A stretch of DNA of 64,000 nt from an uncultured Methanoregulaceae archaeon (lineage in GTDB: Archaea; Halobacteriota; Methanomicrobia; Methanomicrobiales; Methanospirillaceae), in the NCBI GenBank assembly GCA_963701095.1, contig OY969564.1, forward strand, positions 1 to 64,000, written 5' to 3'. A program made the translations under genes and the position numbers. The notes under the pieces were generated by a model. It made no database searches. It was not told the DNA's origin and was given only the letters and a program-made list of their open reading frames with translations. Within the stretch, counting starts at the first letter, position 1; each line of letters starts with the position of its first letter. Shown in pieces: positions 1-64,000 of the stretch.

Positions 1-327
1 CTCTGAGATCTTTCGGGCGGCTTCTACAACCTCCGGTGCCGGTGCTTGCGTCCGCTGACTTATGGCATCGGCCTGTTTCAGAAGCGCGTCGGCTTTTTTC
101 CCCGGGGTTTGACCTGCCGGCTTGGGAGGGGCCACCTGTGCTTGAGGCTTTACAGCGGGCGCTGTGGTCGTTCCCTTGGCATTTGTCACGGGTTTTGTAG
201 GTTGGGGCACTGTTGCTGTTTTTGGAGCTTCTGGGGCCATCTGTCGGGTTTTGACCGGGGCCGGGGCCTCGGGTTCGTCCATCGCGAGCGGATATTTCTG
301 CCGGATGGATTCTTCCGTTTCGCTCAT
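1..327 (-). CDS. Element protein with Pro/Ala/Thr-rich N-terminus (partial; possibly the replication helicase partner)
   Basis: Hand translation from ATG 327 (ATGA overlap with the primpol stop): MSETEESIRQKYPLAMDEPEAPAPVKT...EVVEAARKISE, open to base 1. Absent from the ORF track because it has no stop. Function is inferred from position only. Confidence 0.7.
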   Translation of the reverse strand, partial: MSETEESIRQKYPLAMDEPEAPAPVKTRQMAPEAPKTATVPQPTKPVTNAKGTTTAPAVKPQAQVAPPKPAGQTPGKKADALLKQADAISQRTQAPAPEVVEAARKISE

Positions 328-1373
328 GATGGGATCCCCTGCGGGTGCTGGAGCCAATTTAAGAACTTCTCGCACTTTTCGACCACGGCTGCACACCCTA
401 TCTCATCGACCATATTACCAGAGATCGGTGGCATCCCCAGTGCTTCGCATCGTTTCAAGAGCCGGAAGACCGGGGCGACCTCTCCCGCGCTCCGTATCTT
501 GGCAGATAACAGGGAGGCAAGTGACGTGCCCGCCGCTCGCAGGGTTTCCGGGTCACAGTGAGCGTGGAAACACCGTCCGGTGATCAATCCATCAGCACAC
601 CGGACGAACCGGGCATAGGGTGATACGTCTGTCGTGTGTGCCTTGATATTCGGGCATTCCGTTTCGATACACTCAACGATCCCGCCGTGCTCCTGGTGGA
701 ATGGCTGCGGGGCGATTGTGGTGACCCGATACGGGATACCGGCGGCTGTCAACCGCTCTGCAAGGGACCGCCCCGATACGTGGCCGGTAAACGGCTTTAC
801 CTCCGGTAGTGCTGCGAGCACTTTCCCGAAGTTCTCTCGCAGATAATCTACATGGTTTGGCGGCAAGTACCGGATCGGGTATGCCTTCGGGTCGTAAACG
901 TTGCCCGTCAGCCGGATAAATCGTTTATGAGTGAAAAAATCACCGTCTTTCCCGCTGATGCCTTCCCGCAGGTGGAAGGGTTCGGTGCCGGCATCGACTT
1001 CAAAGAACAGGTGCAACCCGAGCCCGCTCACGCTGGTTTCCGTGAGGGTGATACTCCCGTGCAAAATGCGCTTTACGGCATCGCTCGCGGGGTTTCCGTC
1101 ATCGTTTAAGGCTCCATCAAGGTCGAGGCAGGCCAGACGATTTCCTTTGCCAAGAAACAACCCCAACCCGGCGCCATGGGTCTTCCGGTCGTAGAGCTGA
1201 TCGGTGGCTTCCCAGAAGTTCAGGAACAGGTCTGGATCCGACCATGTGAGAGCGTGCCCCCGGTCGTAGTCCCACGGCTTTTTGCCAAGTGACAGAGCCC
1301 AGCATTTCACCGCAAGGAGTGGTTGGAATCCTCGTGCTATCGCATCGAGCTGGGACTTCATAAGGGCGCTCAT
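324..1373 (-). CDS. AEP-superfamily primase-polymerase (NrS-1-like) with C-terminal Cys/His cluster
   Basis: Motifs GLGLFLG..ACLDLD, TETSVSGLGLH, RFIRLTG; C-terminal ECPNIKAH...CFHAHC. Likely start MSALMK at 1373. Confidence 0.8.
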   Translation of the reverse strand: MSALMKSQLDAIARGFQPLLAVKCWALSLGKKPWDYDRGHALTWSDPDLFLNFWEATDQLYDRKTHGAGLGLFLGKGNRLACLDLDGALNDDGNPASDAVKRILHGSITLTETSVSGLGLHLFFEVDAGTEPFHLREGISGKDGDFFTHKRFIRLTGNVYDPKAYPIRYLPPNHVDYLRENFGKVLAALPEVKPFTGHVSGRSLAERLTAAGIPYRVTTIAPQPFHQEHGGIVECIETECPNIKAHTTDVSPYARFVRCADGLITGRCFHAHCDPETLRAAGTSLASLLSAKIRSAGEVAPVFRLLKRCEALGMPPISGNMVDEIGCAAVVEKCEKFLNWLQHPQGIPS

Positions 1374-1635
1374 TGATCTTCCCCCGGTCGAGCCGGTTAA
1401 TTTCTTCGGTCTCGTCCTCCATACCGGCGGGGATATCCCCGTTTTGGATACGCTCGGCGACGGTCCGGTCATCGTCAAGGAGATACAACCGCCGGATAGC
1501 GGCAAGTTGTGTGGGAGAGAGACGGTCGAGGTCATCGTCTAGCCGGCGAAGAAGAGATACCGTTTCGGTTCTGGTGGTGGGTATATCGCCCGCGAACGGC
1601 GTGTAGGGCTTATCTTGCGTCCATTCTCGTATCAT
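1370..1635 (-). CDS. Small hypothetical element protein (probably ends at an ATGA overlap with primpol; apparent indel in C-run 1381-1385)
   Basis: The N-terminal ~85 aa of ORF 1117..1644 read like a natural protein. One extra G would give ...DRGEDQ* overlapping the primpol ATG. Confidence 0.45.
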
Positions 1636-1837
1636 GTCCAACACCTACCGGGGCCTGCTGCCCATCACCGATCACAATTTCACCGCGCCTAGCGAGTTCC
1701 AAGGCTCCTTCGCGGAAACGTTCCGGCAAACTCTCAAAAGTTGCCTGTGAGATCCAGCCGGTTTTCTCCATTCCTTTATCGAACGGAGATCCAGCCGGGG
1801 TGACGTTCTGGATAATCGACACCGCTGCGGCTGACAT
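1610..1837 (-). CDS. Small hypothetical element protein
   Basis: 75-aa ORF coupled to the RHH gene by a stop/start overlap at 1837. Confidence 0.55.
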   Translation of the reverse strand: MSAAAVSIIQNVTPAGSPFDKGMEKTGWISQATFESLPERFREGALELARRGEIVIGDGQQAPVGVGHDTRMDAR

Positions 1838-1998
1838 TAGGGATCACCATCGGCGGTTTTTGGCTGGTCTTTGTTTACCAATTCCCCCAAATAATTCATC
1901 ATCGTTATCTGGCGTTTCCATGCCCGGTGCTTGATAATCGCGTGGAGGGACGCCGGGATTTTTATCATGATTCTAGGTTCGTCCGATTTTTTAGTCAT
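1837..1998 (-). CDS. Ribbon-helix-helix (CopG/Arc-like) DNA-binding protein
   Basis: RIMIKIPASLHAIIKHRAWKRQITMMNYLGELV: alternating beta-strand followed by two helices; first gene of the replication cassette. Confidence 0.7.
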   Translation of the reverse strand: MTKKSDEPRIMIKIPASLHAIIKHRAWKRQITMMNYLGELVNKDQPKTADGDP

Positions 1999-2029
1999 GT
2001 TTTTTCTCCAGGGGATTTCTCCCCACATA

Positions 2030-2310
2030 TACTAGTCTACCAAGTCTGTCTATAAACTTTTAGGTATAATTAGTTAAAATAGACTATTTTAAGGCTTATT
2101 TTTTGAAATGGGGGCACAAATTTGCACTAATTACCTATAATCTATTATAGATAATTATTTCCAATAAACTATAAGCATTTATAGGATAAGAATGGTGTAA
2201 AAACGTCTGATATGGTCTGCGATTTAATCAGGAAATCACATTGAATTGTTACAAAAAAGGTGTATTTTTCTATAAGAAAACAAGTATGCGCGGTATGTTT
2301 CGAGATCTTC
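2030..2310. promoter_or_regulatory. AT-rich control region of the element with palindromes (promoter/operator, candidate origin)
   Basis: Perfect inverted repeat TTAAAATAG-a-CTATTTTAA at 2074-2092; ATCTAT-t-ATAGAT near 2140-2152; strongly AT-rich relative to flanks. Confidence 0.5.
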
Positions 2311-2314
2311 GGGA

Positions 2315-3354
2315 TTAGGTCTTTTCCCTGTCGGTAAACTTAGCGATCCGCGTGAGGGTTTCTATTTCTAGCTGCATCTTCTCGATCATTCGGTCTTGGG
2401 CCGAGATCTGCTTGGTCATCTCTTGCTTAACACCCTCGACAATACGCTCCTCGGTTCTTTTACTTGCGACCGTAATAAAAAGTACGAGTTCCCCCTCGTG
2501 GAACTGCTTACGGGCCTCGTCCTGGGGGATGCGTCGGTATGATTTCGTCAAATACCCCTCGTGACCCATCATCATCTCGACAAGATCCAGCCCCATCCCG
2601 CGGACCGCGTTGGTGCGGAAATACCGCCTGCAGCTGTGCATGGTACATGCGGCGCGATACTTCCCCCTTGAGCCATCTACACGATCGAATAATTTCAACC
2701 ATGTCTTCTTCATGCCGGAATACGAGGAACAAAACAGGCGTGTATCCCCCCGGTCCGGCCCCGGGAATAATATTTATTGTCAGTCTGCAGCATGTAGTCT
2801 TCCCGCCGGGTAAGCCACACATCCAGGGCCTCACGGGCTTCGGAAGTGAGATACACGGTTCGCCCGCGCTGGTGGGTGACTTCGGGGCGAATATGCACAA
2901 TATCCTCACTCACATCTTCCGGGCGGATAGCACAAAGCTCCCCGGCCCTGCAGCCGGTCGAGACCAAGAACTCGATTACCGCCCGCTCCCTAGGGTTGGC
3001 GATCTCCATCATCCGCTGCAGGATGTCACGGGTAAGTGGTTTGTCATCCGGCTCGTCATAATTCCGGGGTTTTAGGATTGCAGTCTCCAGTTCGTCAAAG
3101 CCCATTACACCGTTGATCTTGTAGTACCGGAGCACGATCGAGAGGACCATCTGCCGGGTTGAGGGTGCGAGGTCTTGGATGTGTTCAGCGTAATTGACAA
3201 GATTTTCTTTCGTGAGATGGTTATGGAGCTCGTCGATCGGTACCTCAAGAAAATTGGCGAAGTACCCCAATCGCTCACGGTAGAGCTGGATTGTTCTTGC
3301 AGTTCTTTTCGCCAGTGTCAGCCTTTTTAGGTACCCCGATACAGTATACACCAT
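2315..3354 (-). CDS. Tyrosine recombinase/integrase (frameshift in C6 run 2746-2751)
   Basis: STGCRAGE (catalytic Arg), HSCRRYF (HxxR), MMGH and YLTKSY (catalytic Tyr), spread over ORFs 2710..3354 and 2315..2713. Removing one base joins ...RTG to DTRLFCSSYSGMKKTW. Confidence 0.9.
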
Positions 3355-3408
3355 ACAAACCCATCCAAAAAATACATAGATTTGTAAGTTTAAAAAATAG
3401 TGGGTGTG

Positions 3409-3841
3409 ATGTCAGATTTCATATAAACATATTGAGCATTCCTGCGGCGCATTCATCGCATCACACTATAAAAATCCCGTCGAAATCGGCGTGGGGAATA
3501 ATCTCGATGCAGCGCGTTGCATTCATGAAGCTGGTTGTCCGGTACGCGCTATCGATATCCGTGAATGCAGACTCCCTTCCTGGCTGTCCTTTGCCCGTGA
3601 TGATATTTTCTCTCCCGACCTCTCATTGTATAAAGGAGCCGATGTCCTGTATGCACTGCGACCAGCTGAGGAGATGATTCCGGCGCTTATTTCTCTTGCT
3701 CAGGTTCTTGACTGCGATCTCGTTGTCTACCACCTTGGTTTTGAATCCTATGGCGATGGAGGGAGTATTGTTGACTGTGGGGTTCCGCTTCACTATTATA
3801 ACCGACGCAAGTCAGAACCCGTTCAAAAAAGTGTCGACTGA
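3409..3841 (+). CDS. UPF0146 family protein (5' end out of frame by one base)
   Basis: [25 protein letters not shown]...[26 protein letters not shown]. The reading frame extends upstream of GTG 3491; ATG 3409 with an SD-like GGGTGTG is 1 nt out of frame. Confidence 0.8.
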
Positions 3842-5232
3842 TTAGATTTCAGCTTTTTTTCAGATGTTTCCGGTACCGGGATGGGTTCGGCTTCCGGTTT
3901 ATTCTCTGGCACACTCTTTTTTACGGGATCGCTTCCTTCCACACCAGATTCATCTGTTTTTGTTTTCCTGGTCTTTTTTTTCTGTTCCGTTTCCTTCTCC
4001 CGTTCCGCTTTGGTTACGTTTTTTATAATTTCCTGCGCCCGGGCTTTATCGTTTAAGAAAAAGGTGAGTCCGTCAGCATCCAGGGCCAGCTCCCTTGCGA
4101 AAGTCTCAGGATCAAGCTCAACCAGGAGCGTGATAATGTCAAGGTACTTTTCGCGGAGAGTAGTCTGGGGGATCTGCATTGAGGCAGCAAAGCGTGAAAG
4201 AACCAGATTGCGGATTGCTTTTTGTTTTTTTGCAATCGACATTTTCTGCCAGCGTTCAGGGGGAAGGATGCGGGTATGGATACCTTTACCTCCCGATGCG
4301 TCTGCCACTCCCAGGAGCATTAATGCGCTCGCGTAGCGCCAGAGGGTGTGGTACTGGCGCCGGTAGGTGTTGCCAATGTACTCATCGGCACGGGCAAGCG
4401 AGCGATACGCCTGAATCATTGCCCGTGGATCTGTAAGAGTATGAACGCTTCCCTCGATCCATTGTTCGACTTTTTCCGGTATCTCGTCAACTTCCCGTGC
4501 TGTTTTTACAAGTTCCTCATCAGAAGCCCTACTAAAAACGGCTGTCACGAGCGAGAAGATCGAGACACGTTCGTCCTTTTGGGAGGTATGCACCTGCTCA
4601 TCTACAAGTGAAGTCCTGCCGAGTGCCGAGGCATACAACATGTTCACGGCTGATCGCATGTCTCCCCCGGCACTTTCGGCTATTCCATGGATTGCTCCTT
4701 CCGAACAGGCGACTTTCTCACTTGCGCAGATGAATTTGAGACGAGGTGCAATAGAACGTGCCGGGAGTGCCTTAAACTGGACGGGCTCACATCGCAGGCG
4801 GAGTTCCGGGGCCATACCGTAGAGATCATTTGCAATCAGGATTATGGGCTGTCGGGCGTTTTTTATACATTCGATGATTGCCTTTGCCCCTCCGCGATCG
4901 GCAGTTCCCTGCAGGTTGTCGGCTTCATCCATCACAATGAGTTTCCTTAATGAACCGGTAAGACTCGCAGTTGCGCTTCCTTCACCGGCTACGCGCTCAA
5001 TGATGGCGGCTGTTCGCTGATCGCTCGCATTGAGCTCGATTATATCCCAGTTCATATCACGGCAAAGAGCATATACGCTCGATGTCTTGCCGATACCGGG
5101 CTTGCCGTACAGAAGAAGAGGTTTTGACCGGGTATTCCAGGTCCGGGCCCATTCGGCCATCTGGCGGACTGAACTTGTATTTCCGACGATATCCGCGAGA
5201 TGTTCCGGCCGGTATTTCTCTGCCCATTCCAT
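3823..5232 (-). CDS. rfcL: Replication factor C large subunit
   Basis: MEWAEKYRP, Walker [21 protein letters not shown]-terminal PIP box QSTLF. Confidence 0.95.
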
Positions 5233-5328
5233 ATTACAGGGTCGACCCCGCATCAAATAAATTATCTCTGATGAGGCCACACATAGCCTATAGCAAATCT
5301 ATCCAGCGGTGAATACCCGGGTGACATC

Positions 5329-6346
5329 GTGGTTTCTGACTGTTCCTCTTCAAAGATAGCTCATGTGGTCAGGGAATATGAAGGCGTAAAGCGCAAGCAT
5401 GCCATCGGAGAGATGGTAAATGCTCTTCGGATCGATGCACCTCACGTGGTGGCCTCTTTCGGTGAAGATGCAGCGGTTATAGAGCATAATGGTGAAGCGC
5501 TGCTTCTTGCCGCTGATGGTATCTGGAGCAGGCTTATGGAGGCAGACCCATACTGGGCAGGTTATTGTTCGGTCCTGGTCAATATCCATGATATTGCAGC
5601 AATGGGTGGAAAACCGATCGCGATGGTGGATGTTTTTTCCATGCCAAAAGACACCCGTATTCACGAACAGGTTGTTCGTGGCATGCATGATGCATCTGCA
5701 CAGTTCGGGGTTCCGATTGTAGGTGGACATCTCCACCCGGACGCACCTTACAGTGTGATTGACGTCTCCATTCTCGGTTCTGCCCGGCTTGACTCAATAA
5801 TTTACTCAAATACTGCCCGGGAAGGTGACTGTATCATCGCGGCCATTGATCTTACCGGGCGCGTCCACCCTTCTTGTGCGCTTAACTGGGATTCGGTGAC
5901 CATGAAATCGGCAGCTCGAGGTACGTGCCCAGATCTCGCTTCTCGAAGAAATCGGTCGGGATCACCTTGTCACCGCTGGTAAAGATATCAGCAATCCCGG
6001 TATTATCGGAACAATCGGGATGCTCCTTGAGGTGAGTGGAAAAGGTGCAGAGCTCGATCTTGGCAAAATTCCAAAACCGGATCTTGGGGCAAACCATATG
6101 ACGTTCGATCAGTGGGTGAAGATGTACCCAGGGATGGGTTTTGTCCTGACCGCACATGAACAACATGTTGATGAGCTCATCCGGCGCTTTGCAAGAGTAG
6201 GTATGACAGCACACGTCATCGGTACCGTGGATAACTCCCGACAACTCAGGATCCGCTATGATGGTGACGAAGCGCAGGTTTTTGATTTTATCGAAAACGG
6301 GATAACCTGCCTTTCACCCGGTGAAGGTCCATGCAGGCCGCAGTGA
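5329..6346 (+). CDS. Methanogenesis marker 2 protein (PurM/AIR synthase-like; frameshift ~5917)
   Basis: FGEDAAVI, LVNIHDIAAMGG, VGGHLHPD; C-terminal half (GKDISNPG..YPGMGFV) in another frame. Confidence 0.85.
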
Positions 6347-7095
6347 AAAAGATCGGGATAGGGGCTGATTCAGATGCGGGGAAGGTTATCGAAAATGCTT
6401 GCCGCGTCAATGTCCCCTTCGAGGTAATCTGTTATCTGCACCCGGATGCCGGGAAAGTCCCTCCCGGCCACAGGCATGTCAGTATTTTGGAAAGCAATGA
6501 GCCGGAAAAAGTGCTTATAACTGATTTGATGAGTGGCGCGATTGATGCAGCTGTCAGGGGAACACTTCCGGCAAACGCCACGCTACAGGCCCTCAAGGCA
6601 TCTGCCGGTGTCAGGCACCTTGAACGGATAGCACTCCTTGAAACTGCTGGAGGGAAGAAGTTCTTGCTGGCTCCCGTGGGCATAGATGAAGGGTGGACCG
6701 TCGCCGAAAAACTTTCGTTGATCAGGAAAGGCCGGTTAATAGCCCGAAGGTTTGGCCTGCCGGATAAGGTGGGTATCCTTTCCGGTGGCCGGCTGGGAGA
6801 TGTTGGCCGTCATATCATTGTGGACCGGAGTATGGCTGACGCCGAACTAGTCGCACGACTCGGGGAAGGTTTTCACTACGAGATTCTCATTGAGGATGCT
6901 GTTGAAAATTGTGGCCTGGTTATTGCCCCAGACGGTATTTCCGGTAACCTGATCTTCCGTACACTTACGTTTCTTGGTGCCGGCCATGCCCATGGTGCGC
7001 CAGTTGTAAATATCAACAGAATTTTCGTGGATACCTCGCGCGCCTCACCGGATTACACGAATGCGCTATTGCTCGCAGCATCATTGTTGGAATAA
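6331..7095 (+). CDS. mtxX: Methanogenesis marker 4 / MtxX family protein
   Basis: DAAVRGTLPA, LAPVGIDEG, LSGGRLGDVGR, APDGISGNLIFR, FVDTSRA. Confidence 0.85.
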   Translation: MQAAVKKIGIGADSDAGKVIENACRVNVPFEVICYLHPDAGKVPPGHRHVSILESNEPEKVLITDLMSGAIDAAVRGTLPANATLQALKASAGVRHLERIALLETAGGKKFLLAPVGIDEGWTVAEKLSLIRKGRLIARRFGLPDKVGILSGGRLGDVGRHIIVDRSMADAELVARLGEGFHYEILIEDAVENCGLVIAPDGISGNLIFRTLTFLGAGHAHGAPVVNINRIFVDTSRASPDYTNALLLAASLLE

Positions 7096-7243
7096 ATTTT
7101 AATCTTTTAAAGGGTCTTATTTTTTAAAACAAACTATCCTGTGCCAATAAAAAATATTCTGCGAAAGTATGGGGCGCGTTTTGCCCGAACGGTTCTCCAT
7201 GCCTTCCAATAGCGTTTTTCTAATCAAAATGGAGGATTTTCCC

Positions 7244-7258
7244 CAAAAGTTTTTATAT
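7244..7258 (+). promoter_or_regulatory. BRE/TATA promoter of the histone gene
   Basis: CAAAAG-TTTTTATAT ~35 nt upstream of ATG 7292; SD GAGGT downstream. Confidence 0.6.
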
Positions 7259-7291
7259 GTACCAATATACTTTCTTTTTGAGGTAAGAAAA

Positions 7292-7498
7292 ATGGCAGAT
7301 TTACCAATTGCTGCAGTTGTACGCATTGCAAAGAAGAACGGAGCCGAAAGAGTTGGCAGTGATGCCGCAGAAGCACTTGTCGTGAAGGCAGAGAAATATA
7401 TTGCCCAGCTCACCAAGGAAGCAAACAAGCTCGCAGAACACGCGGGAAGAAAGACGATCAAGAAAGAAGACGTTGATCTCGCTTCAAAATCCAACTGA
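7292..7498 (+). CDS. Archaeal histone (HMf/HMt family)
   Basis: MADLPIAAVVRIAKKNGAERVG...HAGRKTIKKEDV, 68 aa; T-rich tract after the stop. Confidence 0.95.
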   Translation: MADLPIAAVVRIAKKNGAERVGSDAAEALVVKAEKYIAQLTKEANKLAEHAGRKTIKKEDVDLASKSN

Positions 7499-7687
7499 TC
7501 AACTCTTTTTTCTTAAAATTCTGCAATCCTTCAGCACTCTTTTGCCATCTGTTTTGTGTTTGATGCCTTTGTGTCAGTACGCGTGATTGTCGAACAGGGA
7601 AAAAAATCGCTGGCCGGCTCCCTCATTCCTCCCTTATTGGCAAGTCTTTTTACCCGCATGGATCAATTTCCTTGAAGAGCACCTGTT

Positions 7688-8236
7688 ATGCCCCATATCT
7701 GCCCCCACTGCGGTAAAGTATCGGATGAAGAAACCCCGAGGTTCTGCAGCGGTTGCGGTGCCCGGATGGACGGAAAGATGCCGGCAGGTTTTCCGGGCTA
7801 TTCAGAAGCACCGCGAGAGCAAAAGAGCCAGCTTATCGCCGGAACCTGTTCCACGTTTCTTCCCGGTCTTGGCCAGGTTTATAATGGGGAGGCAGCAAAA
7901 GGATTTGCTCTTTTTATCATGACAATTGTAGGTCTGGTTATTTTTATTGTCCCGGGTATTATCGTCTGGTTTTACGCATTATACAATGCATACTCGACAG
8001 CAGGAAAGATGAATACCGGAGAGATTCCCTTTCGCGAAACCCGGATGCTTCATATGGTCTTGTTTGTCTTTTTTGCAATCGCGGTTGTAGCGATTGCGTT
8101 GGTAATAGTCTATGTGACGGTTATCAGTCCACTTATGTCACAGTTCGGATCGCTTGATATGGGCAATATCGGTAATATTGGTAATACAGGTAACAGCGAC
8201 GATATCAACCGTCTGATCAACAATGCCGGTATCTGA
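7688..8236 (+). CDS. Zinc-ribbon membrane protein
   Basis: CPHCG..FCSGCG, PGLGQVYNGE motif, hydrophobic segments. Confidence 0.8.
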   Translation: MPHICPHCGKVSDEETPRFCSGCGARMDGKMPAGFPGYSEAPREQKSQLIAGTCSTFLPGLGQVYNGEAAKGFALFIMTIVGLVIFIVPGIIVWFYALYNAYSTAGKMNTGEIPFRETRMLHMVLFVFFAIAVVAIALVIVYVTVISPLMSQFGSLDMGNIGNIGNTGNSDDINRLINNAGI

Positions 8237-8274
8237 AAGCAGGGATCAGCTGCTGGAAAAAAGCGGGATGACCG

Positions 8275-8565
8275 TTATTTGATATCCCGTGCACTCACAA
8301 ATGACCGGCTGCCATCCTCTTTATTGGCATGTTCTTCGATGCGGCGTCTCACCTCATCCATCACTTTTTCCTTGTCCTTGTGCCCGGTAAAGAGGACTCT
8401 TGTGCCATCTACATCATCCTTGAGATATACCGCTTCATCATAGATTATTACCAGGATCTGGTTTTCAGGCCCGAAACCGTGCTCCTCATAGTCCCCCTTC
8501 ATGTACCGTTCGCGCTGCTCCCGCGTCGGCGCCGCATATTTTGTATCGTAACGAAAAACACCCAT
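8275..8565 (-). CDS. Hypothetical protein
   Basis: 96-aa ORF downstream of hisB with natural composition. Confidence 0.7.
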   Translation of the reverse strand: MGVFRYDTKYAAPTREQRERYMKGDYEEHGFGPENQILVIIYDEAVYLKDDVDGTRVLFTGHKDKEKVMDEVRRRIEEHANKEDGSRSFVSARDIK

Positions 8566-8646
8566 ACGAATTTCCCTGCCATTTTCGGACTGAAAATTAT
8601 CTAATCCGGAAATTATGATATAGCTCTTTCATGAATGATGGGGTGA

Positions 8647-9228
8647 TTAAAAAGTCCCCTTTGTGCTTGGAATATCTTTTGTTTTTTCATTTTTTGTGAT
8701 AGCTTCACCCAATGCTATACCGAAAGCCTTGAACGCCGCCTCGCACTGGTGGTGATCGTTACGGCCGGTAAAGCTGATATTTGCCGTAATTCCTGCATGG
8801 ATGCAAAGAGTATAGAAGAAATGTTCGAAGAGATCAGGAGGAATATTTCCGAGGGTCCTGCTGCCAAACGTGCCGGAATAGACAAGGTACCCCCTTCCCC
8901 CGCAGTCAAGTGCTACCTGCGCAAGGGCCTCGTCCATCGGTATAATCGCGTGTGCGAACCTTCGTATCCCCCGGCCATCGCTGATAACCTGTTTAACTGC
9001 GTCTCCAAGAACGATACCCACATCTTCGATAGTGTGGTGATAATCAACATCGAGGTCACCTGTCGCTGTACAGGTAAGATCGAACCCCCCATGTTTTGCC
9101 ATGCCAGTAAGCATATGATCAAAGAAGGGAATTCCCGTTTCTATCGATATATTCCCCTTACCTTTCGGGTTGATCGCAAGCTCAATTTTTGTTTCTTTTG
9201 TTTCCCGGGCAAGCCGTACTGTACTCAT
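8647..9228 (-). CDS. hisB: Imidazoleglycerol-phosphate dehydratase
   Basis: [37 protein letters not shown]. Confidence 0.97.
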
Positions 9229-9935
9229 CGAGATTCCTCTATTGCCTCTGAAAGGTTAATCTTTCCGCTGTAAAGTGCTGATCCGAGCACAGCGCCGTAT
9301 GCACCCGCGTCCCGGAGGAGTGCGATATCAACTCTTCCGGAGACCCCACCGGCAACGACGACCGGCACATGGACATGGGATATAAGGTCCTTGACCGGTT
9401 TGATCGCGATGCCCTTCTGGAGCCCTTCAACATCCACATTTGTATAGAGGAGGGAACCGGCTCCAAGTTTTTCGAACGTTTCTGCCCAGTATAGATAATT
9501 TCCAGCCGTTTCCTGCCAGCCGTGAATCGCAACGTTCCCTCCCCGTGCATCGACACCTGCCATTACCCGATCGCTGCCGAATTCTTTGGCTATCTGGCTG
9601 ATACAGTGGGGGTTCTGGATTGCAAGTGTTGAGAGAATAATCCGGGAAACACCGGTCCCGAGCCATAGTTGCGCATCTTCTATTGATCGAATCCCGCCAC
9701 CGAGTTCAATCTCAATGCCGGTTTCTTTTACGAGCGCATTAATAAGGTCAGCATTCTTTGCCGCATCGCCAAAAGCACCATCGAGATTAATCACATGCAG
9801 GGCATCAGCCCCGGCCTCAATCCACCGGTGGGCGCAGGCAAGGGGATCACCGTACGCGGTTGCGCTCTCCCGTTTTCCCTGTACGAGCTGGACGCACTTG
9901 CCTCCCAGGATATCAACTGCGGGAAAAACTCTCAT
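9225..9935 (-). CDS. hisA: ProFAR isomerase
   Basis: [37 protein letters not shown]. Confidence 0.95.
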
Positions 9936-9941
9936 ACGAGA

Positions 9942-10886
9942 TCAGCGGATCATCCGTTCAATGGCCATCACTAAAATATCACGTGCACCCGCCCGCTTCA
10001 GGGCATTGATCAACGTATAGACCCGTTCCTCGTTTACGACTGCATGGACTGCGACCATATCTTCAGTCGAAGCGACATCCATAACCGTTGGGCCGGAGAG
10101 CCCGGGAAGCACGCTTTTTACTTTTTCGAGCGAAGCCCGTTGTACGTTCATCATCAGGTAGCACTGCCCACGTGCCCGTATGACACTTTCAAGGGCAAGG
10201 TGAATCTCGTCGATTTTTTCCCTTTTTGTTGCAAGTGATGAACGGTTAGCGATAAGAAGCGTTGAGGTCGTCAGCACTTCGTCGATTACCCGCAGCCTGT
10301 TTGTTTTCAGGGTATTTCCCGAACTCGATAGGTCCACAATGGCGTCTGCTATACCAAGATGGGGTGCAGCCTCGCACGCACCACCGACAAGTACAATCGA
10401 TACCGGTACATGATGTTTTGCAAAGTACTGGTTTGATATAACCGGAAATTCAGTGGCGATCTTCGCCCCTTTGAGATCGCTGACAGATGAGATGTCCGCG
10501 TCTTCATGAACCGCAAGCACGAGCTTTGCTTTTCCCATCTGGAGATCAAGCAGTTCTTCGACATCAGCTTCGCGCTCGATAACCATGTCATGGCCCGTAA
10601 TCCCGAGATCAGCTGCCCCGGTTGCCACGTATTCCGGAATATCAATAGGCCGGGCAAAAAGAATCTCTACATGGGGATCCAGTGTCCGGGCGATCAGCCG
10701 TCGTTCGACGCCTTCGGTAAGGTGGAGTCCGCTTTTCTCCATCAGGTCCATGATAGGTGCTGCAATTCTCCCTTTATTGGGGATTGCAATCCGTATCATG
10801 TCGGAAAAAGGAGAAAGCCCGGCATCTTCCGGACCGGATCTTTTTTTCCCGCTGTGCTTCTTCTCAGAATGTTTTGAGTTCGCCAC
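9942..10886 (-). CDS. hisG: ATP phosphoribosyltransferase, long form (start uncertain; may be MIRIA at 10799)
   Basis: IAIPNKGRI, DIPEYV..ADLGITG, DLSSSGNTLKTNRL, C-terminal regulatory domain PGLSGPTV. Confidence 0.95.
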   Translation of the reverse strand: MANSKHSEKKHSGKKRSGPEDAGLSPFSDMIRIAIPNKGRIAAPIMDLMEKSGLHLTEGVERRLIARTLDPHVEILFARPIDIPEYVATGAADLGITGHDMVIEREADVEELLDLQMGKAKLVLAVHEDADISSVSDLKGAKIATEFPVISNQYFAKHHVPVSIVLVGGACEAAPHLGIADAIVDLSSSGNTLKTNRLRVIDEVLTTSTLLIANRSSLATKREKIDEIHLALESVIRARGQCYLMMNVQRASLEKVKSVLPGLSGPTVMDVASTEDMVAVHAVVNEERVYTLINALKRAGARDILVMAIERMIR

Positions 10887-12066
10887 GTATTACCTTCTCC
10901 GTGATGCTGGTAACGTTTGCGAGTTTATCATCAACGATCGCAAGGATTTCACCGTTAATTTCAGGCAGGGTGACGCCTTTCATGGGTAGTACCTGGACAC
11001 TTGCGACAAGAGGCTGGTCGATGGGTTTTCCAATCTGGGAAAGAAGCCGGACGTACATTTCTTCAATCCCGTCGACCTTTTCAATGGTCTCCTGGGCGAT
11101 GTGGGTAGAAAGGAGATTATATATCTTACCGATATGGTTAATCGGGTTTTTACCGCTCGTCGCCTCCATGCTCATGGGGCGATTAGGTGTTATAAGTCCG
11201 TTGCACCTGTTGCCGCGGCCGACTGATCCATCGTCTCCCATCTCTGCAGATGTTCCTGTGACCGTAAGGAAAACACTCTTGTTCTTGATATCGTCTGCAG
11301 TATTGACATGTACCACGACTTTTCGTTTCGTGCTCTTTTTTGCAACCTTTCCAATTTCTTCGGTCAGGAGTGCCAGGTAGTCCTGGTATTCCTTTATATC
11401 TGCACAATATTTGTCGACAATAGCACATGCGATAGTAAGCGTGATCGTGTTCCCGTCCCGCAGACCCATGATTTTGATATCCTGGCCGATAGCCGGATAC
11501 TTTTTGCGGAGTTTGGTATCGATATAGTCCGATGTGTTCCGGATAATGGTCTCTACATCGGAGAATGGAGCGTGACCGACCCCAAACGAAGTATCGTTCG
11601 AACGCGGCACTTTGCCTTGCCGGGGTTTGAAAACATCCCTTAGATCGGTTGAACCAATCCCGAGACGACTGTCGATGGTGACATCCCTGGTGAGGTTAAG
11701 TTCGGGGAGGATCTTGTGAAGGTAGCTGTGTGCCGCCTCGACAGCCACTGCATCAGTAGCAATCGTAACACCATTGAACTGTTTTGTTGCACGGCCATCG
11801 ATTAACACATAAATCGGGCGGATCATTTTTCCGCCGCCAAATGCCGGGCAGGATTCACCTGCAACAACTTCACCCTGATCGGTGTTGTGGTGCAGGACCG
11901 CCCCGAATTCTTCAAGATATACCTTGCAGAGTGCCTGGGAGATAGATTCTGCGATTCCATCGGCAATGCTGTCAGGATGACCGAGGCATTTGCGCTCAAC
12001 GAGTTCAATCCGCTGTTTTTCAAGCGGAATCTGGTTCAAGGCTTCAATCTGGATATTTCTTTTCAT
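10864..12066 (-). CDS. mat: S-adenosylmethionine synthetase, archaeal type
   Basis: VERKCLGHPD, LHHNTD, SNDTSFGVG, GDDGSVGRGNR, GKNPINHIGKIYN. Confidence 0.95.
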   Translation of the reverse strand: MKRNIQIEALNQIPLEKQRIELVERKCLGHPDSIADGIAESISQALCKVYLEEFGAVLHHNTDQGEVVAGESCPAFGGGKMIRPIYVLIDGRATKQFNGVTIATDAVAVEAAHSYLHKILPELNLTRDVTIDSRLGIGSTDLRDVFKPRQGKVPRSNDTSFGVGHAPFSDVETIIRNTSDYIDTKLRKKYPAIGQDIKIMGLRDGNTITLTIACAIVDKYCADIKEYQDYLALLTEEIGKVAKKSTKRKVVVHVNTADDIKNKSVFLTVTGTSAEMGDDGSVGRGNRCNGLITPNRPMSMEATSGKNPINHIGKIYNLLSTHIAQETIEKVDGIEEMYVRLLSQIGKPIDQPLVASVQVLPMKGVTLPEINGEILAIVDDKLANVTSITEKVIRGELKTF

Positions 12067-12206
12067 TAAATTTCCTCGGTTTCTTCGTAATCGTACTAGT
12101 ACAAGGAATTGGATTTCATATAACCGTTTCTTTTTCGTTAAAAACGGAAGGTATCAGGTTATTCCGTGCCGGATTAAAAATCTGACAAGAAAATGATGGT
12201 ACTTCT

Positions 12207-13583
12207 CTAGCGCCTGAGGAATTTCTGCAGGATAGTCATGTCACTACCTTTGGGAGTCTTTTTCACAGGTGGATGAACGCGTGGTTCGTCCTCTTCATCG
12301 TCCACTTCACGCACCTCTTCGATCTTAGGGATCCTGCGTGGCTGGGCTGGCGGAACAGTCACCGGGGCTGCAGGCCGGGGAAGGGTTTTTGTCATTCGCG
12401 CCGTCGGATCAGTCCGTGCACGACCGAGCCGGGTTCCGCATCCCGGGCAGAAATTAGCTTCTCCTGGTAGTTTTTTTCCACAGTTATGACAGAACTGCGG
12501 ACTGTCAGCCGGCTCTTCCGGTATAACCGCTCTTCGAACAACCGGTTTCTCCTCAGGAATCACAGCACGAGCCGGTTCCGGCAGAGGACGGCGGACAGGT
12601 TCGGCAATGACGCTTTTTACCGGCTGTACCGGGGGATACCGTACCGGCTGGACCGGGTTATTCATCGCCGTCCGTACCGCTGTTTGCACTTCAGGTTTCC
12701 TGACCGGCTGCGGTTCACTTCTTACAGGAGTAGGTACTACCCGGGTAACCGGCGCCCTGCGCGGTTCTTCCACTGACCTAACCTGCACTCGTCTCTGTGG
12801 CTGAACTACCGGTTCTTGTTCTGGTTCAGCCTCAGGGGCGAGAGGGATGAGCCGTTTTACCGGAGGCTGGCGTTCATATTCCTTAAGTGGTTTACGGGTT
12901 GGGCGCATTTCTTCCTGGCGTATGGGAGGTTTCACCAGATGAGCGAGCTGCGCTGCTTCTTCCTCTTCTTCCTGGATTTCTTCTTCACGCCGCTCAGGTG
13001 CTTTCTGTTGTTGTCCTGAAGGTCTCTGTCTCTTTTGTTCGGGCACCTGTCCGAGCAGCGATATCCAGTCATCTATCTCGCCGGTGCGATCCATACCGTT
13101 CTGGGTGAAGACGAGTTTCATCGTCTTAATCTCGTCATCAGGAGATTTTACGGAAAGAACAAGCACCGGGTCTGCGTTCTCAGAGTATTCCACGATACTA
13201 TCGGCAATAGTGTCACGCGGGATATCTTTTGCAGTGACCTTCAGTTTCTTTTCCTGGGTGTCAATTAGGAAGATACGCTTGTTGGTGAGGTATGCATGGA
13301 AAAAAAACTTCTTTACTGAAACATTAAGCGATCCGATTAGGACCTGTTCACCAGGCTGGAGAATAGCAGAGAGGCCCCCGGCTTCTTCTTCGCCGTCATC
13401 GGCTTCCGGTTCATCGGCCGGGGGCTTTTTCTCGACTGGCCGTTGCGGGATATTCCGTTGGGAGACCTGGGCTCCTTTCATACCGGTAGCTCCTGCTGCC
13501 TTTTGTGAAATTTCACCACCGCAATAGCCACATTCTTCAACGTTATCCCGGATATTCATCCCGCAGTGCGGACATTTTTTCAT
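12207..13583 (-). CDS. Zinc ribbon - PH-like domain - Pro/Glu-rich linker - zinc ribbon protein
   Basis: CPHCG..CGYCG; LQPGEQVL...YLTNKRIFLID (bacterial PH-like); long low-complexity linker; FCHNCG..FCPGCG. Confidence 0.75.
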   Translation of the reverse strand: MKKCPHCGMNIRDNVEECGYCGGEISQKAAGATGMKGAQVSQRNIPQRPVEKKPPADEPEADDGEEEAGGLSAILQPGEQVLIGSLNVSVKKFFFHAYLTNKRIFLIDTQEKKLKVTAKDIPRDTIADSIVEYSENADPVLVLSVKSPDDEIKTMKLVFTQNGMDRTGEIDDWISLLGQVPEQKRQRPSGQQQKAPERREEEIQEEEEEAAQLAHLVKPPIRQEEMRPTRKPLKEYERQPPVKRLIPLAPEAEPEQEPVVQPQRRVQVRSVEEPRRAPVTRVVPTPVRSEPQPVRKPEVQTAVRTAMNNPVQPVRYPPVQPVKSVIAEPVRRPLPEPARAVIPEEKPVVRRAVIPEEPADSPQFCHNCGKKLPGEANFCPGCGTRLGRARTDPTARMTKTLPRPAAPVTVPPAQPRRIPKIEEVREVDDEEDEPRVHPPVKKTPKGSDMTILQKFLRR

Positions 13584-13677
13584 CCGATTTCTCCCCGTTA
13601 TCTGACCTGAGTAGATAACTATAATGTTCACATAGGATATGAAAAATTCTCTGATCCAATACCAGCGCCCGACAAAA

Positions 13678-15102
13678 TCATGACGTATCTTCGGATACCT
13701 TAAGGTACCGTTTATTCAGATCAGCTACGGCAGCATCGATGGCTTGGTCATCCTCCATTTCATGGAACCAGATAGATGGTGTATCCCGGAAGCTGGTTAC
13801 AAGGTTGTTAATCCTGCACCTGGTTTCATCCCCGTCCCGATAGCACACGTCAGCAGTAATATTTCCAAAAGTATTGTCGACGAGGTCTGCAAATGTAGTA
13901 TGACACGCGGCGAGATGGCAGAGTCTGGCCTGCGCAAAAATGATAAGGATCCCTTTTTGGTTAGCCTGTGTTTCGTCATCCAACGCAAATGATCCAAAAT
14001 CCACATCCCCGTACCGGTGGAGGAGCATTTTTAACCGGGGATCCTTTTTCCTCCTGAGTTCTTCAGCTACCGGCCCAAGCCGGAGTGGGAGATATCGGGA
14101 ATATTCCTGTACAAAGATCGGTTTTACCTCTGAAAATGCCGGGTTTTCTAGTGCCTGTTGGAGGGTGCGTTCTGCATGGGTGAAAACATCATGCCGGGTC
14201 CCGCGTAAAAACCGGAGTTTCGCGGACCGGAAGTAGAGGGTTTTTGACGAACCGGTCACGACAAGAGACCCATCCTTAAGTTTGGGAAAATGCACCGGGA
14301 CACCTTCGACCTGCACTACAGGTTTTGCCGGTCGGTGCAGGGGCTCTGGGAGAGGGATTATTTCAGGTTTTTTTGCAGTCATGCGGTATTGAGACGTCGC
14401 AATCTTTTGTGAGGCCTGCTTGACCTGGGTTCCCTCGCGCACAATTGCCGCCCATTCATCGGGAGTCTTGCAGGAATTGAGATACTGTCGCCAACGCGGG
14501 TCTGCAATCCGTGCAATGGAAACCAGCCTGAATCCTGCTTTTTCCGGGATAAACTTCGCACCGCAATGGGAACAATCAAAATAGTAATCAGTCGGGGGGA
14601 TTCCAAACAGTCGTTTTCCGATCACCTGGCTCAGAATACCCGTCTTGCAGACGGGACACCGGGCAAGCCAGGCATCAGTTTCTTCTCCGGAGTACAGCCC
14701 CTTTGTTGGCAGGAAATCTCCGGATCCGATATGCCATGTCCAGGCTTGGAGAAGACGGATGCCCCGACTTTTTGTATGGGTTGATGTATCGAGTACTTCT
14801 GTTGGCTCCGCAAGTCCGGCTTTTACCAGGACATCAGCGATAACCGGTGCAGCCGCGCTTTGATCGCCCCCGAGTCGCTCACTAAGACAACCGGCAAGTC
14901 CCGTACCAGTTTCGGGTCGCCGTGTCAGAACCAGGGTGCGTGTGGCATCGGCGTTGAGACATTCCAGGGTAAGGTCAATAAATGTTTCTGTTATTTCAAT
15001 GCCGTCTCGGGTAAAAGGGATTTTTTCCACGCGGCGGTTGATAGTTTCGCATGCAAGAGTGTGGATCGTTTCAGGAATCGGGAGGTATTGTGGGGCTGCC
15101 AT
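13678..15102 (-). CDS. Multidomain hypothetical protein: N-terminal domain, Zn ribbon, degenerate GIY-YIG-like C-terminus
   Basis: CPVC..CSHC; C-terminus KGILIIF..HLAAC..FGNITADVCYRDGDETRCRINNL. Start could be at 15150. Confidence 0.65.
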   Translation of the reverse strand: MAAPQYLPIPETIHTLACETINRRVEKIPFTRDGIEITETFIDLTLECLNADATRTLVLTRRPETGTGLAGCLSERLGGDQSAAAPVIADVLVKAGLAEPTEVLDTSTHTKSRGIRLLQAWTWHIGSGDFLPTKGLYSGEETDAWLARCPVCKTGILSQVIGKRLFGIPPTDYYFDCSHCGAKFIPEKAGFRLVSIARIADPRWRQYLNSCKTPDEWAAIVREGTQVKQASQKIATSQYRMTAKKPEIIPLPEPLHRPAKPVVQVEGVPVHFPKLKDGSLVVTGSSKTLYFRSAKLRFLRGTRHDVFTHAERTLQQALENPAFSEVKPIFVQEYSRYLPLRLGPVAEELRRKKDPRLKMLLHRYGDVDFGSFALDDETQANQKGILIIFAQARLCHLAACHTTFADLVDNTFGNITADVCYRDGDETRCRINNLVTSFRDTPSIWFHEMEDDQAIDAAVADLNKRYLKVSEDTS

Positions 15103-15214
15103 GGGTATTTCCGTTGCTGCTATTCTTTGGCGGGAAAGGTGGATAAACACTTCCCGGTCTTAATACGGATTTTTTCACCAATCCTCAAATATAAAGAAAG
15201 AACATTCGGGAACT

Positions 15215-15739
15215 ATGAAAGTTGTTATCGCTATTGCACCGGAAAAATATCGTGATGAGGAACTGGCCGAGCCCGTCGCTGCGTTGACAAATGCCGGTAT
15301 CACTTTTGATATCGCTTCAACCCGTACGGGGAATTGTACAGGTATGCTCGGCGGGAAAACAATCGCCGGTTTATCGTTTGATGACATCGACCCGAAAAAT
15401 TATAACGGTCTTATCATTATCGGTGGTTCCGGGTGCCAGACGCATCTCTGGGAAGATGATCTACTTGTAAGACTTGCTATCTTTTTCCATGAGACCGGTA
15501 AAGTTGTTGGAGCGATCTGTCTTGCGCCGGTTATTTTAGCAAAGGCCGGGATACTCAAACAAAAAAAATCGACAGTATATGAAAGCCCGGTTTCTGTAAT
15601 GGAAATGAAAAAAGGAAAAGCACTCTTAGTAAAAGATCCTGTGGTAATTGATAACGGGATTGTAACTGCAAATGGCCCGCAAGCTGCGAAGGATTTTGCA
15701 GCGGCAGTTGTGAAAGAACTCAATGACAGGAATTGGTGA
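15215..15739 (+). CDS. DJ-1/PfpI family protein
   Basis: YRDEE, IIGGSG, GAICLAP (nucleophilic Cys), VTANGP. Confidence 0.92.
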   Translation: MKVVIAIAPEKYRDEELAEPVAALTNAGITFDIASTRTGNCTGMLGGKTIAGLSFDDIDPKNYNGLIIIGGSGCQTHLWEDDLLVRLAIFFHETGKVVGAICLAPVILAKAGILKQKKSTVYESPVSVMEMKKGKALLVKDPVVIDNGIVTANGPQAAKDFAAAVVKELNDRNW

Positions 15740-16268
15740 CGACAAAGAATGGGATTTTTGCTTTGGAATCTTGTGTTTTTAAAAAGGTAAATGGAATCAA
15801 TCTTTTCGTTAAAAAATAGATGCCTGAATTTTCAAATGAAACATTAATTAATCTTATTTTTCTTATCGAGATAAATAGTCTCATAATAGTTTCATTTTTT
15901 GAAACCAGGTTACAAATAATGATTTTATAGAAATAAGTAATTTTTAAGATTTTAAAGAAAGTTCTGCTAAGTTTTTGAAGGCATAACATACAGTTCCTGT
16001 CCGAGGGCATTTTATTATTTGCTTTTTATGATGTTTTTCGATAATATTTATCAGATAATTTATTTCGAAAAACAAGTGATCGATGTGTGATCAGGAAAGA
16101 ACTACGTATATGTCTAAGTATTGTTTGGCTGTTGACTTTGATAATTTTTTTAATACTTTGTGTACCTTCAAATGCTTAAGCCCCGAGCACTGCACATCCA
16201 GTTCCTCATCTTCATTTTTATGAGGCGCAGAAAAAGGATGTATTGCTATCTCGATAAGGGAAACGGTA

Positions 16269-16919
16269 ATGGAATTTTTTCGTCGAGATAGAGAAGTATA
16301 TAGTCTGAAAAATGAGTATGGGTCTATGGATAAGATGGTAAAATTAAGAGATATGGTAGGGGAATACTCGCGTGAAACAGGAATATGTAATACTTATAAT
16401 TGGTATCGGGGATATGCGCAGAAATACGGGTATATACTCATAGGAGATACAAAAATTTCTGCGCATAAAACAGGAGGAACGTGGTTTATCAATCTTTCTG
16501 ACTTTGATCAGGCTGTAACAGGGGTTATCCAAAAAAAAGCCAAGGACGAAAAATATACCCGCCATATGATGGATGATTACAAAAAAAGGATTTTTCATCG
16601 TGGGGGTGTATGGATTTCCGATTCACGCTATTATGATAATAGAGGCGATTTCCGGTTAGAAGGTGATACCTCTCGTCTGGCTCTTAAAGACAGCGAGGGA
16701 ATCTGGTATTGTAATACTTGTAACCGGGTTGCTGAAACAGAACATAATAATCCGGCATGTCATATTTGTAGCGATTGGGTAAGCTGCGGATTAGATTATA
16801 CCCTGTCCAGAGTCTATTGCCCGTGTTGTGGAAAATCCATCGAAATCCAATCCTTTTTCCCCCATGCCTCTCATCTTCTCCCGATTTTACCGAATTCGTA
16901 CTTAGTTACAATCCCATAA
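16269..16919 (+). CDS. Hypothetical protein, excisionase/HTH-like N-terminus and Cys-rich C-terminus
   Basis: ISAHKTGGTWFINLSDFD; CNTC, CHIC, CPCC; AT-rich. Start may be ~16334. Confidence 0.6.
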   Translation: MEFFRRDREVYSLKNEYGSMDKMVKLRDMVGEYSRETGICNTYNWYRGYAQKYGYILIGDTKISAHKTGGTWFINLSDFDQAVTGVIQKKAKDEKYTRHMMDDYKKRIFHRGGVWISDSRYYDNRGDFRLEGDTSRLALKDSEGIWYCNTCNRVAETEHNNPACHICSDWVSCGLDYTLSRVYCPCCGKSIEIQSFFPHASHLLPILPNSYLVTIP

Positions 16920-17210
16920 AATCCCACTATATTCAATTCCCGATGTGCCGTTAGCCACCAAACCAACCGTCGTTAACATCCTCATGCCGGATGGTACAAT
17001 AAAGCCGTGGAACCGGGCGACCGAGCCCAAGCAGGACGCTGTCGGCAACCAGAGCCATAACGGATTCCTGTTTAAACTGTTATGTTCACCTTATGGGCCG
17101 GTTTTTCCAGAACAACAACAAAGTCCGGACCCTCTAGGTGGAAAATAAGCAACCAGAAATCTTTATAAAAAGGATCGGGAAAATCTTTCGCCCATTCTTA
17201 TTTTCTGTAT

Positions 17211-17849
17211 TCAAATCTTTACATAATGTTTCATCGGGCCGCATGCTCCGCATTTACCGTCAACGACCATGTAATCAGGCACGGTTTCCCTGCATATCGG
17301 ACACGTTACTGGTTTCCACTGCTCCTTTAAGGTGACTGGCACCCTCACCTGTTCACAGGACAGGATCTTTCTTTTGGCACTAAAGATCTGTTCCTGGAGA
17401 GCGATTCCCATAGTGTGCTTGTTGAATTCAGGACTGTTCGAGAACCAGACGTCAATCAGCGGGAATTGCTTAATCTTTTCCTGATCGACGAAGACCCTGA
17501 CCGCATCAGCTGTAGGTTTGTCTGTGGCTCTGTTCATGATGAGTGCAAACCTGCCGATGGGGAGCACCTTAAGCCGGCCGTTGCCTGTTGTACTGTGTGC
17601 TATTACTTGAGGCGCATCGGGAAGACATTTGGGGGTCTCAGATATCGCAAAGAGCTTCTCGTCCGGTGACGCATCCAGTAGTTCAAGGGCGTAGTCCACC
17701 ATAAATGCGCCAATAAGAAGGCCTGGTGCCGGTGACGAGTGAAATTGTGCACACCGGGAGAGATATGTGCGTACCGGTTCGGGAACCCTGCAGGCAGTAA
17801 GCCTGGCATCAAAATCTTCGATATTATGGTGAGCGTGTCCTTTTTCCAT
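17211..17849 (-). CDS. FmdE-family protein with C-terminal zinc finger
   Basis: FHSSPAPGLLIG, ETPKCLPDA, TTGNGRL, CPICRE..CGAC. Confidence 0.88.
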   Translation of the reverse strand: MEKGHAHHNIEDFDARLTACRVPEPVRTYLSRCAQFHSSPAPGLLIGAFMVDYALELLDASPDEKLFAISETPKCLPDAPQVIAHSTTGNGRLKVLPIGRFALIMNRATDKPTADAVRVFVDQEKIKQFPLIDVWFSNSPEFNKHTMGIALQEQIFSAKRKILSCEQVRVPVTLKEQWKPVTCPICRETVPDYMVVDGKCGACGPMKHYVKI

Positions 17850-18118
17850 ACCTAATACTTCGTGCCATATCTTCTTAAATTGTATATTCTCTGCATTTTA
17901 CCCTTTTATCCTGACAGCCCCGCATCATCCCGTCATCGCTTTCTTTGGTGGTGTAAGCCCACAGGCTCCAGCTTATGGGGTTAGTGCCATCCTTAAGCCG
18001 TTGACGGTCTTCGGGTCCGTAATCTTCGCTTTCATGTCGTAGATCATCTCCGGTTCCGAGCCTTCTCTTATAGGAGAGGCGGGCATATCGGTGTAGCTTC
18101 AAAAACGTTAGAAAAGAA

Positions 18119-18789
18119 TTATTGGATAATACTGATAGCTCGGGAAGCCAGAACGATGAGCACGACAAGAGAGATCGTCACCTGGCAGATTATCATGACT
18201 TTCGCACGTTTCGAGATGACAACGGTATCCGACGGACCGATGCTGCTGGATATAAGAGATGACAGATAGAAATAGTCGATAAATCCCGGTTTCCAATTCT
18301 CATATCCTTGAATTTCATTCGCGTTATGTGGAAAGATGAGTACAGGAACGTATGCCATGCCGCTGTCCCTGGCATGCTGACTTGCATAATCGAGGATCCA
18401 GTACCAGACGGTAAAAACGAGTACGTTCAAGGCATACACGATAACCGCAGAAATCAACAGAAACGTCGGATTAACCTGGCGGTTGACGAGGCTGATCAGG
18501 AGACCGCCAATATTTAGGATGAGTCCGAACGTCACTAACAGGGTGGCAACCAGGATGGAAAAGTAGACTGCACTTGCGAGGCGAAAAGGAAGATAAGGAC
18601 ACAGGTAATTAAGGTAAAGAGAATGATGACAAAGATAAGATCTTCAAAATAAACAACGCGACTGATAGCCTTCAGATTAGCAAGAATAATGAAATGAAGG
18701 GTGCTCGCGGTAACGTAATCAAGCAACCCGCAGACGATAAAAATGAGGATGTATGTCAACCCATGGTTGCGGAAGGCGGTCATATTCAT
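18119..18789 (-). CDS. DUF1345-like membrane protein (split into two frames near 18535-18600)
   Basis: NVLVFTVWYWILD, LIFP, WKPGFIDYFYLS, GPSDT, SRAISI; upstream hydrophobic ORF 18535..18789. Confidence 0.65.
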
Positions 18790-19079
18790 AGCTCAATAAA
18801 GATTTAAGGGCAGATAGTTGTAATGGTTCTGGTGCATTGGGGGTTGATTTACACATTCTTCAGACGTGTAAAATCTGCCACCAAAGTACATTTGACAACG
18901 TCTTCCCGACCTGATCGTCAATCTCTCTTATTTCCTTTTTACCCGTCTTTTGAACTCCGGAAAAAGCCAAAATATGACGAGATAGCCAGCTTTTTTTTAA
19001 TCATCCCGCCAAATTAATGGTAAGAAATGCTTTATATTAGCTCAATATTAGGATCATACAAAGTAGGAATTTAGTAATA

Positions 19080-20158
19080 ATGAACGCTCTCCATTTTACC
19101 GGGAATTGCCGCCTATTAATATGTCTCCTCCTCCTTATCGCGCTATGTATATCCGGTGTGGCAGCGATGACGCTCACTCCTGGAGACCCGGCGAATGTCC
19201 CCACCATAGCTCAGGGAGACCCTGTCTCGATCCATGGCATTGCAGCCGGCCAACCCCAAGTTGGGCTCCAGATCTGGTTTATCGGCTATAATTTCGTTAA
19301 AGTGACCACAGTTAATGTCAACAGTGACGATTCCTACGAATACGATCTCCAGGGAACCGATACGGCAAAACTTGCGTCAGGAGAGTATTTTGTCCTTGTC
19401 CAGGATCCCATGGAGAACGGGCATTTCGACGTCGTGTACGATCCCTCGTCGGGGGCTGTCATGAATGTCCAGACCGGCAAGCAAATCTACCAGTTAACCG
19501 GAAGCGGCAGCCTCCAAAAACCTGTGTCTGTTAATGCCCTGATGAATGCAATAGGCAGCCAGAATATTGACGATACGTTTGCAACCGTTGCGTTTTTTGT
19601 CAGCCCGCCGGTAGTGAACATCAACCAGATTGGCGACCTCCAGGAGGGTGAAAACGTTACTATTAATGGCACGACAAACCTTGCCGTCGGCGATAATCTG
19701 CTGGTCAATATCGTTTCTTCTTCGTACACTCCGACAAACAAGAATCAGGCATCGGCGTATGCCGGCGCGGGGGCATGGTAACAGTCATGCCCGGAAATGG
19801 AGGACTCAACACGTGGTCCTTTACCCCGGATACCTCTTCTTTAACACCGGACGAGTACCTGGTGACCGTCTCAGGCGTCGTACAGCAGGTTACAGCAACG
19901 GCCTCGTTCAGTGTCGGATGCAACAGTTCAGGAGAAACCTGTGCCATTCCCGGGCCCGTATCGGTTGCAACGACACCGATGACAATAGTACCCACCAACA
20001 GTGTAACACCATTACCCACGACCAGTATTACTTTGGTACACGTTACCGTGACGACCGTTTCAACAGGTATCCCTACGACAACGCAACCTGCCCCTGTACC
20101 GATCTTTGTATGCCTGGTTAGTATCGCCGCAGTCTTCCTGTACCGGAAACGGCCCTGA
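19080..20158 (+). CDS. Secreted/surface glycoprotein with Thr-rich linker and C-terminal membrane anchor (frameshift ~19770)
   Basis: Signal peptide, GEYFVLVQDPM, INGTTNLAVGD, NTWSF, then TTTQPAPVP-hydrophobic-RKRP tail. Confidence 0.8.
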
Positions 20159-20165
20159 TTCTTTT

Positions 20166-21596
20166 CTACCATCCCAGGAACAGTGTCTTTGTCTGAGTAT
20201 AACTGTCCAGGGCGTGAAAACCGTTTTCCCGGCCAATCCCGCTCTCGTTTGTCCCGCCGAAGGGAACCTCAGGGGGTATGGTAAGGTGGCGGTTCACCCA
20301 GATGATTCCGGCATGTACGTTCTGGAACACCTCTTTTACCGTTGAGAGGTCGCGAGTCCAGACCGAAGCGCCAAGGCCATACCGGGACCGGTTTGCCTCC
20401 CGGATGGCAGTGCGGAGGTCCGGGACAGTAACCATCGGTAGTACCGGCCCGAAAATCTCCTTTTTAAGTACTGCGGCATCCGGGGACACATCGGAGATTA
20501 GCGTTGGCTGGTAGAAAAAACCGTTTGCGTAGTCATTTCCGGTAACCGGGCTTCCGCCGGTTAGAATTTTCCCCTCCTCCCGGTCGTTAATATCCGTAAC
20601 GACTGTTGTGATCCGGTCACGCTGGCTTTGGCTGTTGAGTGGGCCCATATCCGTTTCCGGCAGGAGGCCGTTACCGATTTTCATGGCTTCCACCTTAACA
20701 GTAATCAAGTGCATGAATTCTGGTGCAATCTGCTCATGCAGGTACAGCCGTTTGACTGCTGTGCACACTTGTCCTGCATTATAGAACCTGCCCCTGAGTG
20801 CCCCTTCAACCGCTTTTGGAATATCAGCATCAGCCATAACAATCATCGGGTCAGATCCTCCCAGTTCAAGAGTGAGCGCTTTGAGCTGGTCACCTGCAAT
20901 CTTCTGTATTTTATGGCCTGTTTCACAATTCCCGGTAAAGGAGATCTTTTTTACCCTGGCCTGCCGGACTAACGCTTCACCGACCGATTCCCCTGGACCG
21001 GTAACGATATTTAATGCTCCGGCCGGAAGCCCTGCTTCCAGGAAAAGCCGTCCTATTCTCAGGTTGGTAAGGGGCGTAGTCGATGCCGGTTTGAGGACAA
21101 GTGTATTTCCGGCAAGCAATGCCGGACCCACCTTCCAGCCCATAATAATGACCGGCATGTTCCAGGGGATAATCGCACCGCAGACGCCGAGCGGGACCCT
21201 TGTTACCAGGCAGTCTCCGGCTTTCCCGAGATGTACTGCCTCCCCGGCAGGCTGACCGGCTATGGAGGCATAGTATTCGAGGATGTTTGCGCATCCCCTG
21301 ACCTCGTCAATGGATTCCCGGAGCGGTTTTCCCTGTTCTCGGGTAAGAAGATGCGCCAGATCTTTGTGATCACGGCGTACCAGATCTGCTGCACGGGAGA
21401 GGATAAGCCCACGGTCCCGCATAGTCTTTTCTGACCATGAACCAAAGGCGTCCTCAGCGGCATCGACGGCTGCATCAACATCAGCGACAGACCCCCGGGG
21501 AACGTGGTCGATGTATTCGCCGGTTGCCGGGTTCTTAACATCGATCCACGATTCATCGGCCGCAGGAGCAGCCGTCCCGTTGATGAGCATATCCAT
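20166..21596 (-). CDS. NAD(P)-dependent aldehyde dehydrogenase
   Basis: IIPWN, LKPAS, SFTG, LELGG, NAGQVCTA, EIFGP, PFGG. Confidence 0.95.
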   Translation of the reverse strand: MDMLINGTAAPAADESWIDVKNPATGEYIDHVPRGSVADVDAAVDAAEDAFGSWSEKTMRDRGLILSRAADLVRRDHKDLAHLLTREQGKPLRESIDEVRGCANILEYYASIAGQPAGEAVHLGKAGDCLVTRVPLGVCGAIIPWNMPVIIMGWKVGPALLAGNTLVLKPASTTPLTNLRIGRLFLEAGLPAGALNIVTGPGESVGEALVRQARVKKISFTGNCETGHKIQKIAGDQLKALTLELGGSDPMIVMADADIPKAVEGALRGRFYNAGQVCTAVKRLYLHEQIAPEFMHLITVKVEAMKIGNGLLPETDMGPLNSQSQRDRITTVVTDINDREEGKILTGGSPVTGNDYANGFFYQPTLISDVSPDAAVLKKEIFGPVLPMVTVPDLRTAIREANRSRYGLGASVWTRDLSTVKEVFQNVHAGIIWVNRHLTIPPEVPFGGTNESGIGRENGFHALDSYTQTKTLFLGW

Positions 21597-21669
21597 AGAA
21601 TTGTTCCCCCGTTCTCTGTATGCTGAAACTGTCCGCAAGCCGGCTATAAAATGGCAGCGGTTATTCTTT

Positions 21670-23558
21670 TCAATCTGGTGTTGGTGGGATTTCAATATTT
21701 TCGCAGGAAAGGCTCCGGATCCTGCCAGTCAGGGATGTGTTGTAGAAACCATTACGGTCAAGATCCATTTTGAATGCCGGACTTTTTACCAGCGAAATGA
21801 GGGTGACAATCCGGGGATCGTCAAGCATCTCCCGGCGCATTACCAGTTCGTACTGTTCCGCGGTGACAGGAGTAAACATAAGGCCATGTTTTTCAGCGAG
21901 TCCCTGTGAACAGATCCCGGCATCGGCCTGGCCGGCCAGAACTGCTGCTGCAACGGCTCCCGGGGTTGCTGCTTCATTATCATAACCACGGATCCGGGAC
22001 GGTTCAATCTGATGTGACAGGAGGAATGTATCAAAGAGGTGCCGGGCCGGCGTGTCCTTACGTGAATTAACCCAACAGATACTATTGATTGTATCAGTTT
22101 TGATTTCTTTTACGGAGACAATGCCCTGCTTCTGGGTCGCTATGTTGACAAAAATAAGATCCATCGATTTCAGGTACGGCATCAGTATTCTGCTTTCCTG
22201 TAATGTGGAAAATGGCGGCAGGCTCATCGGCGCGGCATGACAGGAGTTCCTTTTCAGCGACAGGATGGCGCTGGTATTACCAGCGCTTGCTGTATGGATG
22301 AAAAGCCCCTGGTTGTGGGCAAGGTTTCCCAGCTCTTCAAGGACCGGGTCGATTGCACCCGAGAAGAGAAGGGTTCGCTCTATGTTTGCCGGATCCGTTG
22401 TCAGGAAAACATCCAGTTCCTGTTCCGCATCGTACCCCTCGACAAGCCCCGGGATATGCGTGTAGCCGTTGGATCTGACCGTTGACATCTGTACCACGGC
22501 ACCCCGGGAACGGGAAATCCCCCAGTATTTTTCCTTGATCCTCCCGACCGATACCGGGACAAACTCATCAAAACCAAGATCAGAGGCCAGAGGGGTAGCA
22601 AGCTGTGCCCGGACGACATATTTCGGAAACGGAGCAAGTCCCCAGTGTTCGAGAAGGGGAACTGCGAATTCGCGGAGCACGGTCTGGGCGGCTAGGGGGT
22701 ACCCGGCAGGCCGATGACCGGTGAATCCTTAATTTTCCCGAGCATCATGGGCTTCCCCGGCTTTACGGCGACACCATGGAAGATTAGTTCACCTATTGCC
22801 GATATCGATCCGGCGGTAAAATCCCGGGTCCCGGCAGAAGATCCGGCAGAGATAATGACCAGGTCATTATTTTCTGCGGCTTCCCGGAGTGCATCCTGTA
22901 TTAATGCAGGATCGTCTCTGATGATCGGTAAACGCTCGCACACGGCACCCATAGATTCGAGGAGGACTTGTGCCATAATGGTGTTGCTCTCGACGACCTG
23001 CCCGGGTTGAGGCCTCGTACCAAGTGGAACAAGTTCGCTCCCCGTCGGGATAATGCCCACCCGTACCGATGTGACTTCAACATCAGCAATACCGTAGGTT
23101 GCAAGGGCTCCTATGTCAAAAGCCCGGATCACATGTCCTTTGGGAAGCACAAGTCTTCCTTCCCTGATATCGTCCCCTGCAGGACGCACGTGCTGCCACT
23201 GGGCAGCAGCCTTACGGATCTGGAACCGGTCGCCGGCCTCCCACGTGTCTTCTATCATGATTACGGCATCGAACTGAGGGGGGAGAATATTACCCGTATT
23301 GACACGGGCGAAATTATCGAGTGTCACCGGGCACTGGTCAGTTGCCCCAAACGTGTCCCGGCTTTTTACAGCAATGCCGTCCATTGCCGCAAGGTTAACT
23401 TCAGGAACCGCATACCTCGCATAGACCGGGTTTGCAATTACCCGTCCCAGTGCCCGTGTAACCGGGATCGTTTCCGTCTTTCCGGGATTGTTAAACGAGC
23501 TTTTGAGGAGATGCAGTGCTTCATCAAAAGATATGAGCGAGAGGTACCGTTTTACCAT
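21670..23558 (-). CDS. moeA: Molybdopterin molybdenumtransferase MoeA fused to a PBP (LysR substrate-binding-like) domain (frameshift ~22695)
   Basis: AAMDGIAV, VNTGN, IPTGSEL, SAGSSAGTRD, KPGKP, LPG(Y)P; C-terminal IRGYD...ADAGI...EQYEL. Confidence 0.9.
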
Positions 23559-23819
23559 GGTGCATCTCCCTGGAGATTACCAACCAAAAAAAAGATAGTG
23601 CGAGGCATTTCTTGTGATCCTTAAAGATAATGGAGATCGTGGACCTTTTTGCGTCCCATCGTAACTAATCCAAAAGTACCTGTACAATCCGTGTCCGTAA
23701 AAGGTTTTTCAAATACACTAAAGTAACGGTTGAAACAAAGGTTTTTTACTGTCGGATATCCCTTGTGGATCTGACTGCATGAAAAGATTAATCCCGATAA
23801 ACGGAGTTAATTTCTCGTA

Positions 23820-24740
23820 ATGAGAGAAAATTTTCTTTTGATAGGTATTTTGGTCCTGATCTTCTCAATATTCATTGCGGGGTGCACTTCCGGCACTACC
23901 TCCGGAATAGCTACCCCGACACCCCAGGTTGCTACACCAACGCCTGAAATTATCTATATCACCGTCACCAGTACGCCGTCACCTCTTATCACGCCCGGAA
24001 CAAGCGTAATGCCTACTCCCTCTCCCACAGGTCCATTGACGTACACCTCAGATCAAATCAATAAACATTTCATAGATATTGTATTCGGGAACGATATTTC
24101 AACCATTAACAAATACCCGGATACCCTGGTGAAGGATGATGTCACCGGAGATTTCACCGCGAATGATGTAAGTATCCTGAGCGCATTCCAGCAGCAATTC
24201 AATAATTATTCTTCAACCACTCAATTATCATCACAACCGATAGAAAACGAGCAGGGATCTATTGTAATAGATTTCTTACCGGAATCATCCCTGCAGAATC
24301 TTGCAATTGACACATCTTATTCAAGTACTCTTGGAAAACAGATCATTAACAAAGATGGTTCGGGAAATATCGGGTCTATTTACCGGACCTCAATAAGTCA
24401 GATGCCCCAATCACAATCCTACCCTGCTGTATCAGCTCAGACTTCAGTTATAGGAAACGGTGTAATCGGAACTGTTTACATTAATTCTGATTTGACCGGA
24501 GATGAGCGGACTCATTTCATCATCCGTGGACTTCTCTATTATCTTGGATTCGTCGGGCAGACGGGAATCTACCCGGACAGCATTTTCTATTCCGGGCAGA
24601 ATAATACCTCAACACCGAGTATCATTGATTGGGATGCAATCAGCCTGATGTATGGCAATACGATATCCAGCGGCATGTCACTCAGCGATGTAGAGAATAC
24701 CCTTTTAATCCTGAACACGAATTCACAACCCTCTCTTTGA
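23820..24740 (+). CDS. Predicted lipoprotein, DUF2927-like
   Basis: Lipobox IAGC, Thr/Pro linker, HFIDIVFG, ERTHFIIRGLLYYLGF, YPDSIFY. Confidence 0.7.
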   Translation: MRENFLLIGILVLIFSIFIAGCTSGTTSGIATPTPQVATPTPEIIYITVTSTPSPLITPGTSVMPTPSPTGPLTYTSDQINKHFIDIVFGNDISTINKYPDTLVKDDVTGDFTANDVSILSAFQQQFNNYSSTTQLSSQPIENEQGSIVIDFLPESSLQNLAIDTSYSSTLGKQIINKDGSGNIGSIYRTSISQMPQSQSYPAVSAQTSVIGNGVIGTVYINSDLTGDERTHFIIRGLLYYLGFVGQTGIYPDSIFYSGQNNTSTPSIIDWDAISLMYGNTISSGMSLSDVENTLLILNTNSQPSL

Positions 24741-24855
24741 GAAAAGACCTCTTAACTCCTTAATTTGCAGAGCATTTCCCTCAAATATACCCGGATAGTA
24801 TCAGGATAAAGTATATTAGAGGGATTTTCACATCATTGCCTGAAGAGGTAATACG

Positions 24856-25260
24856 ATGGTTGACACAGACTCTCCGGATCTGCTGCATGAGGCATCAGAC
24901 CAGACTTGGGAAACGCTCGTGGAAAAAGAAAAAAAACCTGTCGCTGTTATGTTTTACAGTCCTGTCTGCCCGTTCTGTCACCAAATGGAGCCTTATTTCA
25001 AGAACTATGCTACGGAATACCGGGAGACCGTCGCATTTGTCCGCATCAATATTATGGTCAATCCCTGGATCACAGAACGGTATGGTGTGCGGAGCACCCC
25101 GACCTTCAAATTTTTCTGTGACGGTAAACCGGTTCAGGAAATGGTTGGTTCAGTGTATCCAGCCCTTTTTAAAAAAATGGTCGACGAGGTACTACTTCAC
25201 GGAAAAGAGTGTGCGAAAAATGCAACCGAAATTGATTACGAAATCACGGGTTACGGGTAA
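24856..25260 (+). CDS. Thioredoxin family protein
   Basis: FYSPVCPFC, YGVRSTPTF. Confidence 0.9.
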   Translation: MVDTDSPDLLHEASDQTWETLVEKEKKPVAVMFYSPVCPFCHQMEPYFKNYATEYRETVAFVRINIMVNPWITERYGVRSTPTFKFFCDGKPVQEMVGSVYPALFKKMVDEVLLHGKECAKNATEIDYEITGYG

Positions 25261-25341
25261 AATCTCTTATTATTTTTGATCTCTGGTACGGCATTTTCTA
25301 ACCTCGTATAGAAGGACAGCAAATGTGTGGATATAATCGGT

Positions 25342-25650
25342 TTAACGTGAAAGAACAGCCTTTCCCACCATCACCGGTATGGCGGCAAGATCGCCAATAT
25401 TTCCAAGACCAAGGACCGCCGAACCGTCAGTAATCGCGATTGTATTCGCTTTGAGGGTGTAACAGTATACCAGGTTTTTATCTTGGCCAATCCTGCGGCA
25501 GACTTCGGTTACGCCAAGAGTATAGGCCTGGGATAGATCGTAGCTGTTCCTGACCGGGACTTTGGACCGGATCTCCAGTTTCCCGTGATGAAGCGCGTGA
25601 AGAGCAAGGGATTCCCGGTAGATTTCGTCATGGTACGCGGTGCCCGGCAT
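25342..25650 (-). pseudogene. Truncated NAD(P)-dependent malic enzyme (N-terminal ~100 aa)
   Basis: GKLEI, DLSQAYTLGV (YTPGV), ITDGSAVLGLGNIG, IPVMVGKAVL (PVMEGK), then a stop; no room for the remainder. Confidence 0.8.
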
Positions 25651-25870
25651 AATGGCTCATCCGTATCGAAAAGAGCCTAATGAAACGTAATGAATCTTCT
25701 CCCCCCCCAAAAAAGCACGAGATTCCATGCAATAAAGTTACATTTTAATACATCAATGGACAAAAGTATACATTAAGGTATGGCATGATTGTCGTTTTAC
25801 CGGCGATGCTGACAGCACATTCCTGTGCTCTCGTGGTGCGTACCTGTGCAGTTTACTGGTGTGAAATTCC

Positions 25871-26398
25871 ATGAAGTCAAAAGATATTGCTATTGTAGGT
25901 ATCCTTCTTGCTGTCGGTGCTATCCTGAGGTATTTCCTGGCGATGCTCCATACGCCGCTTACGCCGAACATGATCATCGCGTTTTACTGTCTTGCGATCA
26001 TCCTCATCCGGCCAAACGTTTTTGAGGCTTTAGGGATAGGTATTGTTGCCGGTATCTTATCGATGCTGATATCTAGTTCGATTTTTCCCCCGGCTAACCT
26101 TATCAGCGAACCGCTTGGCGCACTGACCTGCTTTGGTCTTTATGCTCTTATCGGCACCCGGACAAAGCTTGCTCCGGCCGCCACCACCTTCATCGCAACA
26201 CTGGTGAGCGGATTCTCGTTTGCCATTATCGCGATCCTTCTTGTAAGTGCTACCATCCTTGCTCAGTTTAACGGCAGTCTCGGGGCCTTTGTCATCATCT
26301 TTGTCCCGATTGTTGTGATAACGGCAGTATTTAATGCGATTATCGTCGAGATCCTCTACCTCCCCTCAAACAGGGTGCTCGTACAAGGGCAGGAATGA
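25871..26398 (+). CDS. ECF transporter S component (TrpP-like)
   Basis: ILLAVGAIL, PNMIIAFYCLAI, NLISEPLGA, TLVSG; ~6 TM segments. Substrate not established. Confidence 0.75.
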   Translation: MKSKDIAIVGILLAVGAILRYFLAMLHTPLTPNMIIAFYCLAIILIRPNVFEALGIGIVAGILSMLISSSIFPPANLISEPLGALTCFGLYALIGTRTKLAPAATTFIATLVSGFSFAIIAILLVSATILAQFNGSLGAFVIIFVPIVVITAVFNAIIVEILYLPSNRVLVQGQE

Positions 26399-27846
26399 TT
26401 GAACTCTCTGACGTCAGTTACACATACCCTCATACGGTGCAGGAAGCTCTGCACCGTTTATCCCTCGTGCTCGAAAAAGGCCGGTGTATTATGGTTACCG
26501 GCCCTTCCGGCGCAGGGAAAACGACACTCTGTCTTGCCGCCTGTGGTATTCTCAATCACGAATATGGCGGAAAGAAAACCGGCCTTGTGACTATCAACGG
26601 AAGAAATGTTGCTGATTATACCGGTCTTTCCGATATAGCAAGAACCATCGGAATTGTCTTTGACGATGCCGAGGCCCAGATGATCTTTACAACTGTCGAA
26701 GAGGAGATTCTCTCTGCGCTCGAGTACCGGGGACTCTCCCCGGACGAAATTGAACGTCGTCTTGCAGAGATTATGGAGGTTACGTTCCTTTCAGCGTTGA
26801 AAGATCGTTCGCCTCACAACCTTTCCGGGGGCCAGAAGCAGCGTGTCGCCCTTGCAGCAACGCTTGCGCTCGGGAACGACGTCCTTATTCTTGACGAACC
26901 CACCTCAGAGCTGGATGAACATGCAACACGCCGGATTGTGAAGATCCTCTCAAACCTTAAGAGGGAAGGAAAAACCCTCCTCATTGTAGAACATAAGTTC
27001 GACTATTTCAAAGAAATTGTCGATACTCTTGTAGTGCTGGACCATGGCAGTATTTCCGCGATCGGCCCCGCCGATGACGTCCTTAAAGATGCGCGGATTA
27101 GAAATATGGTTATCCCGGATTTTTCCGGAATAAAAGATAATGCTGCCGCTCCTGTGCAGCAATCGGGTGCACTCCCTGCTATCACAGTGAGGAACCTTTC
27201 GTATTCGTATGGTGATGTCCCGGCATTACATGATCTGAGATTAAGCATCAATGCCGGCGAATTTGTCGCCATTGTCGGCGAGAATGGTTCCGGAAAAACC
27301 ACGCTTGTCAGGCAGTTCAACCGGCTTCTTACTCCGACTGCCGGGGACGTTATTATTAATGGCAGAAATACCCGGGACTGCACTATTACAGAACTGGCCC
27401 ACGACGTAGGTCTGGTTTTCCAGAACCCAGACCACATGTTTTTTGCAGATACGGTCAGGGACGAGATAGCATTCGGCCTTGATAATCTGGGTTTAGGAAA
27501 CCAAGAGGTCATTATTGATGCTGCGCTCGAAGAAGTGGGGCTCCTGCACACAAAAACACTGTATCCTCGTTGGCTCTCCCGGGGTGAACGCCAGCGACTT
27601 GCCATTGCATGCGTTGTCGCCATGCAGCCTAAGATCATCGTCCTTGACGAGCCAACAACCGGTCTGGACGGTGAAGAGGCAAGGCTTGTTATGGGGATCC
27701 TTAGAAAGCACCAGAAGAAAGGACATACCGTTGTCGTAATCACCCATAACCGGGATATTGCACGGTACTGTGCCGACCGCATAATAACCATGGACCAGGG
27801 ACGCGTAATAGCGGATATACAGGGAGGAGAAAAAGCCAATGGCTGA
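26395..27846 (+). CDS. ECF transporter duplicated ATPase
   Basis: Two ABC domains: GPSGAGKT/LSGGQKQ/LDEPT and GENGSGKT/LSRGERQ/LDEPT. Confidence 0.92.
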   Translation: MIELSDVSYTYPHTVQEALHRLSLVLEKGRCIMVTGPSGAGKTTLCLAACGILNHEYGGKKTGLVTINGRNVADYTGLSDIARTIGIVFDDAEAQMIFTTVEEEILSALEYRGLSPDEIERRLAEIMEVTFLSALKDRSPHNLSGGQKQRVALAATLALGNDVLILDEPTSELDEHATRRIVKILSNLKREGKTLLIVEHKFDYFKEIVDTLVVLDHGSISAIGPADDVLKDARIRNMVIPDFSGIKDNAAAPVQQSGALPAITVRNLSYSYGDVPALHDLRLSINAGEFVAIVGENGSGKTTLVRQFNRLLTPTAGDVIINGRNTRDCTITELAHDVGLVFQNPDHMFFADTVRDEIAFGLDNLGLGNQEVIIDAALEEVGLLHTKTLYPRWLSRGERQRLAIACVVAMQPKIIVLDEPTTGLDGEEARLVMGILRKHQKKGHTVVVITHNRDIARYCADRIITMDQGRVIADIQGGEKANG

Positions 27847-28642
27847 GATCCTCCAGTACGTCCACAAGGACGGTTTTTTTCACCGTCTTACCCCGTTAAC
27901 AAAGATACTTTTCATCATTTTGATAGCAGTGATCTGTGTCCTTGCGACAGGAATTCCCTTCCTTCTTCTTGTAGTCGCAGTATTGCTTCTCCTCGCATAC
28001 ATCAGTCATCTTCACCGTGAGTTACTCCAGCAGCTCAGGCTTGTCCTCGTTATGAGTGCCATTTTTATTGTCATCACGGTTCTTACGATGCCAAACGGAG
28101 CAATCCTTGGTACTCTTATTCCCCACGAGGTGCCGCTTATTGGAGGAGCAATCCCCGTTACCATTGGGGGAATAGCAGTTGGTATTGTTCTTGCGCTCCG
28201 GTTCATTGTTTTGATTTTCGCGTTCCAGCTCTTCCTTATCTCAACACAGCCCCGTGATCTGGTTCATGCGATGGATCACCTGCATATGCCGGTCGATTAC
28301 ATCCTGATGTTTGTGATCGCTCTCCGGTTCATTCCAACCCTCCAGATAGAAGGAAAACGGATCCACGAAGCACAGCTCGCACGGGGGTACAACCCGGGCA
28401 ACGGGATGCTGGGAAAGATCCGGAGTGTCACACCTATTGTCGTCCCGCTGGTGTCAAATGCACTCCTGCGTTCAACCGTTCTTGGTCTTACCATCGATAT
28501 GCGGGGATACCGGACCGGAACACGGACTCGTGTCCGCGAACGCCGGTTAACCCCCGGGGATTATCTCATGGTGGGCGTCATAGCGGCTACTTCTGCAGTT
28601 TTTGCAGTTGTCACGTTCATTGCACCGAATCTGATCTACTGA
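27839..28642 (+). CDS. ECF transporter T component
   Basis: LTPLTK, ALRFIP, AQLARG, DMRGY. Confidence 0.92.
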   Translation: MAEILQYVHKDGFFHRLTPLTKILFIILIAVICVLATGIPFLLLVVAVLLLLAYISHLHRELLQQLRLVLVMSAIFIVITVLTMPNGAILGTLIPHEVPLIGGAIPVTIGGIAVGIVLALRFIVLIFAFQLFLISTQPRDLVHAMDHLHMPVDYILMFVIALRFIPTLQIEGKRIHEAQLARGYNPGNGMLGKIRSVTPIVVPLVSNALLRSTVLGLTIDMRGYRTGTRTRVRERRLTPGDYLMVGVIAATSAVFAVVTFIAPNLIY

Positions 28643-28755
28643 TCGAACAGGAGAGAAGCCTGGTATTTCGCTCACGGAAAATTAACCCCTCGCCTACCGG
28701 CGTTGGAATAGTCTCCGACAGCATAAAGTTGATATTTTTCTATGACTATGAGTAA

Positions 28756-29316
28756 TTGAATATGCATATCCCCCGTCCTGAAGAGATTCGTTCCCGCCGT
28801 GAAACATTGGGACTCAGACAAACGGAAATCGCCAGACGGGCAGGAATCAGCCAGTCTATGGTGGCCCGGATAGAAGCCGGTAGTGTCGATCCCCGGGTCA
28901 GTACACTCAACAAAATTATTACCGTACTTAATAACGCTGAGCCCCGGAAAATAACTGCAGGCCAGATTATGCACACTCCTGTGCTATCCGTCCCGCCACA
29001 GGCAACCATTTCTCAGGCAGTCGAGATCTTTGAAAAAAATAACGTCTCCCAGCTCCCGGTGATCGAACGAGGTGCTCCCGTGGGCTGTATTTCCGAATCG
29101 GTCATCGTTAAAGCAATTGAGCAGCAGCGTCTCCATCCCGCGCATGCTGTTATGGTTAAGGATTTGATGGAACCGGGCTTTCCCACTGTCCCCCCGGATA
29201 TGGATGTCGAAACCGTCGTAAACATCCTCCAGCAGAACCACGCTGTGTTGGTAACCGAAGGTCGTATTGTCCGGGGTGTAATAACCAAGCACGACCTGAT
29301 CACCCTCATTGTCTGA
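28756..29316 (+). CDS. XRE-HTH + CBS-pair transcriptional regulator
   Basis: GLRQTEIARRAGISQSMVARIEAG; two CBS domains ending GVITKHDL. Confidence 0.9.
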   Translation: MNMHIPRPEEIRSRRETLGLRQTEIARRAGISQSMVARIEAGSVDPRVSTLNKIITVLNNAEPRKITAGQIMHTPVLSVPPQATISQAVEIFEKNNVSQLPVIERGAPVGCISESVIVKAIEQQRLHPAHAVMVKDLMEPGFPTVPPDMDVETVVNILQQNHAVLVTEGRIVRGVITKHDLITLIV

Positions 29317-29464
29317 TATGAACCGAAATATATTACGAAAACGCGATTCCTGCGTAATATCCCTTCCTTTTAGCAAATATCCTTCAAAATCAATCGAAAT
29401 GTTTATTAGTTATTATAATTGAGAATTTGTTGTTGTGGCCTAGCCACACCAGAAGTGTGTTTAA

Positions 29465-29572
29465 ATGGCAGATGAAGCAAAATCGAGTGAAATCAATAGT
29501 ATGACTGTCGTCGGAATCGGTATTGTATTGTTCATTGTGATTATCGGTGTCTGGTACCTATTATCCAAATAA
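29465..29572 (+). CDS. 35-aa single-pass membrane microprotein (not in ORF track)
   Basis: MADEAKSSEINSMTVVGIGIVLFIVIIGVWYLLSK*; TATA-like tract at ~29402-29420 upstream. Confidence 0.7.
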   Translation: MADEAKSSEINSMTVVGIGIVLFIVIIGVWYLLSK

Positions 29573-29613
29573 CGCCGACACAAGTCATAAAAATACTTAT
29601 TTTTCTGTTTTTC

Positions 29614-30282
29614 TCATAGTTTTGAAACGAGATCCCGCAGCACTGCGGCAGGATCCGGTGATTTTACAACGCTTGATGCTAAGAGCACGCCATCTGTCCC
29701 CAGATCAACAGCAATCTTTACGCATTCGCCACTCTGGATCCCGGCGCCGGTGAGTACTTTCACTTTAGGGTTCACTACATGAACCGCCGCGACAGATCGT
29801 TGAATAATTTCCGGGTTTGCTTTTGAAACCGAGACACCGCTGCCAATCAATTCCGGGGGTTCGATGGCCACATATTCTGGGCCGAGTGCCGCAGCGCCGG
29901 CACTAGTGATCTCGTTGTTGGAACATACGACCGCAGACATTTTATGAGACTGGAGCGCCCGCACCGATAATTCGATCTCGGCAAGGGTTAAGCGCCTCTC
30001 AGAGTGATTGACAATTGAACCAACGGCCCCTGCCAGCTTAAGTGCATCTACTGAGATATGGCCAGTACCAGCGCCGGGCTCATAACCGTCGACATGCTGG
30101 GCATACACTGGAATCGCAAAATGGTGACAGAGGGGGTGAAGATCGATATAGCCGGGTGCGATACCAATGGAAGCGCCCGTCTCCCGGGCAACCAGCTGTG
30201 CGGCAGTAGCAATCATATGGGCCCGGTTACCCATACCTTCCTTGTATGTTTTGAGGTTTACCAGTATCAGAGGCGATGTCAT
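29614..30282 (-). CDS. tpiA: Triosephosphate isomerase, archaeal type
   Basis: [36 protein letters not shown]. Confidence 0.97.
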
Positions 30283-30354
30283 CGAGTTTTACTCCTCGTT
30301 CATGTGGTGTTTGCCCCCGGCGCCATTCAACCTTTCGCTCCCGGAAATGTGCAT

Positions 30355-32977
30355 TTACTTTTCCTTTAGACCCCGGTTATAATGGCCTGAAGTGATACCG
30401 CCGAGCGCTATCTCTTTTATCCGGTCCCGTAAAAGGATACACTGTCCGTCAGAACTGCTGCTTTCTTGGGTGGCAAGGGTGATGGCTTCCCGGTAGATGC
30501 TCACTATTTCTTCCGCATACGCCGGTGTTCTTCCCCGTGCATCAATTATCAGGTCGTCGATTCCCATTTTCATGAATGCTGGCACTGCATCAACGAGGCA
30601 GGTTTCAGCTGCATTAAAAATATGACCTCGGCATGCAGTGTCAGTCCTGACCGGCAGGAGATGACCGGTCTCATCCCGGATTCCGTAAAACCGGGACCCT
30701 CCGCAGGAACCGTTCTTACAGATGTCAGAAACGGAAAGAAGACAGTCCTCGGTAACCATCACTTCAAGGTTTCCCTGAACAAAAACCGCCAGTTCCGGCC
30801 CCGGTTCCCGTGAGCGAACAGAACGAACGAGCAAGCCAATCTCACCGGCAGACAATTCCGGGGAGAGCAGGAGCATTTCAAACGGCAGCCTTTCCAGGGT
30901 TCGGACTGTCGCGCCGTTAAAAACGTTGAGCCCGAACGAACCTGAAAGTGCAATTTCCGGAACAGTATCGATTATCGCTAATGCAGGGCCCGGGTTTTCA
31001 ACCATACATGCACGAAGACCTGCTGAATAAAGGCGGGGCAGTGTCAACCTGATTTCCGCTATCTCGATCTGTCTTGTTATTCTAGGTAGTTTCCAGACAA
31101 GGAGCGTGTTGTGATTTTTGCATATCTTAACGGCAGTCCGGATGGCTTCTTCAACACAGGCTTTAGCTGGGTCCTGCTTGTTTTTAGGGACACTTAACCC
31201 GGGTGGTTCGAAACAGATTACCTCTGCCCCGGCACAGGCACCTGCTTCAACCGATTCAAGCGTATCCACGTACAAGATAATTTTGAATGCCCTGCGAGAT
31301 GGTTCAACGGTCTGGTGATGATGGCAGGTCCTGTATTTATTGAGACGTTCTTTTGCAGCGATCACTTTATCAGGGAGAGGAAGGTAGGCAGCCACCAATT
31401 TCTTTTCGGCGAGGGTAAAAAATGCCCGCCGCAGCCCGTTGATTTCCCGAACCGGGGCAAAGAAAGTATCATTGTAGTCGAGCGTAAGGCTCGTAATACG
31501 AAAAGGAGTTTCCCGGTTTTTTCCAGTTGTGCAGAAAGTCGTTCTTTCCGAAGCGGGCTGGTCCGGGCTGGTTCAATCTGGAGGCCATCGTTCATTTTGA
31601 CCGCAACCGGTTCTTTACAGGGTGGGTTGATTGTTCCCGAAAGTGTAAGCAGTCCTTCCGGCGTGACCCGGGCGACCATATCAACCGGAACCGGGCGACG
31701 AAGATCAGGATCCGGGTGTCGTATGATCTGCCGGGATCGGCTCGCAAGATCGACCGATGCTGTCAGAAATGCCAGTGAACCTGCATCTACCTTACGGGGA
31801 ACAACAAGTTCGATACCCCCCAGTGTTACAGAAGGTCTGGTATTGAGCGAAAACCCCCATGCGGCTTCCGGATTTTCCGGGTGAGAAAAGAGAAGCCCGT
31901 CGCCGGGTTGAATTTCGATGGGGAGATTCGGACAGATGGTTACCGTTTCTTTCTTCCGATCGTACCGGGATACAGTCCCGATGAACAGGCCCCGGTTATC
32001 AGAGCGGTCCCTTCCCATGAGTTTTCCTTTGGAATTACCAAAAAGGTGGCCCCGGGTAAATCCTCGGTTAAATGCGAGGAAAAGGTCCCGGGTTGACGTT
32101 TCCTCCGGGACAAACACACCTCGTACAGCCGCATCAAGGGCGCGCCGGTACGTGGATACAACGATGGATACGTACTCAGCAGATTTCATCCTGCCCTCAA
32201 TTTTCAACGATACAATTGGTGTACTGACGAGCCGGGAGATATCCTGGTAGGTACAAAGATCTTTGGGTGAAAGGAGATAGGGCCCCGGAACCGGTACATC
32301 CTGAAGATCAAACGGACGGCTGTACCGGTCGATTTCCGCAGTAAACAGTGAATATTTCTTCCGGCACGGCTGGGCACACATACCCCGGTTACCACTTCTT
32401 CCGCCTATTACTGAGGAGAGCAGGCACTGGCCGGAGTAACTGTAACAGAGAGCCCCGTGCGCAAATATTTCAAGACCTACGCCGGTATCAGCCGTTTCCT
32501 GGGCGATTGATTCTACCTCGGAAAGAGGGAGCTCCCGGGCAAGTACTACTCGTGAGAACCCGAGGCTTTGCGCCCACCGGACTCCCTCTGCATTGTGAAT
32601 GGTGAGCTGGGTCGAAGCATGGAGTACAAGATCGGGCACAATCTCGTGTGCAAGTGCCGCAACACCGGTATCCTGTACTAGCACAGCGTCGACTCCCACC
32701 GCATACAGCCGGACCAAATATTCTAAAACATCGGCGAGTTCCCGGTCATGGATCAGCGTATTAACCGTAACATAAACCTTTACACCCCGGGTATGGGCAT
32801 ATACCACCGCCTCTTCAATCTCTTTTTCAGAAAAATTCGGGGCAAACTTCCGTGCACCAAACTGTTTACCACTCAGGTAGACTGCATCTGCCCCGGCGTT
32901 GACTGCCGCTAAGAATGCCGCCGGGAGCCGGCCGGGGCAAGCAGTTCCGGGATTTTTTTTAGTTGATGATGCAGCAT
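30355..32977 (-). CDS. U32 family peptidase / RNA hydroxylase-like with DUF3656-type C-terminus (frameshifts ~32925 and ~31400-31500)
   Basis: PELLAPAG, GADAVY, HASTQ, HGALCYSYSGQC, SGNRGMCAQPCR, LKIEGRMK, terminal TSGHYNRG. Confidence 0.9.
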
Positions 32978-32988
32978 GGTGTCCCCTT

Positions 32989-33534
32989 CTAGCGGAGGAA
33001 GAAATGTATTATGCCAAGAGTAGCAAGAGTGGTTGTAACTGCAGCGACCCAGTATCCGGCCATGGTTATCGCAAACGTCCGTCCTTTGTTCCATCCGAAA
33101 AGCCATGAAGCCGGGGAGCAGAGGTATACGCCAATCAGGATCTCTACAGGAAACAGGCCGAGAATGCCATACCGGTCAAATAATTTAGAGCGATGTACCA
33201 TCCTTCTTGTCCAATCGAGAAAGCCCGCTACGCGCCCGGACGCTGTTCCAATGGCATCGAGCATACCAAAGATGCCAAGAAATATCCCGGCCTCGATACT
33301 GGTGGCTGCCAGAAGCGCGTAAAGCGGGGGCAGTCCAAGAGCTATGCCTATAGGTATCGATCCGTATTCGATAAGAAACGCGCTTGCTATCAGGGCACAT
33401 GCCGCGCTCAGAGATAAGGTAAACGCGTATGCACCAACGAGCGGAAGGATGAACGCAAGGAGGACCCACCACCCGACTGCCTTGCATGCAGTTCGGAGCG
33501 TTGTCAATACTGCCGCACGTTCCATATCCAGCAA
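32989..33534 (-). CDS. Membrane protein (small multidrug export-like)
   Basis: IEYGSIPIGIALG, RYGILGLF, hydrophobic. Confidence 0.65.
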   Translation of the reverse strand: MLDMERAAVLTTLRTACKAVGWWVLLAFILPLVGAYAFTLSLSAACALIASAFLIEYGSIPIGIALGLPPLYALLAATSIEAGIFLGIFGMLDAIGTASGRVAGFLDWTRRMVHRSKLFDRYGILGLFPVEILIGVYLCSPASWLFGWNKGRTFAITMAGYWVAAVTTTLATLGIIHFFLR

Positions 33535-33646
33535 AAGAGCTTCAACCCGTAAAGTGATAAACCGGTACCCCAGAGAAAAATACGGTTAAGAGAATTTCAA
33601 AGCAGAGCACATCTTTTTGAGAGCTGCCGGCTAACGTTCAGGTAAT

Positions 33647-34279
33647 ATGCAGATAATTGCCTGCTTAATCAATCCCCAACAGGCCGCAGACGCACAGAAG
33701 CAGGGAGCGGACATCATCGAACTCCGCCTTGACCTTATGGAAGGAAATCCGGTAGATCTCGTGCGGCAGTGCAAAGCAATTTCAAATCTCCCGGTGATTG
33801 CCACACTCCGCTCTGCGCAGCAAGGAGGAAGGTACTTCGGGACACCTCAAGAATGGGAAAAGAAAATCACCCCAGTACTTCCCCTTGTAGACTATGTTGA
33901 TATCGAGCAGCAGTTTGCCCGGGGCGCAATGCTCGTAAAAGCCGCCGAAAAAACAATCATTGCCTCGCATCACGAGAGCCAGACGATGCCGCTTCATGTC
34001 CTTTTCGTGCTCGAACAGGAACTGCGGTCGTACGGTGATATACCCAAGATCGTTATCACTCCTGCAAGTGAAGACGATATTATTGACCTGATTGCATTTA
34101 CCCGGGCAGCGAAAAAACCCATATGTACCGGGGTGATGGGTACAACCTTCCGGTATGCCCGCGCTGTTCTCCCGCTCTTTGGTTCAGATTATGTTTACTG
34201 TCATACAGGGACACCGACAGCTCCAGGCCAGTACTCTGTCGCAGAGTTTATGACTTTAAAAAAGCTCCTCTTTTCTTAA
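33647..34279 (+). CDS. aroD: Type I 3-dehydroquinate dehydratase
   Basis: ADIIELRLD, IATLR, YVDIE, IASHH, IPKI, MG, TAPGQ. Confidence 0.92.
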   Translation: MQIIACLINPQQAADAQKQGADIIELRLDLMEGNPVDLVRQCKAISNLPVIATLRSAQQGGRYFGTPQEWEKKITPVLPLVDYVDIEQQFARGAMLVKAAEKTIIASHHESQTMPLHVLFVLEQELRSYGDIPKIVITPASEDDIIDLIAFTRAAKKPICTGVMGTTFRYARAVLPLFGSDYVYCHTGTPTAPGQYSVAEFMTLKKLLFS

Positions 34280-34314
34280 AATGATAAATATATCCGAGCA
34301 GACATGATAAAAGG

Positions 34315-35300
34315 TCACCGGTATTTTTTCTGTTCGAGCACCGCATCGACTATCACAAGGGCGAGCATCGCTTCTGCCACCGGGATTATCCGGGGCACAA
34401 TACAGGGATCATGTCGCCCGCCAACGTTTATATCAACGACGTTTCCGTGGATGTCTCGTGTTTTCTGGGTCTTTGCAATGGATGGCGTTGGTTTGACGGC
34501 AATACGAACGACAATATCCTTGCCTGACGAAATGCCTCCAAGAATCCCCCCGGCATGGTTGGAGGCAAACCCGGTTTTGGTCATCTGGTCATTGTTCTCA
34601 CTTCCAAACCGCCCGGCAACAGCAAAACCATCACCTATTTCGACTCCTTTAACTGCACCGATTCCCATCATTGCACCGGCAAGTGCGGCGTCGAGTTTGC
34701 CGGAAACCGGGTCTCCCAGTCCTACCGGACAGCCGGACGCCACGATCTCTGCAATCCCTCCTACGGAGTCACCCGCATTTTTTACTGCAAGTATTTCCTG
34801 TTCAATTTCCCGGGTGGTGGTTTTCCCATGCACGGATATAATCCGGCCGGTCACCGCAATCCCGAAGCCGGAAAGGTACTTTAACGCAACTGCTCCTGCC
34901 GCTACCCGTCCTACGGTTTCCCTGCCCGAACTCCGTCCACCGCCCCGGTAATCGCGGATCCCGTATTTTTCCTGGTAGGTGAAATCTGCATGACCTGGAC
35001 GGAATTTTTCTTTGATTGCTGCGTAATCGCCTGAGTGCATATCCCGGTTCCTGACCAGTAACGCAATCGGAGATCCTGTAGTCATCCCCTCAAATACACC
35101 GGAGAGGATTTCGACTGTGTCAGTTTCGTTGCGGGCCGTTGTAAGGTCAGAAGTGCCCGGCGGCGCCGGTCAAGCAGAGGCTGGATATCTGCGGTAGATA
35201 ATGCGAGCTGTGCCGGGCATCCGTCAATTACCACCCCCACGGCCGGACCGTGGCTTTCCCCGAATGTTGTAACTGCAAAATTCCTGCCAAAGGTGTTCAT
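34315..35300 (-). CDS. aroC: Chorismate synthase (frameshift ~35090-35160)
   Basis: [41 protein letters not shown]. Confidence 0.95.
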
Positions 35301-36686
35301 GCCAATATCTCCCGTATGACCGTCTCGGGAACGTCTATCCCAAAGAAGAGACGGAACTGTTCGCGTGCCTGGTGGATAAAAACCTCAGTCCCGGTAATGG
35401 TTTTACATCCTGCTCTTCGGGCGGCTGCAATAAACGGTGTGACCGGAGGTGTATACACAAGATCAAATACGGTCATCTCCTTTTTGAGCTGATCGTCCCG
35501 AACCGGACTTGAGGTATCCGGGTCCATACCAACAGGTGTTGCGTTTACCACCAGATCCGGAGTTATTCCATCAAATGCGTCCCATGTGCGCCAGCTGCAA
35601 CCAAACCGTTTTGCAAGCGCCTGTGCTTTTCGTGGTGTCCGGTTCAGGATGATAACCTCCATATCAAGATCCAACAATGCATACGCTGCAGCCGCAGCAA
35701 CCCCTCCGGCACCGAGCGGTCCTGCACAAGATCCGGCCAGATTTTCAAGAGGTTTTCGTATCCCCTGCCAGTCGGTATTGCTGCCATACGTCTTTTCGCA
35801 GGCAAAAACAACCGTATTTACCGCCCCTATCTTTCGGGCTGACTCGTCGATCTCGTCAAGAAGAGCCATTATATCCTGTTTAAAGGGGATGGTAACCGAG
35901 AGCCCTTTTGCATCGATCTCCCGGGCTTTTTCCATGATAGTCTGTATTGACGGATCCCAGAACCGGGTGTAATGGCAGTTGAGCTGGTATTTCTCAAACA
36001 GCCTGTTAAAAAGCAGGGGACCTTTGCTGTGTCCACAGGGGCAGCCGGCAACACCGAGAAACCGGATCTGCGGGTCATACCGGGTGCCAACCAACAGGGA
36101 TTTCATCTGCTCCCGTTCCTGAACCGGGAGAGGGCTTGCTGCAAACCACCGGAAGACAGACTCCCGGGTCGGTGCAAAAACAGTACCTTTATCCAGAAGA
36201 CAAAGTATGTTGTCAGCTGCCTGTTCCGTCGATGTTCGGCTCGTGTCAACGCAAAAATCTGCAGCCGCAGCATAGTTGCATCGCCTGGAAGCGATTACGT
36301 GGGCGATCTCTTCTTCCGGAGGAAGACCGGTAAGGGGAGGCCGGGGAGATCGTGCCAGCCGGCGACCGATAGTCGCATGATCCGCGTGCAGGAGGACACC
36401 TATGCTTGCTGCACGAAGCTGTTCCATTTTTGCCGGATCCATCACGACGCCACCTCCGGTACTGACGATACAGTCTGATGAAGGAAGACTGGAAATCACT
36501 TCGCGTTCAAGGATCCGGAACCTCCTCTCCCCCTCATTACGGAATATCTCGGGGATTGTTTGGCCGCTCCTTTTTTCTACTAATTCGTCGGTGTCGATAA
36601 AAGCTCATCCCGAGCCGCCGGGCAAGAACGGTTCCGATAGCTGTTTTGCCCGTACCCCGGTATCCGAAGAGTACGATCCTTTTCAT
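35297..36686 (-). CDS. aroE: Shikimate kinase (bacterial AroK type) - shikimate dehydrogenase fusion (frameshift ~36600)
   Basis: Hand-translated start [15 protein letters not shown], then DTD, STGGG, RPPL; followed by [32 protein letters not shown]. Confidence 0.9.
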
Positions 36687-37948
36687 TCTATCACCCCGGA
36701 AAGCATAGTCCAGAATGCCGGGAAGGACTTGTTAACGCATTCCGCTCCGGTGATCGATACACCGCCGATGCCAAGACCAAGTATGGCGAAGCTCATCGCG
36801 GTACGGTGGTCGTTTGCCGGGTCTATAGTGCCCCCGTGGAGAGGGGCGGGCCGGATAATAATCCGGTTGCCATCAGTTTCTGCAAAAGCCCCAAGCTGCC
36901 GTAGGCGTTCGGCAGTGACCGCAAGACGGTCACTCTCCTTATATTTCAGGTGTCCTATACCGGTGATTACCGTGGGGGTCTTTGCCACTGCCGCCACCAT
37001 ACAGAGTGTCTGGACAGTATCGGGAGATGAGGACATATCAATGGTAATGCCGGAAAGGATTCCTTCGTTTTCGACTGTCACGCTGGTATGTGACCAGGTA
37101 ACGTGGCAGCCCATTTTTGTAAGGGCACCAAGCAAAAGTCGATCTCCCTGTACCGAATCCGGGGTAAGATCGTTCACTGTAACTTTTCCGCCACAGATCG
37201 CCGCAAGGGCAAAAAAATACGAAGCAGATGAATAGTCCCCTTCGATGACATACGTACACCCGGTGTAACGATCCTGATTACTCACTTCGAAAAGCTTGTA
37301 CTTTTCACGATGGATTTTTGCCCCAAATTTGGCCATGACACCGACCGTAATATCGAGATAAGACTGCGATGCTGGTGTTCCGGTGATTGCAAGGGTCACC
37401 GGTTTGCGTGAATACGGTGCTGCCATCAAAACCGAAGAAGCAAACTGGCTGCTCACCGACCCATCGATTGAGGTAGTTCCTCCTTCAAGGCTGCCTCCTA
37501 TTGTAAGGGGAGGAAAACCCGGTTTTTTCTTAAAGGTGATCTTTGCCCCCAGAACCGAAAGGGTATGTGCAAGCGGGTCGACCGGCCGTTCCTGCATCCT
37601 GGCGTTTCCTGTAAGAGTAACCGGATGATCTGCCAGGAGTACCGATGAGGAAAGCAGGCGCAGGGATGTCCCGGAGTTTTCAAGATCGAGTACTGTACCG
37701 GGGGGACAGGAAAAACTCCCGTCACATCCTTCAATGGTCACGCTTCTTTCCCCGGCACTGATATTGACACCAAGTGTGGCAAGAGCCGTAATAGTGAGGT
37801 TAGTATCCTCGGCCAAAAGAGGTTTGATGATCGTGCTTGTGCCACGGGCAAGTGCTGCTGCGATAAGGGCACGGTGCGTGTAACTCTTAGATGGCGGGGC
37901 AGTAACCGTAAGATCGACACTTCGCCTCTTTGGAAGGGTTACGATCAT
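36683..37948 (-). CDS. aroA: EPSP synthase
   Basis: PPSKSYTHR, NSGTSLR, SSQF, EGDYSSA, KESDR, DHR, KSFP. Confidence 0.96.
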   Translation of the reverse strand: MIVTLPKRRSVDLTVTAPPSKSYTHRALIAAALARGTSTIIKPLLAEDTNLTITALATLGVNISAGERSVTIEGCDGSFSCPPGTVLDLENSGTSLRLLSSSVLLADHPVTLTGNARMQERPVDPLAHTLSVLGAKITFKKKPGFPPLTIGGSLEGGTTSIDGSVSSQFASSVLMAAPYSRKPVTLAITGTPASQSYLDITVGVMAKFGAKIHREKYKLFEVSNQDRYTGCTYVIEGDYSSASYFFALAAICGGKVTVNDLTPDSVQGDRLLLGALTKMGCHVTWSHTSVTVENEGILSGITIDMSSSPDTVQTLCMVAAVAKTPTVITGIGHLKYKESDRLAVTAERLRQLGAFAETDGNRIIIRPAPLHGGTIDPANDHRTAMSFAILGLGIGGVSITGAECVNKSFPAFWTMLSGVIE

Positions 37949-38736
37949 AAGGGGACCTCTATCCTTGGATAGCATCCCAGGTTCCTGATATTGGTGATTT
38001 CCCTGAGTTCCCGGAGTGCCTCGTCAGTATATGTATTTACGGCGTAATCGAGGAAAAAGACATATTTTCCCATCCCTTTTTTTGACGGACGCGATTCGAT
38101 ACGGGTAAGGTTGATTCTCCTTGTTGCAAAAACGCCCAGAAGATCGTAAAGCAACCCGGCCCGGTCAATATCCGGATCAATCAGAAGGCTGCATTTGCCG
38201 GATTGATTGGAAGCACAAGGGACTGTTGCAATCCGCACAAAACGGGTTGTGTTCCCCGGGTTGTTCTCTATGTGTCCTGCGATAATCGGTAGTTTATACA
38301 TCGCCGCTGCCGAGGCCGAAAGGATCGCCCCGGCGTTCGGGGTCTTTTTTGCTTCAATGGCACTTGATGCGTTGCTGCTTGTGTGTATTACCGGGACCTG
38401 CCATCGTTCGATCCATGTGCTGCATTGCTCATGAGTCTGGGGGTGAGCGTAAATCACGCGGATTTTGTCAAGCGGTACAAGGGAGGCAAAATTATGGTGC
38501 ACCGGCATATACATCTCTGCAATAATCGATAGGGGATATTTTGTCAGACCGTCAAGGGTCTCCCCGACCCCTCCAGCCTCAGAGTTCTCTATTGGTACAA
38601 TACCGTCACCATTACCTGCAGCTACGCTCGCAAAGATGCGGTGGATGGTAGGTTCCAAGACCACCGGATCGCATTTCAGCCTGAGTGCGAGTTCGTGGGA
38701 GAATGTCCCTTCGGGGCCAAGGGTAATAACGGTCAT
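37945..38736 (-). CDS. pheA: Prephenate dehydratase
   Basis: LGPEGTFS, PIENS, HPQ, NTTRF, ACT domain NLTRIESRP. Confidence 0.95.
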   Translation of the reverse strand: MTVITLGPEGTFSHELALRLKCDPVVLEPTIHRIFASVAAGNGDGIVPIENSEAGGVGETLDGLTKYPLSIIAEMYMPVHHNFASLVPLDKIRVIYAHPQTHEQCSTWIERWQVPVIHTSSNASSAIEAKKTPNAGAILSASAAAMYKLPIIAGHIENNPGNTTRFVRIATVPCASNQSGKCSLLIDPDIDRAGLLYDLLGVFATRRINLTRIESRPSKKGMGKYVFFLDYAVNTYTDEALRELREITNIRNLGCYPRIEVPL

Positions 38737-39563
38737 TTTTTCACCATGCATTCGATTAAGGTATCGGTGAGCTTTTGGCCGCGTTCGCAGTAGGCACCCA
38801 GGTGACGGGTGTCGCGGGAAAAGAACGCCGAAAATGCCCCGGAATCGCCACGTTTCACAATGTCTGAAAGTTCACCGGCGGCCGACTGGCACGCAGCAAG
38901 TACCTCAGGCACAAACGGGTTTTGTTCGAGAATATCTGCATACATTGCCGGGTCCTGCGAAAGCAGTCTTCCCATAAGCGAGAGTTCGATCTGGTAGACC
39001 GGACTCATGAATTTCTCGGTTTCCTGTATATCTACGCCAAGTCTGCGGATGGTATCAGCCAAACAAATCGTGACAAAATGGGTAAGCCCCTGAACTATGG
39101 CCATCATCCGGTCATGTTCTTCTGGAGTTGTAATCGTGCAGATGGCACCCTCTTTGAGGAAAATACTTTTGAGTTGGTCAAGTCTGGCATCGGCCGTGCG
39201 TGCAGGACACATCACGATGGTTTGGCCGGAAATTGATGATACAGTCGGCCCGAACATCGGGTGCAGTCCGATCACTTCTGCCTTTGATCTCAGCATTGCT
39301 CTTACCGGATCGGATTTGAGCGATGTAAAGTCACAAAGAAGCTGATCTTCCCTTAAATGTGGTGCAATTTCATTGATGATCCGGACCGTGTCATGAATCG
39401 GAACCGAGACAATCACGAGATCGCATGTCCGTGCAATGGTGGCGTTTGTCACCGTTGTTGAACTTCCTGATACACATACTTCATATCCCGCACGTTCAAA
39501 GACCGGGACAAAAAGCCTTCCCATCTTTCCGGTTCCGCCGATAATGCCTGCCTTCATTTTCAC
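38733..39563 (-). CDS. tyrA: Prephenate dehydrogenase
   Basis: IIGGTGKMG, DFTSLK, HPMFGP, EHDRMMAIVQGLTH. Confidence 0.93.
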   Translation of the reverse strand: MKMKAGIIGGTGKMGRLFVPVFERAGYEVCVSGSSTTVTNATIARTCDLVIVSVPIHDTVRIINEIAPHLREDQLLCDFTSLKSDPVRAMLRSKAEVIGLHPMFGPTVSSISGQTIVMCPARTADARLDQLKSIFLKEGAICTITTPEEHDRMMAIVQGLTHFVTICLADTIRRLGVDIQETEKFMSPVYQIELSLMGRLLSQDPAMYADILEQNPFVPEVLAACQSAAGELSDIVKRGDSGAFSAFFSRDTRHLGAYCERGQKLTDTLIECMVKK

Positions 39564-40552
39564 TTCTCGCGGATAGTCTCTTTAACCGGCATGCCAAAGT
39601 GCCTGCCTCCTTCAAGAGAACAACCAAGGATACTGTTTCCGGTGGCAAGATTCACAACCGAGATGGCTTTTCCCTCGGGGGTTACAAGCCGGATCGTTTC
39701 AGCATTCTGGAGGATCAGGCTTGCTTTTGCCCCTCCCTCTTCAGCTTTTGCTTCAATAAGGAGCAGCGGCCGGCGTTCTATCTTGGTCCGTCCGATAATC
39801 GCCGATCGTGCGGCACCGTGACTATCGGAAACAAGTACCTGGCCGCCGATCGAAAGATCGGACAGGTATGCGGTTTTTCCATCCGGCAGCAGGATATATG
39901 CATGTACGGCTCCGGCGTTAACTCGGAATGGGCGGGGGGCTACGTATGGGTTTTCCAGTGTTTCGGCATGTACGAGGAGCATGGCAGATGAGGTGTTTCC
40001 CATCAGCATGCCATCACCGTCGGTAAGCATCGAACAGGTATCCACGCAGACCCGGTCTCCCATACCTACCGGCTGGATTTTGGTTACCGTAAATGGAACG
40101 AGTCTTACACTACTAGAGGCGTTTTTAATACGTGCTGCAACGTTCTTTATGACCGAGGGATCGCTTGTTTTCAGGAAGATACCATACACGCCTTTTTCAA
40201 GGACATGTAAGGCAAGTTCGGCCTCTTGGACATCTTTTACTGCTGCAATGATCCGGTCAGACTGGGCTACAAGGTTTTCGAGAGGAATAACGGTCCAGTC
40301 GCTCGTAGTAACGATAACAATCTTATGTTTTCCTTTTCTTGCTGCTTCGTTTTCGCTTTCCTTATCGGTGATCGTACATTCAATCACATCTGTCCCAAGG
40401 ACAAGATCGCCATCGGGAGCAATCGTGGTAATCCTGCCAAGCCGGTGAACGTCTTCTGCCCGATTCGTCACAACCGCATCTGCGCCGCTCTCTAGTGCCG
40501 TTGTCACGATCTCTTTATTCCACGGGCGGGCATCTACCCAGAACTGTTTCAT
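39560..40552 (-). CDS. 3-dehydroquinate synthase II (archaeal aroB')
   Basis: [47 protein letters not shown]. Confidence 0.95.
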
Positions 40553-41336
40553 CTATTTCTGCTCCAGGGCTTTTTTCGGGTCGACGTTGTGGTGCACGAC
40601 ACGACAGATAGACTGGACAAATGCCCGGGTGTTGTCGCGCTGGAAGGCATTTCTTCCCATGCAGACACCTGCCCCCCCGGCTGCGATAGAGTCCCGGATC
40701 ATTTCAAGCGATTCAAGGTCGCTTATTTTTTCACCGCCAGCTGACAAAAACCGGTACCGAACAGGCTTTCGTGATCCGGGTAAATGCTTCAGGCGTCCCC
40801 GGGTAGCTGGTTTTAATCATGTCGGCGCCCAGTTCCTCGGCTACTCTTACACATTGGCCGATGGTCTGTGGCGATGCGGGATCGATACCTTTTCCCCGCG
40901 GGTAGATCATCACCAGGAGCGGGATGCCCCAGCGGTTGCAGTCCCGGACGATTTTTGCCCCGGATTCAAGCATTTTCGATTCGTTTGGAGCACCGAGGTT
41001 GATATGGATGGAGACCGCATCGGCGCCCAGAGCGATGGCCTCTTCAACAGAACAGACAAGCACCTTGTCGTTGGGGTCCGGGTTGAGTGAAGTACTTCCC
41101 GAGAGGTGCACAATAAGGCCGATGTCTCGGCCATGTCTCCGGTGACCTGTCTTGACCATACCCTTATGGAGGACGATAGCGTTTGCCCCGCCTTCACTGA
41201 TATCGGTTATTACTTTAGTCATATCAAGGAGGCCGTCAATCTGTCCCATGGAAAAACCATGGTCCATCGGTATAATCACCGAGCGTCCCGTGTTCCTGTC
41301 TATAATTCGTTCGATCCTGATTTCCTTTCCTACCAT
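40553..41336 (-). CDS. ADH synthase (aroA') / DhnA-type class I aldolase, copy 2 (frameshift ~40746)
   Basis: IPMDHG, GADAVSIHIN, YPRG, ELGADMIKT, AGG, GRNAFQ. Confidence 0.9.
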
Positions 41337-41346
41337 GATTTTTCCC

Positions 41347-42138
41347 TCACGCATTGAGAATTTTTAGCGCTTCCGTGACGCTCATATTCTGGTGCACGAT
41401 ACAGGCTGCCGCACGGACAAACTTGTCCGGTGTCCGGTGCTGGAAAGCATTCCGGCCAATCGAGATCCCGGCAGCTCCTCCCGCGATCGCGCCTTCAATC
41501 AGTTCAAGTGTTGTGCGGTCATCAGTCTTTGAACCTCCGGCAACAACAACTGGAACAGGGCAACCTCTGGTTACTTCGCGAAACGATTCCGGATCACCGG
41601 TATATACCGTTTTCACGATATCTGCCCCCAGCTCAGCTGCTACCCGGGCTGCGAGTTTAACCTGGTCGACATCATTTTCTTTTTTAATGTCCTTGCCTCG
41701 CGGGTACATCATTGCGAGCAATGGCATGCCCCATTCCATACATTCGATGGCGACATTTCCCAGATCCGAGAGCATCCGGGCTTCAGAATCTGCTCCGATA
41801 TTGACATGCATCGAGACCGCGTCAGCACCCATCCTGAGAGCGTTGGTTACAGAATTCACCAGCACTTTCTCGTTCGGATCCGGGGAGATCGAAGTACTTG
41901 CTGACAGATGCAGGATAAGCCCGATATCCCGGCCTCCCTGACGGTGACCGTAAAGGGCAAGGCCGACATGTCCTATAACGGCGTTCGCTCCACCGTCAGC
42001 AACGAGGTTAACTGCCTGCGACATATCAATAAGGCCCTGGATCGGGCCGTTTGTCACACCGTGATCCATCGGTACTATTACTGTTTTTTTCGTATTCCGG
42101 TTCATGATACGTTCCAGACGAATTTCTTTACCGCTCAT
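41347..42138 (-). CDS. ADH synthase (aroA') / DhnA-type class I aldolase, copy 1
   Basis: [42 protein letters not shown]. Confidence 0.92.
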
Positions 42139-42151
42139 AACAACAACAACT

Positions 42152-42192
42152 CCCCCTTCAGCCCTGAACAAGAGATCAGATATTGAAGGGAA
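42152..42192 (-). promoter_or_regulatory. Hairpin sequestering the SD of the first aro gene
   Basis: On the minus strand UUCCCUUCA (42192-42184) pairs with UGAAGGGGG (42160-42152), plus an inner UCUGA/UCAGG stem. SD GGGGGAG lies at 42156-42150. Confidence 0.6.
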
Positions 42193-42264
42193 TTACCGAT
42201 ACCAGGAATAAAACCTGAATCTAAAATAGCTAAAAAAACCGAAAACGCTAGAGCAAAGGCTCAT
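42193..42264 (-). CDS. Putative aromatic-amino-acid leader peptide
   Basis: MSLCSSVFGFFSYFRFRFYSWYR*: 6 Phe, 3 Tyr, 1 Trp; ends 54 nt before the operon's first ATG. Confidence 0.55.
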   Translation of the reverse strand: MSLCSSVFGFFSYFRFRFYSWYR

Positions 42265-42460
42265 AACGCATGTTTTTTCAGAAACGGGACTGATTATGCT
42301 CCGGACGGGTGCTGCGCTTTCAGAGATAAAGACATTCACGAGGGAAAAAACCCTCACGGGCGCTGGCGCACTCTTCCTGCATGATCATTTGTTTGGATTT
42401 GTGCCTATATAATTGTGTGTGCTAATGTGTAGCATGGCAGAAAAATATAACCTTATTCCA

Positions 42461-45139
42461 TTATTGTTTTCCGGTAAACCGGAATGATCCGGTCGGTACT
42501 GCCATCTCAAATCGTGCTCCTGCTCCGGGCTCTCCTGTTTCCCGGATCGTGATTCCGGTAAGGGAGAGGATTTCCCGGGCAAGGAAAAGACCGAGGCCGG
42601 TATTCTTCCCAAAACCACGATCGAATATCTTTTCCTTATACTCCTGGAGAACACCGACTCCGTCATCTTCACAGACAATAATCTCGTTTCCATTCTTCTC
42701 AGAAAGAGAGAACCGGATGGTGCTGATTTTTCCTCCATACCGGATCGCATTATCGACGAGATTGTAGATTACCTTGACAATTAACGGATCGGAAAAAACT
42801 TCTGCACCTGCGGGAATCTCGTTTTTTACCATGACATTTCCCAGCGACACCTGCCGTACTGCAGTTTCAGCAAGATTCCGTATGTCCTGCCATACAGGAT
42901 CTGTTTTCCGTACCGATTCGTATGCACTGGCAAACTGGATCATGGAGGAAATACGCGTGCTTACCTGAGAGATCCAGGTAAAATAATCCTCGACAGAAGG
43001 ATCCTTGACTTTTTCGTGAAGCAATTCAAGGAAACCATTCAATGCAAGAAGCTGGTTATTGATATCATGTCTGGTCACATGGGTGAGAAGAGCAAGGCTC
43101 CTATTAGCCTGCTGGAGCGCTTCTTCTGATCTACGGGATTCGGTTACGTCGCGGATAGCGCCGATTAATATTTCTTGTCCCTGGAAAGACATGACGTTTA
43201 CGGTAATTTCGACCGGGAAGACACTGCCGTCTTTTCTCTTATGATACCTGTCCCGTATAAATTTCGTCCTCTCTGCGATCGCGGAACGTGTAGCATCCGA
43301 CTCAGCGGAAAGGGCAGTTATAGGTAGTCCACGTAAGTCGTCAGTCAAATACCCATGCATGACTGCCAATGCATCGTTACAATCAATAATTTTCCCGGTT
43401 TTCTGGTCTATCAATGCAATACCGTCGGATTCAGCGGCAAATATACCCCTGAATTTCGCCTCACTTTCCATGAGAGCAGCTTCGATGCGTTTACGTTCCG
43501 TGATATCTGAACCGATGCTGAAGAGGCCGGTAAACTCACCGTTCTCATCAAACAGCGGTTTGTTGTACCACCGGATCCAGACACGCCTTCCGTAATGTGT
43601 TATATTCTCATTTTCATTGACAACGTAATTTTCAGGACGGCGGATAATATCCTCAATCATGTGAGCGAGACCCTTGTCCGATCCTGATTCACTGGCAGGA
43701 ACGATCGTTTCCATGACCGATCGTCCAATGATCTCATCACTGGAATAACCGAAGAACTCCAGGGCATATTCATTTGCGAAGGTAATTATGCCCGATTTAT
43801 CCCATTTTACGATTATACTGTTTGCGTTTTCGATCAATTCACGGTATTTTTCCTCGCTCTCCCGCAGCAATATTTCGGCCTGCTTCCTTCGGGTAATATC
43901 ACGGAGAATGACAAGTCCTGCGGGTTTACCCTGGTACCGGTAGGGTGCAATGGATGATTCGACGTTGATGGGGGTACCGTCAATTTTAAGGTATACTGAC
44001 TCACTAATGCCGCCAGGTTTCCCCTCTTTCATAACGTTCACTGCACGTTTGCGGATCTCTTCGTGATAAGAAGGATGGATCCGGTCGTAGAGTGATGTGT
44101 TCACAAGCTGATCTACAGATGTAGCACCCATGAGCCGGACCATCGCCGGATTAACATAGGCAAATGAATCACCGACAATAATATAAATGGCGTCAGGTGC
44201 CGCTTCGACAAGCTGTTGAAAATTCTCCTCGGTTTCCCGGATCAGGTTCTCTGTTCGTCCGAGCTCATCAAACTGGCTGCGCAGCTCTTCTTCGGAAGCA
44301 GCAATCTGCTCGTATGCGGCTCTCAGTTCAGTTTCAGCCCGTTTTTGTTCAGTTATGTCACGGATGGATTCAATTGCGCCTAAAATTTTTCCTTTATCAT
44401 CGAGAAGAAGGCTAGCTTTTGCCCAAAGATTGACATTTGTTCCATCAGGCCTCACAAAAGAGGTCTCCGCCATCAGCACCCTTCCACCGTGTATCGTATA
44501 GGTATAGTGTTCTTTCTCGAATACGGCATTCGGATCAAGGATGAGGTCAGCAAGCATCGGCCGGCGTTTTTGATATATTGTTAAAGCATGTTCGTAGTTA
44601 TTTTTTCCAAGAATTTCTGAAGGTCTGACCCCGGTCATTTCTTCCATCGCACGGTTCCACACAATAACCTTTCTCGATTTGTCAAGGACAAAGGTGGGGT
44701 CCGGCAGGAAATTGATGATATCGGTTTCACGGCGTTCATGTTCACGCAGCTGCGTCTCTGCCCATCTTTTCTGGACAGCGTGGCGGAGTTTGAATGCAAG
44801 CTCGGTAAACTGGGAAACGGGCTCGCCACCTTTCTGGAGATAGAAATCGGCACCTTCATTGAGTGCCTGAATGACGATCTCTTCCCTTCCTCTTCCGGTA
44901 AAAAGGATAAAGGGAATCGTTTTTCCTGAACTACGGACTTTTTTCAGGAATTCAATTCCATCAATCTCAGGCATCTGGTAATCGGAAACGATAGCGTCAT
45001 AGTTTTTTGTTGCCATCAGCACCAGTGCATCCCGTGCTGAGCTAATGATATCAACAGAAAACTGACCGCCCCGCTCAAGAAAAAGTTTTCCGATTTCAAG
45101 CATGGCCGATTCATCATCGACGTAGAGGATGGAAATCAT
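42461..45139 (-). CDS. Hybrid sensor: receiver - multiple PAS - histidine kinase
   Basis: LYVDDE..DYQMP..FTGRG..QKG; four PAS/PAC blocks (RDITE); TRHDINN, YNLVDNA, EDDGVG, TGLGL. Confidence 0.93.
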   Translation of the reverse strand: MISILYVDDESAMLEIGKLFLERGGQFSVDIISSARDALVLMATKNYDAIVSDYQMPEIDGIEFLKKVRSSGKTIPFILFTGRGREEIVIQALNEGADFYLQKGGEPVSQFTELAFKLRHAVQKRWAETQLREHERRETDIINFLPDPTFVLDKSRKVIVWNRAMEEMTGVRPSEILGKNNYEHALTIYQKRRPMLADLILDPNAVFEKEHYTYTIHGGRVLMAETSFVRPDGTNVNLWAKASLLLDDKGKILGAIESIRDITEQKRAETELRAAYEQIAASEEELRSQFDELGRTENLIRETEENFQQLVEAAPDAIYIIVGDSFAYVNPAMVRLMGATSVDQLVNTSLYDRIHPSYHEEIRKRAVNVMKEGKPGGISESVYLKIDGTPINVESSIAPYRYQGKPAGLVILRDITRRKQAEILLRESEEKYRELIENANSIIVKWDKSGIITFANEYALEFFGYSSDEIIGRSVMETIVPASESGSDKGLAHMIEDIIRRPENYVVNENENITHYGRRVWIRWYNKPLFDENGEFTGLFSIGSDITERKRIEAALMESEAKFRGIFAAESDGIALIDQKTGKIIDCNDALAVMHGYLTDDLRGLPITALSAESDATRSAIAERTKFIRDRYHKRKDGSVFPVEITVNVMSFQGQEILIGAIRDVTESRRSEEALQQANRSLALLTHVTRHDINNQLLALNGFLELLHEKVKDPSVEDYFTWISQVSTRISSMIQFASAYESVRKTDPVWQDIRNLAETAVRQVSLGNVMVKNEIPAGAEVFSDPLIVKVIYNLVDNAIRYGGKISTIRFSLSEKNGNEIIVCEDDGVGVLQEYKEKIFDRGFGKNTGLGLFLAREILSLTGITIRETGEPGAGARFEMAVPTGSFRFTGKQ

Positions 45140-45309
45140 ATCTGTCCAGGGTCCGGCGCGATTACCATTATAAATCTTGTTTATCAGGTGAAAACACTTG
45201 GTATTTCCATTTTAAGACAGAACATGATAACAGTTACCCAAGCAAAAGGGATACCAAAAAGGACGGGGATGAAAAAAATCATATCCCTGTTACCCAAAAA
45301 AATCAGGTG

Positions 45310-45822
45310 TTATTTTTTGGATTTCTTGATGATGGTAAGATCTCCGAGCGTCTGGGTAATCTTTGCCTGGGTCTTTTTCTCCGCATCCGCTGAAACAACA
45401 TCGATAAGCTTGATGCCAAGGACTTTTTCAAGTTTTTTCCTGACTTCCTCTTCAGGGATAAGCTCTCCTTTCTCGATCTTTTTAATAAGCAGTTCCCGTA
45501 CCATCATGTGGAGGGCAAGATCTTTCATGGACAGGCCTTTTTCCATTCGTGCCTTCTTTACCCGGTCGGCATAATCCTCAACAATCTCACCTTCCATGAA
45601 ATCGAACATATCTCGTTTCCGTTGTGCGGGCATTGTTATCGCTGCCGGAGCCCTCGCGTTCTGCGCAGGCCGGCCAGCCGTCCGCTGTATATCTGTTCGC
45701 CGGACTTGTTGCACTTCGGTACCAAACTTTCCGCACCGGCTGCAGACCTGCAACTCCGCGCCTTCCACGCGGATCAATTTCGGGATGCCGCGAATTGATT
45801 CTCCACACATTTCGCACTGCAT
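45310..45822 (-). CDS. Archaeal multiprotein bridging factor aMBF1
   Basis: CEMCG..VCSRC zinc ribbon, HTH, C-terminal TLGD. Confidence 0.93.
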
Positions 45823-45877
45823 AATCTCACAAACACTTTATATGACGATTTCCCTATATAACTACTTGAGGAACGTG

Positions 45878-47188
45878 ATGGGCGATATTCTCCGTGAAAC
45901 TGCGGAACAGCAGACTCCAGAGGAACTGTGCCGGCTGTATAGAACCCTCACTGAACAGCTGCGTGACCAGCTTCAGAGGATCGAGACCGACAAACAGGAT
46001 CTCGAAACCCATTTGCTGGAACGGGTGACTAATCTTGAATCACGCAACCTGGAGCTCCGCGAGCAGATCCGGCAGAGTGAAGCGGACCGGCGGTATATCG
46101 AGACCCAGAAGATCCGGTTCGAACGGGAAGTTAGAAAACTCAAAAGCGAAAGTGAGCAGCTCAGAAGCCCGCCGCTTATTATCGGAACCATAGTTGACGT
46201 AGTCGATACAACCCGGGTCATTGTAAGGAGTAGTGCCGGACCACGGTTTCTGGTGCGTAGCTCTCCCAGCATTAACCCTGAAGATTTAAAAGCCGGTGCA
46301 CGGTGCACACTTAACCAGCAGTCTCTTGCCATCGTGGAACTACTGCCAAGTTCTTTTGATGCACAGGTCTACGGCATGGAACTGGTGGATTCGCCGCAGG
46401 AAACGTATTCTGATATTGGTGGACTAAAAGATCAGATAAACGAGATTCGTGAGGCAGTAGAGCTTCCGCTTAAACGACCCGAACTCTTCACAAGGATAGG
46501 TATCGAACCTCCTAAAGGTGTCCTGCTTCACGGTCCGCCGGGAACGGGAAAAACTCTGCTTGCAAAAGCGGTTGCCCATGAGACAAATGCGCATTTTATG
46601 CGGGTTGTAGGAAGCGAACTGGTACAGAAATATATAGGTGAAGGAGCCCGCCTTGTTCGTGAGCTATTTGACCTGGCAAAAAAGAAGTCGCCAACCATTA
46701 TATTCATCGATGAGATTGATGCAGTGGGCGCCTCACGTACAGAAGCAAATACTTCGGGTGACCGCGAAGTACAGCGGACTCTCATGCAACTTCTCGCGGG
46801 CATGGACGGCTTTGAGAACCGGGGCGACGTAAAGATCATAGCGGCAACCAACAGGATCGATATTCTAGATAAGGCACTTCTTAGGCCAGGAAGGTTCGAT
46901 AGGATCATCGAGATCCCGTTACCTGATGAAGAAGGCCGGCTTTCCATCCTTAAAGTTCACAGCCGGACCCTCACGATAGACGAGACGGTCAATCTTTCCG
47001 AAGTTGCCAGCCTGACCGAAGGAAAAAATGGTGCTGATCTCCGTGCGGTTTGCATGGAAGCCGGTATGTACGCTATCAGGAATGAGCGTGCCGCGATCAC
47101 CCGCGAAGATTTCCTTCAGGCAATCGAAAAAGTCCGCCTCGATTTCAACAGTACCCTTCACGATGTTGAAGGACGGATGTTTGCATAA
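45878..47188 (+). CDS. pan: Proteasome-activating nucleotidase, copy 1
   Basis: Coiled coil, [36 protein letters not shown]-terminal MFA. Confidence 0.95.
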
Positions 47189-47243
47189 TTTTTTCTTAGC
47201 CGGATAAATAGTCTTAAATTGTCCGGCATTTTTTTTGCGGATC

Positions 47244-48080
47244 TTAAAAATGGATTAAAAGTTCACAAAAAGGGGGTTGAAAATTACATTTCGGGTGCGG
47301 GGAAACCTGGTGCTGTTCTCCCAGCTCGTATATGAGAGTGAAATACCGAGCTACGAAGATCGTAAAGAACGGGTTTACTACAAGGATAAAAATCCAGCCG
47401 ATATAAGGAATGAAAGCAATTACCATAACGACGACAAAATAGATAGCAGCAGCCACGGCAAAAAGAACCAGTGCAATGATATAATTCCCCCATCCGATCG
47501 TCCGAATCTGGGTGAGGATCTGGGAAAAATTGATTCCCTCGCTGATGCTGTTTGTCCGGGCAAACCGGATCACACCGAGAATTCCAAATAGTAGGGCAAT
47601 TATGATAAGGATTGATCCCGCTATCAGGAGAAGAGACAAGAGTAGGAGAAAAGACAGGTTAGACCCAGAAGTATCAGTAAAAGAAACCAAGAATTCTGCA
47701 CTTGTCAAGACGGTAATTACAATACCCGGCATAAACCAGAGAATCCATACAATATCGAGCTTGATACCATCAATAAAGAGATTTGTCCACCCGGTGAAGT
47801 CAGGAGCCGGTTTTACACCCCGGTATATCCGGACAATATAACCTGTGATGAAGAACGATAAAAGTAAACCAACCCCACACAGGATCGCGATCTGACTCCA
47901 GGGTATGGCACTCCAGTTGATACCTCCTGTACTGGCAACAAATGTTTTGGGATTGATGACGAACCGGATAAGAGATGCCGGGAGGGCAAATACAATGAAG
48001 ATAGCCCAACGCAGCCATTTTCCCATAAGAGCTTCCAGCGAATATGTCACTGAGTCTGTAAGTACTGCCGAAAAATCCAT
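47244..48080 (-). CDS. DUF4013-type membrane protein
   Basis: GYIVRIYRG..P..W..LFIDGIK, IRFART, IGWGNY. Confidence 0.8.
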   Translation of the reverse strand: MDFSAVLTDSVTYSLEALMGKWLRWAIFIVFALPASLIRFVINPKTFVASTGGINWSAIPWSQIAILCGVGLLLSFFITGYIVRIYRGVKPAPDFTGWTNLFIDGIKLDIVWILWFMPGIVITVLTSAEFLVSFTDTSGSNLSFLLLLSLLLIAGSILIIIALLFGILGVIRFARTNSISEGINFSQILTQIRTIGWGNYIIALVLFAVAAAIYFVVVMVIAFIPYIGWIFILVVNPFFTIFVARYFTLIYELGEQHQVSPHPKCNFQPPFCELLIHF

Positions 48081-48283
48081 TGAAATCTTTGGATTGTTTT
48101 AAAATTTCGATATATAAACCGTCCGTATTTCATCTTCGGTTGTTTAGACGATCCAGAAAATAATTTTTTCATTAGAACATATCCAGACCTTGTTGAGTAC
48201 GTCTTTCCCTCTTTCTATAACCGCGATCTTTTTCTCGTCATACGTAGACTTTTACGGAGTTATTATCCGCTAAGTGAGGGAAT

Positions 48284-48955
48284 ATGAGCGATCCAGAACC
48301 TAAAGATGAAATCACTTTGAACAGTGCCGATCCTGTTGATGAGACCGCAACTGTGCCGGAGCCTTCGGGAGATAAAGAAAAGACACCTGCAGAACCGAAC
48401 GATGTAAAAAAAGAAAAAGGGGGCCAGAATAGACAAAAAATGCTCCTTATTGCTGCCGGTATTGTTATAATTATCGCCCTTGTGGCGATAGGCGCCTATG
48501 TCCTCTCTCTCCCTCCTGTCGCTACAAACGGGGATACGGTATTTGTGTATTATAACGAATCTTTTGAAAATGGGACGATAATTTCTACAAATATGAATAC
48601 CACGGATCCCCTTGTGTTTACCCTTGGTAATTCCAGCTACATCGCCGGTTTTCAGGATGCTGTAATCGGAATGTCAGAAAACGAAGTGAAAACCGTTGAT
48701 ATTCCGTTCACGAAGGCCTATGGGGCGTACGATCCCGGGCTTATCCAGATGATAAACCGTACTGGGCCGATTGCAAATAAAACCTTTATTCCCGGTCATT
48801 ATTACACGGTATACTACAAACCGGCAAACTCTTACAGCCTTGTAAAAGTGCTCAATGTCACGCCGACAACCATAACCTGGGATGCAAACAACCCACTTGT
48901 CGGGTATAACCTTACGTACACCATAAAACTTGCTAATGTCCTAAAGCCGTCATAG
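48284..48955 (+). CDS. Membrane-anchored FKBP-type peptidyl-prolyl isomerase
   Basis: TM segment; GDTVFVYY, PLVFTLG, IAGF..AVIGM, AYG, DANNPLVG..L. Confidence 0.85.
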   Translation: MSDPEPKDEITLNSADPVDETATVPEPSGDKEKTPAEPNDVKKEKGGQNRQKMLLIAAGIVIIIALVAIGAYVLSLPPVATNGDTVFVYYNESFENGTIISTNMNTTDPLVFTLGNSSYIAGFQDAVIGMSENEVKTVDIPFTKAYGAYDPGLIQMINRTGPIANKTFIPGHYYTVYYKPANSYSLVKVLNVTPTTITWDANNPLVGYNLTYTIKLANVLKPS

Positions 48956-49023
48956 TTGGCAATTCAATTTCTCTTTTTATTCAAAAAATTTTAAAAATTG
49001 TGTTGGTCTTTCGATCTTTTCCA

Positions 49024-49527
49024 TCATGGGCCCGGCCCTTCGGCGGGGTTTTCTCCAGCCGCTTCAGGTGTGATCAGTTCCCCGATATCCTCCACTTCGT
49101 CCTCGTTGCACCATACTTCGATTATGGTTTCAGAACCACCAAGTTGAGTTGCATAATCCTGTATTGTAGATCCCTGTGCCATTATGAGCCTCCGGGTTGG
49201 TTTTCCGGAAGATAATCCATAAATCCGCCGGGACGCCCATGGTTTTGTGAGAATTGCCGTGCGCTCATAGTAAATGTCCTGCGCAAGGTCGTGGGTGCAG
49301 AAGATCCCGTCTTCGACTTCAAAAAGGGTTTCCCTCACATAACGCCGGAGATACCAGCGCAGTTCCGAAATGAGGGACAAGGCGCTTCCCAGGGACGCGA
49401 CCGAGATCGTGACGCCATAGGATACTTTTTTCGGATGGTAAAACCGGAGTGCAAGCCGGCTTGTCTCTGATGAAAAAAGGGTATGATGGAGATCGGTCCC
49501 TTCCCGTTGGATCAAAAGAATATTCAT
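49024..49527 (-). CDS. Conserved archaeal protein (DUF5804-like)
   Basis: LFSSETSRLALRFY, SLGSALSLISELRWYLRRYV. Confidence 0.7.
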   Translation of the reverse strand: MNILLIQREGTDLHHTLFSSETSRLALRFYHPKKVSYGVTISVASLGSALSLISELRWYLRRYVRETLFEVEDGIFCTHDLAQDIYYERTAILTKPWASRRIYGLSSGKPTRRLIMAQGSTIQDYATQLGGSETIIEVWCNEDEVEDIGELITPEAAGENPAEGPGP

Positions 49528-49574
49528 CCGGGCTCTCCGTGCAGTATCGTGAACAGCCCACCAATGCGACGGGT

Positions 49575-50735
49575 TCAGGTATACATGCGGGTGTCAATGG
49601 TCGTATCTGCCCTGACTTTCTTTACGGCTTCTGTAAAATCCTTCATCTCAACAGCCGGGGCATCACGGCGTACCGCCATCATCCCTGCCTCACGGCAGAT
49701 GGCCTGAAGTTCAGCCCCGGTCGCTCCTTCGGTCATGCCAGCAATAACTTCGATATTGATATCTGAGAGATGCATCTTGTTTGAATGGATTTTGAGAATT
49801 TCAAGCCGTGCCAGACAGTCGGGTAACGGAATCTTGATCAGGCGGTCAAACCTGCCAGGCCGAAGAAGGGCGGGATCAAGCATGTCAACCCGGTTTGTTG
49901 CAGCCATAATCCGTATCTCTCCCCGGTTATCAAAGCCATCCATCTCCGCAAGGAGCTGCATGAGCGTCCTCTGGACTTCCGCACTCCCACTTGTTCCGTC
50001 ATTGGTCCGCATGCTTCCGACAGCATCAATTTCGTCAATAAACACAATAGCCGGCGCCCGTTCGCGGGCAAGCGTGAAAAGCTCGCGGACAAGTCCTGCC
50101 CCCTCACCGATAAACTTGTGAACGAGCTCGCTTCCTGACATCCGTATAAACGTGGCTTTTGCTTCATGAGCGACCGCTTTTGCGATCAGGGTTTTTCCCG
50201 TTCCCGGGGGGCCGTAAAGCAGGATACCTTTCGGCGGTTCCACGCCGATCCTCCGGAATATCTCGGGTTTTGTAAGCGGATATTCCACCGCTTCCCTCAC
50301 TTCTTTGATCTCATCGGTCAGCCCGCCAATCTGGGCATAGCTGATCGTTGGTGACTCTTCAAGTTCCATGACCCGGACACGGGAATCATACACATTTCCA
50401 ATCACTTTGACAATGGAAAGCGCATTGTTCACCGCAACTTTTGTCCCGGGTTTCAACAGGGGCCGGAGCTCTTCAGATGCATGGGTCAGGTATTCCTGGT
50501 TATTACCCTGCTGGCGGAGATAGATCTCATTATTCTCCAGAATATCGATAATGACCGCGACAAACAACGGCATGCGCTTGAGCTGGTTATTTTCGCGTTT
50601 CAGCTGCGCGTTTTCTTTCTGGAGATCTTCGGCTCTGACCTTCTGTTCAAGGAGCGCCGCCTCGAGCTCATTTATCTGGATCTGGTATTTGAGTTCGTTT
50701 TGGGCCGGCGGGTTATCGACCGAGGTCTCTTCCAT
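49575..50735 (-). CDS. pan: Proteasome-activating nucleotidase, copy 2
   Basis: Coiled coil, [30 protein letters not shown]-terminal HbYX MYT. Confidence 0.95.
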   Translation of the reverse strand: MEETSVDNPPAQNELKYQIQINELEAALLEQKVRAEDLQKENAQLKRENNQLKRMPLFVAVIIDILENNEIYLRQQGNNQEYLTHASEELRPLLKPGTKVAVNNALSIVKVIGNVYDSRVRVMELEESPTISYAQIGGLTDEIKEVREAVEYPLTKPEIFRRIGVEPPKGILLYGPPGTGKTLIAKAVAHEAKATFIRMSGSELVHKFIGEGAGLVRELFTLARERAPAIVFIDEIDAVGSMRTNDGTSGSAEVQRTLMQLLAEMDGFDNRGEIRIMAATNRVDMLDPALLRPGRFDRLIKIPLPDCLARLEILKIHSNKMHLSDINIEVIAGMTEGATGAELQAICREAGMMAVRRDAPAVEMKDFTEAVKKVRADTTIDTRMYT

Positions 50736-50773
50736 ATTACTCTTATATCTTTATCTTCAACCATTTATGTGGT

Positions 50774-51187
50774 GTGATTTTGATAATAACCGGTCGCAGC
50801 ATTTCCGGGGGAAGAGGTTCAGGCAAGCTTCTGATAAGTCCGGAGCCGATATCATTCCTGTCAGGCGTCGATCCCGAAACCGGCGTAATTGTGGAGAAGG
50901 GCCACCCGCTTGAAGGTACCTCAGTTGCCGGGACAGTACTTGCTTTTCCATACGGTAAAGGTTCAACAGTGGGATCTTACGTAATATACGCTCTTTCAAG
51001 GAACGGCCACGCCCCGGCTGCCATTGTCAACATGGAAGCAGAATCCATCATCGCTACCGGGGCTATTATCGGTAATATTCCGATGATAGATCACCCTGAT
51101 GTTCCCCTTTCCCGTTTGAAGACCAGGACGCGCGTGAAAGTGGATGGTGACTGCGGGACAATGGAATACGAAGGATCCCTGGAATAA
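50774..51187 (+). CDS. DUF126 / aconitase X small (swivel) subunit
   Basis: ISFLSGVDPETG, GHPL, GKGSTVGSY, APAAI. Confidence 0.88.
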   Translation: MILIITGRSISGGRGSGKLLISPEPISFLSGVDPETGVIVEKGHPLEGTSVAGTVLAFPYGKGSTVGSYVIYALSRNGHAPAAIVNMEAESIIATGAIIGNIPMIDHPDVPLSRLKTRTRVKVDGDCGTMEYEGSLE

Positions 51188-51195
51188 GAAACCCG

Positions 51196-52855
51196 TTACC
51201 GGAAACCTGTACCCGATTTTATCGAAGTTACCGGGATACCAGGAATATTTTCCTCTTCCTTCTGACTATCGCAGGGGTTGGAGGTTATTACTTCTATTTT
51301 CAGGCGTTTCTGGAAGACTCTTTCGAAGGTCCTTTGCTCGGCCTCTGCTCCCCAGATCTCGAGCTGGCAGTCGTTTTCTGCTACGATATTAAGGAAAACC
51401 TCGTTTTTTTCTGCCCGGACAAACTCAGCATGCTGGACAAAGCCTGCATGGCTTCGGTCAAGACTCTCGCTTAACCTGATAAACATGGCAAGGACCAGTA
51501 CGGTCCGCTGATCATTATCAGCTGAGTTCCGGTAGATCGAGATGTTTTTTTCGCGGTTTCTTTTTGCGGTGGAACTTGGCGATATTAGCCATGATATCGA
51601 TCTCTTTCTGGTCAAAACCGAGGAGTTCGGAATTTTTGATAATGTAGTAGGAGTGGGCATGGTGATTGGTATAAGATATAAACGAACCGATGTCATGCAG
51701 GAACGCGGCATACTCAAGCAGTTCACGTTCCCAATCCCCATAAGAATGCAGGCGGACATCTTTTGCCGAATCAAATATTTCAAGTGCAAGCCGGGTAACG
51801 TTCCGGGCATGGGCTTCGTTAATCCCGCAGGATCTTCCCAGTTGAAGAACGCTCCTTTCACGGGGAGATAATGTGCCAAAAAGAGGGAAGTTTTCCATGC
51901 GGGAGAGATAATCCATTAAAAGACCATCCTGTAATCCGCGGCTCGTTGTGGTTATCGATTCAATCCCGATTTCCTTCATGAAGGTCTCAAGGATTATCCC
52001 TCCGGCAATGATGATATCGGCCCGTTCAGGATTGATCCCGGGAATCTGGCGGCGCTCCTCAAGAGGGAGTGCACACAAAAGATCAATTGTTTTTTTGAGA
52101 TCGCGGTAGGTTAATACTCCGGCGGGAGCATTTTGTTCGATATGATGAGTTCGCTCGACAATATCTGCGAGGTTCATGATACTACCGGAACTACCGATGG
52201 CAAGATCTATTTTCTGAAGTTTGATTTTCTGGATCGTGTGGATAATGGCGTTTCTTACATATTGCTGGACGATCCTGTACTGGTCGGGCCGTACTGGTCC
52301 TGACGGTGATTCTGAGAAAAACATGTTCGTCAGCCGGATAGCGCCAAGCCTGAAACTTTCCAGTTCCTGGAACTGGTGCTGTCCCCCCACCGATATTTCG
52401 GTGCTTCCGCCACCGATATCGATAAAAAAAGCCTGTCGGTCGCCAAGGTGCATCCCACTTGCGACACCAAGATAGATCAACCGTGCCTCTTCAAGACCGG
52501 AGATGACCCTTACGTCGATCTGGGCTTCATGGCGCAACCGGTCAAGAAGCACGTTCTGGTTTGAAGCTTCCCTGGCCGCTGAAGTGGCAACCGCAACAAA
52601 TTCTTCGGCATTGAACGTTCTCGCAAGATCGGCAAATTTTCGGCACACAACGCAGGTCCGGTCGATAGCCTCCGGCGTGATCTCTTCTTCATCAAACTCA
52701 CCTTCGCCAAGCCTTACCTGCTGTTTCTGTCGTGTAAGGATACTGTAGGAATGGTTGGGATTAAGCCGGACCACAAGCATACGGACCGAATTTGTGCCGA
52801 TATCGATAAATGCAACAATACGTCCGGCAGCCCCGATCTTTCGTTTGGACTTCAC
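51196..52855 (-). CDS. ppx: Exopolyphosphatase Ppx/GppA with HD domain (frameshift ~51545)
   Basis: DIGTNS, ATSAAREA, EEARL, DIGGGSTE, LHDIG; tail RLSESLDRSH in another frame. Confidence 0.93.
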
Positions 52856-54462
52856 ATGACCACCAGCACTTTTTTGAACACTTCCGTAAAAAGGTCACTT
52901 TTCCTGACTGCCCTTGCTTTTTCCGTCTCTGCGTCGTTCGTGGTAGTGAGGGTACAGAGAATATCAGTTTCTCGGATGACACATGTGAGTCCGGTGACGC
53001 TCCCGGCGTGGAGGTAATCAAGACCGTCGGCGACCCGGAGAAGTGTAGCAAGAACAAGCGCTCGTTTCTGGTCGTCTGGCGAAAGAAGAACAAAAAAACC
53101 CTTGGGCCGTGTGTGCACATTCCCACTATGCAACCGTGCAATGATAGCGATGATACCCTGCTCCCGGACCTGAACAGGAAGGCTCGCGCAGGTAAGGATC
53201 AGTTCTGCGCTTTTTTTCTGGTGACCGGACTGCACAGTATTGCAGCCAATATCGTGTACCATTGCTGCGTAGGAAAGCAGAGCTCGGTCGCGGCGGCTAA
53301 GGCAGTGGAGAGGTTTTAAGGTATCAAAAAGCCGGAGTGCCAGGACTCTTACAGTCTGGGCGTGGGCTGCGTGATCCGGTACTCCTGCAGCAAGCTGCTC
53401 AAATGCATTTCGTTCCTCTTTTGCAGGAAGGGTACGACGATTAATGAACGCGGAACGCTGTCCGGAAAGTACCTGTGATTGCAGGTTATTCCAAAAGCCT
53501 GAATGGACAAGGGAGTCCCAATACCGGACACACTGCCGGTACAACAATGCCCGGCGTTTTTCGCGGTTTATCAGAAGCTTTCGGAGAGGAGAAATGGCGG
53601 ATACCGATAGAGCCGGAAGCGAGTCCAGCGGCGTCCGGCGGGCCCTCTGTTTTACAATTGCAAGAGACATGTGCTCGATCCAGACGTCACAATCGTGGAT
53701 ATCTCCCAGAAGATCCTGAAGTTTTTTTATGCGCCCGATAGGTTTTTTGAGATCGCGCCGGAACAACGGCGCATACGTTTCCAGCGTATACCTCAGTTTT
53801 TTGGTTGCGATCCTGAGTGCATGATGCTCGAACACCGCATCCGGATTGTGAACAAAAGGTTCAAAGCGGTATACCTCCTGCAGTCTTCGACCGATCCTTT
53901 CGGCGGCAATAGGAAGAATCCCTTCATATCTTTCCCTGTTTTTTATGGGGGACTGTTGTTCGAGCGCTAAACATGCGGACTGCAGCTGGAGGATCATCTG
54001 GGAATGTTCCAGTTCATCAAGTACGACAATCACGTTTTTCTGATACACCCCTCGCTGTTTCTGGTAACGAGTGAGAAGTGCAGTCAGGGGATTTCCCGCA
54101 TCTGCCTGGTTGCCGGGGGTAGAAGTTGTCCCGGATGGTGCAGGCATCGCCTGTGTTTTAAGATATTTTTTCAGGAACGCTACCTGCACATCATTATCTC
54201 GGGCCGCACCAAGGGCACGGGTTATCTTTCGTATCTGCCGCATCCAGCGACGGTAGTCTTTTTCCGCAAAACAGGAGGAAAAAAGAGGTAAAGCAGCACG
54301 AAGCCTGCGTGAAGCCACCCGCATGCGGTGAACATGCTCAATATCTTTAGCCTCCCTGACTCCGGCAATCTCTTTTGAAAATGCATCGATAAGAGGGAGC
54401 AACCTTCCCATCCCAAACGTGCAAGAACCAGATATGGCTGGTATCGGATCAGGAACCTGCAT
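52852..54462 (-). CDS. CHAD domain + HD domain protein
   Basis: VHRMRVASRRLR, LGAARDNDV, HALRIATKKLRY, LQDLLGDIHDCDV; then HAQTV..MVHDIG..VADGLD. Confidence 0.9.
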   Translation of the reverse strand: MQVPDPIPAISGSCTFGMGRLLPLIDAFSKEIAGVREAKDIEHVHRMRVASRRLRAALPLFSSCFAEKDYRRWMRQIRKITRALGAARDNDVQVAFLKKYLKTQAMPAPSGTTSTPGNQADAGNPLTALLTRYQKQRGVYQKNVIVVLDELEHSQMILQLQSACLALEQQSPIKNRERYEGILPIAAERIGRRLQEVYRFEPFVHNPDAVFEHHALRIATKKLRYTLETYAPLFRRDLKKPIGRIKKLQDLLGDIHDCDVWIEHMSLAIVKQRARRTPLDSLPALSVSAISPLRKLLINREKRRALLYRQCVRYWDSLVHSGFWNNLQSQVLSGQRSAFINRRTLPAKEERNAFEQLAAGVPDHAAHAQTVRVLALRLFDTLKPLHCLSRRDRALLSYAAMVHDIGCNTVQSGHQKKSAELILTCASLPVQVREQGIIAIIARLHSGNVHTRPKGFFVLLSPDDQKRALVLATLLRVADGLDYLHAGSVTGLTCVIRETDILCTLTTTNDAETEKARAVRKSDLFTEVFKKVLVVM

Positions 54463-56541
54463 GGTACCATACCCCTTTATGATCCAGGAACCAGGATTGG
54501 GAGTCAACCGGGTCTTCTCCCGGCGCGGGATGCCTGCGGCAATAGGTCCCGTCACTTGACATCAGCCGGAGCTGGTGGTTATCTTTAAGTTCGGTGTCGA
54601 GTATGATCGAAAGAAGTGCTTTCTTTATGGAAGGATCGGTTACCGGGAAGAGTATTTCCACACGCCGGTCCAGGTTTCGTGGCATGAGATCCGCACTGCC
54701 AAGCAAAACTTCGTCTTCACCGTTATTTCTGAAATAGTAGATTCGTGCGTGTTCAAGGAATCTTCCGACAATCGCACTGACGGTGATGTTTTCGCTAATG
54801 CCGGAAATGCCAGGTCTCAGGCAGCAGATACCACGTACCTGAAGATCGATTTTTACCCCCGCCTGGGAAGCGCGATAAAGTGCGTTGATACATGCATAAT
54901 CCACAAGGGCGTTCATTTTAAAAATAAGATGTCCGCCACCATGTTCACGGTGGTTTGCAATTTCCCGCTCGATTCTCGAAATAATAGAGGACCTGAGCGT
55001 TACCGGTGCAACGGCAAGTTTCCGATAGTCGTTAAACCGGGCATAACCGGTCAGGAAATTGAAAAGATTAGCCATATCATACCCGATATCCCGGTCGCAG
55101 GTAAACATGCCAAAATCCGTATAGACCCGGCTCGTAGTCGCGTTGTAGTTCCCGGTCCCGAGGTGCATGTATCTTCTTATGCCGTCCTTCTCCCGCCGGA
55201 CAACCATACACAGCTTTGCATGCACTTTAAGGCCGACAACACCATAGACCACGTGTACACCCGCGCGTTCTAGGGCACGTGCCCATCCGATATTATTTTC
55301 TTCATCAAACCGCGCCTTGAGCTCGATTAAGGCCGCCACTGCCTTCCCGTTATCCCTCGCCTCCATTAGAGCCTTAACAATAGGTGAATTGGATCCTACC
55401 CGGTACAGGGTAATCTTGATGGCAAGGACACCCGGGTCGTGTGCCGCCTGGCGGATAAAATTGATTACCGGTGAGAAACTGTCATAGGGATGATAAAGGA
55501 GGATGTCTTTTCTTTTTATCGCTGAGAAAATGCTCTTTTCCTCGGCAAGTTCAGGGGGGACGGATTGCTGGAACGGAATATCTTTTAAATCCGGGCGGTC
55601 AAGCGACATAAGTTCCATGAGATCTGCCATACCGACCGGGTGGCCGATCCGGTAGAGCATATGCGAACCAATCCCCAGTTTTTTCTCGAGCATTTGGCAG
55701 GTACTTTCCTGCATTGTGCAGTCGACTTCAATCCTGACCGGCGTACCCGGGCCCGCTGTCCCATGATCTCCTCGACCGTGGTCAAAAGATCGGATGCCTC
55801 GTCCACCTCAATGTCGAGATCGGCATCACGGGTAATGCGGAAGGGGGCAGCGCCGATCACTTCGAGGCCCGGGAATAGCAAGTCGAGATGTGCAGCGACA
55901 AGATCTTCCAGGTAAACGAGATGTACTTGTTTATCGTCACGGTGTCCAGACTCCGGTATCCGTATGAGCCTTGGAAAGAGCCCGGTGGGGACTTTGATCC
56001 GGGCAAAAAGCTCCTTTCCCTTAGGATCGCGGATAGTAATGGCAAGATTCAGCGAGAGATTAGAAATGAACGGGAACGGGTGGGCTGAGTCAAATGCGAG
56101 CGGGATAAGTACCGGAAACACTTCTTCGACAAAGTACGTGCGCAGAGCCTGCTTCTGTTCTTCATCCAGCTCACCATACGTGTGGATAAAAATACCGGCA
56201 GCAGCAAGCCGGGGAAGGATCTCGCTGTTCCAGCATTCAAATGAAAGATCAAGATCCGGAATAAGTGCCTTTTCAATAGCGAGAATCTGCTCAGAAGCGG
56301 TCATCCCGTCAGGGGGGGCCTTAAGCATACCCTGTGCAGCCTGTCGCTGAAGCCCTGAGACCCGGATCATAAAAAATTCGTCAAGGTTGTTTGCAAAGAT
56401 CGCGAGGAACTTAACCCGTTCAAGCAGCGGGTGTCGCTCATCCCGGGCTTCTTCCAGTACATGGTGATTGAACCGGATCCAGCTCAGCTCGCGGTTGATG
56501 TAAAGTGACGGAGAATCCAGCGAAGGTAAACTATCGGTCAT
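54449..56541 (-). CDS. ppk1: Polyphosphate kinase 1 (frameshift ~55745)
   Basis: INRELSW, NLDEFFMIRV, HPFPFISN, HPYDSF, ELKARFDE, KVHAK, GRFLEH, SADLMPRNLDRRVE. Confidence 0.96.
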
Positions 56542-56954
56542 GGTATCACCGTAAAACTGCATACATCATAGTTATGCAGGAGCTTATTGTACTGGGAAGA
56601 TAGGGAGGCGGGGTTTATCAATCCTGCACCCTGTAGGAGACCTATAGCGGTCACAAGAGTGTTACCTTGATGGGGCGTGTCAATATAGTATTCCCAATCG
56701 TTTTTTTCCAACTCGCCATTTTTGATAAATGCTTCATCTCTCCAGGAAGTTTTCAAGATAGATGGCACAGGCTTTGAAGCACCTTTTTTTTGAAACCGAC
56801 ACCGTTTAACCTCAGATGTTTTATATCGAATTTTTTTCAGATTTATGAAATGGTAAAAGGTATCTCACAGATTGGTTCTGTTAATATTGTTTTATTATGC
56901 CAGATCAACGGATAATAATGGAAGACAGAAAATTCGCTTGTTTTCACGTCGATT

Positions 56955-56991
56955 AGTTTCATTTTTTGAAACTTTTATTTTGGTATATATA
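56955..56991 (+). promoter_or_regulatory. Palindromic operator + TATA box upstream of the HTH regulator
   Basis: AGTTTCA-ttttt-TGAAACT (56955-56973), then TATATATA at 56984. Confidence 0.7.
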
Positions 56992-57100
56992 CTGATAGAT
57001 CAAAACTACCGATTATTGAAATTACCGACCCGGTTTTACCGGTGATATAATCCGGTGTTTTCTGGGACCAAAAGGAAATTTTAACAGTGAAGGAGATAGG

Positions 57101-57475
57101 ATGAGAACAGAGAAAGTAACCTATTTTACAGAAAAAGAAGACGAATTTGTAACTCTTCTTATGAGGATTGGAACAAATAAGAATGTAGCAAAGGTGCTCG
57201 TGTTTCTAAACGCCAACCTCAAATCAACCTCTCGTCAGATAGAGCGTGGAACTGATCTTCGACAGTCTGAGGTTAGTCTGGCGATAAAATACATGATATC
57301 CCATGGGTGGCTCCTCGTCCATGAAAAGAAGCATGAACGAAATGCACGATTGGTTAAAATCTACGAACTTGCAAAACCAATCACTGATATCCTGGACTCA
57401 ATTCAGAAAGAACTGGAAAACGAAGCTGATAATCAGCTCATCCTTATCAGGAAGTTGCGTAAGTACAGCGAGTGA
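57101..57475 (+). CDS. Winged-HTH transcriptional regulator (methanogen ArsR/MarR-like family)
   Basis: NVAKVLVFL, TSRQIERGTDLRQSEVS, KIYELAKP. Confidence 0.85.
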   Translation: MRTEKVTYFTEKEDEFVTLLMRIGTNKNVAKVLVFLNANLKSTSRQIERGTDLRQSEVSLAIKYMISHGWLLVHEKKHERNARLVKIYELAKPITDILDSIQKELENEADNQLILIRKLRKYSE

Positions 57476-57724
57476 ATCTCCCCAAACACTCCCCTTTTTC
57501 GCTGTACGGTTACTGTATTAGCGAGGTCTTGTTTCCTGTATTAGGTCAGAAAAAGAACATAAGGAAGAGATTCCATATCAATGAAGGCACAACAACCAAA
57601 AACAGCACCCCAAAGAGGGATCCTCGTTCCCTCAATAAAATACTTCAAAAAGATCTATTTCCCGCACCAGTTACTCCCCTTTTTTTCCTGAAAGAGTGTG
57701 CCGTGCTGAAGACTTCAAGGGACC

Positions 57725-57762
57725 TAGTTTCATTTTTTGAAACTATTGTTGTTGCATATATA
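57725..57762 (+). promoter_or_regulatory. Second copy of operator + TATA box, upstream of the surface protein gene
   Basis: TAGTTTCA-ttttt-TGAAACTA (57725-57745), then CATATATA at 57755. Confidence 0.7.
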
Positions 57763-57840
57763 CTGACAAAACAAATTATAGAATACAGAAATCCTCGCCC
57801 GGATCGATTGGTTATAATCCAGTTTTTTTGGGGTGGACTA

Positions 57841-60585
57841 ATGGGTTCTGGCTATCTTTCGTTGGAATGGTTCGAAATGTGTTGTAATCGATTTAGTCTT
57901 GATTGTGCAGGATTTTTGATTATTGCGTTGCTGTTTGTTGGCTCCGTAAATGCGATGACAGCGAATTTTAATGGGGCGCCCAGAAGCGGAACTGAGCCAT
58001 TACCAGTAAGTTTCACGGATGATTCAACGGGCGGGCCAACCGGTTGGGCATGGTATTTCGGTGATGAAAACTGGCAGACCATCGGTTCAAACTGGACGGA
58101 AATGACCGCCAGCCCCGGATGGAATGATAGTTACTATAGTGCGGCGACATCATTACCTGATGGAAGCATTGTGATGCTAGGAGGGTTTGATAATGTACTG
58201 GACGTGACTCTAAACGATACATGGCGTTCAACGGATGAAGGCGCTACGTGGACTCTTGTAAACCCGAGTTCAGGCTGGCTTCCCCGATATGCATTTCCCG
58301 CCGTTACATTACCTGATGGTAGTATCGTGATAATGGGCGGCGTAGGTAACTATTCTGCCGGGACTTTTCTGAACGACACGTGGCGGTCAACGGATGAAGG
58401 CGCTACGTGGACGGAGATGAACGCGAGTTCAGGCTGGTCACCCCGGGAATATGCCGCTGCAGTAGCGTTACCTGACGGCAATATCACTATCCTCGGGGGG
58501 TCAGCTAATGGCGTGTATTTAGGCGATGTGTGGCAGTCGACGGATAAAGGTGCCACATGGACGAAAATAAATGCTTCCGCTTTTGGTGGTACGGGTCTGA
58601 GTGCTCCTGCTGCTGTTGCTCTCCAAGATGGCAATATTGTCGTAATGGGTGGATACTCAGGCGGTCATGGCAGAACTAGTAAAACGTACCGGTCAACGGA
58701 TGAAGGTAAAACATGGACAATAGTTAATGGAAGTGGCGGTTGGCAAGGTCGAGACCGGTTCCCCGCAGTTCCATTACCTGACGGGAGTATAGTGTTCGCC
58801 AGTGGCTATTCTGGCGCCGCAGCCCTCAATGATACCTGGAGGTCGGCGAACGAAGGCGCTACGTGGACTGAACTCAACGTGTCAGCTCCGTGGCAGGCGC
58901 GAAATGGTGCCGATATGGTTTCTTTACCGGATGGAAGTGTCGTGATATTATCCGGACAGATTGCTACAAATGTAGGTTTTGATGACGTTTGGCGGATGCA
59001 GACCGCATCAGCATTTGGTGAGAATCCGGTTCACATTTATACAACTCCAAGTAATAGTTTTAATGTCACACTCAATGCGTATATTTTGGGTAATATCCTT
59101 GACGAGAACAGCACAACAAAGTTTTTCTTTATCAATCCGGTATCATACCCCGGTTTCACGTCCGTCATTCCCAGTCGCGGATCAGTCAGTATTCCAAACA
59201 CGGTTCTGATTCAGGGTGGGGGGTTCAACTCAACCGGCACAACCCAGGTGATCCTGAGCAGGAGCGAGGGGCCCTCTAGTATAACGCTGAGTACTCCGGC
59301 TAACGTTTCGGTGCTCTCCAATTCCCTGATCCGTGCCACGATTCCTTCGGGCATCGCAACGGGTTTATGGAATGTCAGCGTGATATCACCGCTCGGCTAC
59401 CCTGCGGATAATGCGAGTGTTACGTATATGGCGGCAATAAGTCTGACGGGAATCAACGCGATCAATGGTACACCACAGGTCGGGAGTACGCTCAAGAACG
59501 GTACGGTCGCCCCATCGGGATCAACGGCGATATTCCAGTGGACAGAATCTTCGTCAATTAATGGACCCTACACGAACATTAGTGGAGCGACATTGGGGAC
59601 ATACGTCCTGCAACCCAGTGATCTCGGGATGTATGTTGAGGTCAACGCGACGGGAACCGGGCTCTATATCGAGACGGTCAACAGCACACCGGTTGGCCCG
59701 GTCATCCCTCTGGCCCCGGTATCTTCGTTCACTGAGAACACAACTTCCGGAACCGTACCGTTAGCGGTCCAGTTCAACGATACGTCGTCAAACACTCCAA
59801 CCTCATGGTATTGGGTATTTGGTGACGGATCGACATCAACGGTCCAGAATGCGACACATACCTTCAGTACCTCCGGGACGTATCAGATCAACCTGACAGC
59901 CAGTAACGCCGGTGGATCGAATACATCATCTAACCAGACAATTACGGTCGATGGTCCGGCCCCGGTATCTTCGTTCACTGAGAACACAACTTCCGGAACT
60001 GTACCGTTAGCGGTCCAGTTCAACGATACGTCGTCAAATACTCCAACCTCATGGTATTGGGTATTTGGTGACGGATCGACATCAACGGTCCAGAATGCGA
60101 CATATACCTTCAGTACCTCCGGGACGTATCAGATCAACCTGACAGCCAGTAACGCCGGTGGATCGAACACATCATCCAACCAGACGATTACGGTAACCCA
60201 GTCCGGTCCAACGACAACAATTACTCAATCTTCTGGCGGTAGACCCTCGTATGGCGGTGATGGCGGGAGTAACTCACCAGCTGGAAATACCGGGCCGCAA
60301 AACCCCAATCCTGCTGGTAACACCCAAAACCAAAATACCGGTTCAGGGACCTCCAATACTGGCAATGGTAGAGGAACAGAACAGCTCGGGCCTCTTGAAC
60401 CGGCTGGCGGCCCTGCCACTGTAGTAAACCCGTCGTCTCCCCAGCTCCAGAATCCGATCATAATCACCATTGCCAATGCTCTGCTGACGCTTAAGGAAAA
60501 TCAGTTCTTACTAATCACCGGTGTCGTCGGCATTATCAGTGTTGCAGTCCTGCGAAGATGGTGGATCCGGCGCCAGCAACCTTAA
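57841..60585 (+). CDS. Cell-surface protein: PKD + Asp-box/kelch-like propeller + Ig-like domains + 2 PKD + membrane anchor
   Basis: Signal peptide (start 57841 or 57877), repeated DTWRSTDEGATWT, WYWVFGDG PKD motifs, Gly/Asn/Thr-rich stalk, TM then RRWWIRR. The ORF-track start at 57472 runs through the promoter and is unlikely. Confidence 0.88.
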   Translation: MGSGYLSLEWFEMCCNRFSLDCAGFLIIALLFVGSVNAMTANFNGAPRSGTEPLPVSFTDDSTGGPTGWAWYFGDENWQTIGSNWTEMTASPGWNDSYYSAATSLPDGSIVMLGGFDNVLDVTLNDTWRSTDEGATWTLVNPSSGWLPRYAFPAVTLPDGSIVIMGGVGNYSAGTFLNDTWRSTDEGATWTEMNASSGWSPREYAAAVALPDGNITILGGSANGVYLGDVWQSTDKGATWTKINASAFGGTGLSAPAAVALQDGNIVVMGGYSGGHGRTSKTYRSTDEGKTWTIVNGSGGWQGRDRFPAVPLPDGSIVFASGYSGAAALNDTWRSANEGATWTELNVSAPWQARNGADMVSLPDGSVVILSGQIATNVGFDDVWRMQTASAFGENPVHIYTTPSNSFNVTLNAYILGNILDENSTTKFFFINPVSYPGFTSVIPSRGSVSIPNTVLIQGGGFNSTGTTQVILSRSEGPSSITLSTPANVSVLSNSLIRATIPSGIATGLWNVSVISPLGYPADNASVTYMAAISLTGINAINGTPQVGSTLKNGTVAPSGSTAIFQWTESSSINGPYTNISGATLGTYVLQPSDLGMYVEVNATGTGLYIETVNSTPVGPVIPLAPVSSFTENTTSGTVPLAVQFNDTSSNTPTSWYWVFGDGSTSTVQNATHTFSTSGTYQINLTASNAGGSNTSSNQTITVDGPAPVSSFTENTTSGTVPLAVQFNDTSSNTPTSWYWVFGDGSTSTVQNATYTFSTSGTYQINLTASNAGGSNTSSNQTITVTQSGPTTTITQSSGGRPSYGGDGGSNSPAGNTGPQNPNPAGNTQNQNTGSGTSNTGNGRGTEQLGPLEPAGGPATVVNPSSPQLQNPIIITIANALLTLKENQFLLITGVVGIISVAVLRRWWIRRQQP
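59712..60194 (+). repeat. Tandem duplication of a PKD domain (period 246 bp)
   Basis: 59712-59948 vs 59958-60194: 6 differences in 237 nt by manual comparison. Confidence 0.95.
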
Positions 60586-60848
60586 TGGTTTCAGGAATTC
60601 AACGAATCTTTTCTAGGGAATATCCCATTATTTTTAAAAATTCCGGAGATCTTGCCCCTACACGATACTCCCCTACCGGGGTTTTATTACGAGATCTAAA
60701 TTTATTAGCCTTTCAGCGACGGTCGTCGTTAACAAAAAGCAAAAACAGGGTAACAAACACCATCATTTTTCCTGTCCCGAACAGACCGGTCCTTGCCGGT
60801 ACACAAAAGGCTTCATTACCGGAGCAGCCAAGTATATCGGTAAATATC

Positions 60849-61502
60849 ATGACTGATAATACATACGGTGCAAAACTCCAGCGGGACGGCAAGACCTACG
60901 CGATTCAGACCCGGATCCCGGCCGGTGTCGTATCGCCGGATGACCTGGAAACCCTTGCACGAGTAGCAAAAAAATACGCAATACCCCTTGTCAAGATTAC
61001 CTCCGGCCAACGATTCCTACTTGTTGGTGTACTGGAGAAGGATATCGTCAATGTCAGAAAAGATCTCGGACCGCTCGGAACGGCATCTATCACACCAGGT
61101 GTACGTTATGTCCAGTCCTGCCCGGGCATTTCGTTCTGTAAAAACGGTACACAGGATTCCATCAGTATTGCAAAGGAGATTTCCGATGAGTATGCCGGAA
61201 AAGAGTTCCCGGCAAAGATTAAGATTGGCATCTCCGGCTGCCCGCGATGCTGCGGCGAAAGCCGGGTCCGGGATATCGGTATTATGGGATCCGCGAAAGG
61301 CTGGACGGTCTCTTTTGGTGGGCACAGCGGGTTTAAATCGCGGATGGGGGAGCAGGTCGCCACTGGACTGTCCTCGGAAGAGGCAAAGGACTGTGTCAGG
61401 AAACTACTAACGTTCTATAAAACACATGCCGAGCCAAAAGAGCGTACCTCCCGGTTCCTTGAACGGACGGGAAATGAATGGATAAAAAAAATAATTGATT
61501 AA
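60849..61502 (+). CDS. Nitrite/sulfite reductase-like half protein (ferredoxin-like + 4Fe-4S/siroheme-binding domain)
   Basis: LQRDG..RIPAG, KITSGQR, SCPGISFC, KIKIGISGCPRCC, DIG. Confidence 0.85.
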   Translation: MTDNTYGAKLQRDGKTYAIQTRIPAGVVSPDDLETLARVAKKYAIPLVKITSGQRFLLVGVLEKDIVNVRKDLGPLGTASITPGVRYVQSCPGISFCKNGTQDSISIAKEISDEYAGKEFPAKIKIGISGCPRCCGESRVRDIGIMGSAKGWTVSFGGHSGFKSRMGEQVATGLSSEEAKDCVRKLLTFYKTHAEPKERTSRFLERTGNEWIKKIID

Positions 61503-61530
61503 AAAATTTCCTTTAATTATTGACGTAAGA

Positions 61531-62226
61531 TCATCCATTAAAATTATGGTGCCGGTAGCAGTTTTCGATAAACTCCTGTTTCCGGTGCTCGCTTGCGTTT
61601 ACCGGTGGTTTCAAGTATCCGACAGAAGGAGTCTGCTTTGCCGGGCAAAACGGGCAGAGAGCGGCATCAACATCGTTAGCCTTCTCTTTTACCGGGCAGT
61701 AATAGACACCGTCAATACACTCAACGAAATCTCCTCCGGGAAACCGGAGACCTGCCGGATGTCCTGGTTCCTGCCGGACGATCATGCAGAATCCGGCAAG
61801 TAAGAATTTTAAAAACCGGAGCCTGATGTCTCCGGGTCCGACCCGGCACTGTTCGCATACTATTGCCCAGTATCTCTTCTCTCCATCGGTCACCGGCTCG
61901 TTCATCCGCGCAAATGCACCTGATTGGTCCATGAGCCGGATTGCCTGGTATGTCCCAAGTAAGTGACCGGCAATCGCCGTTTCGAGTTCTTTACGGTACC
62001 CTGGTGAAAGATCCCGGATTGATAATCCAAAATTTTGTTCCATTTTCCGGATGTCACGGGGCTGAAATTGCAGCACAATCCGCGCAAGGAATGCACCAAT
62101 TTCGCCCCGGGTATGGAATGTTTTGAGCATGGTGCAGTCTTTCTGGATGGCGGAAACGATCTGTTCCGGCGGGACATCCTCTGCGTTATAAGGGGTTTCC
62201 ATTGCTGCACCGATTTTTTTGATCAT
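61531..62226 (-). CDS. DUF2115 / UPF0305 family protein
   Basis: EPGHPAGLRFPGG, YYCPVKEK, ALCPFCPAKQ. Confidence 0.85.
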   Translation of the reverse strand: MIKKIGAAMETPYNAEDVPPEQIVSAIQKDCTMLKTFHTRGEIGAFLARIVLQFQPRDIRKMEQNFGLSIRDLSPGYRKELETAIAGHLLGTYQAIRLMDQSGAFARMNEPVTDGEKRYWAIVCEQCRVGPGDIRLRFLKFLLAGFCMIVRQEPGHPAGLRFPGGDFVECIDGVYYCPVKEKANDVDAALCPFCPAKQTPSVGYLKPPVNASEHRKQEFIENCYRHHNFNG

Positions 62227-62409
62227 TGTAATATAAACAGATAACGAAAGGTATCTTTTTTGGTAGAAAATTCTCGACAATACTGTTTTTTGGGTCCGGC
62301 ATAAATGAAGTGCGAATACTCAAAGTAGAGCGTATTTTCGGGTTACTGATAAACGGCTGGTTATTGTTTCTTCCTCACATTCATCTACTTGGAACCCCAA
62401 TAGATCAGG

Positions 62410-62946
62410 ATGGATTCTTTTTTTATCCGATCCGAAATTCCTGAGGATATACCCGCAATTTATGAGGTCAATCTTCAGGCTTTCGGCCAGGATGGTGAAG
62501 CCCGGCTCGTCAGCGCTCTCCGTCATGATGGTGACTATATCCGCGGGCTCTCTCTGGTTGCAGTGCATAAAGACAAAATAATCGGGCATATTCTCTTTGT
62601 CCCGGTATCCATTGAATCGGGCGACATCCACGTACCGGCTGTCGCTCTTGCACCACTTTCGGTATGTTCGGATTACCAGTGTCAGGGTGTTGGATCAAGC
62701 CTTATAAAAGAAGGTCTGCGGGTGTGCCGGCAGCTGGGGCACCGGATTGTGATCGTAGTTGGGCATCCCACATATTACCCCCGGTTCGGGTTCACACCAG
62801 CGTCTATATCGGGGATTAAATCTCCGTTTCCCTGTAAAGATAACGTATTCATGGCATGTCCCCTTGTTCCCGGGGCTCTTGACGGGATCCATGGTACCGT
62901 ACAATATCCCCCGGCGTTCGACACAGAAGGGGCACACGCCGGATAA
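62410..62946 (+). CDS. GNAT N-acetyltransferase (YhbS-like)
   Basis: IIGHILF, LAPLSV, QCQGVGSSLI, VVGHPTYYPRFGF. Confidence 0.92.
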   Translation: MDSFFIRSEIPEDIPAIYEVNLQAFGQDGEARLVSALRHDGDYIRGLSLVAVHKDKIIGHILFVPVSIESGDIHVPAVALAPLSVCSDYQCQGVGSSLIKEGLRVCRQLGHRIVIVVGHPTYYPRFGFTPASISGIKSPFPCKDNVFMACPLVPGALDGIHGTVQYPPAFDTEGAHAG

Positions 62947-63241
62947 AATCTTGTCTTTTCTCATTCTGCCCCTTTCGGTTTACTATATCTGTAAAAAGTC
63001 CTGACTGGCTTCAAGGCGACCTTCACATCAGGTTTATGAACGGACCGGGATATCAACGAGTCTTTGTTTTTCCAAAACTCCACTTTTTCATGCGACCCTT
63101 TTTTCCTCAGAATCATACCACATTCAGAAAGGATCGCATACCCTCCCTTTTTCCTTTATTTGTGATTTTGATATTGCTGATAAACATGGCACCATTCTGG
63201 TGCAGGAAAAATATTTGTCCTTGAGCGATCAAAGTCCATGC

Positions 63242-63334
63242 ATGGCAAAACCAAGCGGTTTTTGTTTGTGCGAAATATCTGATATTCATCTCCCCTATTT
63301 TATTATTCAAATTATTGTAAGTATTCGGGCGTAA
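63242..63334 (+). CDS. Putative Ile-rich leader peptide
   Basis: MAKPSGFCLCEISDIHLPYFIIQIIVSIRA*: 7 Ile; ends 37 nt before the cimA ATG. Confidence 0.45.
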   Translation: MAKPSGFCLCEISDIHLPYFIIQIIVSIRA

Positions 63335-63371
63335 TTCAGCGTCCGATTCAACTTCAGGATGTGTGAAAAAT

Positions 63372-64000
63372 ATGGATTTAGATAAAACCTGTTCATTTCC
63401 GAATAATCTGTTCGCAAGGAAATTGCGCTTTTTTGATACCACGCTACGGGACGGGGAACAGACCCCGGGGGTATCGTTGAACCCGGACCAGAAATTGGAG
63501 ATTGCAACCAGATTGGCAGCGGTAGGTGTCGATGTCATTGAGGCCGGCTCAGCGGCGGCATCAGCCGGGGAACAGGATGCGATCCGGCTCATCTCCGGTG
63601 CGGGGCTCCCGGTAGAAACGTGCACATTTGTCCGGGCAGTCCGATCCGATATCGATTATGCCGCTGACAACGGTGCCGATTCAGTCCATTTGGTAATACC
63701 GGTTAGCGACCTTCACATCGAAAAGAAGATGCGAAAAACCCGCGATCAGGTTGCAGAGATGGCCTGGAACTCGGTCGAGTACGCAAAAAGCCGGGGACTT
63801 ATTGTAGAACTTTCGGGAGAAGATGCTTCCCGGGCGGACCAGCAGTTCCTGTCCGCCGTTTTTTCCGGGGGAGTAGAGCGCGGTGCCGACCGGCTTTGTT
63901 TCTGTGACACGGTGGGTCTCCTGACGCCAGAGAAGATTGCGGAAATTATCCCGCCGCTTGCCGGCATCGCTCCGCTTTCGATCCACTGCCACGATGACCT
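63372..64000 (+). CDS. cimA: (R)-citramalate synthase (LeuA/CimA family), partial
   Basis: Hand translation: RFFDTTLRDGEQTPG, VIEAG, VELSGEDASRAD, RLCFCDTVG, IHCHDD. Runs off the window. CimA rather than LeuA is judged from the SGEDA/CDTVG pattern. Confidence 0.8.
   Translation, partial: MDLDKTCSFPNNLFARKLRFFDTTLRDGEQTPGVSLNPDQKLEIATRLAAVGVDVIEAGSAAASAGEQDAIRLISGAGLPVETCTFVRAVRSDIDYAADNGADSVHLVIPVSDLHIEKKMRKTRDQVAEMAWNSVEYAKSRGLIVELSGEDASRADQQFLSAVFSGGVERGADRLCFCDTVGLLTPEKIAEIIPPLAGIAPLSIHCHDD

Follow-up and report, generated by a model that had tools for sequence, protein, structure and literature searches.

A candidate ribosome-read leader for aromatic amino acid supply upstream of the aro operon in Methanomicrobiales

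Introduction

Leader-peptide attenuation, a textbook mechanism of bacteria, relies on coupled transcription and translation, and pheL-pheA, trpL, and hisL of Escherichia coli are its classical transcription attenuators. In translational attenuation of the ermC/cat type, a ribosome stalled in the leader opens a hairpin that masks the downstream ribosome-binding site. The bacterial prfB gene has a +1 frameshift site, CUU_UGA_C, accompanied by an upstream Shine-Dalgarno (SD)-like stimulator. The general model of leader-peptide attenuation is summarised by Canestrari et al. (bioRxiv 10.1101/834739), who describe the polycysteine leaderless short ORFs of the mycobacterial Ms5788A class. The yeast +1 shift site CUU_AGG_C of Ty1 and ABP140 and the shifting at hungry codons are covered by Atkins et al. 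(2016; PMC5009743), and according to that review, no utilised example of hungry-codon shifting is known. Our full-text literature search found no published archaeal case of leader-peptide attenuation.

We analysed the region upstream of an aromatic amino acid operon from an uncultured Methanoregulaceae archaeon. Hereafter, the window refers to the whole stretch of 64,000 nucleotides that contains it. An initial annotation had proposed a ribosome-mediated attenuator at this place, comprising a short Phe/Tyr/Trp-rich leader peptide, an SD-sequestering hairpin directly after its stop, and a U7 tract as a possible termination signal. The region was compared with its counterparts in a set of 75 distinct upstream regions from 16 genera and 6 families of Methanomicrobiales; the compared genomes are related and do not constitute independent samples. 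The features are collected in Table 1.

Table 1. Features of the leader region and the first gene of the aro operon.
Feature	Position	Strand	Basis or remark
Inverted repeat TGCTA-N5-TAGCA, just 5' of the TATA box	42420..42434	-	Alignment; kept in Methanoregula-type loci
TATA box TTATATAG of the leader/aro promoter	42405..42412	-	A/T block at fixed distance from the 5' AUG
Invariant AUG at the predicted transcription start; frame-A start	42380..42382	-	TATA spacing
Frame-A short ORF, MQEECASAREGFFPRECLYL and stop	42320..42382	-	Homologous 14-26-codon ORF in 107 unique sequences
Frame-B leader ORF, 54 codons, GUG 42357 to UAA 42195-42193	42193..42357	-	Conserved long frame ending in the aromatic tail
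Local 5' hairpin CGUGAGGG-U6-CCCUCGUG	42337..42358	-	Folds; includes the frame-B GUG, and site 1 in its loop
Site 1, Phe pair UUU UUC (YUU-UUY) on an invariant U4 run	42344..42349	-	Zero-entropy columns
Site 2, heptamer CUU UAU C (YUU-UAY-C), Leu/Phe then Tyr in frame A	42325..42331	-	UUUA and final C invariant
P1, tentative long-range helix, 3' strand	42296..42312	-	Single-sequence folds; pairs with the mRNA 5' end, 42382-42368
24-codon ORF of the initial annotation, 3' part of frame B	42193..42264	-	ATG specific to this genome
Aromatic tail FGFFSYFRFRFYSWYR, 10/16 F/Y/W, proposed control codons	42196..42243	-	Genome scan and shuffle test
Hairpin directly 3' of the leader stop	42152..42192	-	5' arm 42192-42184; 3' arm 42160-42152, overlapping the SD
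SD GGGGGAG of aroA'	42150..42156	-	Followed by conserved spacer UUGUUGUUGUU (42149-42139)
aroA' (2-amino-3,7-dideoxy-D-threo-hept-6-ulosonate synthase)	41347..42138	-	NF005556, 392.6 bits, E 7.9e-118

Results

Operon and promoter

The gene identities obtained with NCBIfam bear out the placement of the leader ORF upstream of an aromatic operon. The leader is followed by the genes for ADH synthase (aroA', ATG 42138), a second, broken copy of ADH synthase, and DHQ synthase II, and the operon is completed by tyrA, pheA, aroA, an aroK-like/aroE fusion, and aroC. We propose aroA' as the first gene of the regulated operon.

The window belongs to a Methanoregula. Relative to the 5' AUG, 42 Methanoregula-type sequences carry an A/T block (79-100% A/T) at -31..-25, and 27 sequences from other genera have 93-100% A/T at -31..-26. 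Because of this spacing between the TATA box and the AUG, the mRNA probably starts at or next to AUG 42382, about 23 nt past the TATA box, and would be leaderless. The inverted repeat preceding the TATA box may serve as an operator to which a transcription factor binds, separate from the leader mechanism; in loci L023 and L027, a related sequence, ATGCTATAGCAT, occurs downstream of the TATA box and before the start. A sigma-70 promoter scan of the region was discarded because the model is not applicable to archaea. Wetland metatranscriptome contigs from relatives (<95% identity) span the whole leader and the gene, with no transcript ends visible. One metatranscriptome contig stops at 42371, within approximately 10 nt of the predicted start; this single end is too weak to be counted as evidence.

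Aromatic-rich leader frame

The ORF of the initial annotation was reproduced: on the minus strand, ATG 42264 to TAA 42195-42193 encodes MSLCSSVFGFFSYFRFRFYSWYR, with Phe, Tyr, or Trp at 10 of the last 16 codons and all three residues present. Its ATG, taken earlier as the leader start, is not conserved, and the closest relative (L050) has no ATG at that position. The conserved unit is a longer frame, termed frame B, which spans 42-91 codons across relatives from a conserved RUG (42357 in the window). The stretch between this RTG and the aromatic stop keeps the frame and contains no stop in 104 of 109 unique sequences; it comes in 24 different lengths of 126-273 nt, each a multiple of 3. Counted per locus, frame B is in frame and stop-free in 76 of 86. 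The start codon of frame B has no SD and is separated from the predicted 5' end by 7 or 25 nt, after a competing AUG.

All 75 regions share an aromatic-rich ORF tail and a hairpin whose first paired base is 0-6 nt past the leader stop. The tails hold 4-10 aromatic codons of 12 in each of the 47 loci having enough upstream sequence, and the median over the 75 regions is 7 of 12, compared with 3.13 in shuffles. An F/Y/W-rich ORF in relatives, exceeding dinucleotide-shuffled controls, was what the initial annotation would have led us to expect; the enrichment of the tail indeed reached p<=0.01 in 69 of the 75 regions with 330-nt dinucleotide shuffles, and p<=0.05 in 67 with a local 51-nt shuffle. 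In frame, there were 575 aromatic codons; the two alternative frames contained 118 and 157.

An aromatic ORF might arise by chance from U-rich intergenic DNA, and the composition of the tail gives this idea some ground: its T content is 31-61%, and shuffles of the local composition still yield 4-5 aromatic codons of 12. However, the signal is frame-specific and order-wide, exceeds global as well as local shuffles, and does not occur in outgroup loci: none of the 31 analysable aroA' loci of other classes has an aromatic tail beside the gene. Chance origin, to which we assign a negligible probability, can be regarded as effectively refuted because of the shuffle tests and the 104 of 109 in-frame, stop-free frames.

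Across the order, the composition of the tail is kept and its sequence drifts. The aromatic share peaks at codons -5 to -2 (76-95%), with Trp mostly at -2 or -3 (75 regions); Phe and Tyr are found in all 75 tails, and all three aromatic residues in 62. Most aromatic codons lie 10-20 codons upstream, too far for a ribosome stalled there to touch the hairpin. With a conserved frame and codon bias on a drifting sequence, the leader ORF appears to bear the signature of translation.

In a six-frame scan of the genome, only 29 of 3,054,383 stop-free 16-codon windows had at least 10 aromatic codons. The merged scan comprised 52 loci with at least 9 aromatic codons, six of which end at a stop; among these six, only the aro leader lies just upstream of a gene start. 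Scanning the same genome for other single-amino-acid leaders returned 43 noisy candidates, and the region upstream of trpE contains no Trp-rich leader.

Frame B could instead encode a small aromatic-rich protein with a function of its own, such as a membrane or storage peptide, which is merely co-transcribed with the aro genes. It is longer than classical leaders, it keeps blocks such as RVF[SL]PVNVFIS, PARCIS, and VSE within Methanoregula, and a few gene callers predict it, a database search having returned nine similar predicted proteins, and only these, among 5.8 billion sequences. On the other hand, the leader peptides match no family in Pfam or NCBIfam, the tail retains composition but not sequence, and the middle of frame B is hypervariable, with large indels including in-frame insertions of 20-36 codons. 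Moreover, a role in cis is suggested by the short link from the stop to a hairpin at the SD of the next gene and by the fixed place that frame B holds ahead of aroA' in 16 genera. We consider such a protein very unlikely indeed.

Hairpin at the ribosome-binding site

Folding confirmed the hairpin annotated after the leader stop. UUCCCUUCA (42192-42184) pairs with UGAAGGGGG (42160-42152) through 9 bp, two of which are U-G, and encloses a further stem of 5 bp; the energy is -17.3 kcal/mol, with a z-score of -2.55 against 100 dinucleotide shuffles. Over the 75 loci, the z-scores of the minimum free energy are moderate, with a median of -2.1 and values of -2 or lower in 40. The arms co-vary, a property that the initial annotation had suggested as a check on the hairpin. 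When arms were swapped between loci, the mean duplex energy changed from -15.8 kcal/mol for cognate to -12.0 kcal/mol for swapped pairs (permutation p=1e-4). In the genus alignment, 85.6% of the cells are paired versus 37-68% in slid registers, and 6 of the 16 hairpin pairs change on both sides; the arm pairs differ from family to family. These comparisons argue for a hairpin maintained by compensatory change. RNAalifold retained just 5 pairs within the genus and gave no consensus across families, where the 64 stop-to-ATG segments were not alignable by MAFFT. A covariance model built from the genus hairpin (R1) recovered 42 of the 75 sources, all of the Methanoregula type.

The hairpin adjoins the SD of aroA' in 68 of the 75 loci; in each of these 68 short-spacer loci, 4-30 nt separate its end from the ATG. 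In the remaining seven, it lies 110-290 nt from the gene, so that occlusion of the SD is impossible there; the hairpin and tail call at -289 in L042 is a mis-pick, the true tail ending at -106. In the window, the 3' arm takes in 5 of the 7 SD nucleotides. The Methanoregula helix reaches only the first G's of the SD, stopping about 16 nt short of the ATG and pairing only about 2 nt of GGAGG, and in some families, e.g., in L025 and L026, the SD is wholly within the helix. The description of the hairpin as SD-sequestering holds insofar as the helix contains or adjoins the SD in most loci, but the pairing probability of the SD core, with a median of 0.57, is not above the 0.635 obtained with a shuffled upstream segment (p<=0.05 in 1 of 68 loci).

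The ribosome could also be the sensor of a switch with transcriptional output, in which the hairpin would aid termination or pausing of the polymerase and a ribosome stalled on the tail would keep the hairpin from forming, leading to read-through. The classical bacterial leaders operate in this mode, which would suit the seven loci with a hairpin distant from the SD, and the very stable hairpins of one family (f4, z-scores of -4.8 to -9), which in L038 and L041 have a T5 run about 10 nt to their 3' side. However, intrinsic termination in archaea relies on oligo-U and not on hairpins, and a run of T5 or longer within 30 nt 3' of the hairpin is present in 1 and absent in 67 of the 68 short-spacer loci, a count that argues for a translational mode and lends no support to the U7 tract as the terminator suggested earlier. 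Furthermore, the 3' arm ends within or beside the SD in most loci, and we found a single hairpin only, with no alternative antiterminator pairing. Transcriptional output seems unlikely to us.

The 5' element

A second frame, termed frame A, overlaps the beginning of frame B. Of 106 unique sequences, 105 have its starting ATG at a distance of 7 or 25 nt on the 5' side of the frame-B RTG. The stop of frame A comes 1-2 codons past the Tyr codon in 93 of 104, compared with 11% expected, and is under selection. Site 1 (YUU-UUY) is found in 107 of 107 sequences, as UUU UUC in 57, UUU UUU in 33, and CUU UUC in 17, and would allow +1 re-pairing. Site 2 (YUU-UAY) is found in 104 of 107, as CUU UAU in 66, UUU UAU in 25, UUU UAC in 9, and CUU UAC in 4. 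SD-like GGUGA/GAGG sequences lie 2-4 nt upstream of the YUU sites. Closure of frame A soon after the site, combined with an open frame B (104 of 109), is the arrangement of a +1 frameshift cassette. The codon-position entropy of the 5' element (0.27/0.53/0.63) does not tell frames A and B apart. Loci L023, L027, L038, and L041 (genera g7 and g10) have no U-runs; the 5' AUG opens the same frame as their tail, the GUG is retained, and the in-frame open frames comprise 41, 41, 66, and 80 codons, respectively, by hand count.

The local 5' hairpin has an equivalent, GGUGAA/UUCGCC, in other families, for which RNAalifold gave 6 pairs with one-sided changes only. A scan flagged the 5' hairpin as terminator-like, a reading that was rejected since its U-rich part is the loop and not a tail. 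The long-range helix P1 is tentative because a register slid by 2 pairs nearly as well (83.3% of cells paired in other genera versus 77.8%); its pair 5:69 is CG in 13, UA in 6, and UG in 2 sequences. Pairing of the CUUUAUC block with the start codons of aroA', seen in the minimum free energy fold of the window, was dismissed on account of partner sequences that are not conserved in relatives. Reading the GUGAA/CUGAA motifs as box C/D or a k-turn was dropped too, as they depart from the C-box consensus. Transcriptional slippage on the U-run is unlikely, given that some lineages have U4 only.

The 5' domain (42382 to about 42296) might by itself be a ligand- or protein-binding RNA, i.e., a riboswitch or an operator RNA, to which the open frames would be secondary. 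A block of about 45 nt is nearly invariant across the six families, including single bases left unexplained by either frame, e.g., the last C of YUUUAYC, and the direct repeat GUGA(A/G)KGY-YUUU, P1 as a possible closing helix, and a whole-leader z-score of -2.88 would be in keeping with a structured RNA. However, an Rfam 15 scan of the minus strand from 41000 to 43500 gave no relevant match even at E<=10, RNAalifold detected only the 6-bp local hairpin without compensatory changes, and P1 is barely better than its slid register. A binding RNA would also leave unexplained why the 24 length classes are all multiples of 3, why the aromatic tail is frame-specific, and why the frame-A stop is selected. 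We judge this reading to be very unlikely.

Discussion

Proposed mechanism

The 75 loci present a recurrent architecture of leader, stop, hairpin, and SD, and we think it reasonably probable that it constitutes a cis-acting, ribosome-read sensor of aromatic amino acid supply for the aroA'-aroB'-tyrA-pheA-aroA-aroK/E-aroC operon. Comparison across the order strongly supports the core of the initial annotation, in which a translated leader of aromatic codons and a hairpin at the SD of the first aro gene would form a sensor read by the ribosome. Corrections apply to the 24-codon unit, which is not the conserved one, to the masking of the SD, which is partial, and to the U7 terminator, which finds no support.

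In the proposed sensor, transcription would begin at or next to AUG 42382 to give a leaderless mRNA. Ribosomes would read the leader, in which Phe, Tyr, and Trp make up most of the last 15-20 codons, up to a stop 0-6 nt before the hairpin. With plentiful charged tRNA-Phe, -Tyr, and -Trp, the ribosome would reach the stop and depart, the hairpin would close, and initiation at aroA' would be hindered. If any one of these charged tRNAs runs short, the ribosome would dwell on the last aromatic codons and keep the 5' arm open, leaving the SD free and the operon translated. We infer that this starvation step is a form of translational attenuation.

Frame B could be entered in two ways: by initiation at the conserved RUG (42357), or by a start at the 5'-terminal AUG and a +1 slip at a hungry YUU-UUY (Phe) or YUU-UAY (Tyr). 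In the second way, all ribosomes would start at AUG 42382 in frame A, and poorly charged tRNA-Phe or -Tyr would cause a P-site +1 slip into frame B. The slip would occur with an empty A site at YUU-UUY (42349-42344) or YUU-UAY-C (42331-42325), helped by the upstream SD-like GGUGA/GAGG. Unshifted ribosomes would terminate 1-2 codons later in frame A, and only shifted ribosomes would arrive at the aromatic tail, where they would open the hairpin next to the SD of aroA'. Phe and Tyr codons are assumed here to be slow under starvation. The AUG at the predicted transcription start (105 of 106) and the selected frame-A stop support such a frameshift, as do the lineages without U-runs, where the tail is in frame with the AUG despite the presence of the GUG. 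Initiation at the RUG would explain frame B equally well, except in the L023/L027/L038/L041 lineages. We hold the frameshift to be a possible route of entry, albeit a doubtful one. If it is real, it would be a natural, utilised case of hungry-codon frameshifting serving as an amino acid sensor, and the two-frame layout in any case raises the question of starvation-induced frameshifting in regulation.

If the sensor operates as proposed, archaea too would use the ribosome as an amino acid gauge, across one order of methanogens and ahead of the operon of the archaeal (DKFP-type) aromatic pathway. The element accounts for an intergenic region of about 320 nt that seemed empty, supplies annotators with a missing small ORF, and offers a concrete, mutable target in culturable Methanomicrobiales.

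Comparison with known systems

Like pheL, trpL, and hisL, the aro leader is a short upstream ORF rich in codons for the amino acids that the operon produces, with an RNA structure immediately 3' of the control codons and, as proposed here, the translating ribosome as the sensor of charged tRNA. Unlike these leaders, it has neither a terminator/antiterminator pair nor a U-run after the hairpin, which adjoins the SD instead. It also differs in its archaeal host, in its length of 42-91 codons, in its mixture of Phe, Tyr, and Trp, and in being probably leaderless with a second overlapping frame.

In ermC and cat, the stall depends on the drug and the nascent peptide, and four segments pair alternatively. 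The aro leader would resemble them in that a ribosome stalled within the leader ORF opens a hairpin at the ribosome-binding site, but its stall would result from uncharged tRNA, and it has one hairpin only. In all 75 loci, the aro leader ends in or beside the 5' arm of the hairpin, a feature expected of translational attenuators of the erm/cat and mycobacterial Cys types. Like the aro leader as predicted here, the Ms5788A class has a leaderless short ORF as the first cistron with a run of cognate codons. It is bacterial, cysteine-sensing, and confined to a single frame, whereas occlusion of the SD in the aro leader is only partial by the pairing test.

The closest parallels for the two-frame layout are the Ty1 and prfB sites; site 2 resembles the CUU_AGG_C of Ty1. 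In YUU_UAY_C and YUU_UUY of the aro leader, as in those sites, UUU in the +1 frame allows re-pairing at the P site, the codon in the A site would be slow, the stop of the 0 frame follows 1-2 codons later, and an SD-like GGUGA/GAGG precedes by 2-4 nt. Unlike in Ty1 and prfB, what would be slow in the aro leader is a normal Phe or Tyr codon that starvation renders hungry.

The aromatic leader and its operon

The gene encoding ADH synthase, aroA', is followed on the minus strand by an interrupted second ADH synthase gene, DHQ synthase II, tyrA, pheA, aroA, an aroK-like/aroE fusion and aroC. The second ADH synthase copy is unbroken in most relatives, and the window's genome, though a single contig, has a marker-gene completeness of 86%, which suggests that the break reflects assembly indel errors and not a true pseudogene. 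The aroC ORF covers only profile positions 177-344 of chorismate synthase and is thus split or truncated, and in the 400-aa ORF ahead of it, a partial shikimate-kinase-like N-terminus is fused to a full aroE. The SD-to-AUG spacer of aroA' (42139-42149, minus strand) is a (G)UUGUUGUU repeat kept across Methanoregula.

Features of the leader region and the aromatic operon in the window
Feature	Position or length	Strand	Basis or remark
PAS histidine-kinase gene	ends 42461	minus	gene annotation
Intergenic region 3' of the PAS histidine-kinase gene	322 nt	minus	up to aroA'
TATA box TTATATAG	42412-42405	minus	A/T block upstream of the invariant AUG
Invariant AUG	42382	minus	predicted mRNA 5' end
Frame A ORF, MQEECASAREGFFPRECLYL then stop	42382-42320	minus	opened by the invariant AUG
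Frame B	GUG 42357 to UAA 42193, 54 codons	minus	conserved frame
Initially annotated ORF, MSLCSSVFGFFSYFRFRFYSWYR then stop	ATG 42264 to TAA 42195-42193	minus	read from sequence
Hairpin arms UUCCCUUCA / UGAAGGGGG	42192-42184 / 42160-42152	minus	directly 3' of the leader stop
SD of aroA', GGGGGAG	42156-42150	minus	largely within the hairpin 3' arm
aroA', 2-amino-3,7-dideoxy-D-threo-hept-6-ulosonate (ADH) synthase	ATG 42138	minus	NF005556, 392.6 bits
Second ADH synthase paralogue, interrupted	40562-41354	minus	residues 1-204 match with an in-frame TGA; 198-259 in another frame
aroC ORF and aroK-like/aroE ORF	34315-35300 and 35297-36499	minus	profile matches

The initial annotation had reported a short ORF rich in Phe, Tyr and Trp codons upstream of aroA', and we found it exactly as described, with aromatic residues at 10 of its 16 final codons. 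When the 2.63-Mb genome was scanned in all six frames, 29 of 3,054,383 stop-free 16-codon windows contained at least 10 aromatic codons. After merging, 52 loci had at least nine per 16 codons and six of these ended at a stop; the aro leader was the only one of the six directly upstream of a gene, the other five being antisense or internal frames that are not followed by a gene start. Elsewhere in this genome (contig C1, about 1,519,060-1,519,085, plus strand), two TGTACA boxes (AATAATGTACAAATATGTACAA) lie upstream of trpE, and no Trp-rich leader was found there. In Methanothermobacter, TGTACA is the TRP box to which TrpY binds; regulation of the trp operon thus appears to differ from that of the aro operon.

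Conservation of the aromatic tail in Methanomicrobiales

Relatives were anchored on the ADH synthase protein, and their upstream DNA was gathered from genome searches and extra regions. An aromatic-rich ORF tail (4-10 of 12 codons) was present in all 47 loci for which 200 nt or more of upstream DNA was available. After removal of duplicates, the dataset comprised 75 distinct 330-nt upstream regions from 16 genus labels and 6 family labels of one order. The enrichment upstream of aroA', for which a comparison with dinucleotide-shuffled controls had been proposed, was borne out: the tails had a median of 7 aromatic codons in 12 as opposed to 3.13 in shuffles of the same 330 nt, with p<=0.01 in 69 and p<=0.05 in 72 of the 75 regions. 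The accompanying caution was that U-rich DNA yields Phe/Tyr codons by chance; with local U-richness controlled for by a shuffle confined to 51 nt around the tail, p<=0.05 was still reached in 67 of 75. Within the same 36 nt, the leader frame contained 575 aromatic codons, and the other two frames 118 and 157.

The aromatic frequency rose towards the stop, being about 8% at codon -24 and reaching 76-95% over codons -5 to -2, and Trp was nearly confined to codons -2 and -3. Phe and Tyr occurred in every tail, and 62 of the 75 contained Trp as well. Between loci the composition is kept while the sequence drifts, as in ..FSFYYRFYYWY, ..FYRFFWYF, ..YRYFNWFSQF, ..FGYYRFFGYFG and ..AFFFGYFYLF, each followed by the stop codon (UAA in 32 regions, UGA in 32, UAG in 11). 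As an outgroup we took 45 loci from further classes within the phylum, of which 31 were analysable and 14 lacked the anchor. None of the 31 had an aromatic tail adjoining aroA', which means "not found with this anchor" and not "absent"; the operon may begin with another gene there. The best counts in this outgroup were 2-5 of 12, and a single 7 of 12 lay 270 nt away.

Two overlapping frames behind a predicted leaderless start

The boundaries of the short ORF proved wrong, its ATG being missing even in the closest relative. The aromatic tail is instead the 3' end of a longer frame (frame B), which is uninterrupted as far as a conserved 5' element. It reads (A/G)UG AGG GUU UUU in Methanoregula (M/V-R-V-F-[SL]-P-V-N-V-F-I-S) and GUG GUG AAU GUU UUU UCG CCG GUG in other genera (V-[NDS]-V-F-S-P-V-x-V-F-I). 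Measured from a frame-independent nucleotide anchor for this RTG start, the distance to the aromatic stop was a multiple of three and free of stops in 104 of 109 unique sequences, despite 24 different lengths (126-273 nt) and insertions of 20-36 codons. The five exceptions were L047 and L048, aroA' loci from assemblies with frameshifts in aroA' itself, and L136-L138. Indels of this kind are the classical hallmark of a translated frame. A mid-leader UUUCUGAA block (42277-42284, minus strand), kept in Methanoregula and replaced by UUCUCUGA(A/C) at the matching place in other families, reads (V/I)-S-E in frame B and contains UGA in frame A. The leader peptides matched no Pfam or NCBIfam family, and 5.8 billion sequences included just nine similar predicted proteins, unnamed or labelled "hypothetical".

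Upstream of frame B lies an AUG preceded by an A/T block, with 79-100% A/T at -31 to -25 in 42 Methanoregula-type sequences; in the 27 sequences from other genera, positions -31 to -26 are 93-100% A/T. This distance is the archaeal spacing between TATA box and start site, so the mRNA is predicted to start at the AUG and hence to be leaderless. With an anchor containing neither start codon, the AUG and the frame-B RUG were each present in 105 of 106 unique sequences. The AUG precedes the RUG by 7 nt in other genera or 25 nt in Methanoregula and is thus always one base behind frame B. Just upstream of the TATA box, an inverted repeat (TGCTA-CACAT-TAGCA; 42420-42434, minus strand) is kept in Methanoregula-type loci; L023 and L027 have a related ATGCTATAGCAT between TATA box and start, and L025 and L046 have GCTATGCTATATCTTAGCC. 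The repeat is probably a transcription-factor operator, which would place a second, transcriptional layer of control on the aro operon.

The frame opened by the AUG (frame A) spans 14-26 codons. It contains the codon pair YUU-UUY in all 107 unique sequences and YUU-UAY, with UAU and UAC interchanging, in 104; GUGA(A/G)KGY flanks each pair on the 5' side. A frame-A stop follows the Tyr codon within 1-2 codons in 93 of 104 sequences, as against 11% predicted from the stop density of 5.8% per codon elsewhere in the leader. It also switches between UAG, UAA and UGA, and the frame-B residues that overlap it are free to vary (T/S/L/A/V/P/G/H/D, then S/E/N/K/R), so the stop itself appears to be under selection. 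The final C of YUUUAYC is invariant, though it is the first position of a variable residue in frame A and a third position in frame B.

Ribosomes could enter frame B by separate initiation at the RUG, a start without an SD and close behind a competing AUG. Alternatively, ribosomes from the AUG might slip +1 at YUU-UUY or YUU-UAY, a route that we regard as conceivable but lean against. The leader heptamer CUU_UAU_C can be compared with the prfB site. It also resembles the Ty1 site CUU_AGG_C, at which a slow A-site codon drives the +1 shift. A review of such shifts also covers the "hungry-codon" type, of which, it says, there is no known utilised example (PMC5009743). In genera g7 (L023, L027) and g10 (L038, L041), the TATA-AUG layout and the M-x-G-E start are kept and both U-runs are missing. 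In all four genomes, the 5' AUG and the aromatic tail share one reading frame, with 41, 41, 66 and 80 open codons by hand count, so that, on this showing, the AUG is a working start codon there. By homology, it is probably a start codon in all lineages. L038 and L041 still have the GUG, whose frame closes within a few codons.

In single-sequence folds, the 5' end often paired with a stretch around +66, in a helix that closes the first ~75 nt. Six proposed pairs formed in 83.3% of cells of an ungapped alignment of 27 non-Methanoregula sequences, and one pair switched between C-G (13), U-A (6) and U-G (2). Sliding the register by two still left 77.8% of cells paired, and 17-29 of 500 shuffles equalled the proposed helix, which we consider tentative. 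RNAalifold predicted just one local 6-bp hairpin in this domain, and no Rfam family matched the leader.

A hairpin between the leader stop and aroA'

The pairing described immediately after the leader stop, touching the aroA' SD, is present in the window and, with an inner 5-bp stem, folds at -17.3 kcal/mol (z-score -2.55). In minimum-energy folds, the first paired base lay 0-6 nt past the stop in all 75 regions, and the helix ended 4-30 nt before the ATG in all 68 short-spacer regions (mode 16-17 nt in Methanoregula, 6-12 nt elsewhere). The median z-score was -2.1, with -2 or lower in 40 of 75. The arms vary by lineage and stay complementary: CCCUUCA/UGAAGGG, CCCUCUG/CAGGGGG, UCCCGGAA/UUCCGGGA, UCCCGCCG/CGGCGGGGA, CCCAUUUU/AAAAUGGG and CUCCUCUCA/UGAGGGGAG. 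Covariation, proposed as a check on the hairpin, was found in two ways. In an alignment-free arm swap among 28 representatives hand-picked from the 75 regions, cognate arms averaged -15.8 kcal/mol versus -12.0 for non-cognate arms, and none of 10,000 permutations was as good. In a genus alignment, 16 proposed pairs formed in 85.6% of cells versus 37-68% with the partner slid by 1-3 columns, and six pairs changed on both sides.

The hairpin had been termed SD-sequestering. It ends at or in the SD region in most loci; several results speak against the simple sequestering reading. The best SD hexamer had a median pairing probability of 0.57 versus 0.635 with the upstream segment shuffled, and pairing was in excess at p<=0.05 in only 1 of 68 loci. 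The Methanoregula helix ends in CAGGGGG, with just the first two G's of GGAGG inside. In 7 of 75 regions, the hairpin follows the stop directly and lies 106-206 nt from the gene: L003, L004 and L053 (Methanoregula) and L034, L038, L041 and L042 (family f4; position -289 in L042 was a mis-pick, the true tail end being at -106). In L003, L004 and L053, an insertion of ~60 nt separates the hairpin from aroA'. The gene there uses a new SD, AAGGAG, and the hairpin retains the old G-run; these loci are natural variants whose SD the hairpin cannot mask.

Of the 68 short-spacer regions, one had an oligo-U run of at least five after the hairpin, which leaves a terminator unsupported for most lineages; there, translational control fits these sequences better. 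Two of the seven long-spacer regions (L038, L041) had such a run, and a transcriptional mode is possible for genus g10. The family f4 hairpin is much longer and more stable (z-score -4.8 to -9 in three of four) and is followed by UGUAUUUUUA in L038 and L041; the switch may have a transcriptional variant here.

Discussion

Our sequence comparisons establish a translated frame with an aromatic end, a co-varying hairpin from its stop to the SD region and a promoter at a fixed distance. The observation of an aromatic ORF and a hairpin before the aro operon is thereby confirmed; its interpretation in the initial annotation was right in kind, with the wrong ORF boundaries and too simple a view of the SD. 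The element is a conserved, two-frame aromatic leader, probably on a leaderless mRNA, and we favour, with some reserve, its role as a ribosome-read regulator of the aro operon. Scarce charged tRNA would slow the ribosome on the last Phe, Tyr and Trp codons. Since a ribosome covers about 12-15 nt 3' of its P site, the slowed ribosome would occupy the 5' arm of the hairpin and leave the SD region of aroA' accessible, and prompt termination of the leader ribosome would let the hairpin close. Wetland metatranscriptome contigs of 85-95% identity span the leader and aroA' of related Methanoregula (window 41900-42480, runs X1-X4), which indicates presence only.

Our full-text searches and paper look-ups turned up no archaeal leader-peptide attenuator; a tool paper lists archaea among the domains with regulatory uORFs, citing general reviews (PMC10219788). 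The aro leader is unlike attenuators of the trpL/pheL type, whose defining terminator/antiterminator feature it lacks. In its proposed mechanism, it stands near the erm and cat leaders. Closest are the leaderless polycysteine sORFs of mycobacteria, which act translationally through SD availability (bioRxiv 10.1101/834739).
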